From positions 292,516,001 to 292,580,000 of the forward strand of contig OZ024743.1 of the NCBI GenBank assembly GCA_964016885.1: DNA of 64,000 nt. The letters run 5' to 3'. The stretch is from Eledone cirrhosa (taxonomy: Eukaryota). The notes below the pieces were generated by a model. The model was not told the origin of the DNA. It searched no databases and saw nothing but the letters and a program-made list of their open reading frames with translations. The position numbers and the translations under genes are program-made. Of this stretch, positions 1 through 64,000 are shown piece by piece. Every line of letters starts with the position of its first letter. Within the stretch, counting starts at the first letter, position 1.

Positions 1-111
1 CTCCCTCAGAACGCGTAGGGATACATCCTCTTCTACTGGCGCTGATTGGCTGAGCTGAGCCAAATCACGCACAGAGAATGTATGTGAGCCCGCGGAATGT
101 AGGTCACTACA
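1..111 (-). repeat. LTR (partial, truncated by window edge) of a non-coding LTR element
   Basis: 1-111 is identical to 2010-2120. On the minus strand it begins TGTAGTGACC and is preceded by a short purine-rich tract (rc of 112-120, CGGAGGTGA). Confidence 0.7.
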
Positions 112-2120
112 TCACCTCCGAGCAGATTTTTAGGCGAAAATTGTTAACGATGAAGTCGAGAACCCAGATTATTGAATCAGCAAGAACAAATGCTGAAAGA
201 GCACATCACTGAAAAAATAATTGAGCAGAAAGATGCATGCAAGAAAAAAAATGAGGCGCGACGGGCCGTGTTGAGCCGCTGTCAAATGACTAGCTGTTTT
301 GTAGTTTATACGTGACCACCAAAGGTCTACCAGAAAACAGATAAAGTCTGACATGGGCGAAGTTGCTGTTCTTGCATTAAATGTTAATGGTAAGTGTTGT
401 ACCAGTAGCTGTGGACGAAGCTATTATGGTAGTTTACCAGTGCTGGCAAGAAGATGATGGGTAGGCGAGAAAATGTTGGCCTCCCAGATGTATTGCCGAA
501 TGTGCTAGGGAGCCAGCAAAAAATGGCTGGTTGCTATGATAAGAAAAAAAAAGCAAGTTGAATCTGTAGGTGGGTTGCAGTTCTATGTAATACAGCAAAG
601 AAAATGTGTGCGTGCGGTCACATATATAATGATAGAGAGAAATGAATTTTCATATAATACAGTTTAAAAAAAATAAATGTCCAAAATAAATGCCTGAAAA
701 AAAAGGAAGAAAGAAAGAATTGTTTCTTTTCCTTTAACAAAAAGTTCGCTTCTTTTTTCTTTGCGATCGCTCTTATTAGGAAGCTAGTAGAGTTGTTGTT
801 GTTAAAGCAAAGTCACAATGAATATTCTGTAGAGTAGAAGTCGAGCGTTGAAGAAACCAGAGTCACCAAATATGGCAGCCACGTCTGACACCATAATGGT
901 GAGAAAACTAATGTCTTAATTTCTCGAGTCCTTGTGGTAACGAGACAGAAGGTATGGTGGTTGCATCGGTAAAGTTACAAGCCGTTTCCTGGTGTTGGTT
1001 AATAGTTAGCCATGTGTTGCTGCTGATGGGTGGTATTTGGTGGTAGCCGTTTTGAAATTTCCTCGTGGCGTAAAGTTTTTGAAATACTGCTAATTTTTTT
1101 TCGGAAAATATTCTAAAGAAAATTTGAAAATATTCTAAAGAAAAAAAATTATTTTCCATGATGGCCGATCGAAAAATGTGTTCGTGATGAAGAAACCGTC
1201 ATGTGGCACGATGCAGCCAATCAGACGGCTGGGATTGGAGAAGACAAGCTGTACGCGGGAACACAAAATTTCTGAGTCTCCATTTGTAATTTCAACAGAA
1301 CGCCGAAAGCAAAATTCCACATAGAGAGAAATCGGTTTTTTTAATTTTTTTTTTTTTTTTCATCAAACTCTTTCTTTTCTGTTGTATTTTTGTGTTCGTC
1401 TGTATGCGTGAGTTACTATTAGTACCATGAAAGTTATGACAGAAATATTGTGCAGGCCGCGTGCTTCAACAAATGGAATATTATGAATGTTATGGACTTA
1501 CGCGAAGTGAGCCTAGCTACCTGATTTGAACATTCCAAATGTTAAGCCACTCCACATAGCCATTAAAACGAATGGCGAATTCAAATAGGCTGCGTTTTCA
1601 TACTTAATCGTCGAGGGGCGCCAATTAAGGAAAATAATGTTTCTCTTTGTTAAATATAAGTCGTCAATTTAGCGGAGAAGTATTTAGAGAGTTGTAATGT
1701 TACCACGAGGAACCAGGTTTGGTAGAAAGATATGATAGGATTATCGACAACGACTTTAGCTTGTTTTTACATTATTTATTAACCAAGGTTAAGAAGTGAA
1801 TTAGGCTGGCATGCCAAGAGAAATGAAACAAATCAATTAAGATTACAAGAGAAAATACGGGCGACTGGCTGAAGGCGTTTGGCCAGGCTCGTAGGTAATG
1901 TTTTGTCGTTACATATTGTTTGTGCTTACGGAGCAAAAGAACAAGCGTGTTTTACCTTAGCATGGTCCAGCTGCGAGTCATAGCGTCCTCAAATCTTTGC
2001 GGGCTATTTCTCCCTCAGAACGCGTAGGGATACATCCTCTTCTACTGGCGCTGATTGGCTGAGCTGAGCCAAATCACGCACAGAGAATGTATGTGAGCCC
2101 GCGGAATGTAGGTCACTACA
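1..2120 (-). mobile_element. Non-autonomous LTR retroelement (TRIM/LARD-like), internal region without recognisable ORF
   Basis: Direct repeats 1-111 and 2010-2120 end in ...TACA. A PBS-like TGGCGCCC occurs on the minus strand at ~1616-1623, implying a 5' LTR of ~1625-2120. No ORF above 83 aa lies in 112-1620. Confidence 0.6.
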
Positions 2121-3130
2121 CATGAAAACAACGTTATGTAACAACACTCGCAGACAAGGCTTGGCAGCTGCGCGAAAATAACCAACAATTTAACCTAAAA
2201 TGGGATATCATAACTTAGCACCTGCATGTCCCAAGGACAGGAATTTTGTAAATTGTGTAATATGGAAATATTTTGTATTTTGAAATCCAAACATATTTTA
2301 TTAAATAACAGAATAGAGCGATCGTTATACTGTAACCATCGCTTGAAATCTACATTTTCATATTACAAACGCTACCAGGATTGAACGCCTGTCTCCATCT
2401 CCGTTTGATTGTCAAAATACATATTAACATTCTCTATTAGTCTTAATTCTATCAACTCTTTTACTCTTTAGCATTTAATATAAATTGCTATAAATAAAAT
2501 GAGATTTCTTAATTCAATTCCCTAATGCATATACCAGCAGGCTACCAGCATTGTTGTTATACAGTAGCAGTGAAAATATCTCTACTCCTTACTTGACACT
2601 TTATTACTGTATTAATACTACTACACCAAACGTCCTTTGTTCAATTGGTCAAATATAGATTAAAATAGGCAATCTCAAAAATTCTTATTTAGATAAAATA
2701 AGCCATACACTCATTGTATTCTCATTAAAAACCTTCTATATACTTGTTTACCAGCAAATTGAATTACATTCTGTCATATACTATCCTTTCTCTTCTTCCT
2801 TTCTTACAACTAATATAAATACTTTGATTTTTCTGATTTTTCCAATTTATCCAATATCTCTGAAGAAGTGACAACTGATTATACATTTACTATCGAATAC
2901 TTGCTAACATTATATTATTACGCAGGCAGCGATACATAGGTATTCCGTCTGTTACAGAAACATATGTCAATACCAAATAAATTCCTTTATAAATGCACTT
3001 TCATTTTATATTCATTTTTTCTACATTTTCTCCAGAATATAATTTATACTCGTTGAGCAAACCTACGCGTACGCTGTTCATCTTTAACGTGACGATATAT
3101 TATCACTACATTATTGATAACTTGAAATTG

Positions 3131-3213
<83 letters not shown>

Positions 3214-3238
3214 GTATGTATGTATATATATATGTATT

Positions 3239-3403
3239 TAATTATGTCTCATATATAATAATACCACTGGCTATCCGCAAAATACGTATAGTTAGCACCC
3301 CAAAACTATAATTGGGATTATACTAAGGTATATCCTAATTTTTGTTGAGTGAGACAGAAGACGGTCAGAGTATTGCTTAAAGCTTTCTCTGTTAATGTAT
3401 TAA
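3239..3403. repeat. ~165-bp interspersed repeat embedded in (TA)n; second copy inverted at ~36353-36522
   Basis: Near-identical reverse-complement match (TATGTCTCATATA...GCTTAAAGCTTTCTCTGTTAATGTATTAA); both copies abut (TA)n. Confidence 0.8.
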
Positions 3404-3428
3404 ATATATATATATATATATATATATG

Positions 3429-3532
<104 letters not shown>

Positions 3533-4178
3533 TTATATATATGTGTGTGTGCCTGAGGTTTATATTGAATATTATACGAATTATTAATGTAAACATATAT
3601 TTTACAGATTTGCACGAATTTTAGAAGTGGCAAGTTTCATCAATAGTCTTTAGCAACCAACGAGGATCAGCCCGACGGCCGTTTTCTGGTTTCTGGGACT
3701 AATATAAGCTATAAGCATATAATATTTATGCTTGTGAACATCGACTAATGAAGCTCATTCGCATACAGAGCTGGTGGGCTCTAATTATGAGGGGTAGCTT
3801 TGAAATACCATGATTGATACTTGGCTGGAATAGTATGATTGATACATAGATAGATGTGCGAGTTTATATGTGCAAATACACATTTAAACTGTAGTTACAC
3901 ACTCACACATAACACACACACTCGCTCACACACACGCCGACACACAATCTATGTTCTCTAATACCCTCTTCTAATAATTATACACCTTAATTTTATTATA
4001 TACATTTTATCATATTTCCTCTAGCATGAAGAACCCGAAATAATTATCAGCTGAAACCGGTACGATAAATTACTTTTTTTAAAAAGGTATTGTGTTATTC
4101 TAAGAGAAAATCCTATTAGCATTTCTACTTTTTTACTTATTTTCGTGTGTCACTTCTCAACATTCTAAATATAAATAA

Positions 4179-4241
<63 letters not shown>

Positions 4242-4814
4242 AACACACACGCACCCATTGTGCCAATCCTAGAAAATTGATATCAAATATAAGTATTGTA
4301 CTTAATTATTAAAATAGATATACTGCAAAATCAAATAAGACCATGCGAAAGACTGTTTTATTCGAAATTCTGTATGGGTTCGAGTCAACCCGAAGTTGAC
4401 ATGTTGAGCTTTTATAATCACGCCATATTACTGGTTCATATCTGATCTTTGCTTAATCAAGACATAGATATACCATTTTGTATAGGATACTCGCCTGTAC
4501 ACTAAATTAAATAAACCGCAAGATAAAATATACCGGTGCATATTCGTCTCTTGTGCCTGTTGAAAATGTAAATTGCTCCCTTTCATATATTTATATACAT
4601 TATGGAGCATAGGACTAGAGGCACATAATCACACTTTCAGAAAATCACCCTGACGGTAATATTTCTGCTTGTATACCTATATATAAATGGTGTCCCTTAA
4701 AAACGTATATATATTTTGATTACTTGTACAGGCAATAACATTAGAATGCTGTTGAATGTTGAAGTGTGTATGCATTTTGGTGGGACACCATCTCTATCTC
4801 TCTCTGTATATATG

Positions 4815-4868
<54 letters not shown>

Positions 4869-5463
4869 GGAGAAAGAAAGAAAGAATAAGAGAGAAAATC
4901 GAAAGTGGGGAAATGAGTAATAAGAAGACAAACATTGAGGGGAAGATACTGATAAATAACATTTGTAGATAATTAAGCGGATATGAAGCATTGATAAAGA
5001 AACACTCCAATGTTAATTGCTAATAGAAAAGTAGATGATAAATAAACTGGACTGTACACAAAACCTACATTAAAATAATTACTTCTTGCTTTAAACATGA
5101 AGCTTGATGCAACACGTCATTCAGAGTAACATGGCAGGTTTCTCGCTAGTGTGCGTGCAACATGCAACGATACTACACTATACTTTTCTGTACTCTTAAC
5201 CTTTGTATAATAACTGAACATTAAATTGACAAGTATTCCGATTTCAGATATATTTTGTTGGTTAATAAAGAGAGTAGTATGTTTTATCATATTGGTAATC
5301 GGCCTTAGTCTGTATATAGAAAACTTTAACTGACATCACCTCTGTACAAACACACTTCTATCCGGGCGTCAGTATATACACACGCATACGCGCACACATA
5401 CATAAACGGACACAAACACAAACACACGCACATATATATATATATATATGAATATATATATGA

Positions 5464-5625
<162 letters not shown>

Positions 5626-6199
5626 TACATATGTATATACACATATATACATATATATGACTGTGTGTATATATATATATGTATGCATCAATGTATGTAT
5701 ATATGTATGTATGAATGTAAGTTTGTAAGTATGTGTGTACGTGGACAACGTTACACATTGATATTATTATTTGGATTGGCAGAATCGTTAGACCGTCGAA
5801 CAAATTGCTTTGCTGTATTTGTTCCCTCAATTCCGAGGTGGATACAATAAAGTACTAGACAAATCAAGTGTCTATCCTCTCCACCTCTCACTATACTTCT
5901 TTATTTCTTGTTTTATTCATTGAACTACCGCTATATTGGTGCATCACCATCAAAGGTTTATTCTTTCATGTCTTCCCCAGTGCTTAATTTTAAAGGTTGG
6001 TTTATATTCCATCTATCTCTAATTGTACAAATACTAAGCTATTGGATACAAATAGAGAGCAACGATTTTCAAGCAAAAAAAATCAGAAACACACACATAT
6101 AAACGCAAATGGCTGACTGAATGCACACATGCTTTTTCTCAAGAAATTTGTTTCCCTTCTTTCCCTTTCTCATTCTCTATCATTTTACTTCAACTTCTT

Positions 6200-6325
6200 A
6201 TTTCACATTCTATCTTTTGATGAAAGACTAATGTCCGAAACATTACGCCTCTTTCCCTACTGTAACAAACGTTAAACTAATATATTTCTCCATTGTACCG
6301 TGTAGTTTCCGTTTAGTTTGTAGCA
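6200..6325 (+). mobile_element. Degenerate Penelope-like pLTR fragment with decayed minimal HHR
   Basis: TTGATGAAAGACTAATGTCCGAAACATT aligns with the minus-strand copy at 41580-41710 (CTGATGAAGGATTAGTGTCCAAAACGTT), with a shared downstream CGTTAAACTAATATATTT. Confidence 0.55.
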
Positions 6326-6336
6326 TATATATATGC

Positions 6337-6465
6337 TAAAATATATAAATTGATGTATGACATACCTCAACTGTGCTGATGGTTCAATTCCAGTTTTGGC
6401 AGTCAAGACTGGAATTGAACCATCAGCACAGTTAAGGTATGTCATACATCAATTTATATATTTTA
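6337..6465. repeat. Fold-back inverted repeat (~60-bp arms) immediately 5' of an HHR
   Basis: TAAAATATATAAATTGATGTATGACATACC...GGTATGTCATACATCAATTTATATATTTTA is a near-perfect palindrome. Confidence 0.9.
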
Positions 6466-6527
6466 TCTGATGAGGACGTACTGAGGAAACAGCACAGTAC
6501 CTCCGAAATATATATAATAAAATATAT
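6456..6527 (+). ncRNA. Type I hammerhead ribozyme
   Basis: Stem I ATATATTTTAT/ATAAAATATAT (11 bp); CTGATGA 6467-6473; stem II GGA(C)GTACTG...CAGTAC(C)TCC; GAAA 6505-6508; short palindromic stem III TATATA; cleavage after TA at 6516. Confidence 0.85.
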
Positions 6528-6565
6528 TTGATTACATGAATGTCTATATTTATTAATATTTTGAA

Positions 6566-6603
<38 letters not shown>

Positions 6604-7159
6604 TACATATAGATAGATAGATAGATGGATAGTTGGATAGATGGATAGATAGAGAGAGTGTGTGAGAGAGAGAGAGAGAGAGGGGAGAGAGAGAGTGGGG
6701 GGAGGCTCAAGCAATAATCATCTGATAAGACTTGTTAATCAGGCAAAACCAACAATCACTAATATGGATCTTGAGCCACCATCTGAGAAACAGGTCTTGT
6801 AACATGGTCTAACCAAATAAAGCCTAAATGTGAAACCTCCTTTCGTTCTTAATATATACACTCTGCTATAGCATTGAGTGCTAATATTGGTACCACCTTT
6901 CGACTGAATCAATTATATATGCAAAAGCCAAACAGAAATAACAAAGCAAACGACATACGCACGCACACGAGCACACACATACATATATATATGGGGGGGG
7001 GGGGGAGATAGGGAGAGTGAGAGAAATGACATCTACATGACTAGAACTGTTTCATTCACATAAAGACATCTGGACATTGCTGGTGATTTCATACGAATGA
7101 AACAATTCTAATTTTGTAGAAGTTATTTATATGTATATATAATAATTGTTTCTACTTTT

Positions 7160-7460
7160 TGGCACAAGGCCAGCAATAACCCAGTTCATTACTGGTACTT
7201 TATTTTATCGACCCCCTAAGGATTAAAGACAAAGTTAACCTCGGCGGGATTCGAACTCAGAATGGCAAGGGCCGTAACTCTATGCGTCAAAGCATAGCGT
7301 CCGACCCTCTACTGATACTGCCAATCCACCATAATATTTGTTTCTACTTTAGGCACAAGGCCAGCAATTACCCAGTGCATTACTGGTACTTTATTTTATC
7401 GACTCCGTAAGGATGGAAGGCAAAGTTAACCTCGGCGGGATTTGAACTCAGATCGTAAAA
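7160..7460 (-). mobile_element. Two adjacent tRNA-derived SINE copies (the second partial)
   Basis: Reverse complement shows a B-box (GAGTTCGAATCCCGCCGAGG) and the core GCCTT(T/C)CATCCTT...GTCGATAAAATAAAGTACCAG shared with 13675-13850. Confidence 0.8.
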
Positions 7461-7569
7461 TGATGCCTATACTCTACCAATGTATTGAGTACATTTTTTA
7501 ATTGTGGTTAAGTTCCCCCATCACCAGAGACACAACTCAGGAATCTACAAATTATATATTGTTAGACCG

Positions 7570-7830
7570 TCAAATGATATGCCTTGCGAAATTTGTTCTA
7601 GCTTTCTATGGTTAAATATAAATCAAACTAAAGTGTACAGGGCAGATTCTCCCAGGTTTCATAAGCTTTGAGTGCTTTTTATTGAGGCCACTCTATTGCA
7701 AGCATTCGGGCTAGATCTCTGGCTTCAGAATTTCTTCTTCATTGCTTCTCAACAGACTCCGGTTTTCTGGAAAAGATCATGGTTGTCTCCTTTCCTTCCC
7801 TGAATAATCAGTAAAACAATCCCTTTTCTC
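7570..7830 (-). pseudogene. Highly degenerate possible Penelope GIY-YIG C-terminal fragment
   Basis: Frameshifted minus-strand translation gives IEW..K...AY/KPGRIC-like remnants; weak similarity only. Confidence 0.3.
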
Positions 7831-8329
7831 TGTAAGTATATCATTTTGGGTGTGTTTGAGTGTATGTGTGTGTCTGTATGTTTACATGTATGTATGTAGG
7901 TAAGGATGGATGGAAGGATGGATCGATCGATATATGTATATGTGTATATGAGTGTATATATATATATATATGTTTGTAAAGTGAGAAAAGACTGTACACA
8001 GAGCCAATACCACTCTCTGACTGACAGTAACTATAACCCGCAAAGAAGAAAAGATCAATATCATCGCTAACTACTGAGCCGCAGGTTTTATGACGGAGTT
8101 ATCCCAGTTTCTTGAGTTGCCTTCTCCTAGAAGAATGCCCGGACAAAGGATAGAGGTCCTTTACTCCCAGTGGTTTAACTACGGGATCGAGTATCCAGCC
8201 CGATTATGTCTATGTCCCCGCCCATATATATATATATGCATACATGCATATGCATACATACATACATGTACATACATGCGCATGTACATACATGCGCATG
8301 TACATACATATTTACACATCTTTTTGGAT

Positions 8330-8450
8330 GGCCGTTGACTCATGAGTTCTTTGTCAGGTTTTGTTTTTTGTCCTGCAGAGTGTCCAAAGTCACCCTCCTC
8401 ACCAAGTAAACTTGGTGGGTTGCAGATTTAGTCTCCGACGACCCGACCAT
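8330..8450 (-). mobile_element. Interspersed repeat (likely SINE or non-autonomous LINE derivative); second copy at ~31935-32075
   Basis: Reverse-complement similarity to CATGGTCGGATCGTCGGTGACTAAAC...CCACCAAGTTTCCTTGGTGAGG...AAACAAAACCTGACAAAG. Confidence 0.65.
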
Positions 8451-8799
8451 GGCCTCAGCCAGATGGCTGGAACAGGTGAAATAGTAAAAGAGTATATATA
8501 TATAGGTTTGTAAAAGGTAAACAGAAATAACAACACAATTGGTACAGTATACGGAAGGGATATTTTAGGTTAACGCTTGATATAGCAGAGGAAGAGGGTC
8601 TATACATATATATATATATACAACGTTGATAAATTTGCTAAGTTTCGACCCAGGCCATGCCTAACTTAATAGCACCACCTGGCGAAATCCTTCAAATGTC
8701 CTTTAGATACTATGGCTCACTCGAATAGAATGTTACTGTTTTCGCAGACTGGGACAGAATGTGTTCAAGTGACGCCTAACATAGTGTCAGATATAGTGT

Positions 8800-9060
8800 G
8801 TTAGGAATTAACGTCACTGATACACACCAGATCAGCCATACGGAATTCCTGAAAACAGTAGTATTGTTTCAGCCGTATCTCACCCATGGTTTTATTATTG
8901 TCTTGGAGAGTGCCTTTTTAATCAATCAGATGGCCAACATTGGAGACAGTGACCTTCTGTTTTTTAGCAAATGAAACGAACTCTTTGGGTTTGAGTTTGA
9001 CTTTCTCAATGGCCCATTCCTCCTCAGCTGTTCATTGGATATTGGTGATGGTCTTCATGC
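8800..9060 (-). pseudogene. Degenerate CR1/L2-type LINE ORF2 fragment
   Basis: Minus-strand translation EEEWAIEKVK/NPKSFVSFAKKQKVTVSNVGHLID*KGTLQDNNKTMGEI matches the NPKxFxxY..IGPL linker between endonuclease and RT; contains a frameshift and a stop. Confidence 0.55.
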
Positions 9061-9720
9061 ATTGTTGGCGATTATATATATATTATTTTTTTTCCCGAGC
9101 AGTGCAATAGCAGTTGAATGTGTTTATTGCTATTGGCAATATTTTAATTTGTAGGTTTTTGTACTTTTTATTTTTCTGTGACTGAGGAAATTAGGATATT
9201 ACAAGATTTATAATTTCCTAACAATATTAATTTGAACTAAAAAAGTTAAAGTTTTAGAGGATATCTCCATCCCCAAACCTAACTACTTGCTAACGGGAAA
9301 TACTCAACAAATTCGACTGATTTTCAACCACCATAATTTGATTTGTATTCTTCCGTTATATCTTTTATTTCCCTTTTCTCTTTCCACACTAACATATATA
9401 CTAGTCTACTCTATAACTTAATAAATATTACATTTCACCTCCTAATACAATACTGCTGCTATAGTATACAACGACAAACACATGAATGATCTCAAATTGA
9501 ATATTTACATGTCATGAGTTATTTCCCTTTGTTGTAATACGTTTTTTGTAAACACGCGTTTTTAGGAAGCTTTACTTTTAACTGCATTTTATAAATTCGT
9601 ATAAGTGCCCAAAGAAAGGTCGCTAATTTAATATCTCTTGTATTCTAATTTCGGCCTTGATACTTTGGGTAGCGCTATTGTTTCGTGTATGAACATAGAT
9701 AAATAATATAATATAATAAA

Positions 9721-9830
<110 letters not shown>

Positions 9831-10335
9831 GGTGTGTAATTGCACACGTCCCCTTTTTACTGTGTCATGTTTTGGATAATATTTTGTAAATGTTCTTATT
9901 ATATACCTTATTTCCTTATCTACTATTGATACTTCACTCAACTTACACTTAACGATATTATAACTGTAATTTATTACTGGAACAGATAAAGTATTCCAAC
10001 CTATTATGTTTTTATGACACTCAGTTTATTTCTGAGTATTAGTTTAATGTGTATATTATGTTTCTTCCTAATATCTCTTTTTGTGTGTGTCAGTGTTTAC
10101 TCTATCTAGACCGTTAATTATTTGTATGTCCGTCTTTTCATAATTTTATTATCAAACATTATATTACTGATTGTGTTAAGGAGGGGGGTATATATAAATA
10201 GTTTTCATCTTTTCTAGGTAGACATAATATTTTTTCAAACCAAATATCATACAAATCTATCTCTTTTCAGAACTCTTGTTTGTAACATAACAATTACACT
10301 TTCTTGTGTTGTTTAGTATACAAAATTAGGGCAAC

Positions 10336-10397
<62 letters not shown>

Positions 10398-11199
10398 CAC
10401 TTGTACCGCAATCAAATATAATTTCACACAGAGAAATGAATAAAAAGAATACTGTTTGGATATTTCTTCCATTTAGGAAATGGTTTCCGTTTTATAGTCT
10501 GTATTTTATTGGGGGGGGGGGGGTCTGTGTTATATCCTTTAAAATAAAACAGATAACGAATTGGCAGAGTCTTTAGAGCATCGGTTTGTAGTAAGGGAAA
10601 TTTTCTATTTCTCTAGTCTTACATTTTTATTCCACACCGGCAAATCATTCAGGACTTGCTTGAGACTATTAAAAACGTTTTGAGTTCCCCGGATGGTAGA
10701 TTTAATTCATAATCCAATATAACATCGGGTTTTTAGAAAAGTTCACTCTTTTGCAAACGCATAAGCCAGGTCTCCGATGTGATCATAGCTTCCTTCCTTT
10801 CTTTCCCAAGTCTCGGAGGCCTTGAAATAGAGCAGGCACTGCTCTACTTTCCGTGACCAAATGATAAGACCCTTTATTTTTAGCCATTAAACTTGTTCTT
10901 CTGAGTCAGTTTATTTTATAAACAATATTTGCTCTTTTGACATTGTAATGTTATTGACCGAGCAAAGGTTTTTCTCACCACCTACTCATTATTATCTATT
11001 CAAGTGCTGTTATAATGTTATCTTCTATTTACTTAATCTTTTGTGTTCTTCGACTGATATGTTATTTTGTTCCTCCTTTACTCACTCTCCTTTCTTATAT
11101 TTATCCAACCTATTTATGATAAGAAATAGTCATTCTATGTTTATTGGTTTATTGTGACTTAACAGTGTGAGGTAATCTATTACTGCTATGTGGATAAAG

Positions 11200-11360
11200 G
11201 TATAGCTGATTGGACTAGAAGTTCGTTTCACTAACATGAAGTCCCGAGTTCAATCCTCGTGCATGAAATCTTAGGTAAGTATCTTTACCATGGCCACAAA
11301 TCGACCCAAGTCGTGTAAGGGAAACTGAATAGGCGAACGCTGTGTAGAAGCCCGTTGGAT
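11200..11360 (+). mobile_element. Degenerate tRNA-derived SINE
   Basis: A-box-like TAGCTGATTGG and B-box-like GAGTTCAATCC, ending in AGAAGCCCGT; similar to the inverted copy at 14155-14290. Confidence 0.5.
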
Positions 11361-12858
11361 ATATTATACCTGCAATTTAAAAAGTCCAGTTCTGTCACAT
11401 ATTTTGTCGTGCTGATTCCATTTGGAAATTTACTTAACTGTGCACGTGTCATTGGGGTACCCAGCCCCGTGCGCGTATATTCCCAAGATCAATGTTCAGT
11501 TAATCAAGCAAGTGAATGCCCATTGTTGAAACCAATGAAGGATCCATCATCATTCTTAACTTCTATAATTCCACGAATCCTCAACGAAGGTAAACATAAC
11601 TAACCGTGTCTGGTTAGAGGAGGAGATGACATTTGTTAAATGCAGTTCTTGTTTTGTCTTTTAAGTTCGTTCATCTTCCAAATTATTACATTAAAGTTGT
11701 TTATTTCAATAATTAGAATATCACCATCGGCACCATCTTCATAACTCTCGATCAATACCAGACAGATGCAAGGCGGTGCTTGTTGTTTCTATCCTGTACC
11801 ACTTTCATCTATGTAACGTCCATAAACTTATTTATCTTATATTTCTATCTTATCCTCTGACTTTTTTACTGCATAAACCTGTCTAACTTGGACACCATAC
11901 TGTACATCGATTTTTACATATATTGTCATTTGTCCAATGACTAAAAACATAAAATCAAAGCTTCGAACACAGAAATGTATGGAATCGGTAAAAAGGACAC
12001 AGAAACTTTTCAAATGAGAGGGGAGCAAACAAAATTATAAGACATCATAAAACCTAAAGTGGAAGTTGAGATTAAGATATACTTCATAACATTTACTCGT
12101 ATGGGTAATGTATGAAAGGTTATTACAATATTCTTAGAATTTAGTTTTGTTGTCAGCACTAATCAAATGCACTACCAATATTCTTTTTTGATTCTTTCTT
12201 ATATGTTATGGTGTTAGTTATTCCAAGATATTTGTTATCTTCCCTTCGCTATAATTGCTTCATTTCAATATATTTATATAGATGAACATTGTTCTATAGA
12301 CGTGCTTTGTTCCCTTAATGGTGGCCTTTATACATTATATATATTTCCATTGTGTTAAAATACTGCATCTTTTGTAATATATTGCATTCAAAATAGTAGT
12401 AGTATTCTGTGGTAGTTTTTGATGTTGTCATTATTATTTGAGAGGCATATCAAAAGTTTCCGTTCTTACATCACAAAGAAGTGGATACATCTTGTAAAAT
12501 ATTCTTACATTCATTAAAATATAACAAATGCTTTGTAATTATATTTAACCTCATTTATTTGTCCAAAGTATTGATATTTTCTAGAATGCGTCTATGTATA
12601 TGTTTTTCTTTTTAAATTTAAACGTTTAATATATTTGCAGAAATGCTTGTATCATATTCTAGATACATTAATTACAAAAGAGTTGGGCAGATTTCATATA
12701 TGCCATAGTGTCATTCATTCAGTATAAAACCTTAATTTCAAAACAGTATGATACCTTAAATTGTCATCTTGCATCTACACAATATTATAGAAACTGGTTC
12801 ATTACCCATTGTTTACATGGTTACGTTTATGGACGGCATGTATCTAAATGTGCATATA

Positions 12859-12908
<50 letters not shown>

Positions 12909-13674
12909 TACGTGTGTGTGTGTATATATATATATGTGTGTGTGTATGTGTGTGTGTGTATATATATATATATATGCTGACACAGATGGGGGACGGGAGA
13001 GACTGATAGATAGAGAAAGAAGGAGAAAAAGAGAGTGAATATCGTTGGCAATCAATGTTCTTGAAAAATGTTAGAATGAGTTTAAAAGATAGACAGATAG
13101 GTCGTACAGTCATTACCATATATATTCGGTAATTCTGGAATTATTAAAATACATTTGTCGCTTACATCATGAATAATTATGTCAAATTAATTTCGATAGT
13201 TCGCCATTGTCCATTTGTTAACTAAAATTTCAATGGATCTTTGCGTTAACTGTTTAGAGGTCTAGTGAGAGAACACTAGAAGGCTTTCCTTGAAACGTTG
13301 CAACTAGATAGCCAAACGAATAGCGATAGGTGATATAGCGTTGTTCACTCTCTTAGTATATACTGTTACGTTAGTTTGGGACATCTCTTTTCAAAATGAG
13401 GCACTGTTTCAGATCACGTGAGCGATATTTGTCATTTATATTATAGAAATTATACATATATTTGTCAATATGGCTAACAACAATTACCACCTCCCTGGTG
13501 CCAATTGTGGTAGCTTCTCCTGCTACATTGAGGACGGATTTGTTCAACCAAACTATATGTGGTCATACACTTATGATAGTGTATTATATAGTCATCAAAA
13601 GCTTTTGTTTTTGTAATTTTGACATTGCTAATCTACAAAATTTTGATTGTCGAAATATGAGCCCATTATCTTGT

Positions 13675-13855
13675 GGATTGGCAGTATCGGTAGAGGGACC
13701 GACGCCATGCTTTCCAGCATAGTTACGCCCCTTTACGATCTGAGTTCAAATCCCGCCGAGGTTGACTTTGCCTTTCATCCTTACGGGGTCGATAAAATAA
13801 AGTACCAGTAATGCACTGGGTAATTGCCGGCCTTGTGCCTAAAGTAGAAACAATT
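13675..13855 (+). mobile_element. tRNA-derived SINE
   Basis: A-box TGGCAGTATCGG, B-box GAGTTCAAATCC, core GACTTTGCCTTTCATCCTTACGGGGTCGATAAAATAAAGTACCAG. Confidence 0.85.
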
Positions 13856-13919
13856 ATTTTAAAGATAATTCTGTTGCTACAACGATGCTTGATTAACTCG
13901 ATTTACTGTATATTATTTT

Positions 13920-14048
13920 ACTGGTTTTGGTCACTAGACACCACTACTTACTTTTTCAAGTCTGATACTTATTGTATCGATCACTTGTTTTGTCGAACCA
14001 CTAAGTAACGGACATAAACACAAACACAGACAAAACGTAGACATGGAC

Positions 14049-14131
<83 letters not shown>

Positions 14132-14290
14132 CGTGTGTGTGTGTGTGTGCGTGTATACGACGGGCTTCTGCAATTTCCGTCGCAAGGATTGGGCAACTTG
14201 CGGCTATAATAGAGACACTTGCCCAAGGTAGCACGCAGCAGGACTAAAGCCAGGACTATGCAAACTATGCATAAAGCAAACACATTTAGC
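13920..14290 (-). mobile_element. SINE with internal (CA)n microsatellite
   Basis: Reverse complement contains CTGCGTGCTACCTTGGGCAAGTGTCTCTATTATAGCC...GAAGCCCGTCGTATA followed by (CA)n and a conserved 3' part. Confidence 0.65.
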
Positions 14291-15128
14291 ACAATCAAAT
14301 CACCCATTTCTGCGCCAAACACACACGTTGGCCTTCACTGTTCGATTATATTTTTCCTTCGCAAATCCCTATTGCTGCAAACCATAGATTTTAAAGCTGT
14401 CATGTTCCTTTTCAGTAATATAAAGTTATAACTAATGGTAGCTACTGCAAATATGTTGCTGGTATCGAAGATGCTATGGTTATTTAAGTGAGTTTCCAGA
14501 TTTTATTCTGTCATTTCTTATTCTTATTCTCGTAGCTTTCACACACAATTATACTCCTTTGAATTCCCAAACGCCTATAACATTCAGCATTGTCCATCCT
14601 CTGTGGATTTCTGTAATCATATAAACTCCTTAGCTATCTGTCTCGTCCAATTTATTAACTTCGAACATTTTTTCTCCACAACAATTTTATTGTGCTTTTT
14701 TTTTTGTTTGTTTGTTTGTTTTTTTTTTTGTTTTTTTTTTAGCGTAAACGACATTTTCACGACTTCGCTAAATTCTCACTTAATTTTACCGATATTCTCA
14801 GGTTAAGTAGAGTTTGTGATTTATTGAGGTCAATCTTGAAATAGAAGAATTGAACCAGAGCATCTCCCTCTCTTTGTATAGAACAGTATTTTTTTATGTA
14901 TTAGCAAACACATGGAGAAAGATAATCATAGAAGAAGATAAAGATGTGATATACAGTATAAGGTGAGTATGTGCAGTGCCCATTACAATTTTCAGTACTT
15001 TATGATTGAGGGAAAGGAGGAGGGAAGGAATCCTCAACTGCTGTGTAAAATATTTTATATATAAAAAAAATATGGCAGTAACGTCAACGATAGGAACAGT
15101 AGCAGTAGCGGTAGTAGACACAACAGCG

Positions 15129-15160
<32 letters not shown>

Positions 15161-15954
15161 CCAAGATTATTACGGATCAAGTCTAAGTAGATAGCTATGT
15201 AAATATATAATTAATATTTTTATAATGTCAAGGAAAATGTTCGATTCATAACCTAAATACGTTTAAATGTCACTACATGAAATTATGATATATCAGTGAA
15301 TTCCAGCATGAAACATTTCTTCCGAGCGCAAGTATCAGCAAACAGGATGCTTGCATTTTAAAATTAAGTCAGCAGCGATTCTGTTGAGCCCCAGGTGATA
15401 AAGGTCCGTTGAAAATGAAGTAAATTAAGTTGTATCCAAAAGGTGTGGATTAATTTCATTTCAAAATATACCCAACACCTGTGGCTCATTTGACAAGGGC
15501 TTACCTCCTTTGCATTGGAGTCAAACGACTGAGAAATCCAGGCCGTTGTGTGGTTTACCTTCAGTTCTTGCTGCTATTTTTTTCAGCTGAGTGAACTGGA
15601 CCAACGTGAAGATCGCAATGTCCCATTTTGTCCAGTAATAGAACCCGCTATCTTACTATTGTAAGTGCAGCACTAAGCCACATGTCTTACATATTAATAA
15701 TATTTGTCCTATGTTCAACACTCTTTCAAACATTTCTCAAAACACAATTATACAGTTAACAATGCAATAGTCTCAGCCATTTAAGTAGATTTGTATCTCT
15801 TTCATACATGATGTCAAAATCATTCACGAACTAAATGGCTCATAATGCTGGACATTTTCCCGGCTATATATATAGGGCTAAGTAAAAGAGATTATTTGTG
15901 AATAGTAACATTATGTGTGATGCAGTTATTATTATACACATGATTTAATGTTGT

Positions 15955-16300
15955 TGGTTTGGCAGAATTGTTAGAGCGCCTAACACGTTTTTTTTTCCGA
16001 CTATTTACATTCTAAGTTCAACTTCACTATTTACCAGTCCAATGTTGATAAAATAATGTACCAGACAAGACTGAGGTCACTGTAATCGACTTTCTTCACC
16101 CTTTAAACGGCTTGCCTTATGACTAAATTAGAAAAGCGTTTTGGCACTATTGGTAGATTGGCAGTATTGATAGAGAGTCTGAAAAAACGATTGTCTACGT
16201 TCTAAATTCAAATCCCACCAACTTTGATTTCCTCATTCTGCGTTCGATAAAATAAAAACCCAGTAAAGTATTGGATTCAATACAATCGACGTTACCCCCC
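15955..16300 (+). mobile_element. Two degenerate SINE copies (13675 family)
   Basis: TTGGCAGAATTGTTAGAG / TTGGCAGTATTGATAGAG heads and GATAAAATAA..ACCAG cores. Confidence 0.55.
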
Positions 16301-17216
16301 CCCCACATAAAGTTTTTCTTAAAATTTTAATTACAAGTTTAACATATTTTCCTGTTAAATATGGGCCAACCTGACTTCTCAATTAAATTCAATTAGTTTA
16401 CAGTGGTGACTTTTATAAATCTCAATTAAATTCAAAAGTTTACTGTCGTGAGATTTTTGTAATATCAGAAACTGTGGTGTTCAGTATCATGGAATGTATT
16501 CACAGCATTAGACAACTGGAGATAGCATTTTATAGAGAAAACAACATTTACTACACTAACGCAGAAAACAACAGTGACCTATCGATTAGCTTTGAATGAT
16601 ATTGTTAATATTATGGAACTAAAACATATAAATCGACTAAAATAATATTTAAGATTACCATTTAGCGCCAGGAATCTGATAGAATTAAAAAAGACTAGGA
16701 CGAATACAATAAGAGTATTAGTGTTACTGCATCATTGAAAATAGGTATAATTAATAGGGCACATTGTGAACACTGTTTAGTATATATTGTAGATATGTCA
16801 AAGATATGTTGATATGGCTACATGTTTTTGTATGTTTACAGGTTATTTTATATATAATACAGCGGCTATTAGTTACAGAAATTCAACCTGTCAGTACATT
16901 GAGTCTTCTGAATGTAAAGAATCAGATGTTAACACGATAATATTTGGATAAAATGTACAATGCAAAAGTAAAATAAGTGGAAGCGCTGCATAACCTACTG
17001 CAGTTAAATGAGTTGATTTACATGCTACATAGAACCTTTAGTTGCGTATTGTGTTTTATCTGTTATATAGATATTCTTTGTTAAGCTATCTATTGTATCC
17101 TTTTGAATCTTCGTTAATATTCACATCATAACATACTGATTATTGATCAAAATATTATATCGGCCGCTATTTACATAATACTGTTCGAATTACTAAAATG
17201 TTGAGTTAAACATAAG

Positions 17217-17248
<32 letters not shown>

Positions 17249-17292
17249 CATATGTGTGTATGTGGGTGGGTGTGGGGGGGGGGTATGTATAA

Positions 17293-17333
<41 letters not shown>

Positions 17334-17338
<5 letters not shown>

Positions 17339-17468
17339 GGAAAAAATGAAACGAAATTTAATTTCTCACTCACTCTTAGTACGGCTGTTACTTAAATATA
17401 AGTATGTATACGTACATACATATATGTATACAGACGTACAGTAGTGTGTATATATATATACATACATG

Positions 17469-17505
<37 letters not shown>

Positions 17506-17870
17506 GTATGGATTTACCAAACATGTATTATAATGCTGGGTTTGTTTGTAAACAAACATCCCGAATTAAGCCGTACAGTGTTTAGCAACCATCGTTGCCC
17601 TTTTGTTCAACACTGGCAAAGGAACGATGTACTAGTTTCAAGCTTATTAGCTATCGTCAGCACCGTATACCTACCTGCCAGATGAAAGTATATACTTTCC
17701 TTATGCATATTAAGGGCTGAGCAGCCTAATTTGCATATCGAGTGAGTTAATCGGCCGGGCGCACCGAAAACGATAAATGGAAAAATGAAACAAAATTTCA
17801 TTTCTCACTCACTCTTAGTACGGCTGTTACTTAAATATAAGTATGTATACGTACATACATATATATATGT
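17334..17870 (-). mobile_element. Retrozyme-like element: ~440-bp unit plus ~90-bp terminal redundancy, in (TA)n, with one HHR
   Basis: TAAATGGAAAAA(A)TGAAAC...CTTAAATATAAGTATG repeats at 17334 and 17774 (period 440), flanked by (TA)n; HHR at 17624-17666. Confidence 0.75.
17624..17666 (-). ncRNA. Minimal type I hammerhead ribozyme
   Basis: rc: ACGGTG CTGACGA T AGCT AATA AGCT T GAAA CTAG TA CATCGT; stem I has one G-U pair and stem III is palindromic. Confidence 0.85.
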
Positions 17871-17878
17871 ATACATAC

Positions 17879-17952
<74 letters not shown>

Positions 17953-17954
<2 letters not shown>

Positions 17955-18007
17955 CAAGGGCGGTGCCCCAGCATGGCCTCAGCCGGATGGCTGAAACAGG
18001 TAAAAGA

Positions 18008-18010
<3 letters not shown>
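17953..18010 (+). mobile_element. Severely 5'-truncated LINE/SINE 3' tail (also at 8448-8493 and rc 40550-40603)
   Basis: GGCGGTGCCCCAGCATGGCCTCAGCCGGATGGCTGAAACAGGTAAAAGAGTA matches the tail attached to the CR1-like fragment at 40550-40830. Confidence 0.7.
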
Positions 18011-18095
<85 letters not shown>

Positions 18096-18122
18096 GTGTA
18101 TATATATATATACACACACACG

Positions 18123-18154
<32 letters not shown>

Positions 18155-18230
18155 ATTGGTGTGGGATGCTTAAAGTGTCCGTAAGCGGTATGCCGTTTGA
18201 GCACTCGATGTTCTTACAGAGCAGAGTATA

Positions 18231-18556
<326 letters not shown>

Positions 18557-18793
18557 TACATATATATATATATATATATTCCTGAGTCCTGTATTTTCGT
18601 TGCTGTGGTAATGCAGCTGGAATGCCGATCGCTATATTTGATTTGCTAAGCTGTCTAAACGTATTGTTATTACTCTGGGGTACTATCCCCATTCGAGTGC
18701 TAAATTTCATACCGAATTTGCATTCGTTAGCTTGGCCGCAAAAACTAGAGCTTCGTTAATGCTGTACTATATATATCAACTAGAATTAGATTG

Positions 18794-18839
<46 letters not shown>

Positions 18840-18985
18840 AACATATGGAATAATCACAGGGAATAATTTGTAGAGAATATAAGCACACATAGCTAGGTAG
18901 GTAACCAATTAAAGTTTAACTAGACCTTCAAACATAGATACCTTTCTAAATGATTAATCTCCTTTGTATATATTTCTTTAAGTAA

Positions 18986-19086
18986 AAAATATATATCACC
19001 AATTAATCAGTAAATCACAGTAGTCAAATCCATCCTGGATGGATTTGACTCCTGTGATTTACTGATTAATTGGTGAAATATATTTT
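18986..19086. repeat. ~50-bp-arm hairpin at the end of a repeat related to 60870-61770
   Basis: TCACCAATTAATCAGTAAATCACAG..ATCCATCC-T-GGATGGAT..CTGTGATTTACTGATTAATTGGTGA; 18835-19010 is the reverse complement of the 60995-61180 family. Confidence 0.8.
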
Positions 19087-19155
19087 AATCTTTGATCTTA
19101 TTCTACAGTGCATATGGCGCATGTCTCTCTGACATGATAACCCTTAATTTAATTT

Positions 19156-19206
<51 letters not shown>

Positions 19207-19419
19207 GATAACAAAATATCGTTATAGGTAATCCAGTTAGAGGTTGTAAATACCTCGTATTATGGATAGTTTTAGCGTACGGCGTTGTTAGACTCAACAA
19301 GGGGTTTACGTAGGTGGCGAGTTTATGATTTCACTTGTATTCCTATGTAAGATATCTCCGATGATCTGGTTAAGCTAACAATGTATTTAAAATAGAGTGG
19401 CACTGCTTCAAGTGTTCAG

Positions 19420-19840
19420 CAATTTTTAGACAACTTAGAAGAGGTCGTGGTTGAGGTTTTGGATGAAGAGGAGGATAGCGTGAGCGAGCAGGGGGTGGCA
19501 GGCGGAGTTAAAGCGGAGGATGGTGGGCGTCAGTTGGTGGTCAAGTTTGCGGATGGTGGAGGGGGAGGCGCGGAGGGAGTTTCGTATTAGGAGGCGCGAG
19601 GATCGGGTGAGGATACGTTGGGTGGAGGGGAAGCGGGGGTGGGAGGTGTGGAAGTGTAGACGGAAGCCGAGGGGGATAAGGTGCAGGTGGAAGCAGCGGC
19701 GGAGGAAATGGATGTCGCTGGAGTGCCGGGTATTGGCGAAGAGAAGGTAGGAGTGTTGAAGGGCCGAGGAGAGATAGCAGGGTGAGGAAAAGTTTGAGGC
19801 TGGTGTGGAGTTGGTGGAGAAAGGATCTCAGGCTAGGCAT
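19420..19840 (-). pseudogene. N-terminal fragment of a Penelope-like element ORF (frameshifted)
   Basis: ATG at 19840. A shifted frame reads LFANTRHSSDIHFLRRCFHLHLIPLGFRLHF, matching the H..FL..C....IP.GF N-terminal motif of PLE ORFs; it lies downstream of a PLE-type HHR. Confidence 0.65.
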
Positions 19841-20321
19841 GGTGGGCGTGGAGTGAAAGCAGGGGGGGAGTAATAGAAGGGAGGTGTGTGAAGCGGGGGG
19901 GGGGGGCGAAGGAGTGAGTGCGAAAGATAGGCAGAGACGGGGGAGGGAAAATCAAACAGAAATAACGTAAGGAGAGGAGAGTATACACAGGAAAATCATA
20001 GACAAAAAATCATAATCGTAAAAACACAGGCAGTCATGGACAAAAAATCATAGACAGAAATAAACAAGTACAGTAAATAAATCATTCAAAAAGTAATGCA
20101 AAGAAAGAAAAAAACAAGTTGTGGGAAGGTGTGGGGAAATTTCAGAGAGTGGTCACGGTGGATTAGATCGGGGTTGAGCCGGTAGTCAAGGTAGTATTCT
20201 AAGGTGGTATGGAAGACGTGGGAGCGTGTACTGTGTAGTGAAAAATTGAACGGGAACAAAACAGAGAGGCAGTACGATCAAAGGTTTATTAGTTTCACGC
20301 TCTTGAGAGTAGGGTGGTGGT

Positions 20322-20362
20322 AGGGAACGACGTTTCGGGCATAAGCCCTTCTTCAGGCGAAA
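20322..20362 (-). ncRNA. Minimal Penelope-type hammerhead ribozyme in pLTR
   Basis: rc: TTTCGC CTGAAGA AGGGC TTAT GCCC GAAA CG TC GTTCC; core intact, stem I weak. Confidence 0.7.
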
Positions 20363-20603
20363 AGTGTGTGGGAAGAGAGTTCCAATGGTGTGTAGGGGAG
20401 TGGGGGAGAGACATTTAGAAAAAAGGGGGTGAGAGGAAACGGTACAAATGAAAATAAATATAAAAACATAATAAAAATAAAAATAAACATGAAGATAAAC
20501 AAGTGGTGGAAGGGTGTGGCGTGTAGGGGTGGTGGCGGGTGGAGTGGGGAGAGGGAGGCGGGGTGTCCGAGTGGGGAGGGCTGAAGATGGTGTGTGTGTG
20601 TAG

Positions 20604-20635
<32 letters not shown>

Positions 20636-21697
20636 ATGAGAATGTGAGAGTTGGGGGAAGAACGGGGTTGCATGTTCAGGAAAAGGTGTGTGTGCGGTGG
20701 GGTGTAGGTCGGTGTGTGTGTGTGCGTGTGTGGATGGGGAGGGGTCAGAGGGGTTGTGGAGGATTCCGGAGACTGAGTGTGTAAATATGTGGTGGTACGC
20801 ACGTGTGTGTGGTGTTTATACGTATTGTGGATGTGGGTGGGGTGTGGGAAAAAAAATGTTTGTGAGTGTATGTCCGTGGGTAAGTTCCTAAGGTAGTTCC
20901 GTAGAGGGTGTGGTGGGATGCCGGATAATTTCCTTGTGATGGAGTTGATTCGTGGGAACGATGTCCAATTTGTGTAATCCGTGGTTGGGTTGGTCGGTAG
21001 AGGGGAGATGTGGGGTGCGCGCTTAACAGGAAATATATATATATATATATACCATTTGATTGCAGTGTAAATAAAAAGGATGTACTGTATAACTTATGAT
21101 AAATATAACAGTCAAGGGCTGTGTGCTTTTCTTTTGTTCCTAGGTTAAGACAAAACATGAGTTTCTCGCAGTTACATGTGAGTAAATATCATAAAAATCA
21201 CGGTACAAAAATAAAGAGGCATAAAACCATGCAGATATATACAAATATGTTTTCTGGTTCTTGTAATTTAGAAGCGATATAATGAAATAAAACGGGCACC
21301 ATCATGAAGCTTGTCCAAATGAATCAATGATTTTAAATGCATTTATGTTTGTATTTTTCTTCTCAACGAAAATGAATATAATTTATGAAAGTGTAGCGAT
21401 AAAGTCAACTTGTAATCCATGTTCAACCTAATATGGCACTCGCATTGTTCCTTTTGGGAAAGTAGATAACACCAGCTACTCTCTCACTTTCTCAAGAAAC
21501 TGGGATGAGAGAATTCCTTCATCCAAAATAAACTGGAGTATATCCGACCGGGCTCCCCTTTCGCTCCTCCAGAGAACACAGCTCTCATGTCTGCCTCTTC
21601 CAGAAGCTGCATATATTTGCATAGCTATCTACGAAAATATCAAAATTGTGTTTCTGGCGCGATGTTCTCTATAGGCTAATTAAAAACCTCTAATGGT

Positions 21698-21775
21698 TAA
21701 TATATATCCCTAGGCATACCATTGAGCGAAATTATTAATAATTTCGCTCAATGGTATGCCTAGGGATATATATTA
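21698..21775. repeat. Perfect 78-bp palindrome with no spacer
   Basis: TAATATATATCCCTAGGCATACCATTGAGCGAAATTATT|AATAATTTCGCTCAATGGTATGCCTAGGGATATATATTA. Confidence 0.95.
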
Positions 21776-21799
21776 TTAATAATGTTTTCTTATATACGC

Positions 21800-21950
21800 A
21801 CATGGCCAGCAATTTTTTAGGGGGTGGGGCGCGGTGGGGAGTCTATTAAATCGACGCCAGTGCGTGACTTGTACTTTATTTCATCGACCGCTTAAAAATG
21901 AAAGACAAAGTTAACCACGGGGGGATTTGAACTCAGATCATAAAGGGCCG
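21800..21950 (-). mobile_element. SINE (13675 family)
   Basis: GTACTTTATTTCATCGACC...AAAGTTAACC..GGGATTTGAACTCAGATC. Confidence 0.7.
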
Positions 21951-21980
21951 CCGCCGCCTGTAACTTTAGTTACACACCTA

Positions 21981-22103
<123 letters not shown>

Positions 22104-22154
22104 GCTTGTAGGAGTGCGTACTTGTATATAAATGTGTGAATAAGTTTATTTACA

Positions 22155-23220
<1,066 letters not shown>

Positions 23221-23351
23221 AAATTATGTAAAACATTTCAGAAATTCTGCATGTAATAACTTCATACACACATGTATAGATAGAGAAACATATTTACGTG
23301 TACACATATAACACAATTTATACAGATCCACAAATGAAATAACACACACAC

Positions 23352-23428
<77 letters not shown>

Positions 23429-23511
23429 AAAACACACACACAATCACATACAAACATACATATAACACAATTTATACAGATTCACAAATGAAATAACACA
23501 CACACACACAC

Positions 23512-23602
<91 letters not shown>

Positions 23603-23866
23603 TACAAAAACACACGCACACACATACAAACATACACATTTATATAGCTAATTGATGTCTAAATTCCAAAGAGTTGTGTTTCTATGTTAGAAACCGACTC
23701 TCACTTTCTCTGTTAGTGAACATTTATAAAATAATAAAACTACAAGAATATACATACACACATAGATGCATACATGTATAGGTACATACATACACACACA
23801 TATTACATACATACATACATACATACATGCCTGCATACATATATATATATATACATACATACACAC

Positions 23867-23897
<31 letters not shown>

Positions 23898-24589
23898 CAT
23901 ACATACATACATACATACATACATACACACATACATATGTATCATCTGAAACCTTTCATATTCATGAAGGAAATCTAAGATCTAATCCTTTAGTCTGCAG
24001 GGAAGATCTTTCTATCACGGAGAACTTCAATCAATTAAACAACGTGATGACCAGATACAAATACTGGGCCTGACTTCTATCACTTTTAAATGTCGATGTT
24101 GGTAACGACAGTAGTGATGCTACTGTTGCTGACTAAAATGATTTTCGTGGTAAAGTGTTGTGGAACTGAAGATCGGTGGCGTTGAGGGAGATCTGCTTGC
24201 TTCTCGATAGAGCTAACTAGAACGAAGTGAGGCGCGAATTCCGTATATCTGGCTGAAGAAGTAGAAAACGTGCCTAGAATTAAGGCTTTGTCTTCTGAAT
24301 AAGCTTGGATGTTGAGCCTAGTGGTTTGCTAGTTATTATTTGATATAAAAGTAGAAACAATTATTTGATATATATATATATATGTGTGCGTGTGTGTGTG
24401 TGTTGGTGTATATATATTCATATATATAAATATAACTTTATCATATATGCTTATACACACATACCTACATACATACGTACATATATATATATATAGATAC
24501 ATACACACATGCATGCTTACATATATACAGGCATACATACATACATATATACAGACATAGATAGGTACATACATACGTACGTACGTACA

Positions 24590-24637
<48 letters not shown>

Positions 24638-25082
24638 AGTGCAGGATGTGTAAGAGGGTGAGCTTCGACAGAAAGATGGCAAATAAGTAGATGACTAGAA
24701 ATGAGTTAACAGTAATTCTAGAAAGGCTGAGTGCTACGTGTGTGTATGAGAAGCTTGGTCATGTTTGTGTACCTATCATTGAGACTGTGAGGTGGGGGAG
24801 TACAATAGCATGACAAAGGTGTTGCTAACTGCACGTGTAATTATATGTAAAAATACACACACATATATATATATGCGTGTGTGAGTGTGTGTACATGTAT
24901 GTCAGTATGTGTGTGTGTGTGGTTGTGCATGTGTGCTGGTGTGTATCTGTATGTGTACACATTATATACATGCCTATATATATATGAACATAATTTACGT
25001 ATGTATGTATATACATACATATATATATATATTATATACAAATACACAGGGAGACCATACACCACACACACACACATACACA

Positions 25083-25192
<110 letters not shown>

Positions 25193-25875
25193 ACATGTGT
25201 GCATTGATTTTCTTTTCGTGTGTGTACGTGTACATACTTTTGAATGTGTGTGTACGCGAGAAAAACTTCAGAGACAATCTGTAAAAGAGTGTGAGTGAGT
25301 GAGTGAGTGAGTGATAGAAAGAGAGGGACAAGGAGCGTGAGAGAGAAAGTGAGGGAAATGACAGGAGAGAGAGGGAGAGAGAGACACACAGAGAGGGTGT
25401 GTGTGTGATTGTATTTGTGCAGATGTATATGAAGTAAAGAAAGAAAACTCGAGATACAAGGTGTGATACAAGATAGCATGAGAGAGAGAGGGAGAGAGAG
25501 AGATGATGGGGGAGGTGGGCAGAGATTACTATAGACAGCAGTGTAGTTAGGTGGCGCAACAAGAATCGTAGGGTGATGATGAAGAATACGAATGAAATGT
25601 AAGAGATAGCAGTTCAATGAACGTGAATGGTAAAAGGCAACATTGCAAGACGCAGAGTTCCTGACAACAATAGATAGGGAGATGGGAAGATCGGGAGGGG
25701 CTGTATAGGTAAGTAGAAAGGTAGGTAGAAAGGCAGGGTGGGAGCTAGGTTGGGAGCTAGGTAGATAGATAGGTAGGAATGTAGAGGTGTATTAGATAGA
25801 AAGAAAATTAGATAGAAGTGTAGGTGTATATATAGCTAGATAGATAGAATTGTGTTTCACACATTACATACATAC

Positions 25876-25972
<97 letters not shown>

Positions 25973-25979
25973 ACACACA

Positions 25980-26022
<43 letters not shown>

Positions 26023-26054
26023 ATATAGTATATATATATATATACATATATATA

Positions 26055-26086
<32 letters not shown>

Positions 26087-26130
26087 CATATATATATATA
26101 TATACACACATACACACATATATATATATA

Positions 26131-26254
<124 letters not shown>

Positions 26255-26635
26255 CATACATATATACATACATACTTACATACATGTAGAAAACTCATAT
26301 ATGCACACGCGTACACACGCGTACACACACGTACAGACGCATACACACACGTACAGACGCATCCACACACGTACACACAAGATGGAGAAAACTCCAGTAA
26401 AACGAAGTAAATAAATAATTTATAAAGTGTAAGGCAGGTGAAGGGTGTGGTGTGAGGGTAGGGTTGAACACCGAAATATTGGTGTTAGAAGAAAACGTGC
26501 CGCAACAGGCTGAGTCATAAATTGCCGCAAGATTTCACTTTAAACACAAAATTGTGGCCAGGAGGAAGGGGTGATATGGTGGTGTAAGGAGACAGGAGAG
26601 GTGATATAGTGGAATGATGGTGAAGAGGATTATAT

Positions 26636-28300
26636 GGTGGCGTTTGGTGGCATTTGGCAGTGTGTGGTGGCGTGTGGTGACATTTAGCAGTGTGTGGTGG
26701 AGTGTGGTGGCGTTTGGTGGCATTTAACAGTGTGTGGTGGAGTGTGGTGGCGTTTGGTGGCACTTAGCAGTGTGTGGTGGCGTGTGGTGGCGTTTGGTGG
26801 CATTTAGCAGTGTGTGGTGGAGTGTGGTGGCGTTTGGTGGCATTTAGCAGTGTGTGGTGGCGTGTGGTGGCGTTTGGTGGCATTTAGCAGTGTGTGGTGG
26901 CGTGTGGTGGCGTTTGGTGGCACTTAGCAGTGTGTGGTGGCGTGTGGTGGCGTTTGGTGACATTTAGCAGTGTGTGGTGGAGTGTGGTGGCGTTTGGTGG
27001 CATTTAGCAGTGTGTGGTGGAGTGTGGTGGCGTTTGGTGGCATTTAGCAGTGTGTGGTGGAGTGTGGTGGCGTTTGGTGGCATTTAGCAGTGTGTGGTGG
27101 AGTGTGGTGACGTTTGGTAGCATTTAGCAGTGTGTGGTGGAGTGCGGTGGCGTTTGGTGGCATTTAGCAGTGTGTGGTGGAGTGTGGTGGCGTTTGGTGG
27201 CATTTAGCAGTGTGTGGTGGAGTGTGGTGGCATTTAGCAGTGTGTGGTGGAGTGTGGTGGTGTTTGGTGGCATTTGGCAGTGTGTGGTGGAGTGTGGTGG
27301 CGTTGTTGGCATTTGCCAGTGTGTGGTGGAGTGTGGTGGCGTTTGGTGACATTTAGCAGTGTGTGGTGGAGTGTGGTGGCGTTTGGTGACATTTAGCAGT
27401 GTGTGGTGGAGTGTGGTGGCGTTTTGTGGCATTTGCCAGTGTGTGGTGGAGTGTGGTGGCATTTGGCAGTGTGTGGTGGAGTGTGGTGGCGTTGTTGGCA
27501 TTTAGCAGTGTGTGGTGGAGTGTGGTGGCGTTTGGTAGCATTTAGCAGTGTGTGGTGGAGTGTGGTGGCGTTTGGTGGCATTTAGCAGTGTGTGGTGGAG
27601 TGTGGTGGCGTTTGGCAGTGTGTGGTGGAGTGTGGTGGCGTTTGGTGACATTTAGCAGTGTGTGGTGGAGTGTGGTGGCGTTGTTGGCATTTAGCAGTGT
27701 GTGGTGGAGTGTGGTGGCGTTTGGTGACATTTAGCAGTGTGTGGTGGAGTGTGGTGGCGTTTGGTGGCATTTGCCAGTGTGTGGTGGAGTGTGGTGGCGT
27801 TTGGTGGCATTTGGCAGTGTGTGGTGGAGTGTGGTGGCGTTGTTGGCATTTAGCAGTGTGTGGTGGAGTGTGGTGGCGTTTGGTAGCATTTAGCAGTGTG
27901 TGGTGGAGTGTGGTGGCGTTTGGTGGCATTTAGCAGTGTGTGGTGGAGTGTGGTGGCGTTTGGCGGCATTTGCCAGTGTGTGGTGGAGTGTGGTGGCGTT
28001 TGGTGGCATTTGGCAGTGTGTGGTGGAGTGTGGTGGCGTTGTTGGCATTTAGCAGTGTGTGGTGGAGTGTGGTGGCGTTTGGTGGCATTTAGCAGTGTGT
28101 GGTGGAGTGTGGTGGCATTTAGCAGTGTGTGATGGAGTGTGGTGGCGTTTGGTGGCATTTAGCAGTGTGTGGTGGAGTGTGGTGGCGTTTGGTGGCATTT
28201 AGCAGTGTGTGGTGGTGTGGGGTTGTATTTGGCAGTATGTAGTGTCGTGTGGTAGCATTTGGAAGTATGTGGTGGCGTATTGTGTCGTGTGGTGGCGTGT
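26636..28300. repeat. G/T-rich minisatellite, 40-bp unit built from 10-bp subunits, roughly 40 copies
   Basis: Consensus CATTTAGCAGTGTGTGGTGGAGTGTGGTGGCGTTTGGTGG, with 30- and 39-bp variants. Confidence 0.95.
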
Positions 28301-28449
28301 GGTGTCGTGCGTGTTAGGGTGGAAACGTGTGCGGTTGCAGAAGACACTATTTGAAGATGTGAAAGTTGAGCTAGAGAAAGTGTCATTATGAGAATGGTGG
28401 CGATGATGTCGACGAAGCTGAGCAGGAGAGACAGGGTGGGAATTAAGAG

Positions 28450-30730
28450 AATGACTTGTCGATGTGGAGTGATGTTATTGTTGGTGGTGGTATTGATGGT
28501 GTTGGGGGTTGTGGGTGGTGGTGGAGGTGGATGTGCGGAGGGGTGGGGTGGGGGGTATGATGATGATGATGATGATGATGATGCGGCAGAGAAGGAGGAT
28601 TAAGGTTTGGTTGGGGCTGATACTTGTTGTAGTTATAAAGATGGTGATAAGGGGGTGGGGGGTATTTATGGGGCTTGTCTTTTTGGTATTGGTACTGCTG
28701 CTGTCTAGCCCCAGGTTAAACTTAATAGTAAAGATATTCCAGTCGTGATCATTACATTTTTGTGTGCGTGTATATGTGTGCAGATCTGTCCGTGTCTGTG
28801 TATCTGTGTGTATGTGAGTACCTGCGTGCGTCAGTCTAGTGAATGGCCTGCCCATTTTAAGAAGGTATTGGTGTGATTTAGTGTGCGTTGGCTGCTATTT
28901 CTAGCTGGCCGATCAACAACATTGAGGCCCCCTCCCCTGATAGTGAAGGTGTTGATCATATGGAAACTGTGACGGTGAAGATGATAGAGATAATAATGAT
29001 GGTGGGGGAGGGGGATTGGTGACGGGGGGGGGCGTTGGAAGGGATGATAGGAACGACGATGATGACAATGACGATGATGAGGAGGAAGAAAAGGGGAGGG
29101 GAGGAGCAGAAGAAGGAGGAGGAGGAGGAGGAGGAGAAGGAGGAGGATGAGGAGATGGAGAAGGAGGAGAGGGGAGAGGAGGGTGAGGAGGATGTACTGA
29201 GTAAAAGTGGGAGATGAAAGACAAAGTTAATGGTTTGTATAGTGATGCTGATGTTGGAAATGATAGCGTGGATGGGGATAATGGTGATGATTGTGATGTT
29301 GGTGATGAGGTAGACGATGAGAGAATGATGATAAGTGAGGAAAACTTGGTGATAGTGACAGTGAAAAGAATAATGAGAAAGATGATGTTGATGATGATGA
29401 TGAGGAGGAGGAAAAGGAGGAGGAGAAGGAGGAGAAGGAGGAGAAGGAGGAGGAGGAGGGGCAGGAATATGAAGGGGCGGATGAGGAACACGAGTAAGAG
29501 ACAAATTGGATGAAGAAGAAGAAGAAGAAGAAGAAGAAGAAGAAGAAGACGAAAGGAAGAAAAAGAAAAAAGAAAAAGAAGAAAAGGAAGAAAAAGAAGA
29601 AAAAGAAAAAGAAAAAGAAAAAGAAGAAAAGGACGAAAAAGAAGAAAAAGAAAGAGAAGAAGAAGAAGAAAAGAAGGAGGAGGAGGACAGCAACACCATC
29701 AAAACAACAACAACAAGACCGACAACAACAACAACAACAACAGCAGCAACAGCCACAACTACAAAACAACATCAACAACAACAGGAAGAAGGCAAGACGC
29801 TGATTGGTTGGAGGTTAGACAAGGATGGAGAAAGAGTTTAGAAAGAGTGGGAGGGGAGATGGTGGAGAATGATGTCTGTGGTGGAGTTTGTGAAAGGGAA
29901 GTGGCTAAAGAGTGAGGTGGGGGTAGTGGGAGTGAAAGTGTTTTACGGTACGGCTGTTAGGAATAGAGGAAACGACGGTAAAGAATATATGGTGGATAAT
30001 GTTGATTAGGTATAATGTGGCTAAATGTGAAGAAGATGCACCTGGTAATGATGATGATGGTGGTGGTGGTGGTGGTGGTGGTGGTGGTGGTCGGTGTGGT
30101 GGTGGTGATGCTGGTGGTGGTGGTCGTTGTGGTGGTGGTGATGCTGGTGGTGGTAATGATGATGATGGTGGTGGTTGGTGGTGGTGGTGGTGGTAATAAT
30201 GATGATAGTGATGTTGGTGGCGGTAGTGGTGGTGGTAATGGTGGTGGTGGTGGTGCTGCTGGTCAAGGAGTTGATGGTGGTGGTGGTGCTGGTGCTGGTC
30301 GTGGAGTTGATGGTGGTGGTAATGATGATGATGGTGGTGGTGGTGGTGGTGGTGGTGGTAGTGATGTTGTCGTTGTTGTTGTTGGTGGTGGTGTTGGAGG
30401 TGGTGGTGGTGGTGGTGGCGTAGTGATAGTAATTGTGATGATGGTGGTGGTGGAGGTGTTTTGGTGCTGGTGCTGATCGTGTTAGTGCTGGTGTTGATGA
30501 TGGTGGTGAAGGTGGTGGTGGGGGGGCTATCCTTGATATCGATGGTGGTGCTAGTGGTGTTGGTGGTGGTGGTGTTGGGGTGTTGGTGTTGGTGCTGGGG
30601 GTGCTGTTAATGGTGGTGCTGCTGGTGCTGGAGGTGATGGTCGTGGTGTTAGTGCTGGTGGTGATCGTGCTTGTGGTGGTGGTGGTGGTGGTGTTGGTGC
30701 TGCTGTTGGTGGTGCTGCTGCTGGTGCTGG
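28450..30730. repeat. Mixed low-complexity trinucleotide tracts (GAT, GAG, GAA, CAA, GGT)
   Basis: Directly visible; these tracts generate the homopolymeric ORFs. Confidence 0.9.
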
Positions 30731-31110
30731 TGCTGGTGGTGCTGGAGGTGATGGTGGTGTAGGTGGTAGTTGTAGGGTGTGATGGTCGTGGTGCTAGTGC
30801 TGGTGGTGCTGGAGGTGATGGTGGTGTAGGTGGTAGTTGTAGGGTGTGATGGTCGTGGTGCTAGTGCTGGTGGTGCTGGAGGTGATGGTGGTGTAGGTGG
30901 TAGTTGTAGGGTGTGATGGTCGTGGTGCTAGTGCTGGTGGTGCTGGAGGTGATGGTGGTGTAGGTGGTAGTTGTAGGGTGTGATGGTCGTGGTGCTAGTG
31001 CTGGTGGTGCTGGAGGTGATGGTGGTGTAGGTGGTAATTGTAGGGTGTGATGGTCGTGGTGCTAGTGCTGGTGGTGCTGGTGGTGATGGTGGTGTAGGTG
31101 GTAGTTGTAG
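30731..31110. repeat. 67-bp minisatellite, about 5.5 copies
   Basis: GCTGGAGGTGATGGTGGTGTAGGTGGTAGTTGTAGGGTGTGATGGTCGTGGTGCTAGTGCTGGTGGT recurs with period 67 (30741, 30808, ...). Confidence 0.9.
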
Positions 31111-31603
31111 GGGGCGCTGGTCGTGGTGGTGGCGGTGGTGGGATGGCGGCGGTGGTCGTAAATTTGTGGAGAAAGTCGGCTGGAACCACGGCGACGATAA
31201 TGACAACAGGGATGATGAAACAATATTCAAAACTGAGCAATGATAAAGTTGCTACTGATGCTGCTGCTAATGATGATGATGATGACGATGACGACATCAA
31301 TAATGATGATGATGATTAAAGATTAGGGGAGAAAGAATGGAAGGTTAGAGAGAGAGATAGAAACAGAATGTTAGAGAGTGATCGATGATTCATAACTGAA
31401 CGATCCCTATATAAAATAGAAATTACTCGTTTTATGATGTGTGTGTGAGTGTGTGTATGTGTGAGTGAGAGTGTGTGTGTGTGAGTGTGTGTATGTGAAA
31501 TTTATATGAATATGTATATATATATATATATATAATGTATATGTCTATATATATATATTTGTGTGTGTGTATGTGTGTATGGTTTCAAAATATGTATATA
31601 TGC

Positions 31604-31661
<58 letters not shown>

Positions 31662-32899
31662 ATCTATATTGTGTATATATGTGTGTGTGTGCATATGCGT
31701 GCATATATATATATATATGTGTGTGTGTGTATTTATAGAACGTACACATATATTCCAGCATAAGCATAATTTTTTTTCTTAATCTCAAATTTACGAAATG
31801 TATGAAACACCTCGTATATATATTTCGTAATATTCTGATGCATCCATTATTAAAAGAGCCTTTTTCTTGACATATAAGAAGTGTCAGGTGACTCTTCAGT
31901 GCTACTGGTAACATGTAAACCAGTACAACCTGTCGCATGGTCGGATCGTCGGTGACTAAACTGGCAACCCCACCAAGTTTCCTTGGTGAGGAAGGTGATT
32001 TTGGACACCATGCAGGACAAAAAACAAAACCTGACAAAGGCGCAAGAACTGATAAGAGTCAACGGCCTTCCAAATATGTGTAAATATGTATATATACGTG
32101 TACATATGTATGTGTATATGCTTGGGGTGTCAGGGGATGGGGGGCATGTAACTCTGTAGGGGAGGGGGGTATAGCCATGCCCTTTTCAGGACAGCTCGTC
32201 CTGCATTGGGACCCACCTGACACTCAGCTCTCACCTGTGGCTCCAAGAAGCTGTAGCATGCGACAGCGGCCACACCCTGGTAAACCGCTTTGGCTGGCGG
32301 GCCGAACCTAGTTGAGGGTAGCCGGACGGGTCTGAAACCCCCCGGTGAGTTAGATAGGGGATGCCTGCCCCTTCATGCGAAAACTGGACTGAGTGGAGGA
32401 AGACAACATTGTCCCAACGGTCACAAAGGAGGCGAAAGCAAGCGGTGTGGGGCGCTAGGGCAGGGCAAGACACTACAGACGTCGTGGCCATCCACTGCAG
32501 CCAAGGAAGTCCCTGGTCGTGACGGTCCTCCATACCATTGGATTCTGGCTTCTGCGGCCCTCCCACTATAAACCTTTCCGGCACAGGTTTCTTCTTTAGC
32601 GTGCACTGCCAATTCCCTGCGGCGATGGGCGAGAAGCGGAGGTAACCTCTGGGAGTTGCCAGTCTCAAACCCACACGTGGGCTGCCTGGGTGCGCAAGTC
32701 GTTCTCCTCCTGGCCCTGGGATGACAGGGGAGATCAAGCATTCCACCGAGCGACTGAGCAGCCCTTTTCAGGGGAGCACTGCTCACAATCGCACGAGGGA
32801 AGGGACGATAAAAGGAGCCCTAACCAAGTGCCGCTCCCACACAAAGCCAGCCAGTCTACTGCGCCTAGCGATTTTACCCTTGCAAGTGGTCGAAACCAA

Positions 32900-33721
32900 C
32901 ATAATAGAAAGAAGAACTTGATTCTTGGCGCATGGAATGTGCGCACCCTCGTGGATAGGGAAACCTCCTTGAGGCCAGAGAGAAGAACTGTCCTCATAGC
33001 GAGGGAATTAGCTCGCTACCGGATCGACATAGCCGCCCTCAGCGAGACTAGACTTGCCGAAGTGAGAATCAGTAGCAGAACCGAAAGGAGGCTACAGAAC
33101 TGGAAGGGCAATGCAAATGACGAGGACAGAATCCACGGGGTAGGCCTGGCCATCAGAACTTCACTCTGCAAGCAGCTACCAGACCTCCGAAAACCTGTGA
33201 GTGAGCGGCTGATGAAGCTCCGCTTCCCCCTCGACCGATCTCGACATGTCACAGTCATCAGCGCGTACGTCCCCACTCTCACCAGCAGCGATGAAGCAAA
33301 GGACGCTTTCTACGGGGAACTCAACGCACTCGTGAAGGGCGTCTCCCCAACCGAAAAACTGATCCTACTGGGGGACTTCAACGCAAGAGACGGGTATGAC
33401 ATCAGCAACTGGAGGGGCGCGCTGGGACCTCACGGCACAGGGAAGCTGAACTCTAACGAGCTCACCATTACCAGCACACTGATCCGCCAGACAGACAAGT
33501 TCAAGACGACATGGATGCACCCCAGATCCAAACAGTGGCATCTGATTGATTTTGCCATATGCCGCAGGAGGGACATCCGTGACGTCAGAATCACCAGGGC
33601 CATGCGTGGTGCAGAGTGTTGGACCGACCATCGCCTTGTCAGGACTATCCTGTCACTGCACTTCACCCCGACGCATCGCAAGACTCCGACAGTCTGTAGG
33701 CCAGCTTTCGATGTCGCATGA
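32900..33721 (+). pseudogene. RTE LINE apurinic/apyrimidinic-like endonuclease domain
   Basis: Motifs GAWNVRTL, IAALSETR, HGVGLAI, ISAYVPT, LLGDFNAR, TWMHPRSKQWHLIDF, TDHRLV. Confidence 0.92.
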
Positions 33722-34330
33722 CTCAAGCAGTCAGAGCATTGTGATGCGTTCGCGGAAGACCTGGACGGCCGGCTGACTGCCCATGGACCACTGACCGGAC
33801 CGCCGACTCAACAGTGGGATCAGTTCAGGTGCGCTGGTGACAGAGTCAGCCAAGGAAAACGGCCGAGGAAGAGAGTCCACTAGGACAGGTTTGATGAAAA
33901 CGATTAGCGCATCAGACAACTCCTGGACGAGAAGAGGAGGGCTTTCTTTGAGTGGCAGAATGACAGGTCCTCCCCGTCGAAGCGCGACCGCTTGAAGCAC
34001 CTCCAGAGGCAGACCCAAGCAGCGGTACGCAGAATGCAGGACAAGAGGTGGGAAAAGAAGGCCGAAGAAGTCGAGAGATACGCTGACACAAAGAGATGTT
34101 CTTCAGCGCCATCGGGACGTCTACAGAATCCCCTCCAAGCTTGTCACCACACCGCTGTTGTGTGCTGACGGCTCTAATCCTGCTGAAGGAGAAGAGCAGC
34201 ATCAACTCGAGGTGGAGAGAGCACTTCAGCAACCTGCTCAACAGGCCCTCCACTGTCGACCATGCCGCCCTCGACCAGATCCCACAGAAACCCGTAGTCG
34301 GCAGACTCGACCCCCCCCCCCCCACGTTGG

Positions 34331-36003
34331 ATGAAGGCAATCAACCAGACCAACTCAGAAAAGGCCCCTGGGAAGGACGGGATTCCTGCCGAGATCTTCA
34401 AGTCGGCCGGCCCAGCTGCCCTGGGGGCCTTCCACACCCTCCTCGTCAGCATATGTGAAGAAGAAGAGGTGCCCAAAGACTTCAGGGATGCCACAGTTGT
34501 CTCGCTTTTAAAGAACAAAGGCAGCAAAACTGACTGTGGCAATTATCGGGGCATTTCTCTCCTGTCCATCGCTGGGAAGGTCCTGGCTCGGGTCATGCTC
34601 AACCGCCTCATTGCCAACATCTCGGAGTACAACCTACCGGAGGCCCAGTGTGGGTTTCGCCCAAACCGCAGCACAATTGTCATGATCTTCTCTGTACGTC
34701 AAGTGCAAGAGAAGTGTATCGAGCAGAACATGGATCTCTTTGCCGTCTTCATATACTTGACGAAGGCATTCGACATTGTCAACAGGGAAGCCCTCTGGTC
34801 GATCCTGTCTAAGTTTCGATGCCTGACAAAGTCTGTGAACCTGATACGGCAATTCCATGACGAAATGACCGGGCAAGTGCGCTCGGGCTGAGAGGCATCG
34901 GAGCCGTTCGGAATCACAAACGGCGACAAGCAAGGATGCGTGCTGGCTCCCGTCCTCTTCAAACTGTTCTTCAACTGCGTGCTCAATCATGCCGTCAGGG
35001 ACCTCGAGCACGGAGTGTATCTGCGATACAGACTGGACGGCTCCCTGTTTGACCTGCGTCGCCTGGAGACACTTTTTGCTGACGACTGTGCCCTCATGGC
35101 CCACAGGGGGTCTGACCTCCAACTCATTGTCAACAAGTTCGCGGAGACTTCCTGCCTCTTCGGTCTCACAATTAGCCTTGGCAAGACTGAGGTCCAGTTC
35201 CAGCCTGCACCTGCCTCCGTCGCCCACCCTCCTTCCATCTCCATCGGAGGCACCCAGCTAAAGATGGTGGACGACTTCAGGTATCTCGACAGTATCACCA
35301 GCAGCGATGGAAGCCTCGACAAGGAGATAAACGCCAGAATCTGCAAGGCCAGTCAAGCCCTCGGCCGCCTGAGGACACGCGTCCTGAACAAGCACAACAT
35401 CAGGCAGTCCACCAAGCTCAATGTGTACAGGGCCGTTGTTCTCAACAACCTCCTCTACGGATGTGACACATGGACCCTGTACAGAAAGCACCTGAAGCAG
35501 CTGGAACGGTTCCACATGCGCAGCCTGCGGTCAATCATGAACATCAAATGGCAGGACAAGGTTTCCAACATCGAAGTTCTTGACATGGCTGAGACAACCA
35601 GTATCGAAGCTATGATACTGAAGAGCCAACTTCGATGGGTGGGACATATCATCCGGATGGACGATCACAGGCTCCGAAGCAACTGATGTATGGGGAACTC
35701 TGCAAGAGGTTCAAAGACTGCGTGAAGTCCAGTATCAACAACACTGGAATGGCGCCAAAACAGCTCAAGTCTCATGCTCAGGACAGGACTGAGTGGCGAG
35801 CCCTTACCAGACGCGCCAAAGACTCATTTGAAGAGAAGAGACGGGCAGAGGTCACTGAGGCCCATGAAAGGAGGAGAAAGGCATCAACAGCTGCCCAAAG
35901 CGTCTCCGCTCTCTTCCCCTTCCCCCACTGTCCCCGGACCTGCAAGTCAAGGATCGGCCTCCACAGCCACCTTCGTGCCTATGGCAGACGAGAACTAAAG
36001 TAA
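34331..36003 (+). pseudogene. RTE LINE reverse transcriptase and C-terminal domain (broken across ORFs 34331-34891, 34940-35686, 35635-36003)
   Basis: KAPGKDGIPAE, NYRGISLLSIAGK, QCGFR, LTKAFD, QGCVLAP, LFADD, FRYL, LLYGCDTW, QLRWVGH, and terminal PHCPRTCKSRIGLHSHLR. Confidence 0.92.
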
Positions 36004-36122
36004 AGAAGATGTCATCATCGTTTACGATGGACAACCAAGATATATATAAGATATATATATATATATATACATATATAAATATATATATATGTATATATAT
36101 ATATACACGCACACACACATTA

Positions 36123-36177
<55 letters not shown>

Positions 36178-36270
36178 GAATGTTACTCATAGTAATAACG
36201 AATTCCGAAATATTCTGATGCATCTATCATTAAACGAGCCTTTTTCTTGGCATATAAATGAGTCAACCTA

Positions 36271-36352
<82 letters not shown>

Positions 36353-36355
<3 letters not shown>

Positions 36356-36522
36356 ATACATTAACAGAGAAAGCTTTAAGCAATACTCCGACCGGCTTCC
36401 GTCTCACTCAACAAACTTTAGGATATACATTAGTATAATCCCAATTATACGTTTGGGGTGCTAACTATACGTATTTTGCGGATAGCCAGTTGTATTATTT
36501 TATATGAGACATAAATAAATAC
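36353..36522. repeat. Inverted second copy of the 3239-3403 repeat
   Basis: Reverse-complement match to 3239-3403; adjacent to (TA)n. Confidence 0.8.
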
Positions 36523-37079
36523 ATCTCTCTTTCCAAACGACCGTTTCATTATAAGTTTTCTACAAATTGGGAAAATAATGTCCAGGTTATGTTGAAGCCT
36601 ACACATAGTCCATAGGAATATATGTAGGTGGGCACTTATAAATCATCAGTGGATGCCCGACAATATCGATATAAAAAAACCTTACCGATATTAATATTCA
36701 GCGATGGTACCCGTCCGTGCTAGAGTGACCGCCATATTTGAAATTCCAGCAGTCTCACAATGAGAAATCTAACACCGTCACCAAGTGGGCAGGGGAGGTC
36801 ATCGCAAAACATAAAAGAATAAAATAATATGCACGCGGGTCAATTAATTATTTCAATAATTTTAACCATGCGTGAAGAACTCAATTGGATATAAAAAAAT
36901 AAATATATGCACGTATTATTTATACACGCATATAAGTATTTTCTTAGGCTAAAAAACAGAGACCAGATACCGGAAAATAAATCAATATTTCATACAAAGA
37001 ATAAATACAGAAAGTTATACCTATAAAGTATCTGGAAATATTCATCTCTGGCCAAATCAAGAGTATAATATTTAATATG

Positions 37080-37134
<55 letters not shown>

Positions 37135-39072
37135 ATGTGTGTATATGTATATATGCATATATATACATATATATTTGGTAAAAACAGGAGTAAGCAGGAG
37201 AAAGCTCTCAACAATCGTTGTTTTAGTTACGATAGAGAATTTTATAAAAGTAATAAAATAAGATGCTGAGGTTACATATATCATTTAATCATAATAATTA
37301 TTTCTACGGTTCTCCATGCAATCGAGAAGTCCTTCATGCATTTGCTATTGATTATGAGAACGGTTTCCTCAGATGAACATCGATATATTTGATATGCCGC
37401 TGGCAGGAAAACACATCCTAATGCCTGTGCACGCAGCATACATATGAGTTCCTTGAAGGGTTTGCCAGCCGTCGCGTTCGTTAGAAAAAGCTATTACCGA
37501 AAAAAGACGAAACGAACGAAGAACCGTGTGTAACCAAAACCCAGTAGACAGTTGAAGGAACACAAGGAGCTCTGGGAGGGGGGGGGTATACATTTAGTTG
37601 ACGACCACCTATAGACAACAACAACAACGACAACGAAAACTACAACAACAACAATGACAATAACATCAAACCGCCGACCAAATTTATCTACACTGGTCGC
37701 AATAGTCGTGCTGATACCATCACCCTATTGACAACGACAACTAAAACAACAGCTACAGTAAAAATACTTACAACAACAGCAACAAACGACAACAACAGCA
37801 AAAACACAAACCAGCGTCGTGTATACAGGTCGTAGTCGTCGCAATTGACCGTAAACAGAGATAACGCCAAAGCAATATAAAGGACTTCAGAGGTAGGTGG
37901 GCACACAGAGTTGGTGGTATCAGTCACCATGACCATAAACAGTAACAACAATGACAGCGACAACAAACACCTAACACCGCCCATCACCCATCCCGTTCGT
38001 TGCAGTAATGGTGGTATCAACTATGTCAGTATTAAGCCATTGGTAACACCAATAACAACATGACCAGCGATGACCCCACCACGTCGACGGCAGCAACAGG
38101 AAAAATGCCACGCTTCCATGAAAATTAAACAAACCACAATAGTAATCCGTTGAAACAAGGAGGTGAAAATGGGATAGAAAACATAGATAGGTATTTGTAT
38201 ACATTAAAAAAAAACATTCCCAGTTAATACACTCCTCCTCTATCACTGGAAGGCACAAGGCCAGCAATGACCATAGCATTCAGTCTCAACCACAGTGGCA
38301 ACAATACTATTAAAAGGGCTGTTAGGCCATGGAAGAGAGTTACGGGAAGCGAAAGTAGGAACAGGAATAAATAGATGAAACGAGAACACATATAGAGAAC
38401 ACAATAATAAAGGAACGGGACAAAATAAATAAAAAAACAGCAGTAGGTATATAAACAGAGGAATAGGGAACAAAGGACAAGAAAACAAGTACACATAGAG
38501 ATTCCAGGTGTGCAAACAGGATATCCAAGGTTCGCTCGACGCTGGGGTTGTCGCGAGGCTATGCCCGGCTTCCACCGACAAGATTGCAAAAGTGTTCAAC
38601 TAGCACCACTACGTTGCTAGTCCGTTCAGTTTGAGGAAGGTTCCAGAAGATCTGTGGAGGCAGGTGCTGAAGAGGGTACTCCTTTTATTGATAACTCGAG
38701 CTCCCCTCTTGATTATTTCTATAATCTCGGTAGCACACAAATCGCACGAGTCACGTCTACCCCCTCTGTAGGGTGGAGCAATGCTACCTTGGACCACGAC
38801 ATGGTGAATTCTACGTTATCCCGTTTGAGACACCACGCTAGTTCCGAGAGGGCGGTGTTGTGCTTCTTATCCGCCCTCCTAAAGGTGTGGCAGTGATTGT
38901 ATATATAGAAAAGATATATATAGATTGTATATATATAAAAGGCTTCTACAGGACTAGAACTGTTTCATTCGGGAGAAATCATCATAGGGGTTACCCACGA
39001 TTGAACCCGGGATAAACTTATATATATATATATATTGGAAAAAAAAATATATATATATATATAATATATATA

Positions 39073-39125
<53 letters not shown>

Positions 39126-39530
39126 AGTAAGTATGTTTTGAAACTGAGCAGGTTTGAAATTAGAAAATATATAGCTTTCACGGTATTTTTGACTAAAGGA
39201 ATTTTAGCCTGATAATAGGGTTTAGAACCCTCAGATAAATGGAAAAAGATGAGTATTGACGTACATGTACGTCAATACTCATCTTTATATATATATATAT
39301 GTGTATATATATATATGCATACTCATCTTCATATATATATATATATGTGTATATATATATATGTATATATATAAATGTTCGCTCTACATGGTTGAATACA
39401 ATAAATATAAATTGAGGCTTGTTTGCTTAATTGCAAACTAATCGAATGTTGCCGCCGAGGTTAACTTTGCCGTTCATCCTTACGGGGCCGATATAATAAA
39501 GTACCAGTAATGTATATATATATATATATA

Positions 39531-40112
39531 ATCAAGGTTTAGCAAATAAGAAAAAGTTTTAGAATAAATTTTTAAAAGTTCACTGTACCTGCTATAATTA
39601 TCCTTACCGCGCGGTTTCAAGTCTCAAAATAAATGGATAATCCATGCGGAAATCCATTGAGAAGAAGACTTTATTCAGAGGGTTCTTCTCACTCGGAAAA
39701 TATAAAATTCCCGAGTTCAAATCACGAACTGGCGCCATACAGAACTGTTCCCGGATGAGAGTGTATGATGATGAAACAATTTTGTCTATTGCCGTGTGTA
39801 AAGATAGAAGGCAGGGGCGGAAAGGTCAATGTACTGCCACTAGAAATAGCAGCAGTTAAAATGACCAAAATGTTATCTCGACCAGGGGAGATTAATAATA
39901 ATAAAGTATGTTTCCCGACATGCAAAATACATATAGGGACACATGTATTATCCAACCGTATGCCAATGTGGTTCTCTGGCAGGTTAATAAATTAACGAGC
40001 CAGAACATATATAATCAAGGTTTAGCAAATAAGAAAAAGTTTTAAAATAAATTTTAAAAAGTTCACTGTACCTGCTATAATTGCCCTTACCGCGCGGTTT
40101 CAAGTCTCAAAT
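39531..40112 (-). mobile_element. Retrozyme-like element, 483-bp unit plus ~100-bp redundancy; HHR core mutated
   Basis: ATCAAGGTTTAGCAAATAAG at 39531 and 40014. The rc of 39602-39681 reads CCT CTGAATA AAGTCT...AGACTT GAAA CCGCGCGG TA AGG. Homologous to 61885-62660. Confidence 0.75.
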
Positions 40113-40549
40113 ATACATATATATATATATTGAAAATATATATTATATATAGTGGTAAAAGAACGGGTCGTAACATCAGTATGTAGAGCACTCAGGGACG
40201 TGTTCGGTATAGAGTTAGTTCCACAACAAATTACCAAACCATACTCGAGGACGCGTGATCACCGAACGGAATTTCAACCCCTAGCCATAAGATGCCCGCG
40301 TAACAAGTGACCAATACGCCAGTAATATGATCATTCTGACTTTGAAGATGGATCAGTGAATACTTCGAAATGTTGATACACAGAGGGATTAAGGAACGTC
40401 ATTGTTCCTAACTAAGCATAAAGAATTAATAAGGAAATACGAAAAAATATTTAAGGAAAGTAATCAAACTGGAACACAATCGTTTTTTCAATATCACGTT
40501 TCATACAAAAATATACCCTTCTGTACATATACACCGGCATCTATGCATA

Positions 40550-40830
40550 TACTCTTTTACCTGTTCCAGCCATCTGGCTGAGGCCATACGGGGCACCGCC
40601 TTTGTTGCTACATATTCTATCTCCAGCTTGTATTGGCTAGCAATTGGTGTAAAGAGGGAGTTAGTTGCTGTTGCTCTTAGGTTACCTTCTTACCGTGCTG
40701 TGGGCTCATCCGGGTTCCTGGATAGCAGGGTGTCGAGATATTTCTGGAAAATATCCCCGTCCACACCATGCAGATCTCTCAAATTCCTAGGCTGTTGAAG
40801 AGTTGAGGGCCTTTGAATCCCAGGCTATTG
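40550..40830 (-). pseudogene. 3' end of CR1-like LINE with 3' UTR tail
   Basis: rc translation NSLGFKGPQLFNSL/NLRDLHGVDGDIFQKYLDTLLSRNPDEPT...RATATNSL, followed by the GGCGGTGCCC...GTAAAAGAGTA tail. Confidence 0.7.
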
Positions 40831-40844
40831 TAATAACTACTCCT

Positions 40845-40923
<79 letters not shown>

Positions 40924-41579
40924 GTGTAATACCGGATTCCTTGAATATTTGACCTGTTCTAGTATATTAGATATTTCCAAACTCCATTAACCTTCCACCC
41001 TCCCATTTTTGCAACTGTTATTTTAAGGAACTAAATTTATTTTACGACTTTAAACTACGACTATGCCTATCTTTGTTACTTTAGTTAAATAAGTTTTTGT
41101 AGTTAAAAGTCTATATAAACATTTTCACTCCATCCACGAGAATGAAAGGATGTACGTGAGCAAGTGTGTGTGGTGGTGGGGTGGGAGTATGGGCATGCAT
41201 TTGCATGTACATTTATCTCGTAAAACCCTCATATGTAGTTCAGTAAAAAATATCCAATAGTGGCTATTCGATATACAGGATAAATGAGAAACTCCCAGAC
41301 TTTATCAATAGCAATAACGAGGAAGATCACCTGAAGAAGAGCCATAGCTAAAGAAAAATGCCACAGCCAAAATATAATGGATGTACTGACTGAGTGCAAC
41401 GGCTGTACTTGTAGCGCAGCAGAGGTTGGGTCTTTAATGGGCACTTGCAGAATAGCAGAAAGTCTAGAAGCACTTTTGTCCCACATGGCAGAATCTAGAA
41501 GGAGCTGCACACCAGAGGAAAACATCGACAAAAAGGCAGTAAATTTCCTGACACGTAGCTCAAAAAAGTTAAAGCGTAT

Positions 41580-41710
41580 GAGAAAATGTAAACAGAAATA
41601 ACAAAGCAAACGACACTGTGCATTGAAAAAATATATTAGTTTAACGCTTGGAATAATGAGGAAATGGTCTTAACGTTTTGGACACTAATCCTTCATCAGT
41701 AGATAGAATG
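41580..41710 (-). mobile_element. Penelope-like pLTR fragment with mutated minimal HHR (GAAA to AAAA)
   Basis: rc: TCTA CTGATGA AGGA TTAGTG TCC AAAA CG TT AAGA; same family as 6200-6325 and 8510-8600. Confidence 0.6.
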
Positions 41711-42247
41711 AGAAATGCGCGCAAAAGATGAAATAGAGCGTGTGAATGACTATGAGTAAAAAGCAAGTGTACATAAGATGTGTGTGCAGCAAGTGCATAA
41801 GTGTGTATAACGTATATACGGGTATGTGTGCAAGCGTATGTATTAAGCGTATATTGGTGTGAATACGGGTGAATAGGATATATATTTTGGACGTGTGCAT
41901 GCGCGTGTACAAGTCTTGTGTACACGTGCATGCATGTGTATATGGGGTATGATGATATATTTCATTTTTATATTATTTAGTTTTCACATGAATCTGTTGG
42001 AGATGTATATCATGAAATGAAATATTTTCTAACCGTTTTTCAGGATATATATGCAACGATGCAAGTCTGGAATCTATTAAATTAACCCTAGTATACAACT
42101 AAGACTTCTTTCCTTCAAAAGTGGAAATTTACGAGAACTAAGAACTAAATAATGGTTGTCGATTGATCCAGTCCACTATCAGATGTACCACAATATATAT
42201 CTTTCTTTATGAACATATATTCAGATTTCTACAACCGCATAATTTTG

Positions 42248-42293
<46 letters not shown>

Positions 42294-42334
42294 AATATAT
42301 TAATAAATGGAAACTATATTTATAAAACCATATT

Positions 42335-42400
42335 TATTTTATTATACATATTTCAAGGGCAACAAAGGCAAATTATAGTGCGCTTTCATCAGATAAAATA
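42335..42400 (-). ncRNA. Type I hammerhead ribozyme
   Basis: rc: TATTTTAT CTGATGA AAG...CTT GAAA TATGTA TA ATAAAATA. Confidence 0.85.
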
Positions 42401-42527
42401 CAGATTTGTTTTATAAATAAATATTGACATACCCGGAAAAAGACAACCTTAACGGTTGGAGCTTCCTGGATAGTTAATGTTGTCTTTTTTTCCGGGTATG
42501 TCAATATTTATTCATAAAACAAATCTG

Positions 42528-42593
42528 TATTTTATCTGATGAAAGCGCACCATAATTTGCCTTGGTTGCCCTTGAAATATGTATAATAGAATA
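42528..42593 (+). ncRNA. Type I hammerhead ribozyme
   Basis: TATTTTAT CTGATGA AAGCGCAC...GTTGCCCTT GAAA TATGTA TA ATAGAATA. Confidence 0.85.
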
Positions 42594-43295
42594 AATATGG
42601 TTTTATAGATATAGTTTCCATTTATTAATATATTGTGTATTTACTCCAACATACTGTTGAGTGTTTTATATCAGTTATAAAAAATGTTTTAAGCTTGTTG
42701 AATCCCAACAAATTAAATATAACCTCTGCATATATATATATATATTTTTTTTGACCGTTGGTCAGTAAATGGCAACATTGAGGACCGAATAAATTAGATT
42801 ACCGATATAAAAGACACAGAAGTGAAACGCGAAAACCAAGCAAACAGTGAGTTGTTCTGTTATTAATTGTGGCAATATTACACAAATATGACCCTCCCCA
42901 AGTATAACAATATTTGTTTCGACACACGATTTCATATAAAAAACCTCGCAAAACTAATTCATCGCCGTTATATATATATATGTATATATACACATATATA
43001 CAGTATATATATGTATGTATATATATATATGTGTGTGTGTGTGTGCATGTGTGTATATATATGTATGTATATATATATATGTGCGTGTGTGTGTGTGTGC
43101 GCGCGTGCGTCTTGTGTTTCATTACAGAGACGGCACTTTGGCAAGATAGATTATTAGATAGATAGATAGATAGATGATATACGAAGAAAAGAAATGACAC
43201 GTCTGTAGAGGTCATTTCTATATGAAATAACGATGTCTATACTCTACCAATATGGTAATATCCTGATCCCCATCGGGAATCAACCAGTAATTATG

Positions 43296-43400
<105 letters not shown>

Positions 43401-43401
43401 G

Positions 43402-43439
<38 letters not shown>

Positions 43440-43683
43440 CTATATATACAGTTATAAACTCAATCAGTCTTTTACAATTAAATAGCTCAAAGAAAGAGAT
43501 ATTTCTGAGCCGTGAAATACAAATTAATATAAATTAATATATGATAAACACTAATACAATTATATAAGTGCTTGTATTGCAAATGACCAAGTTAGCTAGA
43601 TTGAAAAATATTAATTAAATTAATACAGTTTGCCTGTCTCGATAATAAATCAATAAAAACAATCCCATATTGGCAATAGCCGT

Positions 43684-43808
43684 GATACCTGGACAAATTT
43701 AAATTTCAAAACCCAAATCTGTTCCGTAGACAAATCTAAATTCCAAAACTCAAATCCGTTTCGCAACGATAAGTGAAAATTCCATTTCTGTGCTCTTCGG
43801 CAGGTATC
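43684..43808 (-). ncRNA. Hammerhead ribozyme, CCGAAGA core variant, long stem III
   Basis: Reverse complement of the 44446-44570 motif. Confidence 0.7.
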
Positions 43809-44445
43809 CAGAAATTAGTATGTTTCACCTCAAAATACTTAGGAGGATTGATAGAGAAGTGTTGAACGCACATGATTTTTCAGCGCCTAGCCAGTCCTAT
43901 AGTCGTGCCGCTAGAAATAACAGCCGTTTTTATTGGACTAAAATTTAGCTCAAAAAAAGGAGCCGTTATTACTATATATAGAGTTATAAACTCAAACAGT
44001 CTTTTACAATTAAATAGCTCAAAGAAAGAGATATTTCTGAGCCGTGAAATACAAATTAATATTAATTAATATATGATAAACACTAATAAAATTATATAAG
44101 TGCTTGTATTGCAAATGACCAAGTTAGCTAGATTGAAAAATATTAATTAAATTAATACAGTTTGCCTGTCACGATTTAAAATAATAAATCAATAAAAACA
44201 AACCCATATTGGCAATAGCCGTGATACCTCGACAAATTTAAATTTCAAAACCCAAATCTGTTCCGCAGACAAATCTAAATTCCAAAACTCAAGTCCGCTT
44301 CGCAACTAAATTTTAGTCCCATAAAAACGGATGTTATTTCTAGCGGCACGAGTATAGGACTGGCTAAGCGCTGAAAAACCATGTGCGTTCAAAACTTCTC
44401 TATCAGTCCTCCTAAGTATTTTGAGGTGAAACATACTAATTTCTG

Positions 44446-44570
44446 GATACCTGCCGAAGAGCACAGAAATGGAATTTTCACTTATCGTTGCGAAACGGAT
44501 TTGAGTTTTGGAATTTAGATTTGTCTGCGGAACAGATTTGGGTTTTGAAATTTAAATTTGTCCAGGTATC
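44446..44570 (+). ncRNA. Hammerhead ribozyme, CCGAAGA core variant, long stem III
   Basis: GATACCTG CCGAAGA GCA...TGC GAAA CGGATTT...(long)...AAATTTG TC CAGGTATC; 8-bp stem I; predicted cleavage after 44562. Confidence 0.72.
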
Positions 44571-44984
44571 ACGGCTATTGCCAATATGGGTTTGTTTTTA
44601 TTGATTTATTATTTTAAATCGAGACAGGCAAACTGTATTAATTTAATTAATATTTTTCAATCTAGCTAACTTGGTCATTTGTAATACATGCACTTATATA
44701 ATTGTATTAGTGTTTATCATATATTATTTTATATTAATTTGTATTTCACGGCTCAGAAATATCTCTTTCTTTGAACTATTTGATTGTAAAAGACTGTTTG
44801 AGTTTATAACTCTATATATAGTATTAACAGCTCCTTTTGTTGAGCTAAATTTTAGTCCCATAAAAACGGCTGTTATTTCTAGCGGCACGAGTATAGGACT
44901 GGCTAGGCGCTGAAAAACCATGTGCGTTCAAAACTTCTCTATCAGTCCTCCTAAGTATTTTGAGGTGAAACATACTAATGTCTG

Positions 44985-45109
44985 GATACCTGCCGAAGAG
45001 CACAGAAATGGAATTTTCACTTATCGTTGCGAAACGGATTTGAGTTTTGGAATTTAGATTTGTCTGCGGAACAGATTTGGGTTTTGAAATTTAAATTTGT
45101 CCAGGTATC
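44985..45109 (+). ncRNA. Hammerhead ribozyme, CCGAAGA core variant (tandem copy)
   Basis: Same motif as 44446-44570, 539 nt downstream; predicted cleavage after 45101. Confidence 0.72.
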
Positions 45110-45324
45110 ACGGCTATTGCCAATATGGTTTTGTTTTTATTGATTTATTATTTTAAATCGAGACGGGCAAACTGTATTAATTTAATTAATATTTTTCAAT
45201 CTAGCTAACTTGGTCATTTGCAATACAAGCACTTATATAATTGTATTAGTGTTTATCATATATTAATTTATGTTAATATGTATATTTATATATATATATA
45301 TACATAAATATATATATAAATATG

Positions 45325-45402
<78 letters not shown>

Positions 45403-45489
45403 CATAAATATATATATATATACATATATACACATATATATATACATATATATATATACAAATACATATATACACATATATAAATATAC

Positions 45490-45550
<61 letters not shown>

Positions 45551-45758
45551 TATATATATACAAATATATATAGATATATATATAAATATATATATACATA
45601 TATATATATACATATATATACATATATATATATATACACATATATATATACATATATATATATACATATATATATGTACATATATATACATATATATATA
45701 TACATATATATATATACATATGTATATATATACATATATATATATATATATGTATGTA

Positions 45759-45916
<158 letters not shown>

Positions 45917-45940
45917 GGGGGGGGGAGTGTGTATAGAAAA

Positions 45941-46126
45941 TGTTAAGTGTTAATTGAACAAGTACATTCATGCTTTCGCAATCTTCAGGTTCGTATTCTG
46001 TGGTGACATTCAAGTTTGCAATTTTCAATTTTCAACAGTTGAACATTGAAAACTTGACTGTCACCGCAGAATATGAACCTAACGATTGCGAAAGCATGAA
46101 AGTACTTGTTCAATTAACACTTAATA
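45941..46126. mobile_element. Fold-back element (~80-bp arms) with a minimal HHR in each arm, each with a different core mutation
   Basis: Left arm rc: GAAC CTGAAGA TTGC GAAA GCAT GAAT GTAC TT GTTC. Right arm: GAAC CTAACGA TTGC GAAA GCAT GAAA GTAC TT GTTC. Confidence 0.75.
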
Positions 46127-46264
46127 TTTAATATTCTACCATACTATTTCATTCAAACACCATTATAAATTTTAAAGGGTTGTAAATAAAACGAGTAAAT
46201 CAGAGAAAGTTGGAATTCCTTATATTAATATAATCTTCTATACACAATCATACACACTCGTGTA

Positions 46265-46304
<40 letters not shown>

Positions 46305-46901
46305 TAACAGATTAAAGTTTAAGCAAATAATCGCTGCTTTCACCCTTAACGGGATCTTCTGAAACTAACAAACTCAATCTGTAAACGCAGAACTGGATAT
46401 TTCAAAAAACGTTGCAACCGGAGGAAGACAGGAAGATGATACTTTGGTTCGTGGTAACGTTCGCTGGCTAAGAACGGGAAAAAACGAATATAATACGTCA
46501 TTAATAGGAGCGGTGAAAAAAAATACGCGCAAAGACAGAACCACGTTTATAGTATAATAGAGGTCGTAGACTAATGTTCTCTTAGGTGGTGCATATAGAC
46601 GTTCTCTGGCGATGAACGAAAAAAACGAAGATAATACGTCATATGTGGTGCGTGGAGAACAATAGCACGCAAAGACAAAACCACGTAAATGGTATAGCAG
46701 AAGTCGTAGACTAAATTCTAACTAGGAGACCGAATGAATCTCCGCTACGGGGTTAAGAACAAAGTTGGAAACAAGCAAAAGCACTGTCCATGTTATAAAA
46801 GACAGGACAGAACAATAACTTATAGCAATTAAGCCGTAACAGGTACACATACAATTTTATATGACTAATAGAAGTTATTGAGCTTTATATAGCAACGATA
46901 G

Positions 46902-46980
<79 letters not shown>

Positions 46981-47224
46981 TCTATTCATTTACATGTATG
47001 TACATGTAAATGTACGCCCATGCATGTTAGATTCGTCTATATAAATTTCTTTCCTTATGCTGTTGCAGTCCATAACTATTAGCTTAGATAATGATGTACT
47101 GCCTTACATTGACACGTTATCTAATGATGAATTACATATTTTGTTGTTGGCAATTCAACCAAGCGATATCTTTTTCCGGAAAATCATCATCCTTTTCAAT
47201 ATATAACATATACGTATATATATG

Positions 47225-47373
<149 letters not shown>

Positions 47374-47523
47374 GTATATATACATAAATAATACACACGT
47401 GTATGCATGCGTACATAGATACATACATACATACCTACATTCCCTTTTCCAGCAAGCGCGAATCTATTAAGACTTTATGTAATTGCATCTCTGTACTACT
47501 CTTTTTTTGTTCATGAACATATA

Positions 47524-47610
<87 letters not shown>

Positions 47611-47669
47611 ATAAGTATATATGTAATAGATATAACATATATGCCTGCGCAACACACTCTACATGTGCA

Positions 47670-48160
47670 TGGAGTCACCGAAGCAGGTAGAGAAGTTCAA
47701 GTATCTCGGGGTCGTGTTCACGAACGATGGAAGGCAGTAGGCTGAATTAAGTGCAAGAATTGCAGGAGCTGGTGCAGTGCGCCAGCTTCAGCATTCAGTA
47801 ATCAGAAGAGGAGAAGTAGGAGTAACAGCGAAATTTGCTATCTTCAATTCTTACCTATTGTCATTAATTTTGGATAATGACTGAAAGAATACGATTTCGA
47901 ATACGAACGGTCGAAATGGAGTTCCTCCGAAGGGTTTTTCTAGTAACGTTACTCGGTAGAGTTCGTAGCTCGGAGATGAGAGAGTCACTCCAGGTAGAGT
48001 CGCTACTTCTCCGAATTGAGAGATCACAGCTCCGATACTATGGTGTTATGGTTAGAATGTGTCAGGAAAGAATCGCTGGACAGATTTTACGGGTAAAACC
48101 AACCAGCATGAGACACCGTGGCAGATCCCGAGTATGATGGTTGGATAATATCCATGAGCT
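47670..48160 (+). pseudogene. RTE-clade LINE RT 3' fragment
   Basis: QVEKFKYLGVVFTNDGR...MTERIRFRIRTVEMEFLRRV...IERSQLRYYG...RHRGRSR. Confidence 0.8.
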
Positions 48161-48462
48161 TTATAAAGTTTTTTTTTTTTTTAAATACTCAAATACAAGG
48201 ATAAAATTTCATAAAAGTAATAAAGCATTAACTATTTAGTCAAACATACAGAAAAAGAAAGCAGTATTGGAAAGGACTATAAATACATAAATGAGAAATT
48301 CGTCAAAAGCACAGAAGCAAGACTTTAGCTCCCGTTATTGTGAGACTGCCATATTATATAAATAGTTGCTTGACTTAATTAAGTTCGTTAACGCACACAG
48401 AAAAATGAATGAATGGTAAGTCGTCAAATGTATTCTCTGTCTATAAAAACACACCAATTTAA

Positions 48463-48542
<80 letters not shown>

Positions 48543-49000
48543 ATAGGTGGTGGTGGTGGTTGTGCAGCTGCTATTGTTGCTGTTTCTTGGACTCAAGAAA
48601 ATAGTAATGGTGTTAGATAATGTAGTAGTGGTAACGTTAATGTTGACTGTGATGATGGGGATGGTGGTAGTAGTCCTTTACAAATCCTTCAGTTATGTGG
48701 CAAGCCCCGGTAGCATTATAGCTAAGGTTCAAACGTATATATCAAGATAGAGTAGGTTCCACGTTAATATACTTTGATAACCAGTAACAGAATGAAGTTT
48801 GCCATACTTTATACTCCTTCCATTTTCTGGTGGATTTCAGATCTCACCGGAATAACAGCAATGCATAAATTGTGTTTGTATTTCTCAAATTCAACTGAAA
48901 ACTACCTTATGACTCATCCACCACACACTGCGAAACATTTATATACACACAACTGTTTGAATACGGACACACGAAGGCATATTCACATAGACACACACAC

Positions 49001-49069
<69 letters not shown>

Positions 49070-50015
49070 TAGAGTGTACTGTGATGTAAACTACACGTTT
49101 ACTAGAGGTTATTCATAAGAAGTTGTTGAACCACTCCGTAGTTTATAAATATATATGTATATATATGTATATTTTATATGTGTATTTAATAAATATATAC
49201 TGAGAGAGCGGACGGATAGATACATAGATAGATAGACAGTTTTGTGTACACACAAGACTGTAGTATGCAAGCACATATATGCAGGCAGTTATACAATTAT
49301 CTGACACACGCAAACAGAAATACATACACATATACGTAAGTATGTATATATATATATATATATATATACATACAAACACGGACACACGCGCACACAAACA
49401 CACGCACACACGAACACACACCAATATATATATATATATATATATATATCATGTTTTTTATATATATGTTTTTTGTTTTTATATATATGTTTTTTATATA
49501 TATTTACCTCGGCTGCGTTTATCTGTTTCTCTCTTACTGCTTCCCCGCACTCTCTGTTTCTCTCACCTTCTTTCGCCCCCTCTGTCAGTTACACTTTCTC
49601 TCGACTGACCTCTTCCTCACACTTCCACTCACTCACTCTCTGTTTCTCCCCTTCTCACTTCCTCCCGTTTGGCTTGTGTGGGTCTCTTCTTGCTCACATC
49701 TCACACACATCAACACGGTCTGTACCTCTATCGCTCATGAAATCCACCCGGTTTAAGCTGACCGGACAACCATGTTGCTTGTTTATTTTCCTATCTTCGG
49801 TTTGCTTTTATCCTTCTATGTTGTTTGCTTGTCCCCCACGCCTTACGCGAATTCTGGTCCCAATAACTTTTTTTAGTTATTGCTCGCACCAACCTGAGGT
49901 ATCTGATTTGTAATGCGATGAAATACCAATGATGGTTGGAAAATCACTGACGAAGGCCTATTTTTATCTTATGTAACCCATGTGCAAACCACGCAGAATT
50001 CTTCTTTCTTCTCAT

Positions 50016-50100
<85 letters not shown>

Positions 50101-50188
50101 AGGTAACGTCCTGTTTTTGTAGGTTCCCTCGTGTGAGCAGTCGATGCGTAGTTTCCAGTCGTTAAAGAGGTGTATATATATATGTATA

Positions 50189-50235
<47 letters not shown>

Positions 50236-50525
50236 AAAACAAATAACGAAACGAAATTAAATTTCGTTTCGCTTCTAACTCACTTTTGTATGACTGACGC
50301 TTAAACAATTAAGTAAAAGTGTACATCTACATATGTATACGGAAGTATTAGTATGCATATAAATACACACATGTATACATCTGTACATGTACTCAGTTTT
50401 TTCACTAGACACTTTACAGTGAGTGTCAGCTAGTCTGTATGTAACCACACAGACGGACCGGGTTTTAGAGTCATACGAGGTTTCAAGGAATCACATTTCC
50501 TCTATTCTCCAGAGGGCCAGACAGG

Positions 50526-50570
50526 AATATTGGACTAGTTTCGATGTTATTACATCTCATCAGCAATATT
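50526..50570 (-). ncRNA. Minimal type I hammerhead ribozyme
   Basis: rc: AATATTG CTGATGA GATGT AATA ACATC GAAA CTAG TC CAATATT. Confidence 0.92.
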
Positions 50571-50828
50571 TACCCATCTTCCGGCTTCTCTGGAGAATTG
50601 TAAAAGCACATATCGTTATATGCTTTTTCTATGAAAATTAGTAGTGGGTAGACTAATTTGCATAGAACGTGAGTCATTGTACGCACCGGTTCAGCGGAAA
50701 CGATAAAAACAAATAACGAAACGAAATTAAATTTCGTTTCGCTTCTAACTCACTTTTGTATGACTGACGCTTAAACAATTAAGTTTCAAGGAAACACATT
50801 TCCTCTATTCTCCAGAGGGCCAGACAGG

Positions 50829-50873
50829 AATATTGGACTAGTTTCGATGTTATTACATCTCATCAGCAATATT
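50829..50873 (-). ncRNA. Minimal type I hammerhead ribozyme
   Basis: Identical to 50526-50570, 303 nt away. Confidence 0.92.
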
Positions 50874-51254
50874 TACCCATCTTCCGGCTTCTCTGGAGAA
50901 TTGTAAAAGCACATATCGTTATATGCTTTTTCTATGAAAATTAGTAGTTTTAATATCTAATTCACATTTTTCTTCTCATAATTCTAATACAATCGACATA
51001 CGTGTTTGTTCCGTTAGTTTTGAACTCTTCTTGAAATTACACAATTGTGATATCAATAGCAATATCGAAGGAAACACTTCCATGTGAATTCAATGAATTT
51101 CTTCTCAAGATGAATTTGTCTCCTATACTTATATCGTATTGCCACTAAGTGACATACACATATTGCTGTTAACCGGTGTTACTCAAAATATATAAGAAAT
51201 GCTGCAACATGTCTACTACTATTGAAATGGGAGTTCTATTATGTAAGTATGATC

Positions 51255-51289
<35 letters not shown>

Positions 51290-51455
51290 TACACAAACAC
51301 ATACACTCACACACGCACAAATGTATATATGTATGTTTGTTTATTGGTTTGTACACCGTTCTATGCAAATTAGTCTACCCACTACTAATTTTCATAGAAA
51401 AAGCATATAACGATATGTGCTTTTACAATTCTCCAGAGAAGCCGGAAGATGGGTA

Positions 51456-51500
51456 AATATTGCTGATGAGATGTAATAACATCGAAACTAGTCCAATATT
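51456..51500 (+). ncRNA. Minimal type I hammerhead ribozyme
   Basis: AATATTG CTGATGA GATGT AATA ACATC GAAA CTAG TC CAATATT; canonical GUC cleavage triplet at 51491-51493. Confidence 0.93.
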
Positions 51501-51719
51501 CCTGTCTGGCCCTCTGGAGAATAGAGGAAATGTGTTTCCTTGAAACCTCGTATGACTCTAAAACCCGGTCCGTCTGTATGGTTACATACAGACTAGCTGA
51601 CACTCACTGTAAAGTGTCTAGTGAAAAAACTGAGTACATGTACAGATGTATACATGTGTGTATTTATATGCATACTAATACTTCCGTATACATATGTAGA
51701 TGTACACTTTAACTTAATT

Positions 51720-51792
<73 letters not shown>

Positions 51793-51812
51793 TATATACA
51801 CATATTTATATA

Positions 51813-52068
51813 TATTTAATTAGAAAGTGAACAACGCAAAATGTAACTACTCTATTACCAAAGGTTTCTGGATCCCAGACAATATTAGTATAGGTCTGGA
51901 TCGGTCATCAGACATAGATGATATGGATAAAAAATAGGAAATGAGATTTTTTATCCATAACATCTCTGCCTGATGACCGATCCAGACGTATACTAATATT
52001 GTCTGGGATCCAGAAACCTTTGGTAATGGAGTAGTTATATCTTGTGTTGTTCACTTTCTAATTAAATA
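51813..52068. mobile_element. Fold-back element (~120-bp arms) with an HHR in each arm (51850-51917 minus; 51964-52031 plus)
   Basis: Plus arm: CTCTGC CTGATGA CCGATCCAGAC...GTCTGGGATCCA GAAA CCTTTGG TA ATGGAG; arms are near-perfect reverse complements. Confidence 0.8.
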
Positions 52069-52125
52069 GCTCTGTTGTCTACATAGAGCACTCTTTATTC
52101 CTTTGCTTTTCCTTCAGAATTACCT

Positions 52126-52168
<43 letters not shown>

Positions 52169-52407
52169 CTATGTGTGTGTGTGTCTGTGTGTGTGTGTAT
52201 GCATGTATGTATGTGTGTGTATGTGTGTGTGCGTGTGTATGTGTGAGTGTGTGTGTGTGTAAATACTCCTATGAATTGAAGTCATACATAGATATATACA
52301 GAAAAAGTAAGATTACTAAACTAACTTAAATAAGGAAATGACAAATATTCATATACAGATATAGTTTTATGTATATATCTGTGTGCTTGTGTTTGTATAT
52401 ACACATT

Positions 52408-52438
<31 letters not shown>

Positions 52439-52455
52439 GTATTTATGTATACATA

Positions 52456-52545
<90 letters not shown>

Positions 52546-52691
52546 GATGTGTGTGTGTGTGTGGACATGTGTGTGGATATTACCTCATTAATACAGAAAT
52601 AAATACATACATGCGCGTGCATGGGTGTACAAACCAATAAACAAACATACATATATACATTTGTGCGTGTGTGAGTGTATGTGTTTGTGTA

Positions 52692-52746
<55 letters not shown>

Positions 52747-53099
52747 GATCATACTTACATAATAGAACTCCCATTTCAATAGTAGTAGACATGTTGCAGA
52801 ATTTCTTATATATTTTGAGTAACACCGGTTAACAGCAATATGTGTATGTCACTTAGTGGCAATACGATATAAGTATAGGAGACAAATTCATCTTGAGAAG
52901 AAATTCATTGAATTCACATGGAAGTGTTTCCTTCGATATTGCTATTGATATCACAATTGTGTAATTTCAAGAAGAGTTCAAAACTAACGGAACAAACACG
53001 TATGTCGATTGTATTAGAATTATGAGAAGAAAAATGTGAATTAGATATTAAAAAATGAGTATTTTCGATTAAGAAATAATATATTACGCATTTTATAAT

Positions 53100-53130
<31 letters not shown>

Positions 53131-53281
53131 GCAAAGAAAGTGTGGTAAGAAACAAGGTGGACCATAACGCACCAGAGTACTCGATACTTAGGGTAGTAGA
53201 GTGGGCAATCGGAAAAGAGTGTCGACCACCGACAGCTGAGCTCCAGCCGTCGGTCCTGACTCTTTTCCTATTTATATATAT

Positions 53282-53318
<37 letters not shown>

Positions 53319-53334
53319 CACACACACACTCTCT

Positions 53335-53406
<72 letters not shown>

Positions 53407-53595
53407 ATAAAGGTAGTTCCACAAAAATTAACAAACCATCTTCTTGGAGACGTGTTTCACTCAACAAATATTCAACTCGATGGTTTGCTAATATGTTCTG
53501 GAACTAACTTAATACCGGACTTGTCCTGTGAACTGAGTGCTCTACTTAGTACGGATATAACCTGAAAGTGTTCCACCATTACATATATATATATC

Positions 53596-53628
<33 letters not shown>

Positions 53629-53699
53629 AAGGGACGATCGACTTTCGTCAAATCGGACCGAGGGAACAATGTTTCCGTTGGTCTTTCCAATTGCTAATA

Positions 53700-53850
53700 C
53701 TATCTATCGGTCGCAACTCCAGGTAGAAGGAGCAACGTGAAATAAAGTGTCTTGCTCAAGGACATAACGCATCGCCTGGTCCAGGAATCGTACTCACAAC
53801 GTTACGATTGCGAATCCAATTCTCTAACCACTCAGCCACACGCCTTCACT
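53700..53850 (-). mobile_element. tRNA-derived SINE
   Basis: rc: TGAAGGCGTGTGGCTGAGTGGTTAGAG (A-box)...GAGTACGATTCC (B-box-like)...TCCTTGAGCAAGACACTTTATTTCACG. Confidence 0.75.
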
Positions 53851-53857
53851 ATATATA

Positions 53858-54069
<212 letters not shown>

Positions 54070-54312
54070 GATAAATCTACCAAGAGTCTACGGAAGACGG
54101 ATATATATGTGTTTGGAAGACGGCATATATATGTGTTTGGTATGTATATTTAATTTTGATAGTTTGTATAATTTTGTATAATTTTGTACATAGATCTGTT
54201 GAATATGCATGCCAATTCTAACACATATATATCCTAGAAACGATCGTTAAATAATGAACTTTTTTTGTTTAATATAAGGAACTGTTTCATTGTTTTATTC
54301 ATTATTTTTTTA

Positions 54313-54453
<141 letters not shown>

Positions 54454-54676
54454 TAAAAACCACAGACCCTCCATCTCAACTCTACTTTTGAAAAGCAGAA
54501 GAACTGCGAAACCGGTAAAGGAAACAAATAAATATATATATTTTTTTAAAATAAGACTCCAGTTGCATTTTCGATTTCATCTTTTTTTCTTTATACTTTC
54601 ACTCGTGTAGGACACCTCGGTTATTTTTCATTTTGTAAATAACACCTCACTTTCTAATATATATATATATATATAT

Positions 54677-55604
54677 ATGAATAAAGTTAGTCCTTCATCA
54701 CTGATCTTCCAACCATCATTGGTATTTCATCGCTTTAAAGACCATATACCTCCGGTTGGTGCGAGCAACGGCTAAAAAAAGTCGTTGGGACACGTAAATA
54801 AAGGGAACACGAAAGTGTAAACAAACAAAGATGGTGAAGCAACGAAAAGTGAGGAAGAAAGAGTCAAGTCCCAAATTTCCATGAATATAGGTTCGGTGAA
54901 ATCGTGAACGGGAGATAATAAAGACCTCAAACCTGGTTGGAATGTGAGCAAAGAAGGAATTCCGTACAGTTCTAACGGGAGGAAGAAGGAATCTAGTCTG
55001 TGAATTCGGTGAACATAAGTTCTGTGAAATCGTAGACGAGAGAGAGAAAAAAAGCGAATCTGCCTGACCAAGGGTGCGAAAGAAAAGAATTAAGCACAAG
55101 TCAAACGGGAAGAAGGAGGAGGAGGAGAGGTAGTAACAGAGAGTGAGTGAGTGAAGGGTGAGGAAGAGGCTAACAGAGAGAGTGACTGTTACAGAGGGTA
55201 AAGATACAGAGAAAGAGGAAGCAGTAAGGACGAAATAGACGGGTCACAGCGGGGGAGAAAAATGTGTAAATATGAGAATAAACGTGCTGCGTGGTTGCTA
55301 ATGGGTTACATATGAATAAAGTTAGTCCTTCATCAGTGATCTTCCAACCATCATTGGTATTTCATCGCTTTAAAACCATATACCTCCGGTTGATGCGAGC
55401 AACGGCTAAAAAAGTCGTTGGGACACGTAAATAAAGGGGACACGAGAGTGTAAACAAACAAAGATGGTGAAGCAACGAAAAGTGAGGAAGAAAGAGTCAA
55501 CTCCCAAATTTCCATGAATATAAGTTCGGTGAAATCGTGAACTGATGAAGGACTAACTTTATTCATATGTAACCCATTATCAACCACGCAGCACGTTTAT
55601 TCTC

Positions 55605-55606
<2 letters not shown>
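54677..55606. mobile_element. Repeat with 635-bp tandem period and terminal inversion, between (TA)n tracts; related copy at ~49500-49995
   Basis: ATGAATAAAGTTAGTCC at 54677 and 55312; 55541-55605 is the reverse complement of 55274-55337. Confidence 0.8.
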
Positions 55607-55658
<52 letters not shown>

Positions 55659-55699
55659 AAATGAAAATCCAAAGGCAAGGTAAAATTCCAATCATTTAA

Positions 55700-55773
55700 T
55701 CACAGCACATGTTTCAATAAGAGATAGATCGATTGTGAAGCCATGATCGATTATCACTGATCTCATCAGGTGA
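55700..55773 (-). ncRNA. Candidate (degenerate) hammerhead ribozyme
   Basis: rc: TCAC CTGATGA GAT...ATCGAT...ATCGAT...ATT GAAA CATGTG CT GTGA; the cleavage triplet is non-canonical. Confidence 0.4.
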
Positions 55774-56279
55774 AAATGAATTGTCTTCAAATTCTTGTCA
55801 TGAGAGAGAAAAATAACGGTGTTCTCTCACATAATTCATTCCCTCATATGAAGAGACACCAGTCAGAGACACGGCGAATGCTATTAACTTCAGTTGAGGT
55901 CATAAAAGTTGTCAGATTTCTATTGCTGCAAAAGACGCTGGACATCAATCAGATCTGTAGAAATACAGTCGGTCACAGTTAATGTGAGTGGGTACACACA
56001 CACTCCACAACCACATACACCGGCTCGAGGTCAAAGTAAAAAATATATGCATATATATACACACATCAACACAGTATCAAACCTGTAGAACTATAGAAGG
56101 TCACAGCTAGTGTGGGTGGGTACACACACACTCTCACACACACCGAAGCGATGTCAGAGAAAAAAACAAATATAAGAATGTACCAACACAGTATTCACCG
56201 AAAGTTAGTTCAGAAAATAACAGATGCTACATTGGTCAAATATCAATTTGACGATATAAATTGAAAATATTGGGTTAAC

Positions 56280-57805
56280 CAAACTTACACACGCACCCGT
56301 GCACTTACACACACGCAGACACTCACACATGTTGATAGTTTTTACTTTCTGTGGAACGCTGCACGCACGCATACACACATAAACATACGCGCACGTACAT
56401 ACACACGCACACATGTTAATAGTTATTGCTTTCCTTCCCCTCTTATTTCCACACAGACACATGTCTCTACACTGACACATATACATAGTGTATCCAAAAA
56501 CAGCGTTCACTTGGGCTCTCTTTCCCCTCTCACTCCCTCATTGGCATTATGCATATTAATTTAAGTTTCGCGTCGTTGAGGTGAGCGGAGTCGTTTGAAA
56601 CCTATGGACCAATGATAATTGAGAATTATAACGGAATACTGACATTGTTCAAATTAATATATACTAGCTGACGTACCCAGCTTCGCCCGAATAAACAGAT
56701 GATAAGAAAAGACAGGTAACAGAGAAAATGACTGTATTGGATGTTTGTCTGGTTACAGTATTAGGCGAGTTGTGGTGTATGTGTGATAAAAAACATAAAA
56801 AAAAAATCTTCCAGATATACCAGATTCTTCGTTGTACCGTTTGTGCATAGTATATGAACAATTCTAGGTGCTCCCACCTAGAATAGTGACCTCTAGGAAA
56901 TGGTTTATCTTCTGCTTGACTGAAAACGTGTATCATTGTATAGACGTGATTGTATAGACGTGGTTGTTCCATCACAAAATGATGATGGAAGTTCCAATCT
57001 TTTATAGTATATGTAGATATAGATATAGATAATTAATATAAAAGATGTCCGTCAATGTAAAAAGGTCCCTATTTACTTGAAATGGTTTATACAAATGCCA
57101 AATTAATAATGATATGGATAACATGCTTATCTATAAGTGGTCAGCTATAATAATAAAACAACAAATTGTATGACACAAAATGTATTCAGTAATTTCCAGG
57201 CTCTTAGTCACTGAGTAATAGATAGTCAATGTTGCCCAGAGTTCAACTCAGGGAGGTGGCCTGGTTTGAACTCCAAATGGCGGATCCTTCTACTCCGAAA
57301 ATAGAATCGTTTTTCAATATTACTCTAGCCCTGGCCGGCCATAGGATCCAACCTTTTTGCCAGACTCAGCATATGATGAGCTTTTTATTACCACCGCAAT
57401 CAGAAGCGACGCACGCAAACTTTCACACGCACCCGTGCACTTACACACATGCACACACTCACACATGTTGATAGTTTTTACTTTCTGTGGAACGCTGCAC
57501 GCACACACACATAAACATACGCCCACGTACATACATACGCACACATGTTAATAGTTATTGCATTCTTTCCCCTCTTATTTCCACACACATCACACACATG
57601 TGTCTACATTAACTCATATACATAGTGTATCCAACACAGCGTTCATTTTGTTTCTGTTTCTTACTCTGCCCTCTCACTCCCTCATTGGCATTATGCATAT
57701 TAATTTAAGTTTGGCATCATTGAGGTGGCGGAGTCGTTTGAAACCTATAGACCAATGATAATCGAGAATTATGACACACGAAATATTGACATTGTAGAAA
57801 TTAAT
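56280..57805. repeat. Two diverged direct copies of a ~380-bp repeat (56280-56660 and 57420-57805)
   Basis: Shared CACGCACCCGTGCACTTACAC...CATTGGCATTATGCATATTAATTTAAG...GAAACCTAT.GACCAATGATAAT; both end in TA-rich sequence. Confidence 0.85.
56664..57029 (-). mobile_element. Non-autonomous Helitron
   Basis: Minus strand starts A|TCTATATC and ends with a GC-rich hairpin TTCGGGCGAAGCTGGG followed by CTAG|T; inserted between A and T with no TSD. Confidence 0.7.
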
Positions 57806-57826
57806 ATATATATATATAAATATATG

Positions 57827-57930
<104 letters not shown>

Positions 57931-58466
57931 AGATATATATAATTATATACACAATTATATATATATATATACATACAGATATATATAATTATATACACAT
58001 ATATACATACATATATATATACGCACATACACATATACACAACGCATACATACACACAGAAATAAATATCTATAAATAAAAAAGGTGGGTATGTAAAGGG
58101 TAGGGTAGAAAGTAGGGGGGAATAAGGAAAATAAATAACATAGGAAAAAGTTTCAATATAAGGGGAGATAAGGGAGAAAAAGAATATAATGGTACAGAAA
58201 ATGAGTTCAGAGAGTAATAAAAATCGTAGTGGATGTAAGGCGTAAAGAGCAGAGAAGAAGTTCAAGGTGGTTGAGTCATCGTAGGAATGTCAATCCAGTT
58301 ACCGAGCCGATGTGATTTCAGGTGAGGACAACATCTGAACATCTCGGTCTTGGAGTTCAGGCAAGTTGAAGTGGTTTTCAAGTTTTGTATGTAAAGAGTA
58401 CATACAAATGTAATACCAAATTCATTATATATGAGGCCAAAGTTATGCCTTTGATTAACAACCAGC

Positions 58467-58655
58467 CATGTTGGCATGACTCAGGACAGGTTCAAAACCA
58501 GGTTTTATGCACATGTCGCTTCTTTTAAACACTCTGATAAAAGAACAGCAACGGCTCTCGCAAATAAGGTGTGGGAATTCAAAGATAAAAACATCACGTA
58601 CTCTATCGATTGGTTTATTTTAGACCATTCAAGGGAATACCAAAGGGGCACATGA
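58467..58655 (+). pseudogene. Penelope-like GIY-YIG endonuclease fragment
   Basis: Open frame HVGMTQDRFKTRFYAHVASFKHSDKRTATALANKVWEFKDKNITYSIDWFILDHSREYQRGT matches the YIG.T..FK.R...H..SF...T.L...W..K......W pattern. Confidence 0.8.
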
Positions 58656-59664
58656 TTTTCAGCAAACCGGTGGAGTACTTGGCTTTGATAAGTACCAATC
58701 AGTACGAAATAGAGGTCTGTCAGCTTTAACTCCCCTGTTTGCTGAAAATTTTAAGTAAGTGAGACTGTCACTACTCTAAAACAATAGCGTAAGGTCTTCG
58801 AAATGCTTTTAATTAAGCATACAATGTATTGCAAAATACAAATCTCATGTTGTTTGTTACATAACTAATAACCTCTGTAACCTACAGAGAGCACTCTTTT
58901 TTCCTGGACCTTTCCAACGGAATTACATCATTCACACACATATATATATATAGTATTAAGGATACTATTTATGGTCATGCAAATACAAAAACCTTTTGTA
59001 GTTATATATATTTTTACAAACCCTAAATAGTGGTAGGAAGTAATATATTACTACCTTATTACCAGTAAGTTAAATAGCTCAATGTAATAACATCAGATGT
59101 TTTACAGAGCAGTTATATATAAGTTATGAGAATCAAAGATCTGTTCAAAACATTTTTAAGCTTACAACTGTTTCCTCCAAACAGAGGTTTGGATACTTCG
59201 GAGCAATTTATTAATGAATGAACACTTATATGACATCCTTTTCAACCCAAGAGACATACAGATACATATGCAAACATTGTTGCTTGGTGGGTCGACATCC
59301 ATTACAGCATTTAGTGTGGCAGTATACATTTAGAGATTGCATTCATATTAAAAGAGGATAAAATCAAAAATACAGGTTAAAATACAACATGAAATTAATG
59401 CGATAGGATAGTCATAAGCAGTTATTGGGTGCAATAGTTACACGTGTGGAAAACACGTGCGTCTTGTTTATGTAATGCTATAGTGTGGCAGAATGTTACA
59501 TATATATATATACATTTATTTATATATATATATATATACATTTATTTATATATATATATATATATACATTTATTTATATATATATATATATATATACATT
59601 TATTTATATATATATATATACATTTATTTATATATATATATACATATACTATTTACATATATAT

Positions 59665-60557
59665 ATTGTTATACTTTGGGAGGGTCATGTTGCCAATAAG
59701 AAATACACGCACCAGTTGCTTCACTCCAATTTGTTATGAATTAAATTTATAAATTTAAGAATTTATAAATTTAAAATTTATAAATTTCCGGTTGGTTGGT
59801 TGGTTCCACAACCGGACGTTTGTTCATATATTGTCAAAGTTCTTTCGTCACACATTATGTGACCCCTTCAGTGACTAGGGATTGTTTTCTTTTTTTTGTG
59901 CCTATCCTTTTTTTCTGTCCTACGCCATCTTGTTTTTGTGTGTGTTGTGTGCTTAGTTTGCGCATGTGTTACATCCGGGTGTCTGTGTGTGTTTTTATTT
60001 GTTTATTTAATTGTTTATTTACATGTTACTGGTTGGTTGTTTGTTCTATGTGTGTGGGTGTGTTTACATTTTGTCCTTAATTGTGAGTTGTGATGTTGCT
60101 ATTCCATTCATGTTTTCGATTTAATTTTGGTTGGTGTTTATTTATGTTTATTGCCTCTGTGATTTGTCTAAACATTGCGTCTTTTCTGTGTGCAGATACT
60201 ATTTTTATTTCTATGTTCTCTAATTTGCTCTTATGTTCTATTTTAGCATGTTGGTGGAGTATTGATTATTATTTTTTATCTTGAAGCTCTCGCCAGTCTT
60301 CATATAACCGTTCTCCTATACAACGAGCGTAAGAGGTCACATAATGTGTGACGAAAGAACTTTGACAATATAGGAACAACCGCCGGTTGTGGAACCAACC
60401 AACCAACCGGAAATTTATAAATTTAATTCATAATAAATTGGAGTGAAAGAAACTGGTGCGTGTGTTTCTAATTGGCAACATGACCCTCCGAAAGTATAAC
60501 AATATCGGTTTCAATACACGTTTTCAGATAAAGAATCTTGCTAAACAAATCCAGAAA

Positions 60558-60560
<3 letters not shown>
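59665..60560. mobile_element. Inverted-repeat element (59665-59864 / 60335-60503) with HHR remnant; fragments also at ~42870-42965 and 61787-61818
   Basis: rc of 59833-59875: GTCA CTGAAGG GGTCACAT AAT GTGTGAC GAAA GAAC TT TGAC (one core mutation); flanked by (TA)n. Confidence 0.75.
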
Positions 60561-60644
<84 letters not shown>

Positions 60645-60651
<7 letters not shown>

Positions 60652-61770
60652 AAAATTAAGATAGATTAAAAGAATTCAATCAGAATCGAAATTGTAGGTG
60701 TCATTCCTTAACGGAATGCGCCATATCGCCCGGAAAATAAGCTCTAGGACTTTGTAGGTACGAGCATTTTATAATAACTAGGAATTGATCAACATACATA
60801 TAAATAAATATAAACATGAAAAATCACAGGAGATAATGTTTACAAGCGTGTAACCACGATGTGTAACCACGATGTGTAATATCAACACGTGGTAACGGCC
60901 AGTTTAAGATTTTGACTCGAAGTGTAAACATGGATCGCTTGATATTATTCTTCCTTGTCAATAATCCAATAATATCCACTTTCCGTGACTTACCATCTGA
61001 TTAATTGGTGAAATATATTTCTTTAATGAAATATATACAAGGAAGATTAATCATTAAAAGGTATATATTTTTGAAGTTCTAGTTAACTTTATTTATTTGT
61101 TACCTACTAGCCATGCGTGGTTACACGCTCGTAAAAATTATCTCCTGTGATTGTTCATGTTTATATTTATTTATATATATGTTGATCAATTCCTAGTTAT
61201 TATAAAATGCTCGTACCTACAAAGTCATAGAGCTTATTTTCCGGGCGATATGACGCATTCCGTTAAGGAATGACACCCACAATTTCGATTCTGATTGAAT
61301 TCTTTTAATCTATCTTAATTTTGGATATAGATATATAAATACTGCTCCTTAATTGTAGAGCTAACTCTGATGAAGGGAATTGACTGCTATTTCTAGTTGT
61401 CGAATACCTATTCACGCCACTGAAACGAAGCCGCTGTGATGTGTAATATCAACTCGTGGTAACGGCCAGTTTAAGATTTTGACTCGAAGTGTAAACATGG
61501 ATCGTTGTTATTATTCTTCCTTGTCGATAATCCAATAATATCCACTTTCCGTGTCTTACCATCTGATTAATTGGTGAAATATATTTCTTTAATGAAATAT
61601 ATACAGGGAAGATTAATCATTAAAAGGTATATATTTTTGAAGTTCTAGTTAACTTTATTTATTTGTTACCTACTAGCCATGCGTGGTTACCCGCTTGTAA
61701 AAATTATCTCCTGTGATTTTTCATGTTTATATTTATTTATATATATGTTGATCAATTCCTAGTTATTATA
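60645..61770. mobile_element. Element with inverted arm (60645-60860 / 61115-61330) and 567-bp tandem period; degenerate HHR
   Basis: GATGTGTAATATCAAC at 60871 and 61438; TCTTCCTTG TC(A/G)ATAA...GAAA TATA TA CAAGGAAGA resembles a decayed HHR. Confidence 0.7.
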
Positions 61771-61811
61771 TATATATATATATTATAGGCAACATGACCC
61801 TCCCAAAGTAT

Positions 61812-61888
<77 letters not shown>

Positions 61889-61955
61889 CAAGGTTTAGTA
61901 AATAATGAAAAAGTTTCAAAATAAATTTTAAAAAATTGACTTTCCTACTATAGTT

Positions 61956-62039
61956 ACCTTTACCAATCGGTTTCGAATCCCAAAAATAAAACGGAGACCA
62001 TACGGCCTTCGTTGCAAAGAAAGATTCTCGTCAGAAGGT
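61956..62039 (-). ncRNA. Type I hammerhead ribozyme
   Basis: Reverse complement of the 62416-62499 motif (stem III CCGATTGG). Confidence 0.85.
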
Positions 62040-62415
62040 TCTTTTCATTCAAAGAATATAAAATTCCTGAATTTAAATCACAAACTAGCGCTATCAAAAC
62101 TGTTCCTGGGATGAGAGTGGATGAAGAAACAGGTTTATCAAGGGCCGTAGCAAAGATAGAGGCAAAAGGAGGTAGGTCAAACTAGCCACAGCTATTGCTA
62201 GCAGCAGTCAGAACCACTAACGTTAAGAACAAAATTGGTCGTTCTGACTGCTGCTAGCAATAGCTGTGGCTAGTTTGCCCTACCTCCTTTTGCCTCTATC
62301 TTTGCTACGGCCCTTGATAAACCTGTTTCTTCATCCACTCTCATCCCAGGAACAGTTTTGATAGCGCTAGTTTGTGATTTAAATTCAGGAATTTTATATT
62401 CTTTGAATGAAAAGA

Positions 62416-62499
62416 ACCTTCTGACGAGAATCTTTCTTTGCAACGAAGGCCGTATGGTCTCCGTTTTATTTTTGGGATTCGAAACCGATCGGTAAAGGT
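62416..62499 (+). ncRNA. Type I hammerhead ribozyme with extended stem II
   Basis: ACCTT CTGACGA GAATCT...GGATTC GAAA CCGATCGG TA AAGGT. Confidence 0.88.
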
Positions 62500-62681
62500 A
62501 ACTATAGTAGGTAAAGTCAATTTTTTAAAATTTATTTTGAAACTTTTTCATTATTTGATAAACCTTGTTTATATTTGTTCTGGCTCGTTAATTTATTAAC
62601 CCGCCAGCCATTGAACCGCACTGGCATTTGGTTGGACAATACATGCGTACCTTGGCGCCTTGTGCGTGAAGGAACGTATAT

Positions 62682-62760
<79 letters not shown>

Positions 62761-62913
62761 TATTTTCCGTTGTGTTGTAATAACTAAAAGTTTGTAGATA
62801 GCTGTTTTAGGTTATGTAACTGTTATAGAAACACGTGTCAATAAATTCCTTTCAACTAAACTGTATCCATTCAAATCTTTCTATATATATATATATATAT
62901 ATATACTATATAC

Positions 62914-63250
<337 letters not shown>

Positions 63251-63437
63251 CACATTACAGCGTGGACTGTGTGTTTTTTGTCGTGACACCTACACGATCT
63301 CATTTGTTTCGGCCTGGATGTTGTGGCACCAACATAACTTTACATTGAAAGGGGCGGTGTGGATGGGGTGGGGGTGGTGGGACTGAGGTGTATTTTGTTA
63401 GAGATGCCTACTGACTGTAGTAGGTTTTAATTTGTAT

Positions 63438-64000
63438 TTATGTAAGGCGGGTCTTCTCTATTACTGAGTACCGCCAAAGGTCTCGGTCCAGTGACATTGT
63501 CTTTGTGAGGTATAAGTGTGTGAGGTCGGAATTTATCAGCTCGTCCCAGGTTATTCTGGGTTTGCCTATTCTGTGGCTACCGTCTATCTTTATTGCCCTG
63601 CACTTTGTTATACAGCTATCGTCTTTCATGCGCATCACGTGACCATACCAACGTAGCCTTCTCTCGAGTAAACAACATCTGATCCCCCTTATTTCTAAAT
63701 TTTCCTTAGTTCGTTTATGCTTTTCCGTTCACGTATATTACTATTACACATCCAGCGGAACATGCAAGCTTCGTTTCTCTCTAGTCTGCGTATATCCTCT
63801 GCACACAATGGCCAGGTCTCACTGCCATGCAACATTGCTGTTCGTATGCAGGCATCATACAACCTGCCTTTCATTTTTAGGGAGAACCCTTTAGCGGCTA
63901 ATAGTGGTATAAGCTCTCCGAACTTTTTCCATCCAGTTCTGACTCTAGCTACTGTACTTTCAGAGCAACCACCCCCACTGCTGATCACCTATAGCAGCTG
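63438..64000 (-). pseudogene. RTE-clade LINE RT 3' region (continues beyond window)
   Basis: ISSGGGCSESTVARVRTGWKKFGEL...KGRLYDACIRTAMLHGSETW...RLRWYGHVMRM...GKPRITW. Confidence 0.85.

Follow-up and report, generated by a model that had tools for sequence, protein, structure and literature searches.

A hammerhead-bearing insertion of Eledone cirrhosa with mostly Penelope-type architecture and an inverted copy of its flank at the arm joint

A stretch of 64,000 nucleotides from Eledone cirrhosa (GenBank assembly GCA_964016885.1, contig OZ024743.1, forward-strand positions 292,516,001 to 292,580,000; called the window below, with positions counted from its first letter) contains an insertion of mostly ordinary Penelope-like element (PLE) architecture that carries, at the joint of its two arms, an inverted copy of flanking DNA. 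Read along the plus strand, the layout is (TA)n, one complete unit P1 (unit 1–470), the pieces P2a (unit 1–79) and P2b (unit 245–410), the captured piece C′, the inverted arm P′ and again (TA)n, whereby unit position 1 corresponds to position 50236 (Table 1). A single integration probably produced this structure, in which a retrozyme-like, non-autonomous RNA of Penelope type was inserted and synthesis strayed onto the right flank as a template before the two cDNA ends were joined.

Table 1. Features of the insertion and its surroundings, in window coordinates.
Feature	Position	Strand	Remarks
Left (TA)n-rich target tract	50173–50235	.	3-base overlap (50233–50235) with the RNA-sense 3′ end of the element
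P1, full 470-bp non-coding hammerhead (HHR) unit	50236–50705	−	RNA sense = minus strand
Minimal type I hammerhead within P1	50526–50570	−	
P2a, unit 1–79	50706–50784	−	head-to-tail after P1; identical to P1
P2b, unit 245–410	50783–50948	−	left arm of inner palindrome; second hammerhead at 50829–50873
C′, inverted copy of 52624–53053	50948–51357	−	410 bp; 1-base overlap at each junction
P′, inverted arm, unit 434 down to 67	51357–51724	+	third hammerhead at 51456–51500
Right (TA)n target tract	51723–51815	.	
Older palindromic insert between insertion and donor	51813–52068	.	HHR-like cores; arms 6.6% diverged
C, donor segment	52624–53053	+	430 bp

The captured piece aligns to the reverse-complemented donor with 409 matches, a single mismatch and 20 gap columns, all of them within (TA)n, where C′ counts 15.5 units and the donor 25.5. 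A preliminary description of this DNA, drawn up from its letters alone, had reported a near-identical inverted copy differing mainly in (TA)n length, and both this statement and its coordinates hold; the forward and inverted parts of the 470-bp HHR unit which it placed around the copy are confirmed by alignment as well. The donor starts 1,267 bp from the end of C′ and 900 bp from the right edge of the insertion, spanning 900–1,329 bp from that edge. Its first 71 bp are degenerate CA/TG microsatellite, followed by a (TA)n tract and, for the last 308 bp, by DNA without repeats. Chance similarity is excluded by a BLAST E value of 2e-159 for the 308-bp non-microsatellite part. As the ends of C′ coincide exactly with element junctions and the donor ends lie within the degenerate microsatellite and within an A-run, with host sequence continuing beyond them, the direction of copying was from donor to insert. 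Within the insert, the 5′ end of the right arm P′ continues directly into the copy of that donor end which lies closer to the insertion. P2b and the inner part of P′ form a perfect inner palindrome of 166 bp, and C′ occupies its axis; without C′, the spacer would measure 24 nt.

The hammerhead of P1 is composed of a 7-bp stem I, CUGAUGA, a 5-bp stem II, GAAA, a palindromic ACUAGU stem III and a GUC site, with predicted cleavage at unit 298; all core nucleotides and the three stems are present in the unit. It is recognized by the Rfam model Hammerhead_HH9 with 31.8 bits (E 2.2e-5), which is under the gathering score of 52, and at the gathering threshold the whole 64-kb window returned no Rfam match. 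The miRNA-family matches of the below-threshold scan were dismissed as microsatellite or palindrome artefacts. The unit RNA is strongly self-paired, with a circular MFE of −153.6 kcal/mol against −94.1 ± 6.4 kcal/mol for 60 dinucleotide shuffles (z −9.3), and its HHR-sense strand folds more stably than the antisense strand (−158 vs −140 kcal/mol). No notable ORF was found in the 470-bp unit, its longest stop-free frames encoding 72 and 71 aa; the RT/GIY-YIG ORF of PLEs is absent from it, and a sub-threshold CRAL_TRIO match is its sole protein-domain match. The unit is thus not an autonomous PLE; a non-autonomous derivative of PLEs or a retrozyme-like repeat is the most fitting assignment. A search for a further copy elsewhere in the 64-kb window gave no result.

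The forward and inverted arms need no special explanation, since head-to-head arms are the standard structure of PLEs. The insertion shows a partial tandem (unit 1–470 followed by unit 1–79, a pseudo-LTR) and a head-to-head inverted, 5′-truncated copy, and both arms direct their RNA-sense 3′ ends outward into (TA)n. P′ is the reverse complement of 50302–50669 (unit 67–434); its RNA-sense 3′ end abuts (TA)n inside a small predicted hairpin (unit 65–78), and this end has an A-rich start resembling that of P1. The outer ends of the two arms are offset by 66–68 nt, corresponding to a one-sided extension. Both outer junctions sit in (TA)n, an AT-rich microsatellite target, which makes a target-site duplication or deletion unreadable. 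The junction overlaps amount to 3 bases at the left target, 2 at 50783, 1 at 50948, 1 at 51357 and 2 at the right target. At 50783/4 the sequence jumps from unit 79 to unit 245. P2b shows no mismatch to P′ over 166 positions and one mismatch to P1, and at one diagnostic site P2b and P′ agree and P1 differs. Two HHRs lie on the same strand, 303 bp apart, in one full and one partial unit, and the second of them may be a fold-back product.

This architecture can be compared with two groups of known elements. Insertions of EN+ PLEs are described as partial tandems with an inverted 5′-truncated copy, a one-sided tail of 30–40 bp and microsatellite targets (Craig et al. 2021, PMC8557442; Arkhipova et al. 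2013, PMC3846280). They have the partial tandem and the head-to-head arm in common with the present insert, as well as the type I hammerhead, the microsatellite target and the outer-end offset. Unlike them, our insert has a unit devoid of an RT/GIY-YIG ORF, an offset of 66–68 nt compared with the 30–40 bp tail given in these sources, and arms that are parted by an inverted local copy. The non-LTR retrozymes (Cervera and de la Peña 2020, PMC7229834; bioRxiv 10.64898/2026.07.22.740005) are non-coding tandem units with one type I hammerhead per unit, to which our insert may conform, and have a strongly self-paired RNA, like ours, and a presumed mobilisation by PLEs. Their units measure 220–350 nt in the examples given in the two sources, whereas ours has 470 nt, includes only one complete copy and carries a predicted minimal rather than a clearly canonical hammerhead, known here from sequence.

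The favoured single integration would begin with a PLE RT/GIY-YIG protein acting in trans, which would cut both strands in (TA)n and prime cDNA from both ends. On the path that we prefer, both ends would be primed on one dimeric RNA, i.e. by twin priming. The left cDNA would read one full unit plus 79 nt and stall where the right cDNA had started (unit 67–69), while the right cDNA would run to unit 434, whereupon its free 3′ end would fold back on its own strand twice. A first fold-back at 52624 in the exposed right flank would copy 430 nt outward, and a second one, onto itself at unit 410, would copy 166 nt, after which the 3′ end would be linked to the left cDNA through an overlap of 2 bases. 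On this path the cDNA would be templated throughout by its own strand, and this would force the inverted orientation as well as the order of near and far ends. Alternatively, the left cDNA may have been extended by an RT that skipped from unit 79 to 245, jumped to the flank at 53053 and from there to the right cDNA, or a released flank fragment may have been ligated in, with the same resulting sequence. As either course yields an identical product, about half of the weight of the one-integration explanation rests on the preferred path. The polymerase copying the flank could have been the element RT or host repair, both being compatible with the sequence. A bolder reading would see in the insert a frozen PLE integration intermediate, formed by twin priming on one tandem RNA with the PLE RT itself jumping repeatedly between DNA templates, including the chromosome about 1 kb away; we regard it as improbable in this full form.

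The junctions carry several details of relevance to this reading. The forward cDNA stop at unit 79 lies 10–12 nt past the start of the inverted arm at unit 67–69, a coincidence with a chance of about 5%, and unit 410 falls within 31 nt of unit 434 (chance about 13%), both having been noticed post hoc. In L1, a small overlap of this kind at the site of internal priming is the hallmark of twin priming. Together with the inner palindrome and its 24-nt loop, the proximity of stop and start also suggests that the jump at 50783 is not a simple deletion; the jump noticed in the preliminary description is indeed present, but it is probably the joint of two cDNAs rather than a deletion within one. A single event is further supported by the length of the spacer without C′, these 24 nt falling within the 10–31 nt observed for five of the six large simple palindromes in the window. 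The stop-near-start signature was found in neither of the other two large dimeric inserts (43440–45283 and 60640–61770). No priming homology is shown, since the overlaps of 1, 1 and 2 bases are at chance level (P=0.29 and 0.12) and none of six tests for imperfect homology at the junctions was significant (p 0.06–0.57). What also weighs against the one-integration reading is that it concerns a single case, that the 430-nt copy, with its reach of 1.3 kb, is larger and more remote than L1 templated inserts typically are, and that the unit lacks an ORF by which it could be linked to any particular PLE.

Some more specific causes of the individual jumps were examined and set aside. Folding of single-stranded DNA, by which the (TA)n tracts and the neighbouring hairpin would bring 52624 near the cDNA end, is not supported, 54% of flank positions being equally close. 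That the RT skipped a closed RNA domain in the jump from unit 79 to 245 (graph distance 19) is only suggested by the data, 7.7% of equally spaced pairs being equally close. At the 50783 jump, 166 nt are missing that fit the pattern GT...AG on the plus strand (50313–50479), antisense to the hammerhead, and theirs is the only one among the 32 GT sites of the unit with an AG before it. Splicing is nevertheless an unlikely origin of the jump in view of the weak donor, the GAG acceptor, earlier AGs, the missing pyrimidine tract and the orientation antisense to the HHR. A spliced read-through transcript does not account for the junction between donor and arm either, as GT/AG is missing from both ends. 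Weak backing was obtained for a sequence-specific start motif of the RT, the second start ranking below an unrelated site at 12 nt (top 8 windows) and being absent at 13 nt.

The same sequence would also result from two separate steps, namely a head-to-head insertion with a 166-bp inner palindrome and a 24-nt loop, followed by a later break at its centre upon which host repair copied nearby DNA. This course of events would explain the position of C′ exactly on the palindrome axis without coincidence, as a central break accounts for it, and perfect palindromes are reported to rearrange at their centres in mouse cells (review PMC8701086). According to the same review, however, 93% of the mouse rearrangements were deletions (n=118) and inclusion of a spacer was uncommon in transgene concatemers. 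The inner arms are moreover no older than the copy (0/166 vs 1/378 mismatches), and the six other large palindromes of the window reached an arm divergence of 1.2–8.2% without capturing local DNA. We thus judge the two-step course rather unlikely. The claim of the preliminary description that template switching reached local DNA during one integration stands as the best explanation of the captured piece and fits the divergences, but later repair at the palindrome centre gives an equal sequence.

FoSTeS and MMBIR are names for the replication-fork type of template switching. Had such switching occurred at an existing forward insertion, it could have made C′ together with the inverted arm and without any second priming, which is compatible with the short junction overlaps and with the near-identical templates that exist locally, on the opposite strand, for C′ as well as P′. 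Several features of P′ speak against it: the end of the arm on (TA)n lies at an internal hairpin and shows an A-rich start like that of P1, the polarity is that of the other HHR inserts in the window, and the arm matches P2b, not P1, at the diagnostic site. An inverted arm is furthermore standard for PLEs (PMC8557442), and an origin at the replication fork is accordingly very unlikely.

A still smaller probability remains for a dispersed repeat or RNA-borne cargo from another locus, whose nearness to 52624–53053 would be incidental. Penelope families of Adineta vaga are described to carry unique host-derived spacers and genes between their pLTRs (PMC3846280), which lends the idea some precedent. 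Yet C′ is 99.7% identical to a segment only 0.9 kb away, including the 71-bp degenerate microsatellite edge, which is matched at 100%. C′ retains the microsatellite-to-unique junction specific to this locus, which argues against a dispersed repeat. BLAST revealed no third copy of the non-microsatellite donor part in the 64-kb window; element boundaries are lacking in the donor, and Pfam returned no match for the longest of its open frames. Hardly any weight is due to an assembly artefact by a fold-back read or mis-joined repeats, for although complex PLE structures trouble assemblies (PMC8557442) and the structure is here known from the assembly, the copies differ (one substitution and 20 bases of TA, and three substitutions between the arms), the five nested pieces have base-precise junctions, and the architecture is that of other, clearly aged inserts in the window.

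The divergences are in line with one young event. Copy and donor differ at 1 of 378 positions and the two arms at 3 of 366 (Fisher p=0.37; pooled 0.54%), and since both values are equal and very low, with counts of only 0–3, a single event fits. Very roughly, the insert would be younger than 2 million years if the octopus calibration of PMC13282606 holds, which is an assumption; PLEs are annotated as recently active in Octopus vulgaris in the same source.

Templated copying of this kind has counterparts in L1 and R2, although the present insert is a member of neither family. L1 templated insertions (bioRxiv 10.1101/2024.08.27.596794; PMC11702581) also contain a copy of a non-element genomic template, and L1 twin priming with switching combines an inversion, a small overlap at the internal priming site and an extra switched segment at the joint, as is the case here. 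The reported L1 examples number 22 in about 3,600 solo-L1s, are typically shorter than 250 bp and lie within 15 bp of the site (bioRxiv 10.1101/2024.08.27.596794), whereas our copy comprises 430 bp at a distance of 0.9–1.3 kb, has no poly(A) and belongs to a different retroelement class. The L1 cases are furthermore somatic, while the present insert is fixed in the assembly. In the snap-back 5′ junctions of R2 (PMC11371274), inverted segments result from further synthesis that starts at the 3′ end of the cDNA, with the cDNA itself or nearby target DNA as template, while the 5′ junction is still to be formed. These junctions were described for engineered templates at rDNA in human cells with single-end priming, in contrast to the two successive fold-backs and two primed ends that we infer here. 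Host DNA enclosed by Penelope terminal repeats, as in our insert, is known from Pen1 and Pen3a of Adineta vaga, and one family there has an inverted 304-bp piece upstream of the 5′ pLTR (PMC3846280). Those spacers are located between direct pLTRs, however, and are read as RNA-borne cargo, the accessible text describing no adjacent donor. A locally templated inverted copy inside a PLE insertion was not found in the literature that we covered, mostly open-access texts without supplements, and the available texts of PMC9940879 and PMC9977147 hold no PLE-linked local inverted copies.

The formation of tandem and inverted PLE insertions is described as an unresolved matter (PMC8557442). In vitro work that ends after first-strand synthesis reports a PLE protein which cleaves AT-rich DNA on both strands, extends both of them and can begin copying its RNA at internal positions (PMC11167929). 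With its five readable junctions, a young insert of this kind narrows down how PLE integration may proceed at its later stages, and the one described here indicates that a cDNA end, or the break left by it, can copy the chromosome about 1 kb away. Being a single case, it changes no model, and the class of process is already established for L1 and R2. If the frozen-intermediate reading were true and general, it would explain the inverted pLTR and the one-sided tail of PLEs, and HHR-bearing PLE derivatives would continually give rise to inverted duplications shorter than a kilobase in animal genomes rich in microsatellites. Twin priming and snap-back could on this basis be tested across the genome with nothing more than an assembly.

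The 64-kb window holds 11 inverted inserts, of which only the one described above contains a near-identical copy of local DNA. The broader claim of the preliminary description, that these elements generate local inverted duplications, rests on this one insert out of 11, in which the copy may be owed to the element's RT or to host repair. HHR-like cores occur in 8 of the 11 inserts, with head-to-head polarity in seven of these eight and the eighth core situated in the central spacer; the core search returned none in the remaining three. One head-to-head insert, at 59663–60559, is extended by about 55 bp on one side only and has a variant HHR core, at 59871, and a centre of 500 bp. This centre includes, at 60080–60265 on the minus strand, the C-terminal remnant of a PLE-type GIY-YIG frame. 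This frame gave 30 HMMER matches, and among the 14 scanned six are Pfam GIY-YIG, one of them above the curated cut-off. By our reading, the longest retrieved match appears to carry RT-like sequence upstream of the endonuclease. A word-based protein search with the endonuclease fragment gave no match.

Among the remaining inserts, 43440–45283 consists of two dimers of a 532–539 bp unit, arranged head-to-head between (TA)n tracts with starts 77 nt apart. No HHR core was found in it, and it possibly derives from a PLE clade without canonical hammerheads. The tandem-plus-inverted insert at 60640–61770 has a period of 567, and its arm joint holds a 13-bp tandem re-copy at 60848–60879, a small-scale template slip at a junction of similar type to that of C′. 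At 54672–55604, a 635-bp unit is followed by a partial tandem and a 64-bp inverted arm between (TA)n tracts, and an older related copy of this element lies at 49857–49996, just upstream of the main insert. Large simple palindromic inserts are located at 6337–6465, 18241–18441, 42305–42623, 45938–46129, 51815–52066 and 61884–62572. Their loops measure 10–61 nt, and several of them have (TA)n on one side only, as expected of a single primed end with fold-back. The insert that holds the palindrome at 51815–52066 gave no BLAST match to the 470-bp unit.

Other repeats were noticed along the window. Identical direct repeats ending in CA lie at 1–111 and 2010–2120, 2,009 bp apart, the first being cut by the window edge. 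No long ORF was found between them, and they could be the LTRs of a young non-autonomous element. A 40-bp minisatellite of about 40 copies occupies 26662–28309, while a long array derived from (TGG)n, with a higher-order unit of 67 bp, extends over 30058–31156. The GC-rich LINE at 32600–36000, which we take to be RTE-like, has an apurinic-type endonuclease and an RT split over several frames (Pfam Exo_endo_phos and RVT_1). Short interspersed pieces, presumably SINE-like from their appearance, are found amid microsatellites at 53130–53275 and 53630–53850.
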